In this document: positions 1 to 64,000 of the stretch, one piece after another
How positions within the stretch are numbered: the first letter of the stretch is position 1
Layout of the letters: every line of letters starts with the position of its first letter
DNA from: Heptranchias perlo
Taxonomy: Eukaryota
NCBI RefSeq assembly: GCF_035084215.1
Contig: NC_090349.1
Location: forward strand, 8,866,001-8,930,000
DNA: 64,000 nucleotides
Reading direction: 5' to 3'
Made by a program: the position numbers and the translations under genes
The notes under the pieces: generated by a model
What the model was told of the DNA's origin: nothing
What the model saw: the letters and a program-made list of their open reading frames with translations, nothing else
The model's database searches: none

Positions 1-3000
1 GGCAAATAACTTGATTAACACTAAATTAATTAAATAAATAAAATAATGGGAGAACAGGAGATATGTTGCTGCCGCAATATGTGGGAGCTTATGGACATTT
101 TTGTCCAGGGCGACTACATCTGCAGTAAGTGTCTGCAGCTCGAGGAACTTCAGCTCCAAGTTGAGCAGCTGGGGTCTGAGCTGCAGGGAGGGAGACAGCT
201 ACCTGGACCTTTTGCTCCAGGAGGCAGCCACGCCCCTTAGATTAAATACTTTAGAATTGGCACGTGGTCAGGGACAGGATGGTGTGACTGCGAGTGAGGC
301 AGGTACGGGGATCCAGGAGCTGGTATTGCAAGAGCTTCAGTCCCTGTGCTTGTCCAATAGATTTGAGGTTCTTGCAACTCTTGTGGACAAGTGCGGGTAC
401 TGCGGGGAGGACAAGCAAACTGACCACGGCACCATGGTACAGGAAGCCGTTCGGGGGGGGGAGTAAAAAGGACGGTGATTGTAGTAGGCGACAGTTTAGT
501 TAGGGGGATAGACACTGTTCTCTGCAGCCAGGAGTATGAGTCCCAAAGGCTATGTTGCATACCCGGTGCCAGGGTTAAGGTCATCTCTGCCGGGCTGGAG
601 AAGAACTTGGAGTGGGAGGGGGAGGATCCAGTTGCCGTGGTCAACGTAGGAACCAACGACATAGGTAGGACTAAGAAAAAGGTTCTGCTGAGAGAGTTTG
701 AGCAGCTAGGGACTAAATTAAAAAGCAAAACCACAAAGGTAACAATCTCTGGATTATTACCTGAGCCACGAGCAAATTGGCATAGGGTCAATAAGATCAG
801 GGAGATGAATGCGCGGCTCAAAGATTGGTGTGGGAGAAGTGGGTTTCGATTCGTGGGGCACTGGCACCAGTACTGGGGAAAGAGAGAGCGTTCCGTTGGG
901 ACGGACTACACCTGAACCATGCTGGGACCAGATTTCTAGCGAATGGAATAACTAGGGAGGTAGATAGGGCTTTAAACTAAATAAGGGGGGGGCGGTGGGG
1001 GAGAGGGTCCCGGTGAAGAGAAATCTAGAATGCCAAAGAGAAAAGACAAAGATGCAGTGCAGGAAAGCGATTGGGGTAAGGATAACCAGATTGTGTTAGG
1101 AAGGGACAGAGCGTACAAACAAAAGAGTGCACTAACAAATAGGGTCCGGGTAAGAAAAAATGATAAGACAAATAGGGCCATAGTACAAAAAAATGTTAAG
1201 ATGTCGAAAAATGTTTAAAAGACAAATCTAAAGGCACTGTATCTGAATGCACCAAGCATTCATAAGGTAGACAAATTAGCAGCGCAAATAGATGTAAACG
1301 GATATAATTGCAATTACAGAGATATGGCTGCAGGGTGACCAAGGCTGGGAGCTGAATATCCAAAGGTATTCGATGTTTAGGAAGGACAGGCAAAAAGGAA
1401 AAGGAGGTGGGGTGGCGTTATTAGTAAAGGATGAAATCAGAGCAATAGTGAGAGGATATTGGCTCAGAAAATCAAGATATAGAATCAGTCTTGGTGGAGT
1501 TAAGAAGCAATAAGGGGCAGAAAACATTGGTGGGAGTTGTCTATTGGCCTCCAAACAGTAGTGGTAAAGTAGGGGATGGCATCAAACAGGGAATTAGAGA
1601 TGCATGTAACAAGGAACATAAAAATGGACTGTAAAAGCTTCTACAAGTATGTAAAAAGAAAAAGATTAGTGAAGACAAATATAGGTCCTTACAGTCAGAA
1701 ACGGGAAAATTTATAATGGGATACAAGGAAATGGCAGAACAATTAAACAAATAGTTTGGTTCTGTCTTCTTGGAAGAGGACACAAATAACTTCCCAGAAA
1801 TGCTAGGGAACCAAGGGACTAGTGAGAAGGAGGAATTAAAGGAAATTAGTATCAGTAAAAAAAAGTGCTAGAGAAATTATTGGGACTGAAAGCCGATAAA
1901 TCCCCAGGGCCTGATAATCTGCATCCCAGAGTACAAAGAGGTAGCCATGGAAATAGTGGATACATTGGTTGTCATCTTCCAAAATCCTATTGATTATGGA
2001 ACAGTTCCTGCAGATTGGAGGGTGGCAAATGTAACCCCACTATTTAAAAAAGGAGGGAGAGAGAAAACAGGGAACTGCAGACCGGTTAGCCTAACATCAG
2101 TAGTAGGGAAAATGCTAGAGTCTATTATAAAGGATGTGATAACAGGGCACGTAGAAAATATCAACGGGATTGACAAAGTCAACATGGACTTATGAAAGGG
2201 AAATCATGTTTGACAAACCTCCTGGAGTTTTGAGGATGTAACTGGTAGAATAGATAAGGGAAAGCCAGTGAATGTGGTTTATTTGGATTTTCAGAAGGCC
2301 TTTGATAAATTCCCACATAAGAGGTTAGTGTGCAAAATTAAAGCACATGGGATTGGGGGTAATACACTGGCATGGATTGAAAATTGGTTAACAGACAGGA
2401 AAGAGAGTAGGAATAAATGGATCTTTTACAGGGTGGCAGGCAGTGATTAGTGGGGTACCGCAGGGATCGGTGCTTGGGCCCCAGCTATTAACAATATATA
2501 TCCATGATTTGGATGAGGGAACCAAATGTAATATTTCCAAGTTTGCTGATGACACAAAACTAGGTGGGATCATGAGTTGTGAGGAGGATGCAAAGAGGCT
2601 TCAAGGCGATTTAGACAAGTTGAATGAGTGGGCAAATACATGGCAGATGCAGTATAATGTGGATAAATGTGAAGTAATCCACTTCAGAAGGAAAAATAGA
2701 AAGGCAGCGTATTATTTAAATGGTGATCGATTGGGAAATGTTGATGTACAAAGGGACCTGGGTGTCCTTGTACACCAGTCAGTGAAAGCAAACATGCAGG
2801 TGCAGCAAGCAGTTAGGAAGGCAAATGGTATGTTGGCCTTCATTGCAAGAGGATTTGAGTACAGGAGCAAGAATGTCTTACTGCAGTTATACAGGGCCTA
2901 GGTGAGACCACACCTGGAGTATTGTGTGCAGTTTTGGTCTCCTTACCTAAAAGGATATACTTGCCATAGTGGAGTTCAGCGAAGGTCCTCCAGACTGATT

Positions 3001-3467
3001 CCTGGGATGGCAGGACAGTCGTATGAGCAGGTTGAGTCGACTCGGCCTGTATTTACTCGAGTTTAGAAAAATGAGAGAGGATCTCATTGAAATGTATAAA
3101 ATTCTGACAGGGCTAGACAGGCTGGATGCAGGGAGGATGTTTCCCATGGCTGGGGGTGGTCCAAAACGAGGGGTCACATTCTCAGGATACGGGGTAGGAC
3201 ATTTAGGACTGAGATGAGGAGAAATTTCTTCACTGAGGGTGGTGAACCTGTGGAATTCCCTACCACAGAAGGCAGTGGAGGCCAAGTCACTGAATATATT
3301 TAAGAATGAGAGATAAATTTCTAGACACAAAAGGCATCAAGCAGTATGGGGAGAGAGCAGGAATATGGTATTAAGATGGAGGATCAGCCATGATCATATT
3401 GAATGGCGGGGCAGGCTCGAAAGGCCAAATGGCCTACTCCTGCTCCTATTTTCTATGTTTCAATGTT
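1..3467 (+). mobile_element. Near full-length, degraded CR1 LINE (ORF1 zinc finger/coiled coil/SGNH esterase; ORF2 APE endonuclease + RT), with an internal deletion
   Basis: ORF1 pieces CCCRNMWE..ICSKC and IVVGDSLVRG..VGTNDIG; ORF2 pieces [28 protein letters not shown]; CR1 3' tail GGCCTACTCCTGCTCCTATTTTCTATGTT; many frameshifts and stops. It lies in a PPIL2 intron, antisense to the gene. Confidence 0.93.
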
Positions 3468-5182
3468 AAGCTTGGAATATGCACTCCTGTTGAAGCCCAG
3501 TAGAGGGCTCTGCACCACAGTTGGGCCACCACAACCTTAAAATGATTCATTAATGAATAATGGCTTCAGTGTCTGATGCACCAACTTTGCAAATGTAAAC
3601 GTACTCCAGTAGACCAATACTAAATTAAAGGGGTTAACTACAGGTAAGTTTAATTTGTGATGAACGCTCACTCCTACACCACCTCAGTAGTTTTAACGGT
3701 TTTATAAAATATTTGCACTTACTGGCTGCCTCTTCCATCCATTTGTTACAGCACAGACTATAATAGATGTCAGCACCCTAAATACCAAATGCAGTACCTT
3801 CTCAGGGTACGTGGGTGAATTCAGTCCTCGCTGCTTCTGGGAATGCTGTGCTTGTGGAGCCCTTAACAATAACAACACAGCAGCTTGTAAACAGAGATTC
3901 ACTGCCACAAGGACGATTCGCAGACAGTAAAACCTAGCTGCCAAGATTTAAATTTCAGCAGTAATAATGCTGACACTGCAGTGGTGCACTGCTGGCTAGT
4001 TCTGATGAACAGTCACACTGGAAAAGTTAAGCTATCTTTCTCTTCAAATGTTGCATATTTCTGGGGTTTTCTGTTTTTATTTCAGATTTCCATCATCAAC
4101 GTTTTCTTGTTACCTCTCTCATTTCAATGGCGTGTTGACACCATCATGATCCATGTATTTGAGCTGGCATGCAGTATTTACAAAATACTCCAATTAAAAG
4201 AAAATCAAAGAAATCAGGATTCTCATCTCCAGTTCTTTTCCAGAAAGTTGAGAAAATAGCTGCTTCCATTGGGAGAAATAGAATTCCTGCCATCATGGCT
4301 CGCGATTCTTTGATCTTTTTTGACAGAAAGGACTTGAACCTGAGCAATGTTACGGTGCGTTCTTTTTAAAGCAAATCCTTGCCTAAATGAGATTAGCTCC
4401 CCAAGACGGCCCCCATGCTGAATTGTGGGTCGGTAGGCAGATAACTGTAATTACAAATGTGAGATGGAAAGTTCTTTCTCTGAGGCCCAGTTCATTAACC
4501 ATGTCTGGTTATTGAGAAAGACAATTTGTTCCTTGGTGTTGGAACCCTTATGATTTCAGTGGGGACCAAGCGAGGGGCTTTTGAAAATCAACACAGATAC
4601 CAACAGGAAGTCAAGCAGCAGAAGGCAGTAAAGGGAGCGACCCACTGTCCTGGATGGTATGACAGGGTAGGGAGAGATTGTGCTTCTAAGTTGAGTTAGA
4701 CAACCTGCTGGAGTGGGCTAGCGCTTGTGAATTCTTCATTCTTCTAACAGTACAAACAGAAGTTATACTGGTTGTGCAATAAACCAGCTTGCTGTTTGAA
4801 CCAAACTTCACCTCATCCAGTGTTAACTCTGTCCGCCTTCAGAGAGATTGAAGAAGTACCCATGCATAAGCCATTGAAATCTGGCCGTGATCACAAGTGA
4901 GTTTTATTGTTACATTCCTGGGTCTTGCTACCACACAAGTAGACACAGGGCAGTGGGAGTCAATTTCCATAAAAAGTAGGTGCATGGACTGCTTATGGGA
5001 GCGACTGTTACCACTGAGCAGGAGAAAATATCCACAGTAGACCTGAATTTGTTACACTGCATTAAACTCCACGACATATTCCAGCAGCCACTCCTCTACA
5101 CAGCAGCACTTCTTTCTAAGACTCACATTGGAATGCAAGCAAAGGCTACTATGCTAAGTAATAATAAGACTTTTATACTCAC

Positions 5183-5245
5183 AGGAGATCAAACACCATT
5201 CCATCAGGGGTACACACTGGGTACTCAAAGGGTTGAAGGGACAAG
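5183..5245 (-). CDS. PPIL2: PPIL2 coding exon 4 (U-box region): SLSLQPFEYPVCTPDGMVFDLL
   Basis: 63-nt exon with tttcag acceptor and gtgagt donor; phase fits exon 3; matches human PPIL2 SLSLQPFVYPVCTPDGIVFDLL as recalled. Later exons were not found in the window. Confidence 0.95.
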
Positions 5246-6619
5246 CTGAAAGAGAAAGCAGCAGCAAGGTCAGTAAAACCCAACTGTGAGTGATAAGACC
5301 ATATACCTTCACTTGGCACATTGAAGACAAACAGACAATGCAGGACTGAGACGACCAAAACACCTTCAAACCTCGCACCCTATTCATTTCGAGCTGCGTA
5401 CACACAGCCCTATCTAGAGGCTGCATTCCAGTGCAAGTCACAGGTTGCGACTGAGACAGCATTTGGAAGGGGGCAGGGTGTAAAAATTAAGTCTAAGTAA
5501 GCACATACTAAACATACATTTCAGCTGGACAGACCCATGAGATTAAATCCACTTGTCTGCACAGCATATCATACAAAGTGCCCGAAGAATCACTTCTAAC
5601 ATCTTATAAATTCTTTAAACAGGCACAAGCACCTTGCATCATGATCAAAGATTAGAATGAACTGACTTAAACTGCAATAACTAATTGGGCTAAGTTTGTT
5701 GTGTATCTTTTATTTGTGTTTTAAAGTTAAACATTCACCCAAGAATCAGAAAACTACTGAAAAAATGGATTCTGAATGAAGTAAAAGCATTTTTATTTAA
5801 AAAGATAAAAATACATTATTTTAAGCATGTGATTTGTGCTTGTGACTGCAGCACTTTCCATTAATAATACAGGGGGGGTGGCAGGTAGTATGAAATGAAG
5901 GCGAATGGTTCAAGATACCAGCTCATGTGGTGAGGCAGAGCTGGCAACACTGGTTTATTGACAAAGAATTCAGGGCAAAGTTTTGGAATGAAACAGGTTT
6001 GGAAACGGGACCACAGACTGACATCATCCTACAACACACTCGCCTGTAAGTTAATGGGGACATGGATTCAAACTTGGAAGAGAAAGGTAAAATGTATAAT
6101 CTCGACACAGAGGGTGGTAAACACCTGATTATAATCTACCCAAGGAAGCGGAGGAAGTTACAATTTTAATGGAGTGATGTATAAATTTTGGACAGACAAG
6201 GCTGTTGAAGGGTATCGAGGTAAAGTGGACTAGAATGTCTATGATACATGAGACCGGCCTGAAGGAGACAGATGGTTCTCTGTTTTTTGTATGGTCTAAT
6301 GTTTCTAAGGGTATTGCAATATATTGGATCGAGAAGCGGCAGAACGGGGTGGACGGCACAGGGGGCGGGGAAGAAACTTTGAGGACTTCTAGCCGACAGT
6401 GAAAGGAGAATTCTGGAAAAGTACAAGGACTTCCTGCAGAAACCTTAGAATAAACTTTAAGCAGTGAGAAGATTCACACTAAATTACTTGTTCTAAATCA
6501 CATAGCTCCTATGCCATCTGCAATTGAATGCCATCGCATTACTAATACAATGTACTTTCAGGAGCACAAATAAGCCAGAGTTACAGTAGAGTAAAGCAGC
6601 ATCAACAAGAAGGCCTTAC

Positions 6620-6665
6620 CTGCAGTGATCGAAGGGCAAGCGACGGAAGTTTGCTTGTGGTATAA
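6620..6665 (-). CDS. PPIL2: PPIL2 coding exon 3: VIPQANFRRLPFDHC(S)
   Basis: 46-nt exon with cgcag acceptor and gtaagg donor; NFRRLPFDHC motif of PPIL2. Confidence 0.95.
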
Positions 6666-7136
6666 CTGCGGGGGGGGGGGGGGGGGGGGGGAAAGAAATA
6701 ATGATAATTCTTATCTTGAAGAGAACCACATCCACTGACATCTTAAATGCAATAGCCACATAACAGCTCATTTTATATATAAGTGAGAACTGGAACGCCT
6801 GCCAGTCTACCGGGGTCAGGCCTTGCACTTTGCAGTCAACCTAGCTGAGCAGGCAAGCTGGGTGCTGTCACCCATCTGTGGCCTGACCCTGTTGCCTCGA
6901 CACCACGTGGTAGTGACAGATCACTGAGCCTGACACCACAGACGACTCGGACATGGGGTGAAGGAAAACAGGACCAGTCACGTAGGTATGCTGGACCAAC
7001 CATCTAAATGATCAGAATCCTCTCCAGAGACGGCAGCATTTTTTTTTCTAAAACTAAATAAAACATAAATGATGCCGTAATTTCCTTTTTAATCAAATTC
7101 CACTTTGTAATAGGCAGGTCCTGAATGTCAGATCAG

Positions 7137-7216
7137 GGGAATGGGACCAATTGGGTAGCTCTTTCAAGAAGCCAGCACAGGCATGATGGGCTGAATGGCC
7201 TCCTTCTGTGCTGTGC
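7137..7216 (+). mobile_element. Short CR1 3' tail fragment
   Basis: GCTCTTTCAAGAAGCCAGCACAGGCATGATGGGCTGAATGGCCTCCTTCTGTGCTGT; similar tails at about 35330-35430, 38440-38540 and 51650-51750. Confidence 0.65.
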
Positions 7217-8505
7217 CACAATTTTATGAGCAGAGCCATTTTTCACCCCAATCTCACAAATGATCAACAGTGCTAGAATTTTGATATCTTTAGGAGATAT
7301 GAAATTACCGAGCCATCTCCTACACAAGCATTAGTTAAGTATCAAAACAAGGAGGCAAAAATCAAAGCTTACAAGTTCCTGTCTGGTTAGAACCCAATAT
7401 GTAAAACTGATTTTAACACTAAACCTACCAGCACAAAGCGTGTGGTTTGGACAACTAACTTACAGTGTGATGGGAAGTACTGTAAGTGGAGTTTAAAGAC
7501 ATTGGTGTAAGACATGTTCTCCAGAACAGATGAGGTTGTAGCTGCGGTGTGCAATTCAGTGAATCACAGCACAGTAAGAAGTGGCCCTTTGACTGTCCTT
7601 CACTGAAGCACCTTTCCACTATATGCTCTTCCATAAGAACCTGTTCACTGCTGAAGTCATTAATATTTTACTGAGCTATTCACCAACCAATGTTAACTAA
7701 ACAAAAAGTGAAGGGGCTTCTGCCAGTGGGTATGCAAGCAACAAATATCAAATAGGCATTTAAAAACCACGATGTACAACAGAAACACTGACAATACTGG
7801 AAAAATATACATCTGAAAAGGGAAAAATGGCCTAACATTGTGTGTTACCTGATTAAGGCATCCCCACTCAACCCCTTAAACCTAGGCATTGGCACTCATC
7901 AGCCTCTGGCCTCCAGGGGAAGACATGAAGCAGATGACAGGCCCCTCCACGTCCATCATCAGCTTCCACTCCGCCAGAAGGTACAGTTCACATTGAAGTA
8001 GCTGGGCTGGGGTTGGTTCTTCTGCACTGAGATATGCTACGTGATACAAGGCAGTACCACAGCTTTGTACATGGCTTTTCTACTCAGACTAGGGGCATAC
8101 TTCCAGTGACACATGCACGTGGTACTTCAAGAGCTCAGGAAGGTTGCCTTCCTGCAACATGGCACTCCATGTAGCATCGTGAAAATGTGGCATCTCACCA
8201 CCTTCAGAAATGGTTCCTCTCACTGTATAGCAAATCAAGTTCAAAGTTCAGTAACTGACTGCATTTCCTGCTCCACTAGCCTTTAAACCCAACTTCCTCC
8301 ACTCCATTCCATTCTTGCCTTGAATCCACATTCAATCAAACCTTTAAAGGCTTCCCCAAAACAAGTATGTTACAGTTCAAATATAATTCTGCAATTTACA
8401 TAGATCAATAAGCCAATACTCCACTGCCTGTAGGTATGGTACCAACAGAATCCTCAATACCCTGCTACCTAGGAACAGTGCAAATTCAGTCATCCTACTT
8501 GTTAC

Positions 8506-8555
8506 CTGTTTTCTTGCCACCATAGAAGTTGGTGTATTCTGTACAGGTGATGTAC
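8506..8555 (-). CDS. PPIL2: PPIL2 coding exon 2: (M)YITCTEYTNFYGGKKT
   Basis: 50-nt exon with ttttgcag acceptor and gtaaca donor; matches PPIL2 MYITCAEYTHFYGGKK. Confidence 0.95.
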
Positions 8556-9616
8556 CTGCAAAAGAAAAGTAAAGCTCAGTTCAAATACTGCAAACAGTAT
8601 AAAGAGAAGCAGGCTGCAATTTAGGTATTCAGCAGTGCAAGTCAGTCAAAGGAATATACACACACTGACAGCTTGAGTTAAAGTTAAAAACTACATCTCT
8701 AGTATACTAATTTGATTCCCTCACATTGTCTGGCTCAGTAACTCCATAACTGTATCCTAGCAAAAACCACTGCCTTCAGGAAAGATGGGGGATAATATGA
8801 AGTGAGCTGAGAGGACAGGAAGGACTCACAACAGCACACAGGGTTTGATGCAAGGTAAAGCTCTCTTTGCTCTTCCCCAACAACATGCCTTACCCCCAAC
8901 TTCAGAAGAGCATCCATACTGTGCCAATGGGTGTTATTCCAGTGCCAAAACACAGCTCAAGCAATTTCAACTAGACAGTGACTCATTTTGGAACTGGCCA
9001 AACATAATGTAGTCTTTGCTGGTCCTGTACTTGGCTACATTCTTTGATGGTGGGGTGTCATGATAGAGGCAAGCTCCCTCCTATGCACCACCTGATTAGG
9101 TTAGAAAGTGCAGTTATGATTTTATTTCACTGACAAATATAGGGACTACCAAAGCTTCTACGTAATGTGGTATAACACCATTTCAGTGTAAATTGTGCCT
9201 TGCAATTAAAGAAGCCTGCTGTTCATCACTGGAGACTGACAAGACACCAGTTGCTGGCTTAAAAAAGGAAACTTGCCAAGATGCAAACCCTAAACTCTCC
9301 TTGTATATATACATATATATATATATTGCATAGAACAACAATGATGGCCAGAGTGAAATTCAAGTAGGCAACACATCTCAGGATAAACAAGGTCCTCATT
9401 TACAGATGCTTGAGGTCTTTTCAATCCCTCAATTGGTATTACTGCCTCACAACACATTACATCCTGTTTCCTCACATATAAACCATGTGAACCCCTGGAG
9501 GATCACATAAATACTGAGATGATGAAATACAGAAAACATTACCACTTTCAAGAGGAGGGGGGTGGAACTGGAAGGAAGGTGAATTTAAAATAGGAACCAC
9601 CGCACAAAGATAGCAT

Positions 9617-9960
9617 ACAACAACTTTAATTTATATTGCACCTTTAGTGTAGTAAAACATCCCATGGGGCTTCACAGTGGCAAAATCAGGCAACAACTGA
9701 CACCAAACCAAAGGCGATATTAGGACAGGTGACCAAATGCTTGATCAAAGTGATAGGTTTGAAGGAGCTTATTAAAAGGAGAGGCGGAGAAGGAATTCCA
9801 GTTTAGGCTCCATACAGGGCAAAGGAAGTGGGTGATGGACAAGAGGCCAGAATTGGAGGAGTGCAGAGATCTTGGAGGGCTGTAGGAGGAGGTTACAGAG
9901 ATAGGGAGGGGCGAGGCCAGGGAGGGATTTGAACACAAAGGTGAAAATTTTAAAATAAAG
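9617..9960 (-). mobile_element. L2 LINE 3' fragment
   Basis: Reverse complement of the L2 3' end (ACAACAAC..TTTATA..GCACCTTTA..GTAGTAAAACATCCC; GGACAGGTGACCAAA), repeated several times in the window. Confidence 0.8.
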
Positions 9961-10120
9961 GAGTGGACAAGGCGGAGATTTATTCAGTGAGTGGATCCGG
10001 CCTGTCGCCTTTCATCAGTTGTGAGCTGTGGGTCTGCTCTGCTTATTGGAGACTCTCAGTGTCACAGACCACGGGCTACAGGAAGAACACGCGGCCCACA
10101 GCCACATACTCGCCGCTCAC

Positions 10121-10152
10121 ATTTTATCTTTCTGATGCTGTCTCTTCCCCAT
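10121..10152 (-). CDS. PPIL2: PPIL2 coding exon 1: MGKRQHQKDK(M)
   Basis: ATG at 10152-10150, 32 coding nt, gtgagc donor; N-terminus matches vertebrate PPIL2. The four exons splice in frame (32+50+46+63 nt). Confidence 0.96.
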
Positions 10153-10400
10153 AGTGACTGGATTTCCTGCCGCTGCCTCGAACAAACACCGTAAATAAAA
10201 CTCCAACCAACTGCTACCCAACACCGGAAACAGACTTCTCTCACTTCCTAACAACCAGTCCGCCTGCTATAACTTGCCGGTCAGACCCGGAGCGCTGATC
10301 AGAATGTTCCGCCTCGTACCAGCATTACGGTTGGGTTGGGAGGGTGCAATGCTGCAGGAAATCGTTGTGAAATGGTCTCTATCGCAATTTAACGAGGGGT
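10153..10400 (-). promoter_or_regulatory. PPIL2 5'UTR and CpG-rich housekeeping promoter
   Basis: Local CpG enrichment directly upstream of the ATG, and an ETS-like CCGGAA near 10224. Confidence 0.6.
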
Positions 10401-10554
10401 CCAGTACTCAGGATTGTTTGTTTATATTATTTTGCAGGTTACAATCATTATCTGTCTGGTTGCACTGAATGCACAGCTCCAATAGGGGTTATGTTCAATA
10501 TACCATTTTTCGCTGTGTGGGAAAATCAACTATGAATTTATTTTATCCATCGTT

Positions 10555-10740
10555 AGGATGGGACATATGAAATTGATGGGCAGGAAAAGACCAGATGGTT
10601 CTTCAAGTCTGCCCCATACACCACCATGCCTGGAGCATCACGACTAGACGCCCCACAACCAGATAGTGTAATCTCCTGGGAGAGGCAAAAACCCAGGGCC
10701 AATAAGGGAAAAAATACTCTGGAAAGTTCCTGTGACCCCC
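10555..10740 (-). mobile_element. Old retroposon 3' fragment (CR1-type tail), related to 40010-40225
   Basis: Shares GTAATCTCYTGGGAGAGG..AAAACCCAGGCCAAT.AAGGGAAA..TCTGGAAAGTTCC with the opposite-strand copy at about 40010-40225. Confidence 0.5.
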
Positions 10741-11436
10741 ATATGTACATATATATGTAAAACAGAGTAATTCCACAGATACGTGACAATATTTACACAC
10801 TGAAGTACTTTCGCCTTTAAGTACTTACTAATGACAATATTGACTCCTGGGGTTACCTTCACCTTCAATTGCTTGTCAGTGATTGTACTACCTTATTGCA
10901 TTACAATCAAAAATCAGTATTTAAAGAAGGTAATCCTGTAGATTAGTACACAACAAGAATTTAAAGGAGAATGCATTTATTCTTGCTTTCTCCTGTTCTC
11001 AACTCCATTCCTTGCTATGTGCCCACATAACATGCCCTGTGCTACCATGTTCTGCATTCACTACCCTGTACCTCTATGCACTGCCCTATGTCTGACATCC
11101 TAGTCCCAAGTTCCAATGATTTGCTCTATGTTTTCATATTACCTTGCCCTATGCTCCCAAATCCTGATTTTTGACCTCAAAATCAGGAGGATGGGAGGGT
11201 GGTTTGGGATGTGGCAGAACAAGGAAGGTGGTGGTGGGGTGTGGGATAATAGGAGAGGGGGTTACTGGGTATGGAAGTACTGGAAAATGGATACGGGGGT
11301 GGGGGGTCAATGGAGGAGGGGGTTACAGGGTACCTCGAATAAAGTATTGCAGCAATAGGGGTTTTCTTGGGACAGGTCATCAGTGAGTAATGAAGGGAGT
11401 ATCCAGAGTGCAAAATAGAAATTTGAATTCCTTGTA

Positions 11437-11760
11437 TAACAACAACTTGCATTTATATAGCACATTTAACGTAGTAAAACGTCCCAAGGTGCTTCACAGG
11501 AGTGTAATCAGACAAAAACTGACCCGAGCCAAACAAGGACCAGGTGATCAAAGCATAGTCAAAGAGGTCGGTTTTAAGCAGGGTCTTAAAGGGGGAAGAG
11601 TGAGGTGAGGTTTGGGAAGGGAATTGATAGCTGAAGGTACAGCCACCAGTGGTGGGGCGAAGGAAGTGGGCGGTGTACAAGAGGTCAGAATTGGAGGAAT
11701 ACAGAGTGCTCGGAAGGTGGTAGGGCTGGAGGAGATCACAGAGCTAGGGAAAGGCGAGGT
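11437..11760 (-). mobile_element. L2 LINE 3' fragment
   Basis: AACAACAACTTGCATTTATATAGCACATTTAACGTAGTAAAACGTCCCAAGG L2 tail. Confidence 0.8.
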
Positions 11761-12223
11761 CAATAATTAGAGAACAGGAGATTGATTCAAAGTGACTCTT
11801 TATATTCTGATATTAATGCGCTATTTCTGCTTACGTTGGCGTTTGCTTTGCGAATGGCCACTGATTAGGGAAGGTGACAAGTATCGATAACAGTTGAATC
11901 GAAGCCAAGACAGCAGTGAGTGCGGGAACGGTGGGAGGACGCCACAGAAGAGAATGTCTCTTCCCACTGAAAACTCCGAGCCATAATAAGGAGTTGGATG
12001 TAGACGAAGCGAATGCAGCCTCCCCCATTATGTAAACTGTATGTAAACAACGGCTCCCTATAATTACTGACATTCTCGCAGCAGAAACTCACAGCAAAAA
12101 TATAATTATCAATAGATTACTTTGGAGAACTAGTTGAGCGTTCAACTTTCAAAGACCACATGCACTATGATTGAACCGAGCATTAAGAATCCTTGTATAA
12201 TATTTGAATTATGCTAACTTTGA

Positions 12224-13455
12224 TTGCCTCCTTGCACCTTGCGTAAACTTGAGCTCATCCAAAACTCTGCTCCCCGTATCCTAACTCGCACCAAGTCCCG
12301 TTCACCCATTACCGCTGTGCTCACTGACCTACATTGGCTCCTGCTCTGGCAATGCCTTGATTTTAAAATTCTTATCCTTGTTTTCAAATCCCTCCATGAC
12401 CTCGCCTCTCCCTATATCTGTAACCTCCTCTAGCCTTAGACCCCCTCCGAGATCTATGTGCTCCTCCAATTCTGGCCTCTTGCGCATCCCTGATTTTAAT
12501 CACTCCACCATCAGCTGCATCTTCAGCTGCCTAGACCCTAAACTCTGGAATTTGCTCCCTAAACCCTTCCACCTCACTACCTCTAAGTTCCTTTAAGATG
12601 CTCCTTAAAACCTACCTCCTTGATCAAGCTTTTGGTCACCTGTCTTAATATCCCCTTATCAAAAGCAAAATACTGCGGATGCTGGAAATCGGAAATAAAA
12701 ACAGAAAATGCTGGAAAAGCTCAGAAAGTGAGGCAGCATCTGTGGAGAAAGAAACAGAGTTAACATTTCAGGTCAAAGACCTTTTGACAGAACTGGAAGA
12801 TGTTAAAGCTTTTAAGCAAGTACAGAGCCGGGAGAGGGAGGGGAGGAAAGGCAATAACAAAAGGGAAGGTCTGTGATAGGGTGGAGGGCAGGAATGATTA
12901 AATGACAAAAGGGACGATGGTGCAAGGCAAGGAGGGCGATAATGGGACAAGTTAAGAAACAAAAGATTGGTCTAGAGTAGCTGCAAATGGTAACAGCAGA
13001 ACCATGACCAGCAGCTGCAGTCCAATAAATAAAAAATATTTTCTTTAAATGGGAGCAGTGGTTATGATCTGAAGTTATTGAAATCAGTGTTGAGTCCGGA
13101 AGATTGTAAAGTGCCTAAACGAAAGATGAGGTGCTGTTCATTGAGCTTACGTTGAGCTTCATTGGAACAGTGTAAGAGGCCGAGGACAGAGAATGGAACA
13201 GGGAATTAAAATGGCAAGCGACCGGCAGGTCAGGGTCACGCTTGTGGACAAAGCGGAGGTGATCTGAAACGTTAACTCTGTTTCTTTCTCCACAGATGCT
13301 GTCTCACTTGCTGTGCATTTCCAGCACTTTCTGTTTTTATTTCTAATATCTCCTTATATGCCTCGGCATCAAATTTTGTTTGATAGCGCATCTGTGAAGT
13401 GCTTTGGGATGTTTTACTATGTTAAAGGCGCTATACAAATGCAAGTTGTTGTTGC
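12224..13455 (+). mobile_element. L2 3' fragment interrupted by a Penelope insertion
   Basis: KLELIQNSAPRILTRTKSRSPITAVLTDLHWL (L2 ORF2 C-terminus); the L2 tail resumes at about 13344 and ends ATGCAAGTTGTTGTTG. Confidence 0.85.
12660..13343 (-). mobile_element. Truncated Penelope-like element with inverted terminal repeat
   Basis: Minus strand reads SVLGLLHCSNEAQRKLNEQHLIFRLGTLQSSGLN (GIY-YIG C-terminus); ~80-bp inverted ends; flanking 14-bp duplication TAATATCYCCTTAT at 12646-12659 and 13344-13357. Confidence 0.8.
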
Positions 13456-13704
13456 TGGACTCCAGTGTGGGGACCCTGCAGCCAGAAGGAGCGATTAAGC
13501 AGCACAGATAATGTGTGCAGATTTTGTGCTGCAAATTAACTGTAATTTCCGATGTTGGAGAAGTTATGGTTAAAGTAAATCTATAATTAAAGGTCGTAAT
13601 GTTCTCGGTACTGCCTAGAGCTATTTTACATCAAGTTTGTGAAGGTAGGAATGCGGCCTGTCTAAATTACATTTTTAGAAAAGCCGTGCATTAACTTGGC
13701 CCAC

Positions 13705-14105
13705 TTGGCTCAGTGGCAGCACTCTTGCCTCTGAGTCAGAAGATTATGAGTTCAAGTCCCACTCCAGAGACTTGAGCACATAATTTAGGTTAACACTTCA
13801 GTGCTGCACTGAGGGAGTGCTGCACTGTTGGAGGTGCTGTGTTTCAGATGAGTCGTTAAACCAAGGCCCTGTCTGCCCTTTCTGGTGGAAGTGAATGATC
13901 CCATGGCATTATTTCACAACACAGCAGGGGAGTCAGCAACATTTATCCCTCAACCAACATTTAAAACAGATATTCTGGTAATTTATTTTATTGTTTCTGA
14001 GACCTTGCTGTGTGAGTGTTTCCCTATATTACAACAATGGATACACTTCAAAAGTACTTCATTGGCTGTAAAACGCTTTGGGAGACTGTGAAAGATGCAC
14101 GTTCT
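13705..14105 (+). mobile_element. tRNA-derived Deu-domain SINE (SacSINE1-like)
   Basis: Box A TGGCTCAGTGG, box B GTTCAAGTC, Deu-like core CTGAGGGAGTGCTGCACTGTTGGAGGTGC..GATGAG.CGTTAAACC.AGGCCC; second copy at about 41605-41980. Confidence 0.75.
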
Positions 14106-15570
14106 TTCTACCTTGCCTCCTTAAAAGCAGCAAAAGTGTGTAATAAAGGGTCAGTCATTTGCTGCTGTTTCTTTTTACCTTTCAACCTAGCATACCTTTA
14201 AGGCCAGGAACTAGGGATTTGCAAGCAATAATTAGCCTTTATTTGACTTCAGGATCAGAATATTTCCCCACAGGGAGTATCTGAGCAGTGACATTAAAGG
14301 GGCAGACCAGGTTAAGCACAGCTCCATCTTGGCAGCTAAATATTACAAGGTTGTTTCAGACCCCTAGACTATTCGTGACCACCCTGGAGAGATCGGTATC
14401 TATCTATCTATATATATCTGGGATCTTTAGTTTTTGTTTTTTTTGCCCAGCAGTATGATTCTTCCCTATTGAAATAAGCCATGATTTGTGATGCTGTACT
14501 AAATTCATGCTGAGGTAGTCCAGCTTTTGGAGCCCTGAATCCAAAGATGAATCTGGCCAGGATGCTGAGTTGTTGGAGCAGGTAAGAGCAATGGGAAGGC
14601 CCTGGGTCTGCTCCCTGCTTGGTGTGTTCCTTTCCCAGTTATTAGTATGTCTTTAGTTACAGCCAAGATCCATCTTGTCAGACATTAGTCGGTCTTTGCC
14701 CTTGCAACCGTGCCATGTGATTATGCTACCTGATGCTAACCATCCATAAGCATATTAAAATAACCATTGGATCCTTGCATATAAAATGCCATTGATCGGA
14801 CATTCTCATCATTATAACAATTCATGGATGGCTTGTTTGAATTGCTGGTGTAATTGTGCATCATGCTGATGGTGTTGATTCTATTACTGGGAGGTAACTG
14901 CTTCAGTAGAGTTCAGGGGCATTGGAGGGGAGTGGGGATCACACATGTTGCCTTGAAATCGTGCAGTGGAGAGACTCTTTTATATACACAGTAAATATGG
15001 ATTTAATATGTCGTATTTATTCTAAACATATAAGATCTTATTTGTTTTTGATGGGGGATTTGTTCAAGTCAAGCACAAATTTTGTGAAATCAATATTACA
15101 CTGTGCAGGTTGTGATTGGAGGAAATGGAATGTAGTTTTCTAAAGTATAATTATACCCAATGGGTTTGAGCCCAGCCTACAATTTGCCTCAGCAGAGGAT
15201 CGCAATTATTTTCATAATTAAGGCAAGCTAACTTGCAAAATGTTTATTTAATATCTGTGCTATATATTCATCCTCTGCAATTAGACCTCCTCCTTCATCC
15301 CTGAACAATCCTAACCTCTCTTTAATTATTGTTTTACTTTTCATTTGCTTGAAAAAGCTCTTTCTATTTCTTATATTATTTGCTGCCTTTTTTCATATTC
15401 ATTTTTACCCCATATAATCTCCCTTTTCACCTCCCCACTGCACTTTCTACCTTCTTTGTGATTTGCTTTAGTATTGTAACCCCGAATTTTATCAGATTCC
15501 TCCCTTTTAAGTTTCACTGCAGTTTTAATCTCTCTATTTACCCATGGATCTCTATTGTAGACGCACCTCC

Positions 15571-18245
15571 AGGCAAAAAGGAAAAAGAGGTGGGGTTTTT
15601 AGTAAAGAATGAAATCAGAGCAATAGTGAGAAAGGATATTGGCTCAGAAAATCAAGATGTAGAATCAGTCTGGGTGGAGTTAAGAAGCACTAAGGGGCAG
15701 AAAACACTGGTGGGAGTTGTCTATAGGCCTCCAAACAGTAGTGGTAATGTACGGGATGGCATCAAACAGGAAATTAGAGATGCATGTAACAAGGGTACTA
15801 CAGTAATCATGGGTGACTTTAATCTACATATAGACTGGCCAAACCAAATTAGCAATAATACTGTGGAGGATGAATTCCTGGAATGTGTACGAGATGGTTT
15901 TTTAGACCAGTAGGTTGAGGAGCCAACCAGGGACCAGGCTATCCTCGATTGGGTATTGTGCAATGAGACGGGGTTAATTAATAATCTTGTTGTGCAGGGT
16001 TCTTTAGGGAAGAGTGACCATAACATGATAGAATTCTTCATTAAGATGGAAAGTGAAGTAGTCCAATCTGAAACTAGGGTCCTAAATCTAAACAAAGGAA
16101 ACTACAAAGATATGAGGAGTGTGTTGGCTGTGATAGATTGGGGAGCTTCATTAAAAGGCATGACGGTGGATAGGCAATGGCTAACATTTAAGGAATGAAT
16201 GCATGAATTGCAACAATTATACATTCCTTTCTGGTGCAAAAACACAATAGGAAAAGCGGGCCAACCATGGCGAACAAAAGAAATTAAGGATAGTATTAGA
16301 TCCAAAGAGGAGTCATATAAAGTTGACAGAAAAAGTAGCAAGCCTGAGGATGGGAACAGTTTAGAATTCAGCAAAAAAAGACCAAGAGATTGATTAAGAG
16401 GGGAAAAATAGGGTAAGAGAGTAAACTTGCAAGGAACATAAAAGTGGATTGTAAAAACTTCTACAAGTATGTAAAAAGAAAAAGATTAGTGAAGACAAAT
16501 GTAGGTCCCTTACAATCAAAAACAGGAGAATTTATAATGGGAAACAAGGAAATGGCAGAGCAATTAAACAAATAGTTTGGTTCTGTCTTCATGGAAGAGG
16601 ACACTATTAACTTCCCAGAAATGCTAGGCAACCAAGGGACTAGTGAGAAGGAGGAATTAAAGGAAATTAGTATTAGTAAAAAAATAGTGCTGGAGAAATT
16701 AATGGGACTGAAAGCCGATAAATCCCCAGGACCTGATAATCTGCATCCCAGGGTACTAAAAGAGGTAGCCATGGAAATAGTGGATGCATTGGTTGTCATC
16801 TTCCAAAATTCTATAGATTATGGAACAGTTCCCACAGATTGAAGGGTGGCAAATATAACCCCACTATTTCAAAAAAGAGAGAAAGAGAAAACAGGGAACT
16901 ACAGACCGGTTAGCCTAAAATCAGTAGTAGGGAAAATGCTAGAGTGTATTATAAAGGATGTGATAACAGGACACTTAGAAAATATCAACGGGATTTGACA
17001 AAGTCAACATGGATGAAAGGGAAATCATGTCTGACAAACCTACTGGAGTTTTTTGAGGATGTAACTGGTAGAATAGATAAGGGAGAACCAGTGGATGTGG
17101 TTTATTTGGATTTTCAGAAGGCCTTTGATAAAGTCCCACATAAGAGGTTAGTGTGCAAAATTAAAGCATATGGAATTGGGGGTAATATACTGGCATAGAT
17201 TGAAAATTGGTTAACAGACAAGAAATAGAGAGTAGGAATAAATGGGTCTTTTTCGGGTTGGCTGGTGGGGTACCGCAGGGATGAGTGCTTGGGCCCCAGC
17301 TATTCACAATATATATCAATGATTTGGATGAGGGAACCAAATGTAATATTTCCAAGTTTTCTAACGACACAAAACTAGGTGGGATCATGAGTTGTGAGGA
17401 GGATGCAAAGAGGCTTCAAGGTGATTTAGACAAGTTGAGTGAGTGGGCAAATACACGGCAGATGCAATATAATGTGGATAAATGTGAAGTTATCCACTTC
17501 GGAAGGAAAAACAGAAAGGCAGAGTATTATTTAAATGGTGATAGATTGGGTGTCCTTGTACACCAGTCACTGAAAGCAAACATACAGGTGCAAGCAGTTA
17601 GGAAGGCAAATGGTATGTTGGCCTTCATTGCAAGAGGATTTGAGTACAGGAGCAAGGATGTCTTACTGCAGTTATACAAGGCCTTGGTGAGACCACACCT
17701 GGAGTATTGTGTGCAGTTTTGGTCTCCTTACCTAAGAAAGGATATACTTGCCATACAGGGAGTGCAGTGAAGGTTCACCAGACTGATTCCTGGGATGGCA
17801 GGACTGTCGTATGAGGACAGATTGGGCCGACTCGGCCTGTATTCACTCGAGTTTAGAAGAATGAGAGCGGATCTCATTGAAACATATAAAATTCTGACAG
17901 GGCTAGACAGACTGGATGCAGGGAGGATGTTTCCCCCTGACTGGGGGGTCCAGAATGAGGGGTCACAGTCTCAGAATACGGGGTAAGACTGAGATGAGGA
18001 GAAATTTCTTCACTCAGAGGGTGGTGAACCTGTGGAATTCTCTACCACAGAAGGCTGTGGAGGCCATGTCACTGAATATATTTAAGAAGGAGCTAGATAG
18101 ATTTCTAGACACAAAAGGCATCAAGGGGTATGGGGAGAGAGCAGGAATATGGTATTGAGATAGAGGATCAGCCATGATCATATTGAATGGCGGGGCAGGT
18201 TCGAAGGGCTGAATGGCCTACTCCTGCTCCTATTTTCTATGTTTC
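15571..18245 (+). mobile_element. 5'-truncated CR1 LINE (endonuclease + RT), same subfamily as 1-3467
   Basis: VGVVYRPP, IMGDFN, SDHNMIEF, YLDFQKAFDKVPH; CR1 tail; multiple stops. Confidence 0.93.
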
Positions 18246-18504
18246 ACCTTAAAGTAATATATTTATTTTGCACTATATCCATCGCAAATTTGAAGATTTC
18301 CCATTGCTGATTTGCTGACTTGTTTGTTAACCTTTGTGCCCAAAAGTGTACACAATACTTCAACTGTGGCCTAACTAAGGTCTTGTACAAGTTCAGCATT
18401 ACCATCTTTGCTTTTTGATTCTATATCTCCAAATACAAGACCAAAGGTTCCGTTTGTTAAGTGTAGAATCGTAATATTAGCCCTCTCTTCCCCAGAAACA
18501 CTGT

Positions 18505-19319
18505 GGGGTAAATTTTAACCCCCAAGAACGGGTGGGGAGTAAGAATACTCCGTTTTCAGAGTGGGACCGCATCACAGCTCCAACATGCCCGCTTCTGGGT
18601 TTAACCCAGCAGGTTTGTCTGCGTCTGGAGAGCAGACACCAGGAAGTCCCACCCCCACTGAAAGCTGGCAGGCTGATTCTTAAAAGGGCAATGTACTTCA
18701 TGAGGTACTTAATATTTTGTGCATTGGAATGATAAAATCAATTTAACCTTACCTGTTCGGGTTTCCCATCGCTTCCCATTCATGACAAGTGAAAGCAGGT
18801 GGGAAGAGCTGGATCCATGAGGTGAGTGCCTTTTTTGCACTGCTTGTGGGCCCGGAGGAGCAGGATAGCTTCATCCAGGCCCAACAAGTTCATCTGGCCA
18901 AGAGGACCCCTGCGATCGGCCGACTCCCCTGCTTATGATGCCCCCCCCCTCCATGGTGGACCCTGACCTACCTCCTACTCTTCACCCGAACTCCAGCGAC
19001 CTTCAATCTTCTTCTCAGCACCCAATCTCTTCCTCGGACCCCCCCACCACCCCGATCTTCTCCCTGGGCCCCTCCCCGATCTTCTCCCCGGCACCTGCCC
19101 GATCTTCTCCTCGGACCTCCCCGATCTCCCTGGCCTGTGACCCCTCCCTCCCTCTGATCCCCGGCTGTGGCCTGCTACAGCAGGCCTTCCTGCCCAACAT
19201 GTGAAACCTGGAAGGGCAATTGATGGGCCTTGACCGGCCTATTTACCCTACAGGTTTTGCACCCAGAAATCTTCCCCCCCCCCCTGCTCCCTTCCAGGCT
19301 GGAAGTTAAAATTTACCCC
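18505..19319. mobile_element. Non-autonomous PIF/Harbinger-type DNA element (MITE)
   Basis: Perfect 15-bp TIRs GGGGTAAATTTTAAC (18505-18519) and GTTAAAATTTACCCC (19305-19319); 3-bp TSD TGT; subterminal similarity to 22570-22800. Confidence 0.8.
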
Positions 19320-19328
19320 TGTATCTTT

Positions 19329-19880
19329 CAACAACAACATCTTGCATTTATATAGCTTTCTTAACATAGTAAAACTTCCCAATGCAATTCATAGGAGGGT
19401 TATCAGACAAAATTTGACACCGAGCCACGTAAACAGATATTAGGACAGGTGACCAAAAGCTTGGTCAGAGAAGTAGGTTTTAAGGAATGGCTTAAATGAG
19501 GAGAGAGAGGTAGAGAGGTGGAGAGGTTTAGGGAGGGAATTCCAGAGCTTAGGGCCCAGGCAGCTGAAGGCACGGCCGCCAATGGTGGAGAGATTAAAAT
19601 CAGGAATGCAAATGAGGCCAGAATTGGAGGAGCACAGAGATCTTGTAGGGTTGGAGGAGGTTACAGAGATAGGATGGGGAGAGGCCATGGAGGGATTTGA
19701 AAACAAGGATGAGAATTTTAAAGTCGAGGTGTTGCTGGACCGGGAGCCAGTGTAGGTCAGTGAGCACAGGGGTGATGGGTGAACGGGACTTGGTGCGAGT
19801 TAGGATACGGGCAGCAGAGTTTTGGATGAGCTCAAGTTTATGGAGGATGGAAGATGGGAAGCCTGCCAGGAGAGCAGACT
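19329..19880 (-). mobile_element. L2 LINE 3' fragment
   Basis: KLELIQNSAARILTRTKSRSPITPVLTDLHWLPV on the minus strand, plus L2 tail. Confidence 0.88.
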
Positions 19881-20269
19881 GCAGGACCATAGGCTAAGTG
19901 ACGAACTATTTGTCACTATTCCAGTTGGAGTACCCGTCGTGTTTTCTTTTGCATACTAACAAATGAAAACAAAATAGAGATCCAGAGTACTTAATTAGAT
20001 CTAAGGGGATAAAAATAAAATTAACTAAATATATCAACACTAAAGGGATCTGAATTGCATTAAATAAAAATCTGGTATACATAAATAATAAATAGGAGTT
20101 ATGGGGATATAAAATAAAGAAGTTAATAAACAAAAAACAAGACTAATTAGTTACAAATTAATCTGAAATCATGCTAAATCTATCTACTGAATATAATCTA
20201 GATCTCAAGTAATTCTATTATTTCTAGAATTAAATTGCTACTAACAAATAAGTAGATACATACTAGATA

Positions 20270-22545
20270 TGGCAGTGCAGGCTATGTGTCGGAAATGAGT
20301 TATGTGTGAGTTTGAGGACAGTGAGACTGTCCCAGATTGCCACATCTGCAGGAAATGTCTCTCGAGACACTCCAGCTCAGAGTCCTTGAGCTGGCGTGAG
20401 AATTAGAGACATGCCGACACATAAGGGAGGGGGAGGAATTCTTGATAGTTTTCTCCAGAGTACAGTCACACCTCAGAGGAAAACAGGAAGGGGAGAGTGT
20501 GACTGTCAGTCAGCAGGGTAGGGGGAACCAAGGGGAGATAGAGGAGGAGGTCCCGCAGACACTGGTCCTATCCAACAGGTATAAATGTACTTGATACATG
20601 TGAGGATAAGGAGAAAGACTGTGGGGAGGACAGCCACGATGATGATCTAAGCATCATGGAGTAGAGGGCTGAACAAAGGGTGGAGGAGCAGCATAGAAAT
20701 TAATAGTTATAGGGGGTTCAATAATTAGGGGGATTGATAGCATCGTCTGCAGCCACGATTGAGAGTCCCGAAGGGTGTGTTGCCTATCTGGTGCCAGGGT
20801 AAGGGATATCTCTATGCAACAGGAAAGGAATTTGAAAAGGGAGGGAGAAGATCTAGTCGGGACCAATGACATTGGAAAGAAAAGGGAGGAGTTCCTGCTG
20901 AGGGAGTGCCAGGAATTAGGAGCGAAATTAAAAAGCCGGACCTCAAGGGTGGTAATCTCAGGATTATTACCCGAGCCACGTGCTAACTGACATAAGGACA
21001 ATCAGATGAGGAAGGTGAACATGTGGCTGGAGGAGTGGTGTGGGAAGAAGGGGTTCTATTTAATGGTTAAAATCCTGGAACTCCCTTCCTAACAGCACTG
21101 TGGGAGAACCTTCACCACACGGACTGCAGCGGTTCAAGAAGGCGGCTCACCATCACCTTCTCAAGGGCAATTAGGGATGGGCAATAAATGCCGGCCTCGC
21201 CAGCAACACCCACATCCCAAGAACGAATTTAAAAAACTGTCATTAGTACTGGATAGAAGAGAGCTGCACCATTGGGACAGGCTGCCCCTAAACTAGGCTT
21301 GGACCAAGGTCCTGGAGGAAAGGATAAATAGGTTGGTAAAAAGGACTTTAAACCAATAAAGTAGGCTCAGTCAGAAACAATAGTAAAATTGATAGTTTAA
21401 AGATAAAAAAAGGGATAAGAGCAAAGTTCAGGTCACAAACAGTGATATAGGTATTCCAGGTGAAAGGAATGCTAAAATTACTAAAGTAGTTACAGCGGGA
21501 GTGACAAGTAAGAAACGTGTTAAATTAAGTGGTGTCAAAAAGACAGCATCAGGGCAGAAAGGCAGGTTAGGGTCTCTTGCTCAAATAAGAGTTTTATACA
21601 CTAACGCATGGAGTATAAGAAATAAATTGAGTGAATTAGAGGCTCAAATATAGGAGGATCAGTAGCCTTATTGATTAAAGATACTGTTATAACATTAGTA
21701 AGAGAAGATATAGGTAAGGGAAAGTAATCGGCAGAGACTCTATGGTTAGAATTTGAGGAAAAAGAGGGGACATAAAACTGTAATAGGAATTGTCTACAGG
21801 CCTCCTGATAGCAGTAGTGAAGTGGCAGAATGTATTGATTCAGAGATGAGAGAGGCTTGTAACAAAAGCAGAGTTGTTTCAATGGGAGACTTTAATTTTC
21901 ATATAGATTGGGAAGAGCAGAATAGATCAAGTCAGAAAGGTAGTGAATTTCTTGAGTACATTCAAGATAGTTTTCTAGAGCAATGTGTTCTAGAACCAAC
22001 AAGAGGGCAGGTCATACTAGATTTAGTAATGAGCCAGACTTAGTTAATAATCTAATGGTGATCATAATATGATTGAATTCAATGTTAGGTTTGAAAAGGA
22101 GAAACTTAACACAGTTACTAAGATTCTAGATTTTGGTACGGCTAACTTTAATGGAATGAGACAGAGACTGACGACAGCAAACTGGTCAAAACTGTTATCG
22201 GTAAAACTACAGATGAACAGTAGAAAGTTTTCAAAAAAGAATTTAGCTTCATACAGGACCAGTATATACCCCTAAGGGGCAAGAACACTACTTACCAAAT
22301 AAAACAGCCATGGTTGACGAAAGAAGTGAGCGATAACATAAAACTAAAGAAAAAATTGTACAAAAGTGCAAAGAATTGTGTAGATCCAGGGGACTGGGAG
22401 AAATGTAAAGAACAAAAAAAGGAAGACAAAAAAGGGAATACAAAAAGAAACTTGCAAGGGATATCAAGATTAACACAAAACGTTTTTACAATTATATTAG
22501 AAGAAAAAGTGTAGTCAAAGGTAATGTGGGCCCTTCAAAAACTGA
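20270..22545 (+). mobile_element. Older CR1 LINE, 5' portion (ORF1 esterase and ORF2 endonuclease)
   Basis: CCLSGARVRD..VGTNDIG..VVISGLLPEPRAN; IGIVYRPPDS, SMGDFNFHIDW; heavily degraded. Confidence 0.85.
21065..21236 (+). mobile_element. 3' tip of a second LINE family (CR1/Jockey group) inserted into the older CR1
   Basis: AAAATCCTGGAACTCCCT..GGACTGCAGCGGTTCAAGAAGG..GGGATGGGCAATAAATG..; near-identical to the reverse complement of 38850-39020. Confidence 0.8.
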
Positions 22546-22559
22546 TGCGAGACTACATC

Positions 22560-23498
22560 CCAGCTTCAATGCACCCACGTTCAGGTTTAACCCAGTCATG
22601 TTTGGACGCCCGCGCACAACTGAAACCCGGAAATCTCATCCCTGCTTAAAGCTGGTGGGCCGTTTGTTAAAGGGACAATATAGATAACTTAAACAGTTCA
22701 ATACTTAATTTTTTGTGGGTTCTGCAACAGAAACGGATTTAACTTTTCCTGCGCATGTTTCCCATAGATTCTGAAAGACGCCATTGAAATGGAGGTGAGA
22801 TGCAACAGAAGCTCATTTGCCCCTTTAAACCTGTGATTGAGACATCTCAATAAAAGTTCAGGTATTGCAGCTGGTCATTCAGTTCTCTCAGGTAATTGTT
22901 TGGCTGAGCGATCGCTGTGATTCCTTTGTTGAGACTGAGAATTTTTGTGTTCAGACATATTTACCAATATTTAAAACCCCCCAAACAGTCAAGATCAGAA
23001 TGGCGAGGGGGGGTTGCTATGGATCTACTCCACAGTACATCTGAGGGGGAGGAAAATCACTATCCAGGGCAGGCACGTTGTGCAGTTCTGGGATATCCAG
23101 GTGCACAAGACAGAGGTGCGCAATAAGGTTTTGAAGAACAGCAGAGAGGACACCAACAGCGGGGCTGAGGTTGCAGGAGGCACTACCCAGGTGAGAGGTT
23201 CTACAGGCAGAGGTTGAGCTTCCTGGACCTCTCTCAGGAGCAGTGCCTACACAGGCTCAGATTGAGTCTCCAGGTGGTTGCAGACATCTGCAGTCTCCTT
23301 CAGGAAGAGCTGCTCCCTGCTGGACCTGGTGGCCAAGTATTGCCCGTTGCACTGAAAGTCACCACAGCCCTGAATTTCTTTGCCTCTGGTTCCTTCCAGG
23401 GCTCCACCGGTGACATCTGCAGTGTCTCTCAATCGTCAACACACAAGTGTATAAGGCAGGTGATGGTTGTGATGTTTGCCAGGGCTTCTAATTGTTGA
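22560..23498 (+). mobile_element. Harbinger transposon remnant (HARBI1-like transposase N-terminal half)
   Basis: SFLDLSQEQCLHRLRL..LPVALKVTTALNFFASGSFQGSTGDICSVSQSSTHKCIRQV. Confidence 0.85.
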
Positions 23499-24689
23499 CA
23501 TACTCATGCCACCTGGCCAAACCATCACCATGACCACCAAAACCACCCCCTCCCTTTGCACAAAACAGTCCCACAGCCACGCATACACCTATTGCCCAAT
23601 GGGTGTCGCCATGTATTTGCATTGATCATGAAGCAAATGAAAGGTCCACTTGAAAGTCTAGATGCAATAATGTAGAAGACTTGGAAGTGGTGATAATGAA
23701 TAAATTTTATGTGCCAACATAAAAAGAAATGTAAATTACAACATAATATTTCTTCAAACACCCTTGTTCATACAGATGGTCAATCTTTCGGCCATCTTTA
23801 GCAGGCCATTTTTCTAGGGGTTCCGCTGTTCTACAGAATTTATGGCAAGAGAGTGGTAGAACCCTTACAGAAAGTCCAGGCACTTATATTCTACTGTTCT
23901 GGCTATTTATCCAAGTATTACATTACATTACATGACATGTGAGAATCTGTGCATCATTTTACTTGGGTAATTTGTCCTGAACAATGTTGAAATATCTTTC
24001 TAGTGACATGGGGTAGCTTTTTCCACAGATATGCTCTTGCTTCAGCTATCACCTCCTGCACTCCATTCTTGTCATGGTCCCATACACAATGTGGCACAGG
24101 ATGTGGACTTTGTTTGGCTGATGTCACTTTGCCCTATGGATAAACTGCTTTATGTACCCAGGCCTGCTCCACGACAGTGGCTGAAAGCTTTACAATGCAA
24201 TATGCAGCCTAATATCTCTGTACAACTGCTGTTTAACTAGAGCAACTCCCCTACTGGGGTACTTGCTCTGTTCTCAGACATTATATCAACCACATTACCA
24301 CCTGTGTCCACCCCTTGAGTAACCAAGACTCAGAAGGCTGACCTATTGTGGATAAGGTGTGGTGTTGCCCCATTATTACTTCATGTCAAATCCCCCTGAT
24401 GTACCAATAACACATATTTAGGATAATATGACCCTGTGCATTTGGATTATGTTGTTGACTACGCAGGCTCTCTGCCTGCCTCCATCAGATGAGTATGCTG
24501 AACTCCTTTAAGTCACTCCCAGATCATATTTTGCAGGCTTTCCTCAGCAACCACATGCTGACTGAATGAGGGTAATTTTGACTTTGGGCTGCAGTGTAAA
24601 CCGAGCGATATCAGATCAGCCGCCCATTATCATATCTCCCAAAATTCATTTCCATTGACTTTGAGGCAATTTGGGCAGGCAGGTGGTGG

Positions 24690-25660
24690 AAGATATAGCC
24701 AGGTAGGGAGGCTTCAGTAAGGGGGAAGGTGTCGTCAACTGTGAGCCAGGATTCCATCAAGGCCGTGATGTCCATGCAGTCATCCACAATAAGGTCATAG
24801 ATGGCAAGGGCCTGGAGGAATGAGCAATATGCCGGGCCTTGAGGTTATAGGTTGTGGTGGTAAAGAATTCTGCTGCTGCTGATGGTCCATAACACCTCAT
24901 GGATTCCCAGTTTTGAGCTATTAGACCTGTTCTGAATCTATCCCACTGAGCACAGTGGTAGTGCCACACGACATGATGGAGAGTGTTCTCAGTGTGAAGA
25001 CGGGACTTGGTTTCCACAAGGACTGTGCAGTGATCACTCCTACCAATACTGTGACTGATGCATTTATGACAGAGAGATTACTGAGGATGAGGTTAAGTAG
25101 GTTATTCCCTCATCCATGTTGGTTCTCTCACCACCTGCTGCAAGCCCATTGTGACCTCTCTGCCCTTCAGGACTCAGCCAGCCCGGTCACTGGTGGTACT
25201 ACAGAGTCACTCTTGGTGATGGACAGTGAAGTCCCCCACCCAGAGTACATTCTGTGCCACTGCTACCCTCGGTGCTTCCTCCAAGTGGTGTTTGACATGG
25301 AGGAGGACTGAATTATCAGCTAAGGGAGGGCGGTAGGTGGTAATCAGCAGGAGGTTTCCTTGCCCACGTTTGACCTGAAGCCATGAAACTTCATGAGGTC
25401 TGGAGTTAATGTTGAGAACTCCCGGGGTCACTCCCACCTGACTGTATATCACTGTGCCTCCACCTCTGGTGAGTCTGCCCTTCTGGTGGGGCAGGACATA
25501 TCCAGGGATGGTGATGGAGGAGCCTGGAAAGTTGGCTGATAGTATGACTATGTCAGGCTGTTACTTGACTAGCCAGTGAGATAGCTGTCCTAACTTTGAC
25601 ACCAGACCCCAGATGTTAGTGAGGAGGACTTTGCAAGGTCGACTGGGCTGGGTGATTCAA
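24690..25660 (-). mobile_element. LINE endonuclease-region fragment (CR1/Jockey group)
   Basis: LLLITTYRPP..LWVGDFTVHHQE APE motifs on the minus strand; degraded. Confidence 0.7.
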
Positions 25661-26049
25661 TATCTAGGTCACAGCCCAGTGGTCCATATGGTTTTATTCT
25701 TTTGTACTTTTTTAGCGGTTTGATACAACTGAGCAGCTTGCTAGGCCACTTCAGCGGGTGGTTAAGAGTCAGCCACATTGGTGTGGGATTGGAGTAAAAT
25801 AAAGGCAAGACCTGGTAAGGATGGCAGGATTAGTTCACTACAGGACATTAGTGAACCAATTGGGTTTTTATGAAAATCTGACAGCTTCACAGTCATTTTA
25901 TTGGTACCAGCTTTTTATTTCCAGATTTTGTATTTTTTCATTGAATTCAAATTCTTAAACTGCCTTGGTGGGATTTGAACTCATGTTCTCTAGATTATTA
26001 GTTCAGCGTCTCTGGATTACTAGTCCAGTAACATATGAGTTATTACAGT

Positions 26050-26240
26050 ACAAAGTGGGGCTGGATCTTACAGTTCAAAGTGGGGCTGGATCTCACTATA
26101 CAAAGTGGGGTTGGATCTCACTATACAAAATGGGGCTGGATCTCACTATACAAAGTGGGGTTGGATCTCATTATACAAAGTAGGGCTGGTCTCACAGTTC
26201 AAAGTCGGGCTGGTCTCACAGTTCAAAGTCGGGCTGGGTT
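26050..26240 (+). repeat. 24-25 bp minisatellite, about 8 copies
   Basis: Unit CAAAGTGGGGCTGGATCTCACTATA starting at 26051, 26076, 26101, 26126, 26151, 26176, 26200 and 26224. Confidence 0.9.
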
Positions 26241-26290
26241 TTACCTTAAGGTCGGACCGATTGACACCTTCACTTCCATGAGTGAGCGAG

Positions 26291-26340
26291 CTGTTGCCTC
26301 GCTTTCCACGTGCCAATAATACAAATGGGCCAAAGGGCAG
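26291..26340 (+). promoter_or_regulatory. Upstream enhancer-like module, copy belonging to hes5 pseudogene 1
   Basis: TTTCCACGTGCCAATAATACAAAT followed by DR1-like GGGCCA-A-AGGGCA (26327-26339); aligns with the modules at 38134-38190 and 59731-59790. Confidence 0.5.
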
Positions 26341-26534
26341 AACGACTGCACAATTCCAACATACACCGAGTGAGCCAGCAACAACTCACAACCCGTGCGG
26401 ACTGCAACTGCTGGTCAGCTTTCAGAGATTTAACGCTCACACCGAGGCTCAGTATTTCAGCTCAGACCACACTGAAACACGTGCATGTATAACCTGGCAT
26501 CTTACTATCATAAAATATATCAACTCGACCTTAG

Positions 26535-29370
26535 ACCATAAGAGACAGCAGCAGGAGTAGGCCATTTGGCCCCTCGAGCCTGCTCCGCCATTCAATGAGA
26601 TCATCGCTGATCTGATTTTTACCTCAACTCCACTTTCCCGCCCTTTCCCCATATCCTTTGACTCCCTTGCTGATCAAAAATTTGTCCAACTCAGCCTTGA
26701 ATGTATCCAATGACTCAGCCTCCACAGCATTTTGGGGTAAAGAATTCCAAAGATTCACAACCCTCTGGGAGAAGAAATTCCTCCTCATTTCCATCTTAAA
26801 TGGGCGACCCCTTATTCTGAGACTATGCCCCCTAGTTTTAGATTCCCCCATGAGGGGTAACATCCTCTCAGCATCTACCCTATCGAGTCCCCTCAGAATC
26901 TTGTATGTTTCAATAAGATCTCCTCTCATTCTTCTAAACTCCATTGAGTATAGACCCAACCTGGTCAATCTTTCCTCATAAGACAACCCTTCCATACCTG
27001 GAATCAACCTCTGAACTGCCTCCAATGCAAGTATGTTCTTCCTTAAATAAGGGCACCAGAACTGTATGCAGTACTCCAGGTGTGGTCTCACCAGCACCCG
27101 ATACAGTTGTAGCGTGACTTCCCTGCTTTTATACTTCATCCCCCTAGAAATAAAGGCCAATATTCTGTTTGCCTTCCGGATTACCTGCTGCACCTGTATG
27201 TTGACTTTTTGTGTTTCATGTACGAGGACACCCAGATCCCTCTGTACCGCCGCATTTTGTAGTATTTCTCCATTCAAATAATATTTTGCTTTTTTATTTT
27301 TCCTCCCAAAGTAGATGACTTCACATTTTCCCACATTATATTCCATCTGCCAATTTTTTCCTCATTCACTTAACCTGTCAATATCCCTTTGCAGACACTT
27401 TGTGTCCTCATTGCAACTTGCTTTTCCACCTATCTTTGTATCATCAGCAAATTTGGCCACAAGACACTCTGTTCCTTCATCCAAGTCATTGATATATATT
27501 GTAAATAGTTGAGGTCCCAGCACTGATCCCTGCGGCACCCCACTAGTTACAGATTGCCATTTTGAAAATTACTCTTTTACCCGACTCTTTGTTTTCTGTT
27601 AGTTAGCCAATCCACTATCCATGCCAGTATTTTACCCCCAACACCATGAGCTCTTATCTTGTGCAGTAATCTTTTATGTGGCACCTTATCAGATGCCTTT
27701 TGGAAATCCAAATATACTGCATCCATTGGTTCCCCTTTATCCACCCTGCCCGTTACTTCCTCAAAGAACTCTAATAAATTTGTCAGACACAATTTCCGCT
27801 TCATAAAACCGTGTTGACTCTCCTTGATTGTATTATGAGTCTCCAAATGTCCTGCTACTACTTCCTTAATAATGGATTCTACCATTTTCCCAATGACAGA
27901 TGTTAGGCTAACTGGTCTATAGTTACCTGCTTTCTGTCCCACTCCCTTCTTGAATAGGGGTGTTACGTTTGCGGTTTTCCAATCCGCTGGGACCTTTCCA
28001 GAATCTAGTGAATTCTGGAAGATTACAACCAATGCATCCACTATCTCTGTATCCCTTTAAGACCCTCTGATGCAAGTCATTAGGTCCAGGGGACTTGTCA
28101 GCTTTTAGACCCATTAGTTTACCTAGTACTTTTTCTCTAGTGATAGTGATTGTTTTTAGTTCCTCCCTCCCTTTTGCCCCTTGATTTTCTACTATTATTG
28201 GTATATTTTTAGTGCCGTCTACTGTGAAGACAGATACAAAATATCTGTTCAATTCCTCTGCCATCTCCTTGTTTTCCATTATTATTTCCCTAGTCTCATC
28301 CTCTAAGGGACCAATGTTTACTTTAGCTACCCTCTTCCTTTTTATATACTTGTAGAAGCTTTTACTGTCAGTTTTTATATTCCTTGCTAGTTTACTCTCA
28401 TAATTTATTTTCTCCCTCTTCATTATTCTTTTAGTCATCCTTTGCTGGTTTTTAAAGTTTTCCCAATCTTCGGGCTTACCAGTAATCTTTGCCATGTTGT
28501 ATGCTTTTTCTTTTAACCTGATACCATCCTTTACTTCCTTAGTTAACCATGGTTGGTTCACCCTTTTTGTGGAGTCTTTCCTCCTCACAGGGATATATTT
28601 TTGTTGCGAGTCATAAAATATCTTTTTAAATGTTTGCCACTGCTTATCCACCATCATACCATCTAATCTGTTTACCCAGTCCAGTTTAGCCAATTCTGCC
28701 CTCATTCCTTTATAATTGCCCTTATTTAAGTTTAATACAGTAGTTTCAGACCCAAGATCCTCGCTCTCAAATTGGATGTGAAATTCTATCATGTTATGAT
28801 CACTGCTTCCCAGGGGATCCTTTACTTTGAGATCATTAATTAATCCAGTTTTGTTACCCATTACCAGATCCAAAATGGCTTGTTCCCTGGTTGGTTCCCC
28901 AACGTATTGCCTAAGAAACAGTCCCTAATACACTCTATGAACTCCTCCTCAGGGCTATTTTTGCCAATTTGATTTGTCCAATCTATGTGAAAGTTAAAAT
29001 TGCCCATGATTATTGCATTACCTTATTTCCTGATTTATATTTTGCCCTACAGTGTAGCGACTGTTAGGAGGCCTATATACCTCTCCCACCAGTGATTTAT
29101 TTCCCTTGCTATTTCTTACCTCCATCCAAATTGATTCGACATCTTGATCTTCTAAGCCAAGATCATTTCTCACTATTATACCAATTTCATCCTTTATTAA
29201 CAGAGCTACCCCACCACCTTTACCTTTTTTCCTATCCTTCCGAAATGTTAAATAACCCTGAATATTTAGCTCCTAACCTTGGTCACCTTGCAACCACGAC
29301 TCTGTAATGGCCACGAGGTCATACCCATCTGTTTCTATTTGTGCCGTCAATTCATCTATCTTATTACGAA
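26535..29370 (-). mobile_element. CR1 LINE ORF2 (endonuclease + RT), 5' truncated
   Basis: Minus-strand ORFs 27923-28873, 27577-28041 and 26624-27346 with CR1 motifs; tail at about 26540-26600. Confidence 0.93.
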
Positions 29371-29431
29371 CGCTGCCCTCATTATATCTCACTGTAACAA
29401 TGAGAAATATGGCCAAAAATGGTTAGTAAAG

Positions 29432-29432
<1 letters not shown>

Positions 29433-29475
<43 letters not shown>
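29433..29475. repeat. (CT)n(AT)n compound microsatellite
   Basis: Directly visible. Confidence 0.9.
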
Positions 29476-29837
29476 CATGCCGGACAAACTGATCATCGTG
29501 AATGTAATCGAATTGTCACTCGGAAACCCCGAAATTGACTATGAGATAGTCAATAAAATCTAAATTCAATTTATATCTACACATAGCTTGGTAGTCTGTA
29601 AAATCAGTTTAGATGTCTGGACTAACTCGATGTTACATGAGCCCCCTCCCTGACCCAGAGTAGAGGTCACTGATCAGTCCCTTGCTCAGAGCTGTCGCGG
29701 TTTCCCAGGTGCAGCAAAGGATTTCTGTCCAGCTGTTGAGTTTCAATGAGCAGTGACTGAGTTCATCCATCTCAACACCCCGAGGGGACAAGAGGTGTAA
29801 CTCCAAACAGACATCAGTCTCGCTTCCCCTCTACCCA

Positions 29838-30705
29838 TGTAAGGAATCTTACAACACCAGGTTATAGTCCAACAATTTTATTTTAAAATCACAAGCTTTC
29901 GGAGATTATCTCCTTCGTCAGGTGAGTGAGTGAGTGAATGAGAGGTTCTCAAATTGCATATCTTATATTAGGCTGGGACACCATCACACCAATCAAAGGT
30001 GTCGATGGTGTTCAGACAGGTTAGCCACGGAAAACAGTAGGACCCAGTATACTGAATACACAATGGGTCAAATTACACAGACAGAGAGAAAGAGACCCGA
30101 AAGGTGGAGAGAGAGAGAGAATGTCCAGTTGTACGAAAAACAAATAACCCTTTTTTCCTGCTGGTGGGGTTATGTGTAGCGTGACATGAACCCAAGATCC
30201 CGGTTGAGGCCGTCCTCATGGGTGCGGAACCCGGCCACCAATTTCCGCCCGACGACCCTGCGCCGCCGCGGGTCTCGAAGGCCGCCCCGGAGAACGCCCA
30301 CCCGAAGATCGGTGGCTGAATGTCCTTGACTGCTAAAATGTTCCCCGACTGGGAGGGAACCCTCCCGTCTGGCGATTGTTGCGTGGTGTCCGTTCATCCG
30401 TTGTCGCAGTGTCTGCACGGTCTCGCCAATGTACCATGCTCTGGGGCATCCTTTCCTGCAACGTACGAGGTAGACAACGTTGGCCGAGTCACAGGAGTAT
30501 GAACCATGTACCTGGTGGGTGGTGTCCTCTCGTGTGATGGTGGTATCTGTGTCGATGATCTGGCATGTCTTGCAGAGGTTGCCGTGGCAGGGTTGTGCGG
30601 TGTCGTGGACGCTGTTCTCCCGAAAGCTGGGTAATTTGCTGCGAACGATGGTCTGTTTGAGATTGGGTGGCTGTATGGGTGGCTGTATAGGTGGCTGTAT
30701 GGCCC
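29838..30705 (-). mobile_element. Penelope-like element 3' part with GIY-YIG endonuclease
   Basis: PCHGNLCKTC..NVVYLVRCRKGCPRAWYIGETVQTLRQRMNGH..HEDGLNRDLGF; a 12-bp triplication (PPIQ) at the 5' truncation junction, 30666-30703. Confidence 0.9.
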
Positions 30706-31398
30706 CAGGTATGGGAACACTCGAAATACATTTCAGCGCCAAGTACAAGCTTCACGTCAAATTTGAATTCCAAATTTTCTTATTAATCCCACATTAATCT
30801 CTGAAATCCTACATTAAACTTTCCAAAATTCGGCTCTCAATTGAGTGCAAATTTAGAGATATATCTTCAAACTGTCGGACAAAGAGTGTCGGGAATCTGA
30901 TTTGCCCTGGCTTTTGCATTTAACCCCGCATTATTCGCCTCATCCCACTTTTTCTAAATCAATTTACAGGCCATTAAACTGCTTGTTTGTATCAGTAATT
31001 CACATTTCTGTTTCCTTTAGCTGCTGTTCTCCCCTCTGTTATTGACCCCACAATGGTACTGTCGCACTCTCCCTTTTCCAGTTCTCAATCCAAACCTTAG
31101 CCTCTCCTTTTTCCAGATGCTGATGAACGTTTCGCGTATTTACAACATTTTCTGTTCATACTATTTAACTTTGGAATATCTCTATGCGTTAAAACCACTC
31201 AGCATACAAGCCGTTCCAACCACCAACAACTTCACGGAACTTGAGTTAGTGGGAATGTTTTAAGACCTTTTTAAAAAATTCAGTAAAATTACTTGATTAA
31301 TTTTCGGCGCCAGATGCTGAAGATGAGATAAATGTATCTTTTTCTCTCTCTCTCTGCTCAGTGACACTGACGAGCTGCTCTTTCACAGCCCCGCGCCC

Positions 31399-31632
31399 TT
31401 CTCATGACCTTACACGAGCCCCGCAGGCTCAGGATTACTGACTCATACCAGCTCTCCAGATGGTCTCCTGAGACTCGGCCCCAACAAAACGTCAATCAGT
31501 GGGGATAATTTCTCATTCAGAGAGAAACACTTTGGCCATTGTTCCTCGGACAGCAGCAATTGGCTGCTGAGTGTGGGAAACGCAAAGAAACCCGGACTCA
31601 CGCTTCTCCCTGACTATTCGGAGCAATAAATA
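31399..31632 (+). promoter_or_regulatory. Notch-type hes5 promoter of pseudogene 1
   Basis: N-box CACGAG 31413-31418; E-box CAGATG near 31458; ATTGG; RBPJ TGTGGGAA 31572-31579; 15-bp spacer; inverted GACTCACG 31595-31602; TATA-position AATAAATA 31625-31632. Collinear with the hes5 promoter at 63160-63397. Confidence 0.85.
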
Positions 31633-31682
31633 CAGGAGAGGTTGGACAGAGCCGCAGCAGAGAGGGTCTCTGAGAAGAACGT

Positions 31683-32275
31683 ATAGCTCCATTCAATATC
31701 GGTTGCAAGAATGTTAACTTCATTACAGGAGGATACAGCAGAATCCCAGTCAAGGCACAGCATAAAGAAAGTTTACATTTGCAAAAAGGTGGGATTGACA
31801 TTAATCGTATAATATTAATCAGCCGATGCTTTTGCGAGATGCTAAAATATATATTTTGTTATTTTTCAGCTGTTGAAAGCACCGATAAAGAGACGCTGCA
31901 GCGATTGGTCTGGGCTATAGAGAGATTCAGCAACATCCACAGATTAAAGCCCGTGGATGGCGCCGTGCTGGAAATGAGAGGGGATTAACTGAAATCTTAG
32001 AATCAGCAGCAAGTCCCCGGTAAATCCCTTACACACACAATTGTAAAGAATACCTTTCAAACAAGTTTCTTGTTCCCCAATCAGAGTTTTCTAACGTGTT
32101 TTTTTTCTTGTACTTTAGCTCATCTCCCAGTGATTCCACATCAGAATACTCGGGGACCGACACCTGTACGCCCAAGATGCAGATTCAGAAGAAAATTCCC
32201 AACCATTTGAACAGAGCTCCCAATACAGCCAAAGCTCCATGCGTCGCCTCTACGCTCTCCACTTTACCCTAGCAG
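31683..32275 (+). pseudogene. hes5-like pseudogene 1 (three-exon structure retained)
   Basis: ATAGCTCCA at 31683 sits where ATGGCTCCT is expected. Exon 1 ends AAGAAA/gtttac at 31770. Exon 2 (31870-32019) reads LLKAPIKRRCSD...AVLEMRGD*LKS*NQQQ versus IMKITIEKRRRD...ADILKMTVNYLKYHNQQ, with a helix-1 deletion and stops. Exon 3 from 32119 has Orange-like MQIQKKIPNHLNR. Introns are 99/99 nt versus 113/95 nt in the intact gene. Confidence 0.85.
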
Positions 32276-32499
32276 ATCTGAAACACTTGGACATTTTATA
32301 GAACTCAGGATGTGACAGTTGCACATCAAAATCACTGGAGATGTACTCTGGTGTAAGACAGTATTCCAGAATGGAAGCAGTGTCATTAATACCTTCACAT
32401 TGAAGGAGATGGACAGTTTGTTAAAGGGATATTTCTGATCCTTACCTGCGTGATGTCATAATATGTGACCCGTGTTCTACAATATTTGTAGAGTTACTC

Positions 32500-33165
32500 A
32501 ATAATATATCTGTATATTCACAGTGAATATGTGCAGTAGTTGGAATAACGATGAAACTGTGGAGGAGAAATCTCTCCATATCGATTCCTGGTGAACTGTG
32601 TGAGAGATGGAAAGTAGTTTATTCTGATGGACAATTTGTATCTTTTGCAGAAATCCATATCCATTAACTGAGTGGTAATGTGATCAAAGGCAGACCTAAT
32701 ACAATAGAAATTGTTACTGGAAAAGCATTAATATTCAGATGATCAGTTTTGTGAAGATAAAGTAGAAAAGCTTATGGACCCCAGGCATCTCGCTTCCTGG
32801 GAGTTAATTCTAAAGATTGTAGTTCTATGTTAATTCCCCGTGATCATATCGCTGTGGTACTGAGAGGGTTCACGTCGATCTGCTAATAAGTGCAGGCACG
32901 TATCTTCATATTGAAAGAGGTAGATAGTTTTTAAAGGGATATTTCCGATCCTTGTGTAACGTCGCAACATAGATCTGTCTAGGATCACATTACCAAATAC
33001 AATACTCAGTTAATGGATATAGATTTCTGCAAATTGTTTATCAGAACAAACCACTTTCCATCCCACACACAGTTCACCAGGAATCGATATGGAGAGAATT
33101 CTCCTACACTTTCACCGTTTTCCATCTACTGCACATACTCACTGTGAATATATAGATATATTATT
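32500..33165. repeat. ~185-bp inverted repeat with ~300-nt spacer, downstream of pseudogene 1
   Basis: Arm 32500-32685 is complementary to arm 32983-33165, including a perfect 32-bp stretch (32571-32602). Confidence 0.9.
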
Positions 33166-33883
33166 TGTAGAGATAGATATCCACAGATAGATATCCGTAG
33201 AGTTACTGAACTGTATATAGGTGAGATCTCTCTTTGTTGATCTCTGTGAAGTGTGTTGGAGGTGGAATGTCTTTATGTTAAAGATAACTTGTATCCACCT
33301 GAGAAAGTTTTAGATGAGAGGACAAACGAAGCGTTAATACAGTAACATATTGGTGTACATTCTAATGTTCATTAATATAAAATAGGGATAGAAAAACGTA
33401 AGATCTCAGAGCCTTGGAATAGCGGTTGTAAAATTGCTTTGTAGAGGCGGCTGTTCCCCTGCATCAGGGATGGAAAATGATTTCTCTTGTTGAAGGTGAT
33501 TGGTATCTTTTTGTAAAAGGCCTAATATTAAGTGTTTGGAACCCCTAAAGCTTCGGCCCTTGCTCAGCATTCTGTGAATGAACCAGGAAGGGTGTAATGT
33601 TTTATTGCTTTGGCGTGATCTTGTAGGGGTATACGCGATATTAAAAGAAATAGATAAAGTTAGGGAAACTGCTTCGGGATGTGAATTATAGATCAAGGGG
33701 GCATGGGTTAAAAAACTGGAGGAAGGGAAGTTTAAACCTGACGTCAGGAAGAACTTCTCCATAATTAATAATTCTGGGTGGATGAGCTCAGAGGGGCTGA
33801 TTGGGCTCGCTCGTCGGTAACTATTTTGTGATCATTTTGTTGTGGTGCTGGAGGAGTTAACTGAACGGGCTGAAATTATTAAT

Positions 33884-34124
33884 AATAAGTAAAATAAAAA
33901 CAGAAAATGCTGGAAAAGCAAATGAGGCAGCATCTGTGGAGAAAGAAACAGAGTTAACGTTTCAGGTCAAAGACCTTTCGTCAGTTCGCTGATCTTACAA
34001 AAGTTCTTCGACCTGAAACGTTAACTCTGTTTCTTTCTCCACAGATGCTGCCTGACTTGCTGAGCTTTTCCAGCATTTTCTGTTTTTATTTCAGATTTCC
34101 AGCACCCGCTGTATTTTGCTTTTG
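33884..34124. mobile_element. Palindromic Penelope-terminus element (no ORF) with 17-bp TSD
   Basis: Inverted copies of the same terminus as 12660-12790; GGGCTGAAATTATTAAT duplicated at 33867-33883 and 34125-34141. Confidence 0.8.
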
Positions 34125-35821
34125 GGGCTGAAATTATTAATCGGGGCTGATAATTAGTGATCCACATTGGGTGACATTCGGAATGGGAGATTTACAGTTC
34201 GGTGCATTGCTGCGGTGTCTTGGAAAATACATTTGAGGCTATAGCATAAATGTAAATATGCTGGACATTAAATTTTACAAATTTCCAATAAAATAATTTT
34301 AAGCTATTACCGAATTAAACGGTTTGTACAAACAGTGCATTAATTTACTGTACACACTACATTATATCTACCTCTCGTAGCTGAACCGCCATCAGCCCGA
34401 CCCCCACCCCCACAGATGCTGTGTATATCTTTACAATTCAATGGCATCTAAGATTATTGATCTGATTCCAAAGGGGAGTAGCTGGGATTTTTTTCGGGTG
34501 TAATTAATGAGTCCTGCTCACACACGCCTCATGAATATAGAAAACATAGAAAATGGGAGCAGGAGTAGGCCATTCGGCCCTTCAAGCCTGCTCTGCCATT
34601 CAATATAATCATGGCTGATCCTCTATCGCAATACCATATTCGAATATATGCGAAATTGAACACAGTGAATTAATAAATAACGTTGAAATAAATTGTGGGA
34701 AATCAGTGTCAGTGTAATGTGTTTAATTAAAAGAATAAACCATTGAATACTTTCCTGAGATTAATTATCTCCATTCGCTCAAACCCACCCATATATTATG
34801 GCGCGAACTCCCATCTAAGTATTTGAAATGAGGCACCTGCTGTCCAATTCTGAAATGAATAGTATTACTTTCCTAACACTGACAGTGCGAGTTGAGAGGA
34901 AACGCAGATTCCTGGGCAGCATAGGTCCCTCCTTAATTGCCAGTACTGAGTGTGTCGCGGTGACCGAGAGTTTGGAATTACAGCTTCCTATGATCCACAG
35001 TGGCCGTGAGGCTGTTGCTGAAGATTCTTTCCCATCGGTTTGCGAGAGGGGGAGGAGCCTGTGGGTTGAGTCCAATTACAACTCAAACACGTAGGACTGA
35101 ATTTCAGTCTGATGGAAATAATGGGGCCTGACAGTTACAGTTTAAACAATCCATTGCAGTCCCGGGACAGCTAGTCGCTACATCCTTAAGCGTCAGTTAT
35201 ATTGTCATCTTCACATCCCTGAGAAAGGAACGCACTACCTGAAAGGGTGGTGGAATCAGATTCCATTGGAACTTTCAAAAGGCAATTGGACATGTACTTG
35301 AAGAGAAATTTGCTGGGTTATGGGGAAAAAGCTGGGGTGTGGGACTAAATTGGACAGCTCTTTCAAAGAGCCGGCACAGGGACGACAGACCGAATGGCTT
35401 CCTTCCGTGCTGTAAGATTCGATGATTCTATGAGAACAAAGGGAAGGAGAGAGAAACACACACACGAGAGAGGGGAAGTGGAATGAACTGAAAAAAAAGA
35501 GACGGTTAAATGGTATAAGTGATATTAGCATGATTCGATATGATGAATAATGAGAGAAATCAAATAAATTAAAGACATTTATAAGGCACAGAGAGTGTGT
35601 GAATAGCACAGTAGGGGTAGCAATAGACGCACAAAAACTGGCGAAGTGGAGCAGGCTATGAAGCTCAAGGCAAGCTCGAGGAACTGCATGTCATCTTTTT
35701 TACGAGACAGTTTACACCTCTGGCCTGTTGACTTTAACAACTTCAGATCTTAACTTTAACCACTTTCTCAGCTTTTTCCTATTTCTTATCATCACTTTAC
35801 AGGTCATTCCACGTCCTCTCC

Positions 35822-37255
35822 TGTGTGTGTGTTAGTGTTTGTATTAGTGCTTGTGTGTGTGTGTTAGTGTTTGTATTAGTGCTTGTGTGTGTTAGTGTTT
35901 GTATTAATGCTTGTGTGTTAGTGTTTGTATTAATGCTTGTGTGTTAGTGTTTGTATTAATGCTTGTGTGTTAGTGTTTGTATTAGTGCTTGTGTGTTAGT
36001 GTTTGTATTAATGCTTGTGTGTTAGTGTTTGTATTAATGCTTGTGTGTTAGTGTTTGTATTAGTGCTTGTGTGTGTTAGTGTTTGTATTAATGCTTGTGT
36101 GTTAGTGTTTGTATTAATGCTTGTGTGTTAGTGTTTGTATTAGTGCTTGTGTGTGTTAGTGTTTGTATTAATGCTTGTGTGTGTGTTAGTGTTTGTATTA
36201 GTGCTTGTGTGTGTGTTAGTGTTTGTATTAGTGCTTGTGTGTTAGTGTTTGTATTAATGCTTGTGTGTTAGTGTTTGTATTAATGCTTGTGTGTTAGTGT
36301 TTGTATTAGTGCTTGTGTGTGTTAGTGTTTGTATTAATGCTTGTGTGTGTGTTAGTGTTTGTATTAGTGCTTGTGTGTGTGTTAGTGTTTGTATTAGTGC
36401 TTGTGTGTGTGTTAGTGTTTGTATTAATGCTTGTGTGTTAGTGTTTGTATTAATGCTTGTGTGTTAGTGTTTGTATTAATGCTTGTGTGTTAGTGTTTGT
36501 ATTAATGCTTGTGTGTTAGTGTTTGTATTAATGCTTGTGTGTTAGTGTTTGTATTAGTGCTTGTGTGTGTTAGTGTTTGTATTAATGCTTGTGTGTGTGT
36601 TAGTGTTTGTATTAGTGCTTGTGTGTGTGTTAGTGTTTGTATTAGTGCTTGTGTGTTAGTGTTTGTATTAATGCTTGTGTGTTAGTGTTTGTATTAATGC
36701 TTGTGTGTGTGTTAGTGTTTGTATTAGTGCTTGTGTGTGTGTGTTAGTGTTTGTATTAGTGCGTGTGTGTGTTTGTATTAGTGCTTGTGTGTGTTTGTAT
36801 TAATGCTTGTGTGTTAGTGTTTGTATTAGTGCTTGTGTGTGTGTTAGTGTTTGTATTAGTGCTTGTGTGTGTGTTAGTGTTTGTATTAATGCTTGTGTGT
36901 GTGTTAGTGTTTGTATTAGTGCTTGTGTGTGTGTTAGTGTTTGTAATAGTGCTTGTGTGTGTTAGTGTTTGTAATAGTGCTTGTGTGTGTTAGTGTTTGT
37001 AATAGTGCTTGTGTGTGTTAGTGTTTGTAATAGTGCTTGTGTGTGTTAGTGTTTGTATTAGTGCTTGTGTGTGTGTTAGTGTTTGTAATAGTGCTTGTGT
37101 GTGTGTTAGTGTTTGTATTAGTGCTTGTGTGTGTGTTAGTGTTTGTAATAGTGCTTGTGTGTGTGTTAGTGTTTGTATTAGTGCTTGTGTGTGTTAGTGT
37201 TTGTAATAGTGCTTGTGTGTGTGTTAGTGTTTGTATTAGTGCTTGTGTGTGTGTT
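35822..37255 (+). repeat. GT-rich minisatellite, unit (GT)nTAGTGTTTGTATTARTGCTT of 26-32 bp, roughly 50 copies
   Basis: Directly visible; a GTAATAG variant is confined to the 3' part. Confidence 0.97.
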
Positions 37256-38062
37256 TTCCCCTTCCTTTCCCTTCGATCTGCTCCTTTTTAATAAACTCTC
37301 CACCTGTTATTTTTCCCGTTCTGATGAAGTGTTAGAGATGAAACGTAACTTTCCTGTTTTTTTCCACAGGCGCTGACTGATCTACTGAGTGCACGGCATT
37401 TTCTGTTTCTAATTACAGTTACACGCTCACCGTAATCAGGCTACAAATGATTAAATGCTCACCCTAGCCTGGTGGCATTTACATGCTCATGTAACCGAGT
37501 CACAGTTACATGCTCACCATAACTAGATGAGAAACGGTAAATGCTCATGGTAACATACAGTTTGAAAATGCAGATTGCTTTAATTTCAATTTCCCGCACA
37601 CTGGTCTCCCTGAGATTACATAATGTGCAGAAGAGGGGGAGAAGTGCTGAGCAGGTTGGTGAGGATTTGTGGTGTATCTTACGGTAGATGCTAACAGGGA
37701 ATTTATTTTTATTGCGGATCAAAAGTTAGAAATGGAGGTTGGCCATATAAGGGGACAGACAGTTAATGTCTTTCTATGACGTTCTTCGATCTCCCATTTT
37801 AGTGAAGCTGTAATAAAACCGTGTGCTTTAAAGACATTAATGCCTCCGATAAATAACCGGCAGAAAAATGTCAAACCAGCTGGCTAAGTGTATAGTCAAC
37901 AGTAGCTTGCAACTTCCAGTTTCTTCTGAAGCGATTCCAGTATTTCAGAATTACAAAACCAGTCCATCAACCGAATAAAACACATTTAATATATCCATAC
38001 AAATGCTATTTCTCCAATCTGTTAGTGTTAATATTAAGCTGCTGGTCATTTAAGACAAAGCG

Positions 38063-38260
38063 CGGGAATACAGTGACCGCAGACTCTGCTATTCTCCAGT
38101 TTAGTGACGGGTTTGCTTTCTTGGAATCGGGCGATTGTTGCTGAAAATTTCCCACGTGCCATTAACACAAAACAGGTCAGAGGTCAAGCCCCTGACCAAC
38201 AGTACAAAGCAAATACCCCTGAAGAAGCTGAACTTTAACGGACAGGGTTACTGGGGGGTC
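38063..38260 (+). promoter_or_regulatory. Distal enhancer-like module of hes5 pseudogene 2
   Basis: RBPJ TTCCCACG 38149-38156 overlapping E-box CACGTG; ATTGTT/ACAAA Sox-like sites; perfect DR1 AGGTCA-G-AGGTCA 38174-38186; paralogous to 59669-59850. Confidence 0.7.
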
Positions 38261-38847
38261 AGGTCTCAGGGACCAGGGAGAGTGCAATCGAAACAAAAGC
38301 ATTTTATGAGGGATTTTCCCTGTATTTAATGCACAAGGAAGGCATAGTTGTCTCTTCATACCTGGGAACTGATTCAAACTATTTACATTTCAAACTTAAT
38401 CTCGTGGACGTATTTTTCAAATACTGCTTCAGTTTCATAGAATCTTACAGCCATCGTGCCTGTGCTGGCTCTTTGAAAGAGCTATCCAATTAGTCCCACT
38501 CTCCTGCTCTTTCCCCATAGCCCTGCAATTTTTCCCTGTTTACTAATGAAACAGATTGTCAATAATTGTGTGAATGAGCAGCGTTTCCAGTTCATTCGTT
38601 TTGGAATACAGTTGCATAATTATCTTCTTACCGTCTCTGGGCTTGCATTATAGTAAAATGTCTGTCTCACATCACAAAGTGATTGACACCTACACTCGAG
38701 GAGTGAGAGAGCTACTGCTCCGAGATTCTCGTGTATTATTAATACAAGACTACCGCAGGAATTGAATGTAGACCGAGTCAGGTAACAGAAACAGAAAACG
38801 CTGGAGACACTCAGTAACTCAGGCAGCGCCCGTCCAGAGAATGCGAT

Positions 38848-39650
38848 TTTTTAATAAATTCGTTCATGGGATATGGGCGTCGCTGGCAAGGCCAGCATTT
38901 ATTGCCCATCCCTAAATCCCCTTGAGAAGTTGGTGGTGAGCCACCTTCTTGAACCGCTGCAGTCCGTGTGGTGAAGGTTCTCCCACAGTGCTGTTCGGTA
39001 GGGAGTTCCAGGATTTTGACCCAGCGATGATGAAGGAACAGCGATATATTTCCAAGTCAGGATGGTGTGTGACTTGGAGGGAAACGTGCAGGTGGTGGTG
39101 TTCCCATGTGTTTGCTGCCCTTGTCCTTCTAGGTGGTAGAGGTCGCGGGTTTGGGAGGTGCTGTCGAAGAAGCCTTGGCGAGTTGCTGTAGTGCATCCTG
39201 TGGATAATGCACACTGCAGCCACGGTGCGCCGGTGGTGAAGGGAATGAATGTTTAGGGTGGTGGATGGAGCGCCAGTAAAGCAGGCTGCTTTGTCCTGGA
39301 TGGTGTCGAACTTCTTGAGTGTTGTTCGAGCTGCACTCATCCAGGCAAGTGGAGAGTATTCCATCACACTCCTGACTTGCGCCTTGTAGATGGTGGAAAG
39401 ACGTTGGGGAGTCAGGAGGTGAGTCACTCACCACAGAATACCCAGCCTCTGACCTGCTCTTGTAGCCACAGTATTTATGTGACTGGTCCAGTTAAGTTTC
39501 TGGTCAATGGTGACCCCCAGGATGTTGATGGTGGGGGATTTGGCGATGGTAATGCCGTTGAATGTCAAGGGGAGGTGGTTAGACTCTCTCTTGTTGGAGA
39601 TGGTTATTGCCTGGCACTTGTCTGGCGCGAATGTTACTTGCCACTTATTA
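38848..39650 (-). mobile_element. LINE 3' fragment (CR1/Jockey group, second family)
   Basis: LLTPQRLSTIYKAQVRSVMEYSPLAW..IQDKAA RT C-terminus; same tail as 21065-21236. Confidence 0.85.
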
Positions 39651-40639
39651 CTATATCAGTTGGCGTTTAGGGTATAGACCTTTCCCCAGGACTGAAAGAT
39701 ATTACAGATGAACAGCATTTAAAAAGGAACTGAAGAGGGAAGGGGCACACAGGAAAATAAATGAATGGTGTGTAAAGTGCTAAGGTGGGAAACAGGAGAT
39801 GGTTAATTGGCAGCAGTGATAGAGATAGGCAGGGAACAAAAGGAGGCATCATGAGAAAAATCAAAGAAATAAAAGGACATTCACAAGACACAGAGTTTTA
39901 GAAGAGCTAAAAGGGAATAAGGGTAAAACGAGAAGCATAAAAAACTGGCAAAACTAGCAAAGCAGGGAGGGCTCCAGGGTCCCAGGATTCCTGTGCTTTA
40001 CTATAATATAAATTCCCCTGGACTAGTTTCCATCGCCTAAGGTGCTGGGAGTGGAACTTTCCAGATTTCTTTCCCTTAATTGGCCTGGGTTTTCTCCTCT
40101 CCCAAGAGATTACATGGGTGAGGTGGGGAGTGTACGTATTGTGATGCATAAAACATCACAACTGAGTAGAACAGACTGGATGGATCAGTGGGTCTTTACC
40201 TGTCCGTCACTTTCGTACGTTCGTAATTGTATTTTATAGAAAATACAGATATAGAGAGACATATAAAGAGCAGCATTGTGCCATGCAAGGGGAAGGAAAG
40301 GCAGTTTCTCTGAAAAGTACATTAATTCAAGATAAACACCATAGCACAGATAGACGAGCAATTGTGTGCTTCATGGTGGATTTAATAGAACAGTAACGTG
40401 GAGATTCTCAAAGGGAGCAGGAGGCGGTGGATGTGATCTAAGGTCCATAGGTGAATCGATCATGAGTTGATGGAGTCTCTGCAATTCTGACGAAAGGCCA
40501 TCGACCTGAAATGTACTCTGCTTCTTTCTCCACAAATGCTGCCTGACTTGCTGAGTATTTCCAGCATTTTCTGTTTTTATCTCTGAAATACTATACTGAT
40601 ACTTGGGGTGGTCTGCGACCACAGACCCTTCCTGTGCTG

Positions 40640-40676
40640 TTTGTTGCTGGAGTTTCCCACGTGGCGCAGACAAAGG
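40640..40676 (+). promoter_or_regulatory. Proximal RBPJ/E-box/Sox module of pseudogene 2
   Basis: TTGTTGCTGGAGTTTCCCACGTG..ACAAAG; RBPJ site at 40654-40661; parallels 62426-62470. Confidence 0.6.
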
Positions 40677-41139
40677 GAACGGTTCAGTTGCTGCGTTTCA
40701 AGGAGCAGCGAATGAGCTCATTCATCCGAATGCAAGAAGCGCCCTGAGGGGACAATAGGCAGCGTAACTCCATAGGAATATCCCCCCTCCCCCCAACGCC
40801 AGCTCTTCCCAGGCACGAGTTAGAGAACTTCTCCTCCCAGGTGCTTTGTTGCAAGTTTCTCATCACATTTAAACTCTAGCCTGTCCCAGAAAGTCTGTAC
40901 TGAATTTCAAATCGTTGCCTTTTGATAACACTCCGCTCCAAAAGTTTATTGTAAATGACAGGAAACTGTACCGTTGCAATTGCACACTGCCCATTCTTAT
41001 AAAGAACTCCCGGCTATTTAATGAATCTTTAATAAAATGTATTCGGCTCTCAATAACATTGCATGAAGAGGCGGTCGATAGAACCGATTGTTTTGCTCCT
41101 GTGTGGGGTGCCACGTGTGGGACCAACCCCCTCCCCCGG

Positions 41140-41379
41140 TTCTCATGACCTTACACGAGCCCCGCTGGCCCGGGATTAGTGGTTCATGCCACATCTCCAG
41201 ATGGTCCCCTTGAGACTGGGCTCCAACAAAAAAAAAGTCAAAACGCCGTGGATAATTCCTCATTCAGAAAGCGATGTTTCAGTCATTGTGCCTCAGACAG
41301 CAGCGATTGGCTGCTGAGTGTGGGAAACGCAAAGAAACCCGGACCCACACTTGGCCCTGTCCATTCGCAGATGTAAATA
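41140..41379 (+). promoter_or_regulatory. Notch-type hes5 promoter of pseudogene 2
   Basis: 26-bp and 39-bp blocks identical to promoter 1; RBPJ TGTGGGAA 41319-41326; GACCCACA at 15-bp spacing; TATA-position TGTAAATA 41372-41379. Confidence 0.85.
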
Positions 41380-41477
41380 CGGGAGCCGTCGGATCCAGCT
41401 GTAGTGCTGCTGCATAGGTCAGAGGCAGAGACTCTCCCATCGCTGCCTCAGACTGCACTGCACACAGCGTCTTAAGG

Positions 41478-42219
41478 ATGACTCCAACAACGCTGCTGAC
41501 ACTGGAAGAGAATTCTCGGAAATAGAATCTCAGCAAAGAACAGTTTACATTCACAAAATGTTTGTTTCACATTCTTTTCGAATATTACTACTGATTGTAT
41601 GATCTTGTGCACATAATCCAGGCTGGCACTCCAGTGCAGAACTGAGGGAGCGGAGGTGCAGTCTTCGGATGAGACGTTAAACCAAGGCCCTGTTTGCCCT
41701 CTCAGGTGGACGTAAAAGATCCCATGGTACTATTTCAAGCAAGAGCAAGGGAGTTCTTCCCTTGTCTTGACCAATATTTATCCCTCAACCAACATCACTA
41801 AAAAAAACAAACGGTCTGGTCATTAGCTGTTTGTGGGATCTTGCTGTGTGTAAATTGGCTTAATGTTTCCTACATTATACCAGTGACTACACTTCAAAAA
41901 GTACTTAATTGGCTCTAAAGCCCATTAGGATATCATGAGGAGGTGAAAGGCACTATATAAATGCAAGTTCATTCTTTCTGATTTGAAACAGCTACTGCTC
42001 TCTTGGATGCAAAAATTATTTATCATTTTCAGTAGATGAGAAAACAACAGATGAAAGGAGTAGAGATCAATGGTGCACAAAACAACAGCATCCAGTTCAG
42101 GAGAAACCCAGGAAACATTAGCACAGAATACATATTCCAGGAATATTCTGTATCTCCTTTGTACTCCTCTTACTATCAGACATCAGACTGGTCAGCTCAG
42201 CATCACAGCACCCTGATAG
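41478..42219 (+). pseudogene. hes5-like pseudogene 2 (more decayed)
   Basis: ATGACTCCAACAACGCTGCTG resembles ATGGCTCCTATCAATGCTGCTG with a 1-nt loss and gives a stop at 41523-41525. It has the same GTTTACATT donor as pseudogene 1 and a SINE in intron 1. The exon-2 relic after ttttcag (42032) has ..ERSRDQ..NNSIQ. Helix 2 and the Orange domain are missing. The 3' region 42210-42364 plus 45075-45290 aligns with 32265-32620. Confidence 0.75.
41605..41980 (+). mobile_element. Deu-domain SINE in intron 1 of pseudogene 2
   Basis: Homologous to 13770-14105. Confidence 0.75.
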
Positions 42220-42364
42220 AGCTGGAAACATCAGGACATTTCCTGGAACTGAGGAAGTGACAATTACACCACATTAAGTGCTAGAGTTATATCCTAGTGT
42301 AAAACAGTATTGTGGAATGGAAACAGTGTCATTAATATTAATACCTTCATATTGAAGGAGATGG

Positions 42365-45074
42365 AAGGAAGAAAAGGAGGTGGGGTAGCACTGTTAATAA
42401 AGGATGAAATCAGTACAATGGTGAGAAAGGATCTTGGCTCAGAAGATCAAGATGTAGAATCAGTTTGGGTGGAGCTAAGAAACAGTAAGGGGCAGAAAAC
42501 ATTGGTGGGAGTTGTTTATAGGCCACCAAACAGAAGTGGTAATATAGGGCACGGTATAAAGCAGGAAATTAGAAGTGCATGTAACAAGTGTTATACAGTA
42601 ATTATGGGGGACTTTAATCTACATGTAGCTTGGGCAAACCAAATTAGCACTAATACTGTGGAGGACGAATTCCTGGAATGTATATGAGATGGTAGTCTGG
42701 ATCAGTATGTTGAGGAACCAACTAGGAAACAGGCTATTTTAGATCTAGTATTGTGCAATGAGAAAGGGTAAATTTATAATCTTGTTGTAAAGGAGCCCAT
42801 AGGGAAGAATGACCATAATATGATAGAATTCTTCATTAAATTTGAAAGTGATATAGTTCAATCCGAAACTAGGGTCTTAAATCTAAACAAAGGAAACTAC
42901 GAAGGTTTGAGGCACAAGTTGGCTGTGGTTGATTGGCAAACTACATTAAAAGATATGATGGTAGACAGGCATTGGCTAGCGTTTAGAGAATTAATACATA
43001 ATTTGCAACAAATATATATTACTTTAAGGCACAAAAACCCAACAGGAAAAGTCGTCCAACCATGATTAATGAGAAATTAAAGATAGTGTTAAATCAAAGA
43101 GGCATATAATGTTGCCAGAAAAAGCAGTAAGCATGAGAATTGGGAGCATTTTAGAATTCAGCAAAGGAGGACCAAGAAATTGATAAAGAGGGAAAATAGA
43201 ATATGAGAATAAACTAGCAAGAACCTTAAAAATGGACTGTAAAAACTTCTATAGGTATGTAAAAAGGAAAAGACTGGCAAAGGCAAATGTGGGTCCCTTA
43301 CAGACAGAGACGGGAGAATTTATAATGGGGAATAAGGAAATGGCAGAGAAATTAAACAAATACTTTGTGTCTGTCTTCACGGAAGAAGACACAAAAGATC
43401 TCCCAGAAATACTAAAGAACCAAGGGTCTGGTGACAATGAGGAACTGAAAGAAATTAGTATTAGTAAAAAAATAGTACTAGAGAAATTAATGGGATTGAA
43501 AGTCAATAAATCCCAAGGATCTGATGATCTACATCCCAGGGTTTTGAAATAGGTGGCTATAGAGATAGTGGATGCATTGGTTGTCATCTTCCAAAATTCT
43601 ATAGATTCTGGAACGATTCCTGCAGATTGGAGGGTAGCAAATATAACCCCACTATTTAAGAAAGGAGGGAGAGAGAAAACAGGGAACTACAGACCTGTTA
43701 GCCTGACATCAGTTGTAGGGAAAATGCTAGAATCTATTATAAAGGATGTGATAACAGGACACTTAGAAAATAATAATAGGATTTGGCAGAGTCAACATGG
43801 ATTTATGAAAGGGAAATCATGTTTGACAAACCTACTGGAGTTCTTTGAGGATGAACTAGTAGAATAGATAAGGGGGAACCAGTGGATGTGGTGTATTTGG
43901 ATTTTCAGAATGTTTTGTTCACCCACACAGGAGGTTGGTGAACAAAGTTAGAGCACATGGAATTGGGGGTAATATACTGGCATGGATTGAGAATTGGTTA
44001 ACAGACAGAAAACAGAGAGTAGGAATAAACAGATCTTTTTCAGGTTGGCAGACTGTTACTAGTGGGGTACCGCAGGGATCGGTGCTTGGGCCCCAGCTAT
44101 TCACAATCTATATCAATGATTTGGATGAGGGAACCAAATGTAATATTTCCAAGTTTGCTGATGACACAAAATTATGTGGGAATGTGAGTTGTGAGGAGGG
44201 TGCAAAGAGGCTTCAAGGGGATATAGACAGGCTAAGTGAGTGAGCAAGAACATGGCAGATGGAATATAATGTGGAAAAATGTGAAGTTATTCACTTTGGT
44301 AGAAAAAACAGAAATGCAGAGTATTTTTTAAATGGTGAGAGATTTGGAAATGTTGATGTTCAAAGGGATCTGGTGTCCTTGTACATGAGTCACTGAAAGC
44401 AAACATGCAGGTGCAGCAAGCAATTAGGTAGACAAATGGTATGTTGGCCTTTATTTCAAGAGGATTTGAGTACAGGAATAAAGATGTCTTACTGCAATTA
44501 TATAGGGCCTAGAGTATTGAGTACAATTTTGGTCTCCTTACCTAAGAAAGGATATATTTGCCATAGAGGGAGTGCAATGAAGGTTCACCAGACTTATTCC
44601 TGGCATGGCGGGATTGTTGAACAAGGAGAGATTGTGTAGACTAGGCCTCTATTCTTTAGAGTTTAGAAGAATGAGAGGTGACCTCATTGAAACATACAAA
44701 ATTCTTACAGGGCTCAACAGGGTAGATGCAAGGAGGATGTTTCCCCTGGCTGAGGAGTCTAGAACCAGGGGTCACAGTCTCAGAATAAGGGGGCAGCCAT
44801 TTAGGACTGAGATGAGGACAAATTTCTTTACTCAGAGGGTGGTGAATCTTTGGAATTCTCTACCCCAGAGGGCTGTGGAGACCCAGTCATTGAGTACATT
44901 CAAAACAGAGATCGATAGATTTCTAGATATTAAAGGCATCAAGGGATATAGGGATAGTGCAGGAAAATGGCGTTGAGATAGAAGATCAGCCACGATCTTG
45001 TTGAATGGCGGAGCAGGCTCCAGGGGCCAGATGGCCTACTCCTGCTCCTATTTCTTATGTTCTTATGTTCTTAT
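42365..45074 (+). mobile_element. 5'-truncated CR1 LINE inserted in the former 3'UTR of pseudogene 2
   Basis: APE and RT motifs; (TTCTTATG)n tail; 7-bp TSD GAGATGG at 42358-42364 and 45075-45081. Confidence 0.93.
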
Positions 45075-45379
45075 GAGATGGGTAGATTGTTAAAGGGATA
45101 TTTCTGATCCTTACCCGTGTAATATTATAATATGTGATCCTTGTTCTACAATATTTGTAGAGTTTCTCAACAATATATTCACAGTGTCTATACAGTAGTT
45201 GCAATAGCGGCAAACAATTCTGTAGGGGAAATCTTTCCATATTTCTCCCTGTTGAAGTATGTCAGAGGTGGAAAGTGATCTGGCTTCTTGTTGATTTCTT
45301 TACTTCTGTGAAAGGGTTGACTCCTAATAAATGATTATTATTATAGTTCTGACTCCATATTTTGTTCATTACAAAGACG

Positions 45380-47320
45380 ATCTACTTGCACCTCACTAAC
45401 ATCACCAACCTCAGCTAAGTTTCTGCTGAAAACCCTCATCCACGCCGTTGTCACCTCCAGACTTGATTCCTCCATTGCTCTACTGGTCGGCCTCCCATAC
45501 TCCACTACATCTCACCCAAAGCTCTTTCACCCGTATCCTATTATACCCTGCCACAACAACAACAACTTGCATTTATATAGTGCCTTTAACGTAGTAAAAC
45601 ATCCCAAGGTGTTTCTCAGGAGCGTTATCAAACAAAATTTGACACTGAGCCACGTAAGGAGATATTAGGACAGGTGACCAAAAGCTTGGTCAAAGAGGTA
45701 GGTTTGAAGGACCATCTCAAAGGAGAGAGAGATAAAGAGGCAGAAAGTTTTAGGGAGGGAGATCCGGAGCTTAGGTCCTAGGCAGCTGATGGCACGGCCG
45801 CCAATGTGGAGCGTTTAAAATCAGAGATGCGCGATAGGCCAGAATTGGAGGAGCACAGAGATCTCGGAGGGTTGTAGGGCTGGAGGAGGTTACAGAGATA
45901 GGGAGGGGCGAGGCCATGGAGAGATTTGAAAACAAGGATCAGAATTTTGAAATTGAGGCATTCCCAATGCGGGAGTCAATGTAGGTTCATGAGCACAGGG
46001 GTGATGGGAGAATGGGACTTGGTGCGAGTTAGGGTACGGGCAGCAGAGTTTTGGATGTGCTCAAGTTTATGGAGGGTGCAAGTTGATAGGCCAGCCAAGA
46101 GAGCATTAGAATAGTCAAGTCTAGAGGTAACAATGGCATGGGTGAGATTTTCAGCAGCAGATGAGCTGAGGTCGGGGTGGAGACAGGCAATGTTATGGAG
46201 GTGGAAGTAGGCGGACTTGGTGATGGAGCAGATATGTGGTTGGAAGCTCATCTCAGGGTCAAATAGGACGCCAAAGTTGTGAACGGTCTGGTTCAGCCTC
46301 AGACAGTGCCCAGGGATAGGGATGGAGTTGGTGGCGAGGGTACGGAGTTTGTAGCGGGGGCCAAAGACAATGGTTTCGGTCTTCCCAAAATTTAGTTGGA
46401 GGAAGTTTTTGCTCATCCAGTACTGGTGTTGTCAGCCTACATGTGGAACCTGACAATGTATTTTCAGATCATGTCGCCAAAGGGCAGCATGTAGATGAGA
46501 AATAGAAGGAGGTCAAGGACAGATCTTTGGGCGATTAGAGGTGACGGTGTGGGAACCGGCAGAGAAGCCAGCCTAGCTGTTTCCAAAGAAGTGACCAATT
46601 CTATGGCTACGACAGGATAGATAAGAATGGAACCAGGCGCGGGCAATCCCACCCAGCTGGACGACGGAGGAGAGGCGTTGGAGGAGAATGGTGTGGTCAA
46701 ACATGTCAAAGTCTGCAGAAAAGTCAAAGAGGACAATGAGAGATAGTATACCACGGTCACAGTCACACAGGATATCATTTGTGACTTTGATAAAGGCCGT
46801 TTCAGTACTGTGGCAGGGGCGGAAACCTGATTGGAGGGATTCAAACATTGAGTCGCGGGAAAGAAGGGCACGGATTTGGGAGGCGGCAACACGTTCAAGA
46901 ACTGTGGAGAGGAAAGGGATGTTGCAGCTTTGCTCATGCATTAACCCTGTCCTTACTGATCTACATGGGTCCAGGTCCCTATCTCCATAACCCCCTACAG
47001 CCTACAACCCTCCAAATTATCCATTCTTTTGATAGCAGTCTCTTGTGCATCTCCCCTCCCCTTGCCCCACCATTGGCAGCCTAGCTTTCAGCTTCCGAGG
47101 CCCCAAGTTATGGAATTCCCTTCCCCAACTCCTTCACTTTTCCACCTCCCTCTCTTTGTACAAGACTCTCTTTAAAAGCCATCTCTTTGACTTAGCCTGT
47201 GGTCACCCCGCCTAATCTTTTCTTCTTTGGCTTGGCATCAATCTCTCCTTATGTCCCCGTCAACCTTGGGGCATTTTTCTAGGTTAAAGGCACTAGATAA
47301 AAGCAAATTGTTGTTGTTGA
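45380..47320. mobile_element. Nested L2 fragments: minus-strand L2 (about 45553-46935) inside a plus-strand L2 3' fragment
   Basis: Minus strand LQSGFRPCHSTETA, FLQLNFGKTE, SRLDYSNALL; plus-strand L2 pieces at 45380-45545 and 46935-47320. Confidence 0.8.
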
Positions 47321-47529
47321 GTACAGTCCAGAAAATGTAATTATACCCAATGGTTCATTGAAATATATGGAAAGCAATTGGATCAAATTATGCATGAGGT
47401 TTTTAAAGATTACGGCCCAGAAATTTGGGCACACCTATTTTTGGGCACGCTAGGGATGCAGGGTGCATTCCCTGTGCCTGAACGATGAGGCCTGAGGCTC
47501 TCCAGATATTAGACCTTGAACCTCATTAT

Positions 47530-49190
47530 AATAAGAACATAAGAAGTAAGAAACAGGAACCGGAGTAGGCCATACGGCCCCTCGATCCAGCTCCACCATT
47601 CAATCAGATCATGGCTGATCTTCGACCTCAACTCCACTTTCCCATCCGATCCCCATATCCCTTGTTTCCCTTAGAGTCCAAAAATCTATCGATCTCAGTC
47701 TTGAATATACTCAATGACTCAGCATCCACAGCCCTATGGGGTAGAGAACTCCACAGATTCACAACCCTCTGAGTGAAGAAATTCCTCCTCATCTCAGTCT
47801 TAAACGGCTGACCCCTTATCCTGAGACTATGCCCCCTAGTTCTAGACTCTCCAGCCAGGGGAAACAACCTCTCAGCTTCTACCCTGTCAAGCCCCCTCAC
47901 AATCTTATGTATTTCGATGAGATCACCTCTCATTCTTCTAAACCCCAGAGAGTATAGGCCCATTCTACTCAAACTCTCTTCATAGGACAACTCTCTCATC
48001 CCAGGAATCAATCTAGTGAACCTTTGGTGCACTGCCTCTAAGGCAAGTATATCCTTCCTTAGATAAGGAGACCAAAACTGTACACTGTACTCCAGGTGTA
48101 GTCTCACCAAAGCTCTGTACAATTGTAGTAAGACTTCCTTACTCTTGTACTCCAAACCCCTTGCAATAAAGACCAACATGCCATTTGCTTTCCTAGTTGC
48201 TTGTTGTACATGCATGCTAACTTCTTGTGTTTCTTGTGTGAGGACATCCAAATCTCCCTGAACACCAACATTTAATAGTTTCATATCATTTAAAAAATAT
48301 TCTGTTTTTCTATTCTTCCTACCAAAGTGAATAACCTCACATTTTCCCACATTATACTCCATTTGGCATCTTCTCGCCCACTCACTTAACCTGTCTATAT
48401 CCCTTTGCAGACTCTTTGCGTCCTCCTCACAGCTTACTTTCCCACCTAGCTTTGTATCGTCAGCAAACTTGGGTACATTACACTCGGCCCCTTCCTCTAA
48501 GTCATTAATATAGATTGTAAATAGCTGAGGCCCAAGCACCAATCCTTATGACACCTCACTAGTTACAGCCTGCCAACCTGAAAATGACTCCTTTATCCCT
48601 ACTCTCTGTTTTCTGTCCATTAAGCAATCCTGTATCCATGCTAATATATTACCTCCAACCCCATGAGCCGTTATCTTGTATAACACTTTTATGTGGCACC
48701 TTATTGAATGCCTTTTGAAAATCCAAATATACGACATCCACTGGTTCCCCTTTATCTACCCTGCTAGTTACATCCTCAAAAAACTCCAGTAAATTTGTCA
48801 AACACGATTTCCCTTTCATAAAACCATGTTGACTTTGCCTAATCATCTTATGATTTTTTGAAACACCCTGTTGCCACTTCCTTAATAATGGATTGCAGCA
48901 TTTTCCTGACATCTGATGTCAGGCTAACTGGTCTGTAGATCCCTGATTTCTCTCTCCCTCCTTTCTTGAACGGCGGGGTAACATTTGCAAACTTTCCAAT
49001 CCACTGGGACCATTCTAGAATCTAGGGAATTTTGGAAGATCACAACCAAAGCATCCACTATACCTGCAGCCACCTCTTTTAGAACACTAGGATGTTGGCC
49101 ATCGGGTCCTGGGGATGTGGCGGGCTTTTAGTCCCAATAGTTTCTCCAGTACTTTTCCTCTACTGATATTAATTATTTTAAGTTCCTCAT
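47530..49190 (-). mobile_element. CR1 LINE RT fragment, apparently inserted into a DNA-transposon-like element (about 47413-49825, G-rich interior)
   Basis: ORF 47628-48542 with KFADDTK, plus CR1 tail. The flanks have imperfect GGCCCAGAAATT / AATTTTTAGGTC ends; the host element is tentative. Confidence 0.85.
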
Positions 49191-51634
49191 AGTACGCAAA
49201 ATACGCTTCTTGCCCAGCATACTGGAGTCTTAGTAGTCCAAGTGGCGCCCAAATAATGGAGAGCCAGTGTGGCCTCAGAGCCAGCCAACAAAGAGTAGTG
49301 AAAAATCGAGCCGCTGCTAGTGTTACAGTAGCTCTCAGGGTGCAGGGGTCAGGTCTGGGGTCAGGTTCAGGACTGGGGCCAGGGGTCTGGTCAAATCAGG
49401 CTGGGGATCGGGGAGAGGGGCCAAGGGTCAGATTGGGGCTAGGGGTCGGGTCTGGGGGTTGGGATCGGGAAAGGGTTGGGTCAGGTTGGGGATCAGGAAC
49501 AAGGTCAGGTCTGGGGGTTGGGGATTGCAGGGCAGGGAATCATGGGGGCTGGTGGAGTGGGTTTTGGGGGAGGGAGATCACGGTCGGGCCCGGGGCGGCG
49601 GAGGTCGGGGCTGGGAGCGGGGGAGATCGAGCCAGGGCTGGGAGAGAGGGAGATCCCTAGGCTTGGAGAGGAAGCCTCAAACAGGCGTCCGGTCCCTTAT
49701 TTGCATATGCAAAAATACACATATTTTTTGTCCTTACCTAATACTTCTGTGTGGAAATGTGCATACGCTTCTTGCCACCATTAGTATTCCAAGTGGTGCC
49801 CAAAAAATGGACCAATTTTTAGGTCTATGGCTTTATATTATAGCTTCAAGTCTAAGACCAGTAAATGTAGCTAGCACACAGACCAGAGTTTACTCCATTG
49901 GTAAAAAACATGGAGATGGACAATTCTTGTTTAATGTAAAAATTTGCTGGTGACACAAACTATACAATAGGTGTCAGGTATAATGGGGTTATATAGGATC
50001 CAGGGGGAACTTGACCAACTAAATAACTTATGAATTTTAAAATGAATAAAAGTAAGTTTATGCACATTGAAAGAGGAAATGGGTTGACTACAAGGATGTT
50101 TATTATTAAGGTGAAGTAAGTTATGCCTGATTATTTGGCCATTCACTGAATATATCAAATCAAAATAAAACTGGTCATCAAGGCTGATTAAGTACTGAAA
50201 TGGATCTCAAGGGCATTTAATTATGGGCTAAAAATAATTTACACTAAACTTGTATAGGCTAATGGTGCGGCATCATTGGGAGCATTAGGGTGGAAATTTG
50301 GTGGCATTTTACTCAGTTTTCAGGCACTAAATGGGTGTTCTACCTATCAATTTCATGGTGGGACGTCCCATGATGGAAGTGCGCACAAAATGTGGTGACC
50401 ACCATATTAATTAAGGTGTTCCTTAACTGGCAGCTGCCTGAAATGAACACTGGGCTCATTAAAATACTTAAATAGGGGTCCTGCACTTGTATTAGGACCC
50501 TTTTGGGAAATTGATGCCTGGGGGCATTTGATTCGATCATTCTTAAGACTGCCCAGAAGAACATGGTGGGAACACTCAGGAAGCAGGTAGCAGAAGTACT
50601 GTTTAAAGGGAATCCTCACCTCCATCAAGGTTAGTCTCTGGATAGTCATTTTAGGCTGCTGGAGATTTTCAAAGGAAATTCTTGGCTGTTTTGACTGCAT
50701 TTTGGAAGTTTCTGATATTACAGAGCTGTTGGAGAGTTGACTTTTGGCTGCCGCTGCACTGGTTAACTTCATTGGCTACAGTAGTACTGGGAAAAATAGG
50801 AATGTTGCTGTGAATGCCATTAAGGATGCGACACTAGGAGGAACAGCAACAGCAGCAAGCACAGCAGAGCTTACAAGAAGAGGGCGAAGAAAGCAAGGGC
50901 ATAGCAGACGTTACAAGATGTGGGTCTTCCGGAATAGAATATCATATTGGAACAGAGGAGCAGTGTATGAGAAGGCTCTGTTTTAGTAGGCAGGCTGTCA
51001 CTGAACTAGTTCACCAGTCGCAGTAGGAATTGGCACCAAACACCAGGGCACTTACAGCACTGGCTGCAAATGTAACTGTGGCTTTCAACCTCTATGCCAC
51101 AGACTCATTCCAGGCTGCAACAGGTGACATCAGCAACATCAGTCAGTTTGCTGTCCATACGGATATCAGGCAGGTGACAGATGCCCTCTTTGCAAGGAGG
51201 CATCAATACATGACCTTCCCCATAGAGGCTGCTGATCAGGAGGAGAGAGCTATCGGATTTTCCCGCATCGTTGGATTTCCCCAGGTGCAAGGCATAATTG
51301 ACTGTATACACGTAGCTCTGCATTGTTCCCTTCAAGAACCAGCCATGTTTTATAACAGGAAGGGATTCCATTCCCTAAATGTACAGTTGGTGTGTGACCA
51401 CAGGCAGCAGATAATGCTGATTTCTTGGCAGTAGTCATGATGCCTTCACAATGCACCAGTCCTCAATCTCATCTTTCTTCCACACAGACCAGCGAGTGTC
51501 TGGCTGGCTCCTTAGAGACAGCGGATATCCCCTCTACACCTGCTCATGACCCAGCAGGAACCTGGGCACAGACACAGAGCGCCAATACAATGAGCCACAC
51601 AAGAACAAGAGCTCTAATTGAGCAAACCATAATA

Positions 51635-54600
51635 TCATAGTATCAAAGTAGGTACAGCACAGGAGGACGCCATTTGGCCCACCGTGCCTGTGCCAGCTCT
51701 ACAAAAGAGCTATACAATTAGTCCCATTCCCCAGCTCTTTCCCCATAGCCCTGTAAATGTTTTCCTTTCAAGCATTTATCCAATTCCCTTTTGAAAGTTA
51801 CTATTGAATCTGCTTCCACCACCCTTTCAGGCAGTGCATTCCAGATCATTACAACTCGCTGCGTAAAAAAATGTTTCCTCGTGTCGCCTCTGGCTCCTTT
51901 GCCGTTCACCTTAAATCTGTTTCTTCTGGTTACTGACCCTTCTACCACTGGAAACAGTTTTTCCTTATTTACTCTATCAAAACCGTTCATGATTTTGAAC
52001 ACCTCTATCAAATCTTCCCTTAACCTTCTCTGTTCTAAGGAGAACAACCCTAGCTTCTCCAATCTCTCCACATAACTGAAGTCCCTCATCCCTGGTACCA
52101 TTCTAGTAAATCTCTTCTGCACCCTCTCTAAGGTCTTGACATCCTTCCTAAAGTTTGGTGCCAAGATTTGAACACAGTACTCCAGCTGAGACCTAGCCAG
52201 TGTTTTATAAAGATTTATCATAACTTCCTTGTTTTTATACTCTATGCCTCTATTAATAAAGCCCAGGATCCCATATGCTTTTTAACATCCTTCTCAACCT
52301 GTCCTACCACCTTCAAAGATTTATGTATATACCCCCAGGTCTCTCTGTTCCTGCACCCCCTTTAAATTGTACCATTTAGTTTATAGTGCCTCTCCTCATT
52401 CTTCCTACCAAAGTGTAACACTTCACACTTCTCTGCATTAAATTTAATCTGCCACATGCCTGCCCATTTCACCAGCCTGTCTATGTCCCCCTGAAGTCTG
52501 TTACTATCTTCCACATTGTTTACTACATTTCTGAGTTTTGTATTATCTGCAAACTTTGAAATTATACCCTGTATACCCAAGTCCAGGTCATTAATATATA
52601 TCAAAAAGAGCAGTGGTCCTAATACTAACCCCTGGGGAACACCACTGTGTACCTTCCTCCAGTCTGACAAACAACCGTTCACCACTAATCTCTACTTTCT
52701 GTCCCTTAGCCAATTTTGTATCCACACTGCCACTGTCCCTTTAATCCCATGGGCTTTAATTTTGCCAACAAGTCTATTATGTAGTATTTTACCAAATGCC
52801 ATGTACACAACATCAACCGCACTACCCTCATCAACCCTCTCCGTTACTTCATCAAAGAACTCAATCAAGTTAGTCAAGCATAATTTGCCTTTAACAAATC
52901 CATGCTGACTTTCAGGGCACTGACGGAGTGGCAGGGGTGGGACAGGAATGCTGTCATCCTGAGAGAGAACCAGTGGGTTCCTGTTCCATGGAGCCACTGC
53001 CACTTGCTGCCTCCTGTTATGCACCAGCTTATGCAAGAAAGCGAGAAGTGTGTCGGTGAGTGTCCCGAAAGATGTTTGGGTGATGTGGCAGCCTTGGTTG
53101 AATAGCTGCCAGAGTTTGTGACCTGTGAGTTGTGGGTGTGTGGCTTGCAACTGTGGTAATGTGTAAGGATGAGATGAAGCATCTGATTGGAAGAGTTGAC
53201 GACTGATTGAAAGAGTTTGTTGGTAGGTGGGTGATGGGGGGGTGGGGGGGGTTGTAGTGTGTGGAGCAGTGGATGCGGCTATTGGTCCAGTTGGTAGGAT
53301 ATGCCAGTTGAACTAACGCACCTTGACCACTCGAGTCAAAGCATTGAACTGCATCCATGTTCATGGTGCTATGCTCCTGGCATTGACCTCGTCCCCTACT
53401 GCCTCCCACTGCCTCGGGAGCATATGTCTGGAGGGCCTCTTGCACCCCTGCAAATATAAGAAGCACCTCCTTCTGTCCACCTCCTGCACTAAGGCCTCTG
53501 GTGCATCATCAGAGAACCTTGGTACACGCTCTCTCGCAGGCCCCGGTACAAACTCAGATCAGCAGATTGGTGGGGTCTGATGTGCAGATTGGAGGATGTG
53601 AGATGTAGTTGTGAACAACCTTTATTCAATGTTTTAAAATAAATCAACAGTTTTTAAACATAAGGATGGGACCTGCACCTGTGTTTTACGTGTGCGATTT
53701 CTGATCTCCATTCAGACTCTGTTCCGAGTCCTGCAAACTTTGAGCAGCCAAGTTGCTGCTCATTAAAAATTCCAGAGTTCCCATCATCACCATGCTTCAC
53801 TGTATTGCAGCACAGATTCACTTCACAATTGATTTCTACCACTTACTGCAGGGGAGTGTACCTCCCCTTTAGGAAGTGCAGGCTGCCTTTAAGTGACGCT
53901 AGCCACTCCCGATATCTGGGGCCCCTGCTGGTGTGTGCAGTCACTCAATAGTGCAGGGAGCACTGGCTGCATGCAGCTATCACTGAAATCATCAGGCAGC
54001 ATGAATGTTACATGCTGCCTGCATCTCAATGACCAGGCATGGGTTAATTACGCACCGTGACCCCAGCGCCCTTTTTCGGGGGTTAACCAATTTAACACCC
54101 CATATCTTTAGTCATCCGAGAAGTTCTAGCTTTGGATGTCCTTCATTTCCCCCATGTGGGAATGTGTCTACTCCATACCTGAACCAACTCCTCCTTGAAG
54201 GCCTCCCATTGTTCAATTACTGTTTTGCCTACCGATTTTTGATTCCCATCCACCAGGGCAAGATCCCTTTTTTAACTCACTGAAATTAACCCTCTTCCAG
54301 TTAAGCATTTTCACATTTGATTGTTCCTTGTCCTTTCCCATAACTATTTTAAACCTAATGATATTATGATCACTGTTCCTCAAACGCTTCCCCACTGAAA
54401 CATGCTCCATCTGCCCCACTTCATTCCCCAGAACTAGATCGAGCGCTGTTTCCTTCCTCATTGCACTGGAAACATATTGATCAAGAAAGTTCTCCTGTAC
54501 ACATTTCAGGAATTCCTCCCTCTCTTTGCCCTTTACTCTGTTACTATCCCAGACTATATTGGAATATTTGAAGCCCCCCCATTATCACTACTCTATAGTT

Positions 54601-55095
54601 CTTGCACCTTTCTGTAATTTGCCTGCAAACTCTTCTTTACCCTAAGCTATTTGTCCCTCCCAGTCCTCTGTGCACCTTGTTTCTCCTCTCTAATGTTTCA
54701 CCCTGGTGCCCACTCCCCTGCCAAATTATTTTAAACCCTCCCCTACAGCACTAGTTAACCTCCCTATGAGGACATTGGTCCCAGCTGTGTTGAGGTACAA
54801 CCTGTCCATCTTTAACAGATCCTTCCTGCCCCAGAACTGGATCCAATGCACCAGGTATTCGACGCCCTCCCTCCTGCACCATTTCTCCAGCCATGCATTG
54901 ACATGTCTTATCTTACTATTCCTATAATTATTAGTGCATGGCACTGGGAGTAATCCAGAGATTACTACCTTTGAAGTCCTGCTTTTTAACTTCCTCCCTA
55001 CCTCCTGAACCTCTGACTGCAGGACCTCAACCCTTTTCCTACCTATGTCATTGGTTCCCACATGGACCACGACTTCTGGCTGTTCCCCTCCCCCC
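51635..55095 (-). mobile_element. CR1 LINE nested in the Harbinger transposase (RT 51718-52905; endonuclease/ORF1 54105-55095)
   Basis: GVPQGLVLGP, SKFADNTK, SDHNIIRF, VHVGTNDIG. Confidence 0.88.
52905..54100 (-). mobile_element. Second Harbinger fragment (Myb/SANT accessory gene plus terminus) inside the CR1
   Basis: Minus strand RERVPRFSDDAPEALVQEV...WEAVGDEVNARS (Myb/trihelix-like); SQDDSIP motif shared with 55630-56286; TIR-like CCAATTTAACACCC end. Confidence 0.7.
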
Positions 55096-56404
55096 CTCAA
55101 ACAAAGGTTCTAGTGTCTGGATTGCTTTGGAGGAGTCCTACGGTACGGCCCAGAACGATTCACCAGATTTGTCGTGGTTTGCCACATGATCCGCAATTAT
55201 GCCATCCAAAGGGACCAAACCTTGGAGCTGACACTGGAGGAATAAGTAGAGGAGGAAGCTGAAGAACAGGGTGAGAAAGCAGAGGATAATGAGGTCGATC
55301 AAGGCTGAGCAGTGCAGCCAGCTGCCAGAGCCGTAAGGCAACAAATTATTGAGGACAGATTCTCTTGAGCAATGCCACCCCTCCACACACTCACACCAGT
55401 CTGATCTATCATCTGTCTCAGTCCTTCCAACCACCTTCTAAATTACCCCAAACACTACTACCTCATGGGTGTTCCTCTTGCATAACTAAGAATTTGAAGA
55501 GCAACCTGAATGCAAAAAAAAACCCTGTTTAATTCACATCTTGTGCATTCTGGATTTAACAAATTTTTGTTCTCTTAATGGTGAATTGAAATCACTGTAG
55601 TGCAATCCCTGTGTGCCTGGTCTCTGTGCTCATTGACCTTTCCTAGTGCTCCTACAACATGGATCCTCTGTCACTTGAGCCTGGGAGGTGGAAGGCTTCT
55701 TATCAACCACTGAGGTCACTTGAGATGGCTTTGATGGGCAACTTTGTGCAGCTCTGGGCTTTGAGGGCCTGGTTGCAGATTGCTGTGACTCGGCGTTGGC
55801 CGCAGCAGTCTGGGCCAGCTGGCTGTGTGGAATCAACAAGGGCACTGGGTCAGAGGCTGGCAGGGGAGCAGGTGTGCTGTCATCCTGAGAGAGGATAGTA
55901 TGAGCCTCGCCCATGGAGCCAATGCCACTGCCATGAGGTTGCGTCTCTACTGTCCCTCTGCTCTGCGTGAGATCAGAATGAAGGAGTGTTGTAATGCTCT
56001 GGAAGCCCCTACCCATGCTCTTCACACTCCTATCCATGTTCTCCTTCATGGATTGGAAGCCTGAAGAGATGCTAGATCCCAGAGCCACATTGGTGACAGT
56101 CTGAGCTCGCAGCGATGCTGCCAGAGCTGTCACCAGAGGTGCCATCATTGTGGGCTCCATTGCAGTGTTCATAGAGCTGACCAAATGCTGCATGTTTGAC
56201 TGCATGGTCTCAATGCCGTGCTGCACTACCCCAACCAAGTTGGAGATGGACTCTTTAATGCTCTGTGCCATTGTTAGCAAGCTCACTGGCAGGCTACTCT
56301 GTGCAGTTAGAAGATTCTGGTATACAGCGATCAGTCTTTTTATGTCAGCTGTGCTCTCAATGTCTTCATCTGCGCCCTCTGCGCACTATTGCTCGGTGAG
56401 TACC

Positions 56405-56610
56405 CCAGTTGCTGCAATTGCCATTGAAGCTGCCACACTAGGAGGAACTGCAGCAGCAAGCATGGCAGTAGGGACCTGTGGAGGCTCAAACAAGAGGGCG
56501 AAGGAGGGAAGGGCACAGCAGGCCTTACAAGATATGGGTGTTCCGGAACAGAATGTCATACCTGAACAGAGGAGCGGTGTATGAGAGGCTTCGCTTCAGC
56601 AGGCAGGTAG
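56405..56610 (+). mobile_element. Harbinger transposase 5' fragment paralogous to 50803-50995
   Basis: Shared ACACTAGGAGGAAC..TTACAAGAT.TGGGT.TTCCGGAA..AACAGAGGAGC.GTGTATGAGA. Confidence 0.7.
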
Positions 56611-59600
56611 TGTAAAGAACATGTGGTGCCAATCTCTGAGCTGGTGCTTGCTAGGCTAAGTTTGAGTGAAATTGTTTCTTCATTAGTGGTGCCCCTTCTA
56701 CTCTTAATCCTCTGGGTGCTCTATATTTGCTTCACCTGAAAAGGAAGAGAGGAACAAGGATTAGGATTTAGTTCAAGGATAAGTAGAGACAGATGAATGG
56801 CTGCTGAAAGCAGCAGCACGTTGTCATGCGTAGTGTGTGATGGTGAGATTTCAGTAGCCAATTTGTGCACAGCAAGCTCCCACAAACAGCAATGAGATAA
56901 TCTGTTTTAGTGATGTTGGTTGAAGGATGAATATTGGGGCCAATAGGCAGTGGATGTTTGTTCCATGTTTTCTTATGTTCTGAGCAGCATTAATGGAACG
57001 AAACTGTCAGGCATTGTTCGTGAAATATCAAACATTCCTGACAACAGTGGTGAGACAACAAGTCTGAAAGTGAAGAAAAACTCTTTATTCAAACACTTGA
57101 AGTGGATGTTTATTGTGTTTGCTGGAATATTTGTTACAGATGGAAACATAATCTGCACAATTAATCTACACATCTGATTGATTCAGAATAGTTGCTAACC
57201 CAAATTGGGGTATGTATTTATTGTATGTAGTTATATTATCATCTGTGTGTGAATACAATGTGATTTTGGGGTACACATAGATGTGCATGTGGCAGTATAG
57301 TTTGCAAAGTCAAGTCCCAATCTGTCTCCTGACCACCCTAAATTCGAGTGTTGTGCATCCCCCCTCCAGGAGGTCACATTATAACACTTGGGCATTGCGC
57401 TGGGTGGTGTATAAATCCAGTCTATTGGGAAGCATATTTAAAAGGTACCATGTGGTTTATTGGATTTCCTTGCTGCTCTATAAACTTAATTTTAAGTCTT
57501 ATTTAATGTTGTGACAAAGTAGATGCTGCCGTTCATTCTCTCCTAACATTAAAAAATAGCCATTGGCAGAGTGGAGTGTTCCCCATGCACGGAAGCTTGC
57601 TTGCTTGTGTAGAGCTTTCTCCTTGGTGGTCAGACTACAAGTTAACCCTCAGTATAATATGGATCTTTCCAGCTATGTTTGCACTTGACCAGCTACCTGT
57701 CTCCATTCAGTAGTGCAACATAACTGCAGCCTTAAAGTGCAGATTGATAGTTATTTCACTTTTCTACACACTCACCTCCCCAGTATCACCTGATATAAAG
57801 ATGCTGTCAGAGGAGATTGGAGCAGATTTGTGGAGTATCATGGAGACTGAGAGTTTATAGGAAACTACAGGCATCCTGAGAAAACTGAAAGGGTCCATCC
57901 ATGAATGCTGGGAAATAATGGGCACAAACAAAGAACTTATATATCTTAGTATCACCTGGTCTTTCCTTTTCAGATTAGTGCTAGCCTCAACCAATGTCTG
58001 ATTAATATACTATAGTCCTCAAACAGATAAAGTTAATGGGTTAGGAAGAGCCTTGAACAGTTTTCATATCAGAAAAGCTGTTTCCCTTTAGATGCTGGTA
58101 GATGCTGGAAAATGACAAGGAGTATAACACCTAATTGAAGTTCAGTCCTTCATGAAACCAATTAAAATCTGGGAATCATAGCGGTGGAATTTCCTGTGTA
58201 TTTGTGCCCAGAGACATGTGTAATCAGAGTGTAAACCAAATACCCAGCATAAAAGATTGAGGAAACTTGAGTGCAAATGTGTTACACACATAATTAAGCT
58301 ATCCCCGAATTTCCTGGCACTTTTACGCCTGTCTATTGATCCCTGCACCCAAACTCATCTCGGCTTATTATAATGGCTCCAACACCCCAGGGTAAAGAAC
58401 TGCTCATGTGAATTGCCTGAAATTACACTGGTTAAAAAGGGGTGTAAAATTAAACCCAAATGTTTAGGTGCAGCAGTGAACAAAATCAGTTTTATGGTGT
58501 TTAATTGCGATTTTAAAAAAAATTATCTTCATTGAGACCTGCTATGTATTTTCAGTTTCTTTGAATGTCTTTTTATAGCATCAATATAAGTTCCATTAAA
58601 AATGGTGAAGTTTGCACGATTGCATGTTCTCAAACATGCTGTGCCTGATGTGCACGAATGATAGTTAGATGGCTGGAAACTTTAATTTTCATGCTTAAAG
58701 GAATATATAGTGTGAGTTTGAGGTTTTCCTCGGGTCCTGATAGTTTACACTGATTTCCACTTGTTTATGTCATCTTTATGTTTTGGAGTATGTTAATGAG
58801 ATTAGCTGGAAATTTGGGTCTAAATAGACGTTAGCAAAATGGGTGCACAAATGGGTGAAATTTCGAGTGTAACTTCCTAATTATGCCCCCACAGGAAATT
58901 TCACCACATAGTTTCTTAAATGCATTTATCCAGTTGAACGACACCATGGAAAAGATGCATCAGATTGAATTCATCGTGGTCACTAATGATCACTTCTCTG
59001 GCTGGGACTTCCTTGGTGGTAAACTAACGTATTTTAGATCATGCATTGTCCACCCGAAACAAAAGATTCTCAGACTGGTTCTAATGTTTTCAGAAAGCGT
59101 AGAAGGTTAAAGGAAGTTGTAAAGATCTTTGTAAGCAAGTCTTCAAAAGTTGAGAAAGTGTTGAGTGGAAATTGGAAGGTTATGACAAGTTGTGTTTAAT
59201 TGAACAGAAGTAAACTACAAAGTGTGTCACATCTTTTAGTTAATAGTTTAAATTTCTGAGCACAAAAAAAGCAATACAGAACGATAACGTACATAAGGTT
59301 AGTTAAGCTGGCATGAGTAGAAAATAACCAAAGAATAATGATAATGACCATGGATAATGACATGCTGCAGGCCTCCCCAGAGGTGAAACTCAAGCATCCC
59401 AGAGGGAGGCATAATTGCCAATGCCACAGCAGCCAACCTACTAGAAAGGAATGGGGCTGCATATCTTATGTTCACATCATAGAGGGATACCCTGAACACT
59501 GGGACTTAACTATGATTTATTAAATTCAGAATGTAAGCTTGGCCTTGCTAAGCTATATTGTAAACTTACTGATATTGAGCAAAACTAGCTAATGCTGAAT

Positions 59601-59668
59601 TATTGCAATGCTTTCCCACTGCCTAGCTAACAGGGTTCTGCCTGGCTCTACACACTTTTATAAAGCAT

Positions 59669-59850
59669 GGGAATGCAGTGACCTCAGATGCTGTATTGTT
59701 CAGTGATGGGTTTGCTTTGTGGAATCAGGAATTGTTGTTGAAGAATTCTCATGAGCCAATAACACAAAGTAGGTCAGAGGTCAAGTCACTCAGAAACAGT
59801 ACAAAACAAATTATTTGGAAAAGATTGAATTCTACTGGATAAAGGCTACT
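59669..59850 (+). promoter_or_regulatory. Distal enhancer-like module of the intact hes5-like gene
   Basis: Alignable to 38063-38260; CAAAGT followed by perfect DR1 AGGTCA-G-AGGTCA 59771-59783; about 3.6 kb upstream of the promoter. Confidence 0.7.
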
Positions 59851-61929
59851 GAGACCATATAAGAGCATAAGATTATAAAGGACTGGAAAAGACCTGTGTA
59901 CTCCACCTGCTACATCCTAAAGTTCAAAAATATCATACTTTGCTCTGACATTTATGCCCATCAATCACCTGTTTTGCCAAAATATGTTCATATTCCCTCT
60001 TGGATTTACTAACATAATTTAGCATTATTGTATGTACGTCAGTATAAATCACTGTGCCTTTATGTATATATGTAGCAATATGTTTGAGCACTTTGTGAAC
60101 ATGTCCATATGCATAGTTTATGTCTGAGTCAGACATTTTTTTTGTGGGGGAGAATCTGTTTGTGTAATTATATCTGCAGGTGAACACATGTGAGAATATT
60201 TGTGTGGGTATGTACACTTACATGTACAAGTGTAAGTTTCTGTATATTTTTTGTGTGGTAGTATGTGTAGGCATGTTTGTGTAAGTGTGGGGGTGTATGT
60301 GTGTGAGAGAAATTGTGGATTTGAAAAAGCATATATGTGTGCATCTATGTGTGTATAAGAGTGCATTGCATTACATTAAATTGTGTGTATAGCGTGTGTA
60401 TGATTGTATGCATGAGTTTTGTTTGTTTGTACGTTAGAATGTGTGTATAAACATCTGTATATTTGTATCAGATTGGCACCGTCTGCAGTCCAGAAACTGA
60501 TCACCCGACACCAGACGTGGATACACCAGTATCAGACCATTTGCTGTTTATTTACAGTGATGAAGAGTAATTTCTCTTCCAAATTCATGAAATTCAAAGA
60601 ACCACCCAGCTATCTAATTTTTCATGGCAGCACTTGTTATCCCTGACTGTGGCACAAATTCAAGTTTGGATCAGTAATTCTTTGCTTTGTGTCCATCTTA
60701 TTGCATCTATAACATTTGATTTCCCTTGAGTTGTGCTTCTGTGTGTGTGTGTGTCTGTGTGTATCTGTGAGCATTTCCTATCATCTTTTCCCATTGTAAC
60801 TTTCTATGTTCACATTTATATCAGAAATAGCCTATGAAAATTTGTCATGCTGTAATTACAGTCATTACAGTGTCCTGCCACTGGCAGGAGAGTATAATTA
60901 CAGCGTGACAAGTTTACATGGTGTTCTTCCTGCGCACTTTGCAACAAGAAGACAGAGATGCAAAGACATTTTGGTATAGAAGGAAGCTATTCGATAAAAA
61001 GAGAGGATATACTTTGATTCACGCAATGTTTACAAATATAAAGAAAGTATGTCACAGCCAGCAGTTTAATAAAGATCTCGCCAGAGGAGATAATTGTCAC
61101 ATCTCACCGCCAGCACTATTTTTCTGCTACACATTTGAAATATATTTGTCCTTGAAATTAATCTGTGCCAATATTAGCATATACATAATTAACATGTTAA
61201 CTTTAAACGACGTAACACGTCTGTTAAAATAGCCTATCAACGAATTCCATATGCAAATATTCAGAGCATAATCTCAATGCTCTAAATTGCAAACAAATCT
61301 ATGTCTCGAAGTGTCGAAATATGGTATTGATCGCAATTTCTGAACCCAGCTCCTTCATAGGATATGCTGAGGTTGTGGAGTTGCAGTGCGTATTTGGCTA
61401 ATGTGCTTGATGATGACCTTGCAACATTCTAACAGCTCTCTTGTTTGTCAATATGAAGGATCCTCTTTTATCTGCACATACTTTACTTCCATCTAAAGTG
61501 TTGAATTAATGCAGGCAAATGAATTGTCCACAACACAGTAAAATACACTGTAGTAATATCAGGCAAATATAGAAAAGATGTCTGTATCCCGGATTGCAGT
61601 CTATCATTTAAAATGCCAGTTCGTCATTATTGTCTTTGCTAATAGGCACTAATAATTTATTAATAAGTGAAATAATAAACTACACCAGTTGTTTAGTGAA
61701 ATCTTAAATGCACGAATCCAATGGTATGGATACTCTGTGAAAAGGGATCTGGTCGTTTTGCGGCTGCGTGTTTCTTACTACGTGTGACGTGTTTCTGCAA
61801 ACGTTTCTCTGGTTTTATGCCCTGCACATGTTAGCCCTCGCTATGAACGTGCCATTGATGTGTTCTTGTTTACAGCCCACTCTTGGTGTTTGATGGTGTT
61901 TGAAAGTGGATGTGAGGCGGCTGCTGCAG

Positions 61930-62470
61930 CCTCTTTCCCACGCGTTGGAGATTAGCAGAGGTCGAGTCTAACAGCTGCACCGTCAGTACAAAAGCACCGC
62001 ACTTCGATGCAGTTGAAAGGCACTGACACACTCTGATGTGTATGATTAGAGTTTGGTAAAAGTGGCAGTGCTGAATTTGGTAAACATCTGGGAAATATAC
62101 TGTACTCACCATCTTACAGCATGGATTTACTACTATCCTCTCTATCTATATAATCAACCTATTAATTGTAAACCTAGAACGTTTTTCTTGATATATTTTT
62201 ACGGCTAACGAATAGTTCTTACTGGTATACAGTCAATATATATCTTGCTTATTTGAGGCAGTGCATAGTTTACTGTGCCCCGGTGGAATGTCCGACATAC
62301 TGATCAATTAAACTCAAGAAATGATCGATATTCGCTATTAAATCTAATGTAAAAAATATTGAAATAGAAACCACGGTTAAGAAGTACTCAGGGATTCACA
62401 TCTTTTTTCCCCCAGGCGTCAGTCAATTGTTGCTGAAAGTTTCCCACGTGTCGACTTGCGGGTACAAAGT
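61930..62470 (+). promoter_or_regulatory. Proximal RBPJ sites upstream of hes5
   Basis: TTCCCACG at 61935-61942 with a nearby CAGCTG; ATTGTTGCTGAAAGTTTCCCACGTG at 62426-62450 followed by ACAAAG; CpG-rich, repeat-free context. Confidence 0.6.
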
Positions 62471-63159
62471 GTGACGGGTCAATGGCCCAATGCAAAGCAC
62501 AATACATAGGCTTTACTTAGAAACAGCTGGCCCTGCTTGTGCTTCTGCCACTTACCAAGCTTGTCTGACTCATTTTCCTCGCAAGAATGTAAACTGCTAA
62601 ACATCTGGAAGACACATCGTTGTAATGGCACATCTGTTACTATTTTAGAAATACGCGACTCCAGAGAGAAAATCCCGCGTTGTGATGATTATTTAGAATA
62701 TCCCTTGAAGTAGTGTTATCATAAAACAAGGAAGCGAGGATGACATACCTGAATCTGAATCTAATGAAAAGTTCGAGAGATGCTTCAAACAAAGGAATAA
62801 GTAATTAAAGTATCATTATTTCGCGATTATATCGCGGTATGTTAATAATCAATATATCGGCATATTTTAACGTTGAATTTACACCGCACATCTATTCTGT
62901 ATTGGCAATGAGGAGAAAATAGCCAAATATTTTTGATTTGTGTTTGTAAAAAAAAGTTAACGAGTACTTCTCCCGAAGGTGCTTTTTCTTTTGTCATATA
63001 TTCTGTTTCACAATATTAATTCTGGTGCATCTCATTATTTAAAATAAGAATGGGTTTTGTAAAGTCTGTTTTAAAACAAATCCCTTAAGCTAGATGTTAA
63101 GATGGCATTTTGCAGTGTAATATGATTCCGTGTCAGGAAACATGAAATCAACTTTCTCA

Positions 63160-63397
63160 GATTCTCATAACTCGAGACGTGACTAATTGCCCCCGGGTTT
63201 GCTCTGTCACACGAACTGTCCAGATGGCCCTCAGAGATTCCCACGCAAAGCAATGTCAAAGCCCATCATTAGTTTGGCATTTACAAGGCAGCGATTCGGC
63301 TATTGTCCTTCTGAAAGCGCTCGTTGGCCAGAGAGTGTGGGAAACCTCATGAAACAACGACTCACGCTTTTTTCATGTAAATTCAGAGTTATAAATA
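63160..63397 (+). promoter_or_regulatory. hes5 Notch-responsive proximal promoter
   Basis: CAGATG E-box; RBPJ TTCCCACG 63238-63245; TGTGGGAA 63336-63343 + 15 bp + GACTCACG 63359-63366; TATAAATA 63390-63397. Confidence 0.88.
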
Positions 63398-63472
63398 GAG
63401 GAGCGAACGGGTTCCCGCCCGCAGTATCGCACCAGGCGCAAATCCCCCTTTAGTCTGTTTCAGTTGTCGAGC

Positions 63473-63550
63473 ATGGCTCCTATCAATGCTGCTGGCGTTA
63501 TTACCAGGGAACACTTGGAGGAAAAGTTTACAGCCAAACAGAAAAGCAAA
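63473..63550 (+). CDS. hes5: hes5-like exon 1: MAPINAAGVITREHLEEKFTAKQKSK
   Basis: GCATGG start context, MAP N-terminus, phase-0 gtgagc donor just before the basic region. Confidence 0.9.
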
Positions 63551-63663
63551 GTGAGCGTAAAGTCGAGCTAAAAAAAAGAATTTGCGTTAAAAATGCAGAG
63601 TCGATATTTTGCAAATTCAGTGCTTACCGTCATATCAAAAATCTTATTTCGTCTTATTTTCAG

Positions 63664-63841
63664 ATAATGAAGATAACGATAGAAAAAAGGCGCCGAGATC
63701 GGATAAACAGCAGCATCAACCAGCTGAAGACTTTACTGGGAAGGGAGTTTCAAACGGAAGAACCTAACATGAAACTGGAGAAAGCTGACATCCTGAAGAT
63801 GACAGTAAATTACCTGAAGTATCACAACCAGCAGCTCAGAG
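63664..63841 (+). CDS. hes5: hes5-like exon 2, bHLH: IMKITIEKRRRDRINSSINQLKTLLGREFQTEEPNMKLEKADILKMTVNYLKYHNQQLR
   Basis: ttttcag acceptor and gtaagg donor; RDRINSSI.QLK.LL..EF....PN.KLEKADIL.M is the HES5-subfamily bHLH, encoded in a single exon. Confidence 0.93.
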
Positions 63842-63936
63842 GTAAGGGCTATGCTCCCTGGCATGGTTCGCTTTACATTGATTAGGTTACAGGTCGTTCC
63901 TCGTAAATCTATCGTGTATTTTCCTCTCTTTTGTAG

Positions 63937-64000
63937 CAAGCTGCCCGACCAGCAGTCCGGAGCGTGACTATAATGAAGGATATTCCCGGTGCTTGCATGA
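63937..64000 (+). CDS. hes5: hes5-like exon 3 start, Orange domain: (A)SCPTSSPERDYNEGYSRCLH; truncated by the window end
   Basis: ttgtag acceptor, phase 1; DY.EGYS.CL is the HES5 Orange-domain start. The WRPW terminus is outside the window. Confidence 0.9.

What the first reader, a model, noticed from the sequence alone, without database searches (positions are those of the whole stretch)
31399..41379. Two dead hes5 copies keep near-identical Notch promoters: a possible array of exapted enhancers or Notch-driven lncRNAs
Seen: the coding exons of the two hes5 pseudogenes are barely alignable to each other or to the intact gene. Yet their promoters share an identical 39-bp block (ATTGGCTGCTGAGTGTGGGAAACGCAAAGAAACCCGGAC) and an identical 26-bp block (TTCTCATGACCTTACACGAGCCCCGC). 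All three promoters keep TGTGGGAA, an exact 15-bp spacer to an inverted GACYCACR half site, CCAGATGG, and a 53-54 bp distance to the TATA position. The TATA box is mutated in both pseudogenes (AATAAATA and TGTAAATA versus TATAAATA), and CpGs are retained. Known: RBPJ/CSL paired sites with 15-17 bp spacing support Notch-complex dimers at Hes1/Hes5, and CACNAG N-boxes mediate HES autorepression. Inference: selection has preserved the transcription-factor sites after protein function was lost. The copies may act as promoter-derived shadow enhancers for the hes5 gene 22-32 kb downstream, as NICD/HES decoy sites, or as promoters of Notch-induced non-coding RNAs.
Basis: partly seen in the sequence, partly recalled or inferred. 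Interest (0 to 1): 0.82.

Follow-up and report, generated by a model that had tools for sequence, protein, structure and literature searches.

The report
Dead hes5 copies making spliced RNAs
A cartilaginous fish carries eight broken copies of the Notch target gene hes5 that mostly keep its control sites, splice points and tail hairpins, and some appear spliced in sequence reads of two species, so they are likely non-coding RNA genes rather than plain relics, although copying between neighbours explains much of their near-identity.

Summary
The locus (hes5 near ppil2) holds 2 intact genes and 8 dead copies. U1 and U2 promoters are 81% alike, not near-identical. U1 is 97% like three copies outside the window over a sharp 270-bp tract, and promoter and body trees conflict (AU p 0.017, 0.009): gene conversion. 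Conversion does not explain everything. Against the intact genes, dead promoters evolve at the intact rate while exon 2 runs 2-5 times faster. E-box, CCAAT and CSL core vary at 1 of 19 columns versus 116 of 178 elsewhere. Contigs show U1 spliced at its old intron 2 in this organism, and U1- and U6-like copies spliced in a second species. Best reading: likely Notch-responsive non-coding RNA genes; a decoy role for Roquin-type decay factors is my guess at mechanism. Notch response, start sites and U2 expression are untested; one second-species promoter diverges at the neutral rate.

The parts
31399..31636 (+). U1 promoter: CSL-like TTCTCAT 31399, N-box 31413, E-box 31457, CCAAT (reverse) 31559, CSL 31572-31579, cryptic half site 31595-31602, TATA-like 31625
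   Evidence: 97% identical to U5/U6/U7 over a sharp tract 31400-31666
31637..31766 (+). U1 exon 1 remnant; start codon lost, donor reads GA instead of GT; start site not known
31870..32019 (+). U1 exon 2 remnant (decayed bHLH, 27-nt deletion, frameshifts, stops); acceptor at 31870 used in second-species contig
32020..32118 (+). U1 intron 2, GT..AG, removed in one contig of run X9
   Evidence: table 5 (depth 3.1, 72 letters on the short side, not seen in DNA run X1)
32119..32355 (+). U1 exon 3 remnant (former coding part and proximal 3'UTR); WRPW lost
32356..32545 (+). U1 3'UTR hairpin block: H2 32392-32406 (6-bp stem, CAU loop), H4 32476-32492 (7-bp stem, UAU loop), plus H1, H3, H5
   Evidence: at most 2 differences in 128 nt to the second species
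32970..33165 (-). Inverted copy of 32500-32698 (82%), absent from the second-species contig
38095..38230 (+). Distal CSL/E-box module upstream of U2, homologous to 59662-59811 upstream of U3
40640..40700 (+). Proximal CSL/E-box module upstream of U2 (TTCCCACGTG at 40654)
41140..41383 (+). U2 promoter: CSL 41319-41326, half site 41342-41349, TGTAAATA 41372
41615..41979 (.). SINE-like insertion in U2 intron 1 (name recalled)
42033..42365 (+). U2 fused exon 2/exon 3 remnant (internal deletion) and first 3' hairpin H2 at 42344-42358
42366..45081 (.). LINE-like insertion splitting the U2 hairpin block (CR1 type recalled)
45082..45307 (+). Rest of U2 hairpin block, H4 intact at 45145-45161
63160..64000 (+). 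U3, intact hes5: promoter, exons 63473-63550, 63664-63841, 63937-64199 (runs past the window), 172 aa, WRPW

Best explanation
These are duplicated, protein-dead hes5 copies of which some are still spliced, and they likely act as Notch-responsive non-coding RNA genes whose tail hairpins would compete for the Roquin-type decay factor predicted to act on hes5 mRNA. Steps: (shown) one ancestor lost its reading frame and was then duplicated, since frameshifts are shared; (shown) gene conversion swaps 150-270-bp tracts among copies and gives the 97-99% blocks; (shown statistically) promoter motifs, spacing, splice sites and 3' hairpins changed far less than the old exons; (shown in contigs) U1 and U1-/U6-like copies are spliced; (inferred) CSL, E-box and CCAAT sites drive them together with hes5; (inferred, about 0.25 on its own) the hairpin-rich RNAs bind the decay factor and lengthen or buffer hes5 mRNA life. 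U2 itself is likely a promoter-only remnant of such a unit.
For: Shared lesions: a 1-nt deletion in exon 1 in U1, U2, U4-U7 and a net 4-nt loss in exon 2 in U1, U4-U7; 7-16 frameshifting indels per dead copy against 0 in U3; longest ATG ORFs 23-85 aa, differing in length and position among copies. Relative rate against U3/U9: promoter p=0.15-1 for the six family-A copies, exon 2 p=0.03 to 7e-9. E-box+CCAAT+CSL vary at 1 of 19 columns against 116 of 178 non-motif columns over 8 dead copies (p=3e-7) and 1/19 against 63/190 in family A (p=0.007); the one change gives GTGAGAA, still a CSL site by the recalled consensus. Splice dinucleotides: acceptor 1 AG aligned in 7 of 8, donor 2 GT in 7 of 7, acceptor 2 AG in 6 of the 7 copies that keep intron 2 (U10 unclear), donor 1 GT in 6 of 8. 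X9 contig joins U1 exons 2 and 3 at GT..AG with 0 and 1 mismatches; X6 contig (organism B) lacks both introns, with no gaps against U1 in its two aligned pieces, so the lesions there predate the species split; a loose end shows the U6 exon 2-3 junction. In that ortholog 15 differences fall in 219 nt of old coding/proximal UTR and at most 2 in 128 nt of hairpin block (p=0.037). H2 and H4 are the RNAalifold consensus, are present in intact U3, and fit the 6-8 bp stem + YRN loop rule of PMC6294493. The block is partly or fully repeated in U1, U4, U5, U6, U7, U8 and found nowhere else in the genome (14 of 14 matches in the cluster).
Against: One organism-B promoter contig differs from U1 at 16/235 sites plus 5 gap letters, no less than the 3' flank (46/776); another differs at 5/151 (p=0.24 against flank); orthology of both is uncertain. 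That first contig runs 160-180 nt upstream through the promoter, so RNA there may start elsewhere. The runs are only guessed to be RNA, the own-species splice joint rests on one contig at depth 3.1 from the genome's own sample, and the organism-B runs are one study without a DNA control. No dead copy keeps TATAAA. U8 and U10 promoters retain conserved columns no better than their exon 2 (p=0.79), and U2 and U5 are not significant in the second alignment (p=0.12, 0.089). The G-U over A-C bias is 7:0 in H1+H2+H4 but 4:5 in H3+H5, against a background of 28:21. Motif columns align best, which inflates the motif test, and copies are not independent. H2 is imperfect in intact U9. Human HES5 has two predicted hairpins scored as not conserved. 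Nothing tests Notch induction or Roquin binding.
Confidence: 0.45

Rival explanations
1. Cis-acting array: the promoters and their upstream CSL/E-box modules work as enhancers or competing promoters for the two intact hes5 genes; the RNA is a by-product and the hairpins only dispose of it.
For: CSL, E-box and CCAAT are kept even in U8, U10 and the disrupted U2. 12 TTCCCACGYG modules lie in the cluster against 0.15 expected in the 224 kb. Family-A promoters carry HES-type sites that the intact promoters lack. PMC5577775 describes similarity kept through enhancer overlap.
Against: Does not by itself predict multiplication of the hairpin block or its slow change between species. No contact or accessibility data.
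Confidence: 0.25
2. Neutral concerted evolution: conversion keeps resetting promoter and 3' blocks, an unmethylated CpG island slows decay, and transcription is leftover noise.
For: Conversion is shown: AU p=0.017 and 0.009, sharp tract edges, dead exon 2 of U5/U7 151/152 identical. One cross-species promoter is at flank-level divergence. Spacer bases are homogenised as much as motifs in U1/U5/U6/U7.
Against: Conversion among dead copies cannot slow divergence from the intact genes, yet family-A promoters match the intact rate while exon 2 does not. U1-U2 identity peaks on the CCAAT/CSL window (96% against 68-86% in the other promoter windows). No GC bias in private changes (3 W>S, 9 S>W). U1 body is as CpG-rich as its promoter but has decayed.
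Confidence: 0.22
3. U1 makes a long hairpin RNA from its inverted repeat that yields small RNAs against hes5-family 3'UTRs.
For: 208-bp inverted repeat at 82%; an X9 contig shows A>G changes, three of them opposite C in the predicted duplex.
Against: Only U1 has a long inverted copy and organism B lacks it, so it cannot explain the family; U1 matches U9's 3'UTR at only 81% over 75 nt.
Confidence: 0.05
4. The copies encode short peptides or truncated dominant-negative HES proteins.
For: U2 and U7 keep an ATG near the old start, giving 15-codon frames.
Against: That ATG is lost in U1, U4, U5, U6; 7-16 frameshifts per copy; no shared ORF found.
Confidence: 0.03

Closest known systems
lncRNAs derived from genes that lost coding potential (PMC5577775, passages read; Xist/JPX type)
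   Same: Coding frame lost while locus, splice sites and transcription persist; similarity may reflect DNA elements or RNA function.
   Different: Here the dead unit was amplified after death into a family beside two live parents, keeps the ancestral promoter (that paper says many do not), and multiplied a 3'UTR element.
Vertebrate hes5 clusters (PMC8320183, passages read)
   Same: Tandem hes5 copies; the paper reports a hes5 next to ppil2 in elephant shark and coelacanth, and a PPIL2 exon lies about 200 kb from this cluster.
   Different: Published clusters are of coding genes; here 8 of 10 units are dead. The passages seen mention no such array.
Hes5 cryptic sequence-paired site (PMC7685452, passages read)
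   Same: One high-affinity TGTGGGAA and a head-to-head low-affinity site.
   Different: Spacer is 15 here against 16 in mouse/human Hes5; that paper found 16 preferred and the isolated Hes5 site not dimer-dependent. U8 and U10 lost the half site.
Roquin constitutive decay elements, tandem type as in UCP3 (PMC6294493, passages and supplement rows read)
   Same: 6-8 bp stems with YRN loops, mostly YAU, in tandem in a 3'UTR.
   Different: Carried here by non-coding copies and multiplied; several stems have G-U pairs, which that paper found to weaken repression; binding untested.
Pseudogene decoy RNAs such as PTENP1 (recalled, not read here)
   Same: A dead copy keeps the parent's 3'UTR elements and could compete for their binder.
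   Different: Those compete for microRNAs; here the kept elements are structural hairpins and the copies share the parent's promoter type.

Membership tests
Duplicated (unprocessed) pseudogene | Parent's exon-intron layout with disabled reading frame, near the parent | tested here: met
Pseudogene-derived lncRNA | Transcribed and spliced | tested here: met
   U1 intron 2 removed in X9; U1- and U6-like joints in X6; runs are guessed RNA, single contigs
Pseudogene-derived lncRNA | U2 transcribed | not tested
   the single read-laying run covered U1 only
Pseudogene-derived lncRNA | No conserved ORF | tested here: met
Pseudogene-derived lncRNA | Kept in another species in the dead state | tested here: met
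   organism B contig has no gaps against U1 in two aligned pieces
Pseudogene-derived lncRNA | Starts at the ancestral promoter | not testable with these tools
   contigs cannot show starts; one contig runs through the promoter
Notch sequence-paired site | Head-to-head CSL sites 15-17 bp apart | tested here: met
   15 bp, second site two bases off consensus, in U1, U2, U4-U7; not met in U8, U10
Notch sequence-paired site | Dimer-dependent NICD activation | not testable with these tools
   needs reporter assay
Roquin CDE | 6-8 bp stem with YRN triloop in a 3'UTR | tested here: met
   strict Watson-Crick hits 23 on the sense strand, 1 antisense, in 11 regions (about 7.7 kb, copies not independent); background 0.125 per kb
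Roquin CDE | Structure kept by covariation | tested here: inconclusive
   91.2% of cells paired, 8 pairs changed on both sides, 0/500 shuffles, but structure was drawn from U1 and sequences are related; wobble bias mixed
Roquin CDE | Roquin binding and faster decay | not testable with these tools
   needs EMSA and reporter
Gene conversion tract | Segment trees conflict; sharp edges | tested here: met
Gene conversion tract | GC-biased substitution | tested here: not met
   3 W>S against 9 S>W; small numbers, not a required feature
Shadow enhancer | Contact with and redundant activation of the target gene | not testable with these tools
   no chromatin data

The most novel reading that the evidence does not exclude
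A hes5 copy lost its protein and was then amplified into a family of Notch-induced RNAs that carry multiplied Roquin-type decay hairpins and soak up the decay factor, so that Notch turns on both hes5 and the RNAs that set hes5 mRNA half-life: a pseudogene-built timer for a HES oscillator.
Probability: 0.2. Interest if true: 0.85.

Novelty: new variant of a known kind. Interest (0 to 1): 0.63.

Why it matters
It is a natural experiment: with the protein constraint gone, what stays marks the working parts of a hes5 transcription unit (E-box, CCAAT, CSL site, fixed spacing, splice sites, 3' triloop hairpins). The hairpins suggest a testable route for hes5 mRNA turnover, which matters for HES dynamics; my searches listed no paper linking hes5 to Roquin or such hairpins, and none on hes5 pseudogene RNAs. 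If the RNAs compete for a decay protein, this would extend pseudogene decoys from microRNA sites to structural elements. The locus also shows conversion and selection acting together on dead genes, a caution for reading identical blocks as function.

Tried and rejected
Rfam scan of U1 (31000-33500): 2 weak matches far below gathering scores, rejected; no microRNA family. Dispersed repeat origin of the 3' block: rejected, 14 of 14 matches lie in the cluster. Outgroup hes5 elsewhere in the genome: three loci on contig C35 proved to be other hes types with split bHLH exons; two protein searches found only U3 and U9 as strong matches (only best candidates are scored). Sequencing-run search: no RNA holder listed on record as RNA; five guessed-RNA runs had shares 0.08-0.11, two had 0.00; 4 of 11 runs were laid. 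Parts without cover (for example 30900-31330 in X5, X6, X9) and contig depths were not used as evidence. The motif test had a mis-anchored E-box and was replaced. Indel counts against U9 were lower in promoters but significant in only 2 of 8 copies. Wobble test gave no signal in H3 and H5. GC-biased conversion not seen. Earlier-findings look-ups returned nothing. No related genomes are held for this window, so no multi-species genomic alignment was possible. The supplement of PMC6294493 was cut when stored; other supplements were not opened.
Full report
Observation. The U1 (31.4 kb) and U2 (41.1 kb) promoters are 193/238 identical overall; the 39-bp run is longer than random placement of their mismatches would give (p=0.0024). 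U3 (63.5 kb) is an intact 172-aa gene with bHLH and WRPW; its 12 database relatives are named HES-5 or HES-5-like in sharks, rays and a chimaera.

The locus. A search of the own genome with the U1 promoter gave 7 matches, all within 91 kb. With 160 kb of flanks and profile searches the cluster has 10 units. In contig C28 coordinates of the CSL region: U1 8,897,569 (+), U2 8,907,316 (+), U3 8,929,333 (+, intact), U4 8,942,195 (-), U10 8,947,533 (-), U5 8,951,796 (+), U6 8,968,264 (-), U7 8,975,313 (-), U8 8,982,446 (-), U9 8,987,905 (-, intact, 169 aa). A PPIL2 exon lies about 200 kb away, matching the hes5-by-ppil2 locus reported for elephant shark and coelacanth in PMC8320183 (passages). U3 and U9 each group with a different chimaera protein (100/100), so they split before holocephalans and elasmobranchs did. 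The dead copies form two lineages: family A (U1, U2, U4-U7) and U8+U10 (both 100% support in promoter and body trees).

They are dead, and died before they multiplied. Each has 7-16 frameshifting indels against U9; U3 has none. A 1-nt deletion in exon 1 is shared by all six family-A copies and a net 4-nt loss in exon 2 by the five that keep it. Longest ATG frames after splicing are 23-85 aa and differ among copies. U2 is further broken by two transposon-like inserts and a large internal deletion, which is part of why its exons looked unalignable.

Gene conversion is real here. U1, U5, U6, U7 promoters are 230-232/238 identical with no indels while their old coding exons and introns are mostly 53-90% alike. 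The tract has sharp edges: 90-100% from 31400 to 31650, about 40% before and 48-58% after. The promoter tree puts U1 with U5-U7; the body tree puts U4 there; each data set rejects the other grouping (AU p=0.017, 0.009; the groupings were chosen after seeing the trees). A dead exon shows the same effect (U5/U7 exon 2, 151/152). Near-identity alone is therefore not evidence of function.

Selection is also indicated. Conversion among dead copies cannot slow their drift away from the intact genes (established reasoning on concerted evolution). In Tajima tests with U3 and U9, family-A promoters show no excess (for U1 35:31 and 35:33; p=0.15-1 over six copies), whereas exon 2 does (U1 46:15 and 46:11; p=0.03 to 7e-9). 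At columns where U3 and U9 agree, family A keeps 73-78% in the promoter and 56-61% in exon 2; in a second alignment this contrast is significant for U1, U4, U6, U7, not for U2, U5, U8, U10. CAGATG is invariant in all 10 units, the CCAAT box in all 8 dead ones, and TGTGGGAA changes once, to TGTGAGAA. Caveats: motifs anchor the alignment, copies are related, and the time of death on the stem branch is unknown. No dead copy keeps TATAAA.

A second kept block. The 3'UTR segment 32356-32545 is 82-94% identical among family-A copies and 74-80% to U8, is split by the LINE in U2, weak in U10, and partly or fully repeated in U1, U4, U5, U6, U7, U8. RNAalifold finds two consensus hairpins, H2 and H4 (13 sequences), both with pyrimidine-purine-U loops and both present in intact U3, whose H4 differs in sequence but still pairs. 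They fit the relaxed Roquin CDE rule of PMC6294493 (6-8 bp stem, YRN loop, YAU best; passages). Changes in H1, H2, H4 give G-U 7 times and A-C never, but H3 and H5 give 4 and 5, and the background is 28:21, so the strand signal is only suggestive. Human HES5 has two predicted hairpins in that paper's Table S6, scored as not conserved. Rfam has no match.

Reads. Four runs were laid on 30900-33450; all are contigs, and the RNA label is the tool's guess. In X9 (same organism and sample as DNA run X1) a 186-nt contig joins exon 2 to exon 3 exactly across the GT..AG intron with 0 and 1 mismatches; X1 shows no such joint; loose ends of two other contigs match U6 and U5 sequence seen. In organism B (X5, X6; one study) a 575-nt contig lacks both introns, uses the acceptor at 31870 and has no gaps against U1 in its aligned pieces; another loose end reads across the U6 exon 2-3 junction; a U4-like contig carries the tandem 3' block. 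In the U1 ortholog 15 differences lie in 219 nt before the hairpin block and at most 2 in its first 128 nt (p=0.037). Against this: a promoter contig of B differs from U1 at 16/235 sites, like the 3' flank (46/776), though none of its 12 listed changes breaks the E-box, CCAAT, CSL or half site, one gives the U6-type CSL site and one puts T at the first TATA position; it also extends upstream through the promoter. A second promoter piece differs at 5/151 (p=0.24). U2 was not covered.

Mechanism. Shown: death, amplification, conversion, selective retention of motifs, splice sites and hairpins, spliced forms in two organisms. Inferred: Notch/proneural-driven transcription from the old promoters. 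The 15-bp paired site is at the edge of the 15-17 range, and the isolated mouse/human Hes5 site was not dimer-dependent (PMC7685452, passages). Inferred more weakly: the RNAs compete for the hairpin-binding decay factor of hes5 mRNA, which would explain why the hairpins are kept and multiplied. The main rivals are a cis-acting enhancer/promoter array with RNA as by-product (0.25) and neutral conversion with leftover transcription (0.22).

Novelty and verdict. lncRNAs from dead genes are known (PMC5577775, passages), as are hes5 clusters of coding genes. Searches (listings only, apart from the four papers named) showed no report of a dead-copy hes5 array or of hes5 3'UTR Roquin hairpins; the library lacks most subscription journals. 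New variant of a known kind; interest 0.63.

Noticed in passing
window 32565-32721: One X9 contig (depth 2.2) has 11 differences, and the run's tally is dominated by A>G (10 of 16); three listed sites face C in the predicted duplex with 32970-33165. Possible A-to-I editing; low depth, and organism B has G at the same sites.
   Followed up: partly
window 38149, 40654, 61935, 62441 and eight sites in L002-L007 (window-scale 83645 to 124648): 12 overlapping CSL/bHLH modules TTCCCACGYG, all between 38 and 125 kb of the 224 kb examined, 0.15 expected; the modules at 38149 and 91024 are nearly identical and the latter has no unit right beside it.
   Followed up: partly
window 41114-41159 and equivalents in U4-U7: Family-A promoters carry HES-type sites (CACGTG, CACGCG, CACGAG) that the two intact promoters lack within 380 bp, so the dead copies may be more strongly HES-repressed than hes5 itself.
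   Followed up: partly
L006 (U8) and L002 (U10): Second dead lineage: promoters 77% alike against about 60% in bodies; keep E-box, CCAAT and CSL, lost half site and TATA.
   Followed up: partly
window 63160-64000 and L001 290-560: The intact gene U3 has three YRN triloop hairpins in its 3'UTR; its exon 2 protein is 97-100% identical over the aligned part in 9 of the 12 relatives found.
   Followed up: partly
window 35855-37250: About 1.4 kb tandem repeat of 26-30 bp TG-rich units between U1 and U2.
   Followed up: no
Two identical-looking hes exons lie at 4.08 and 4.40 Mb in opposite orientation.
   Followed up: partly
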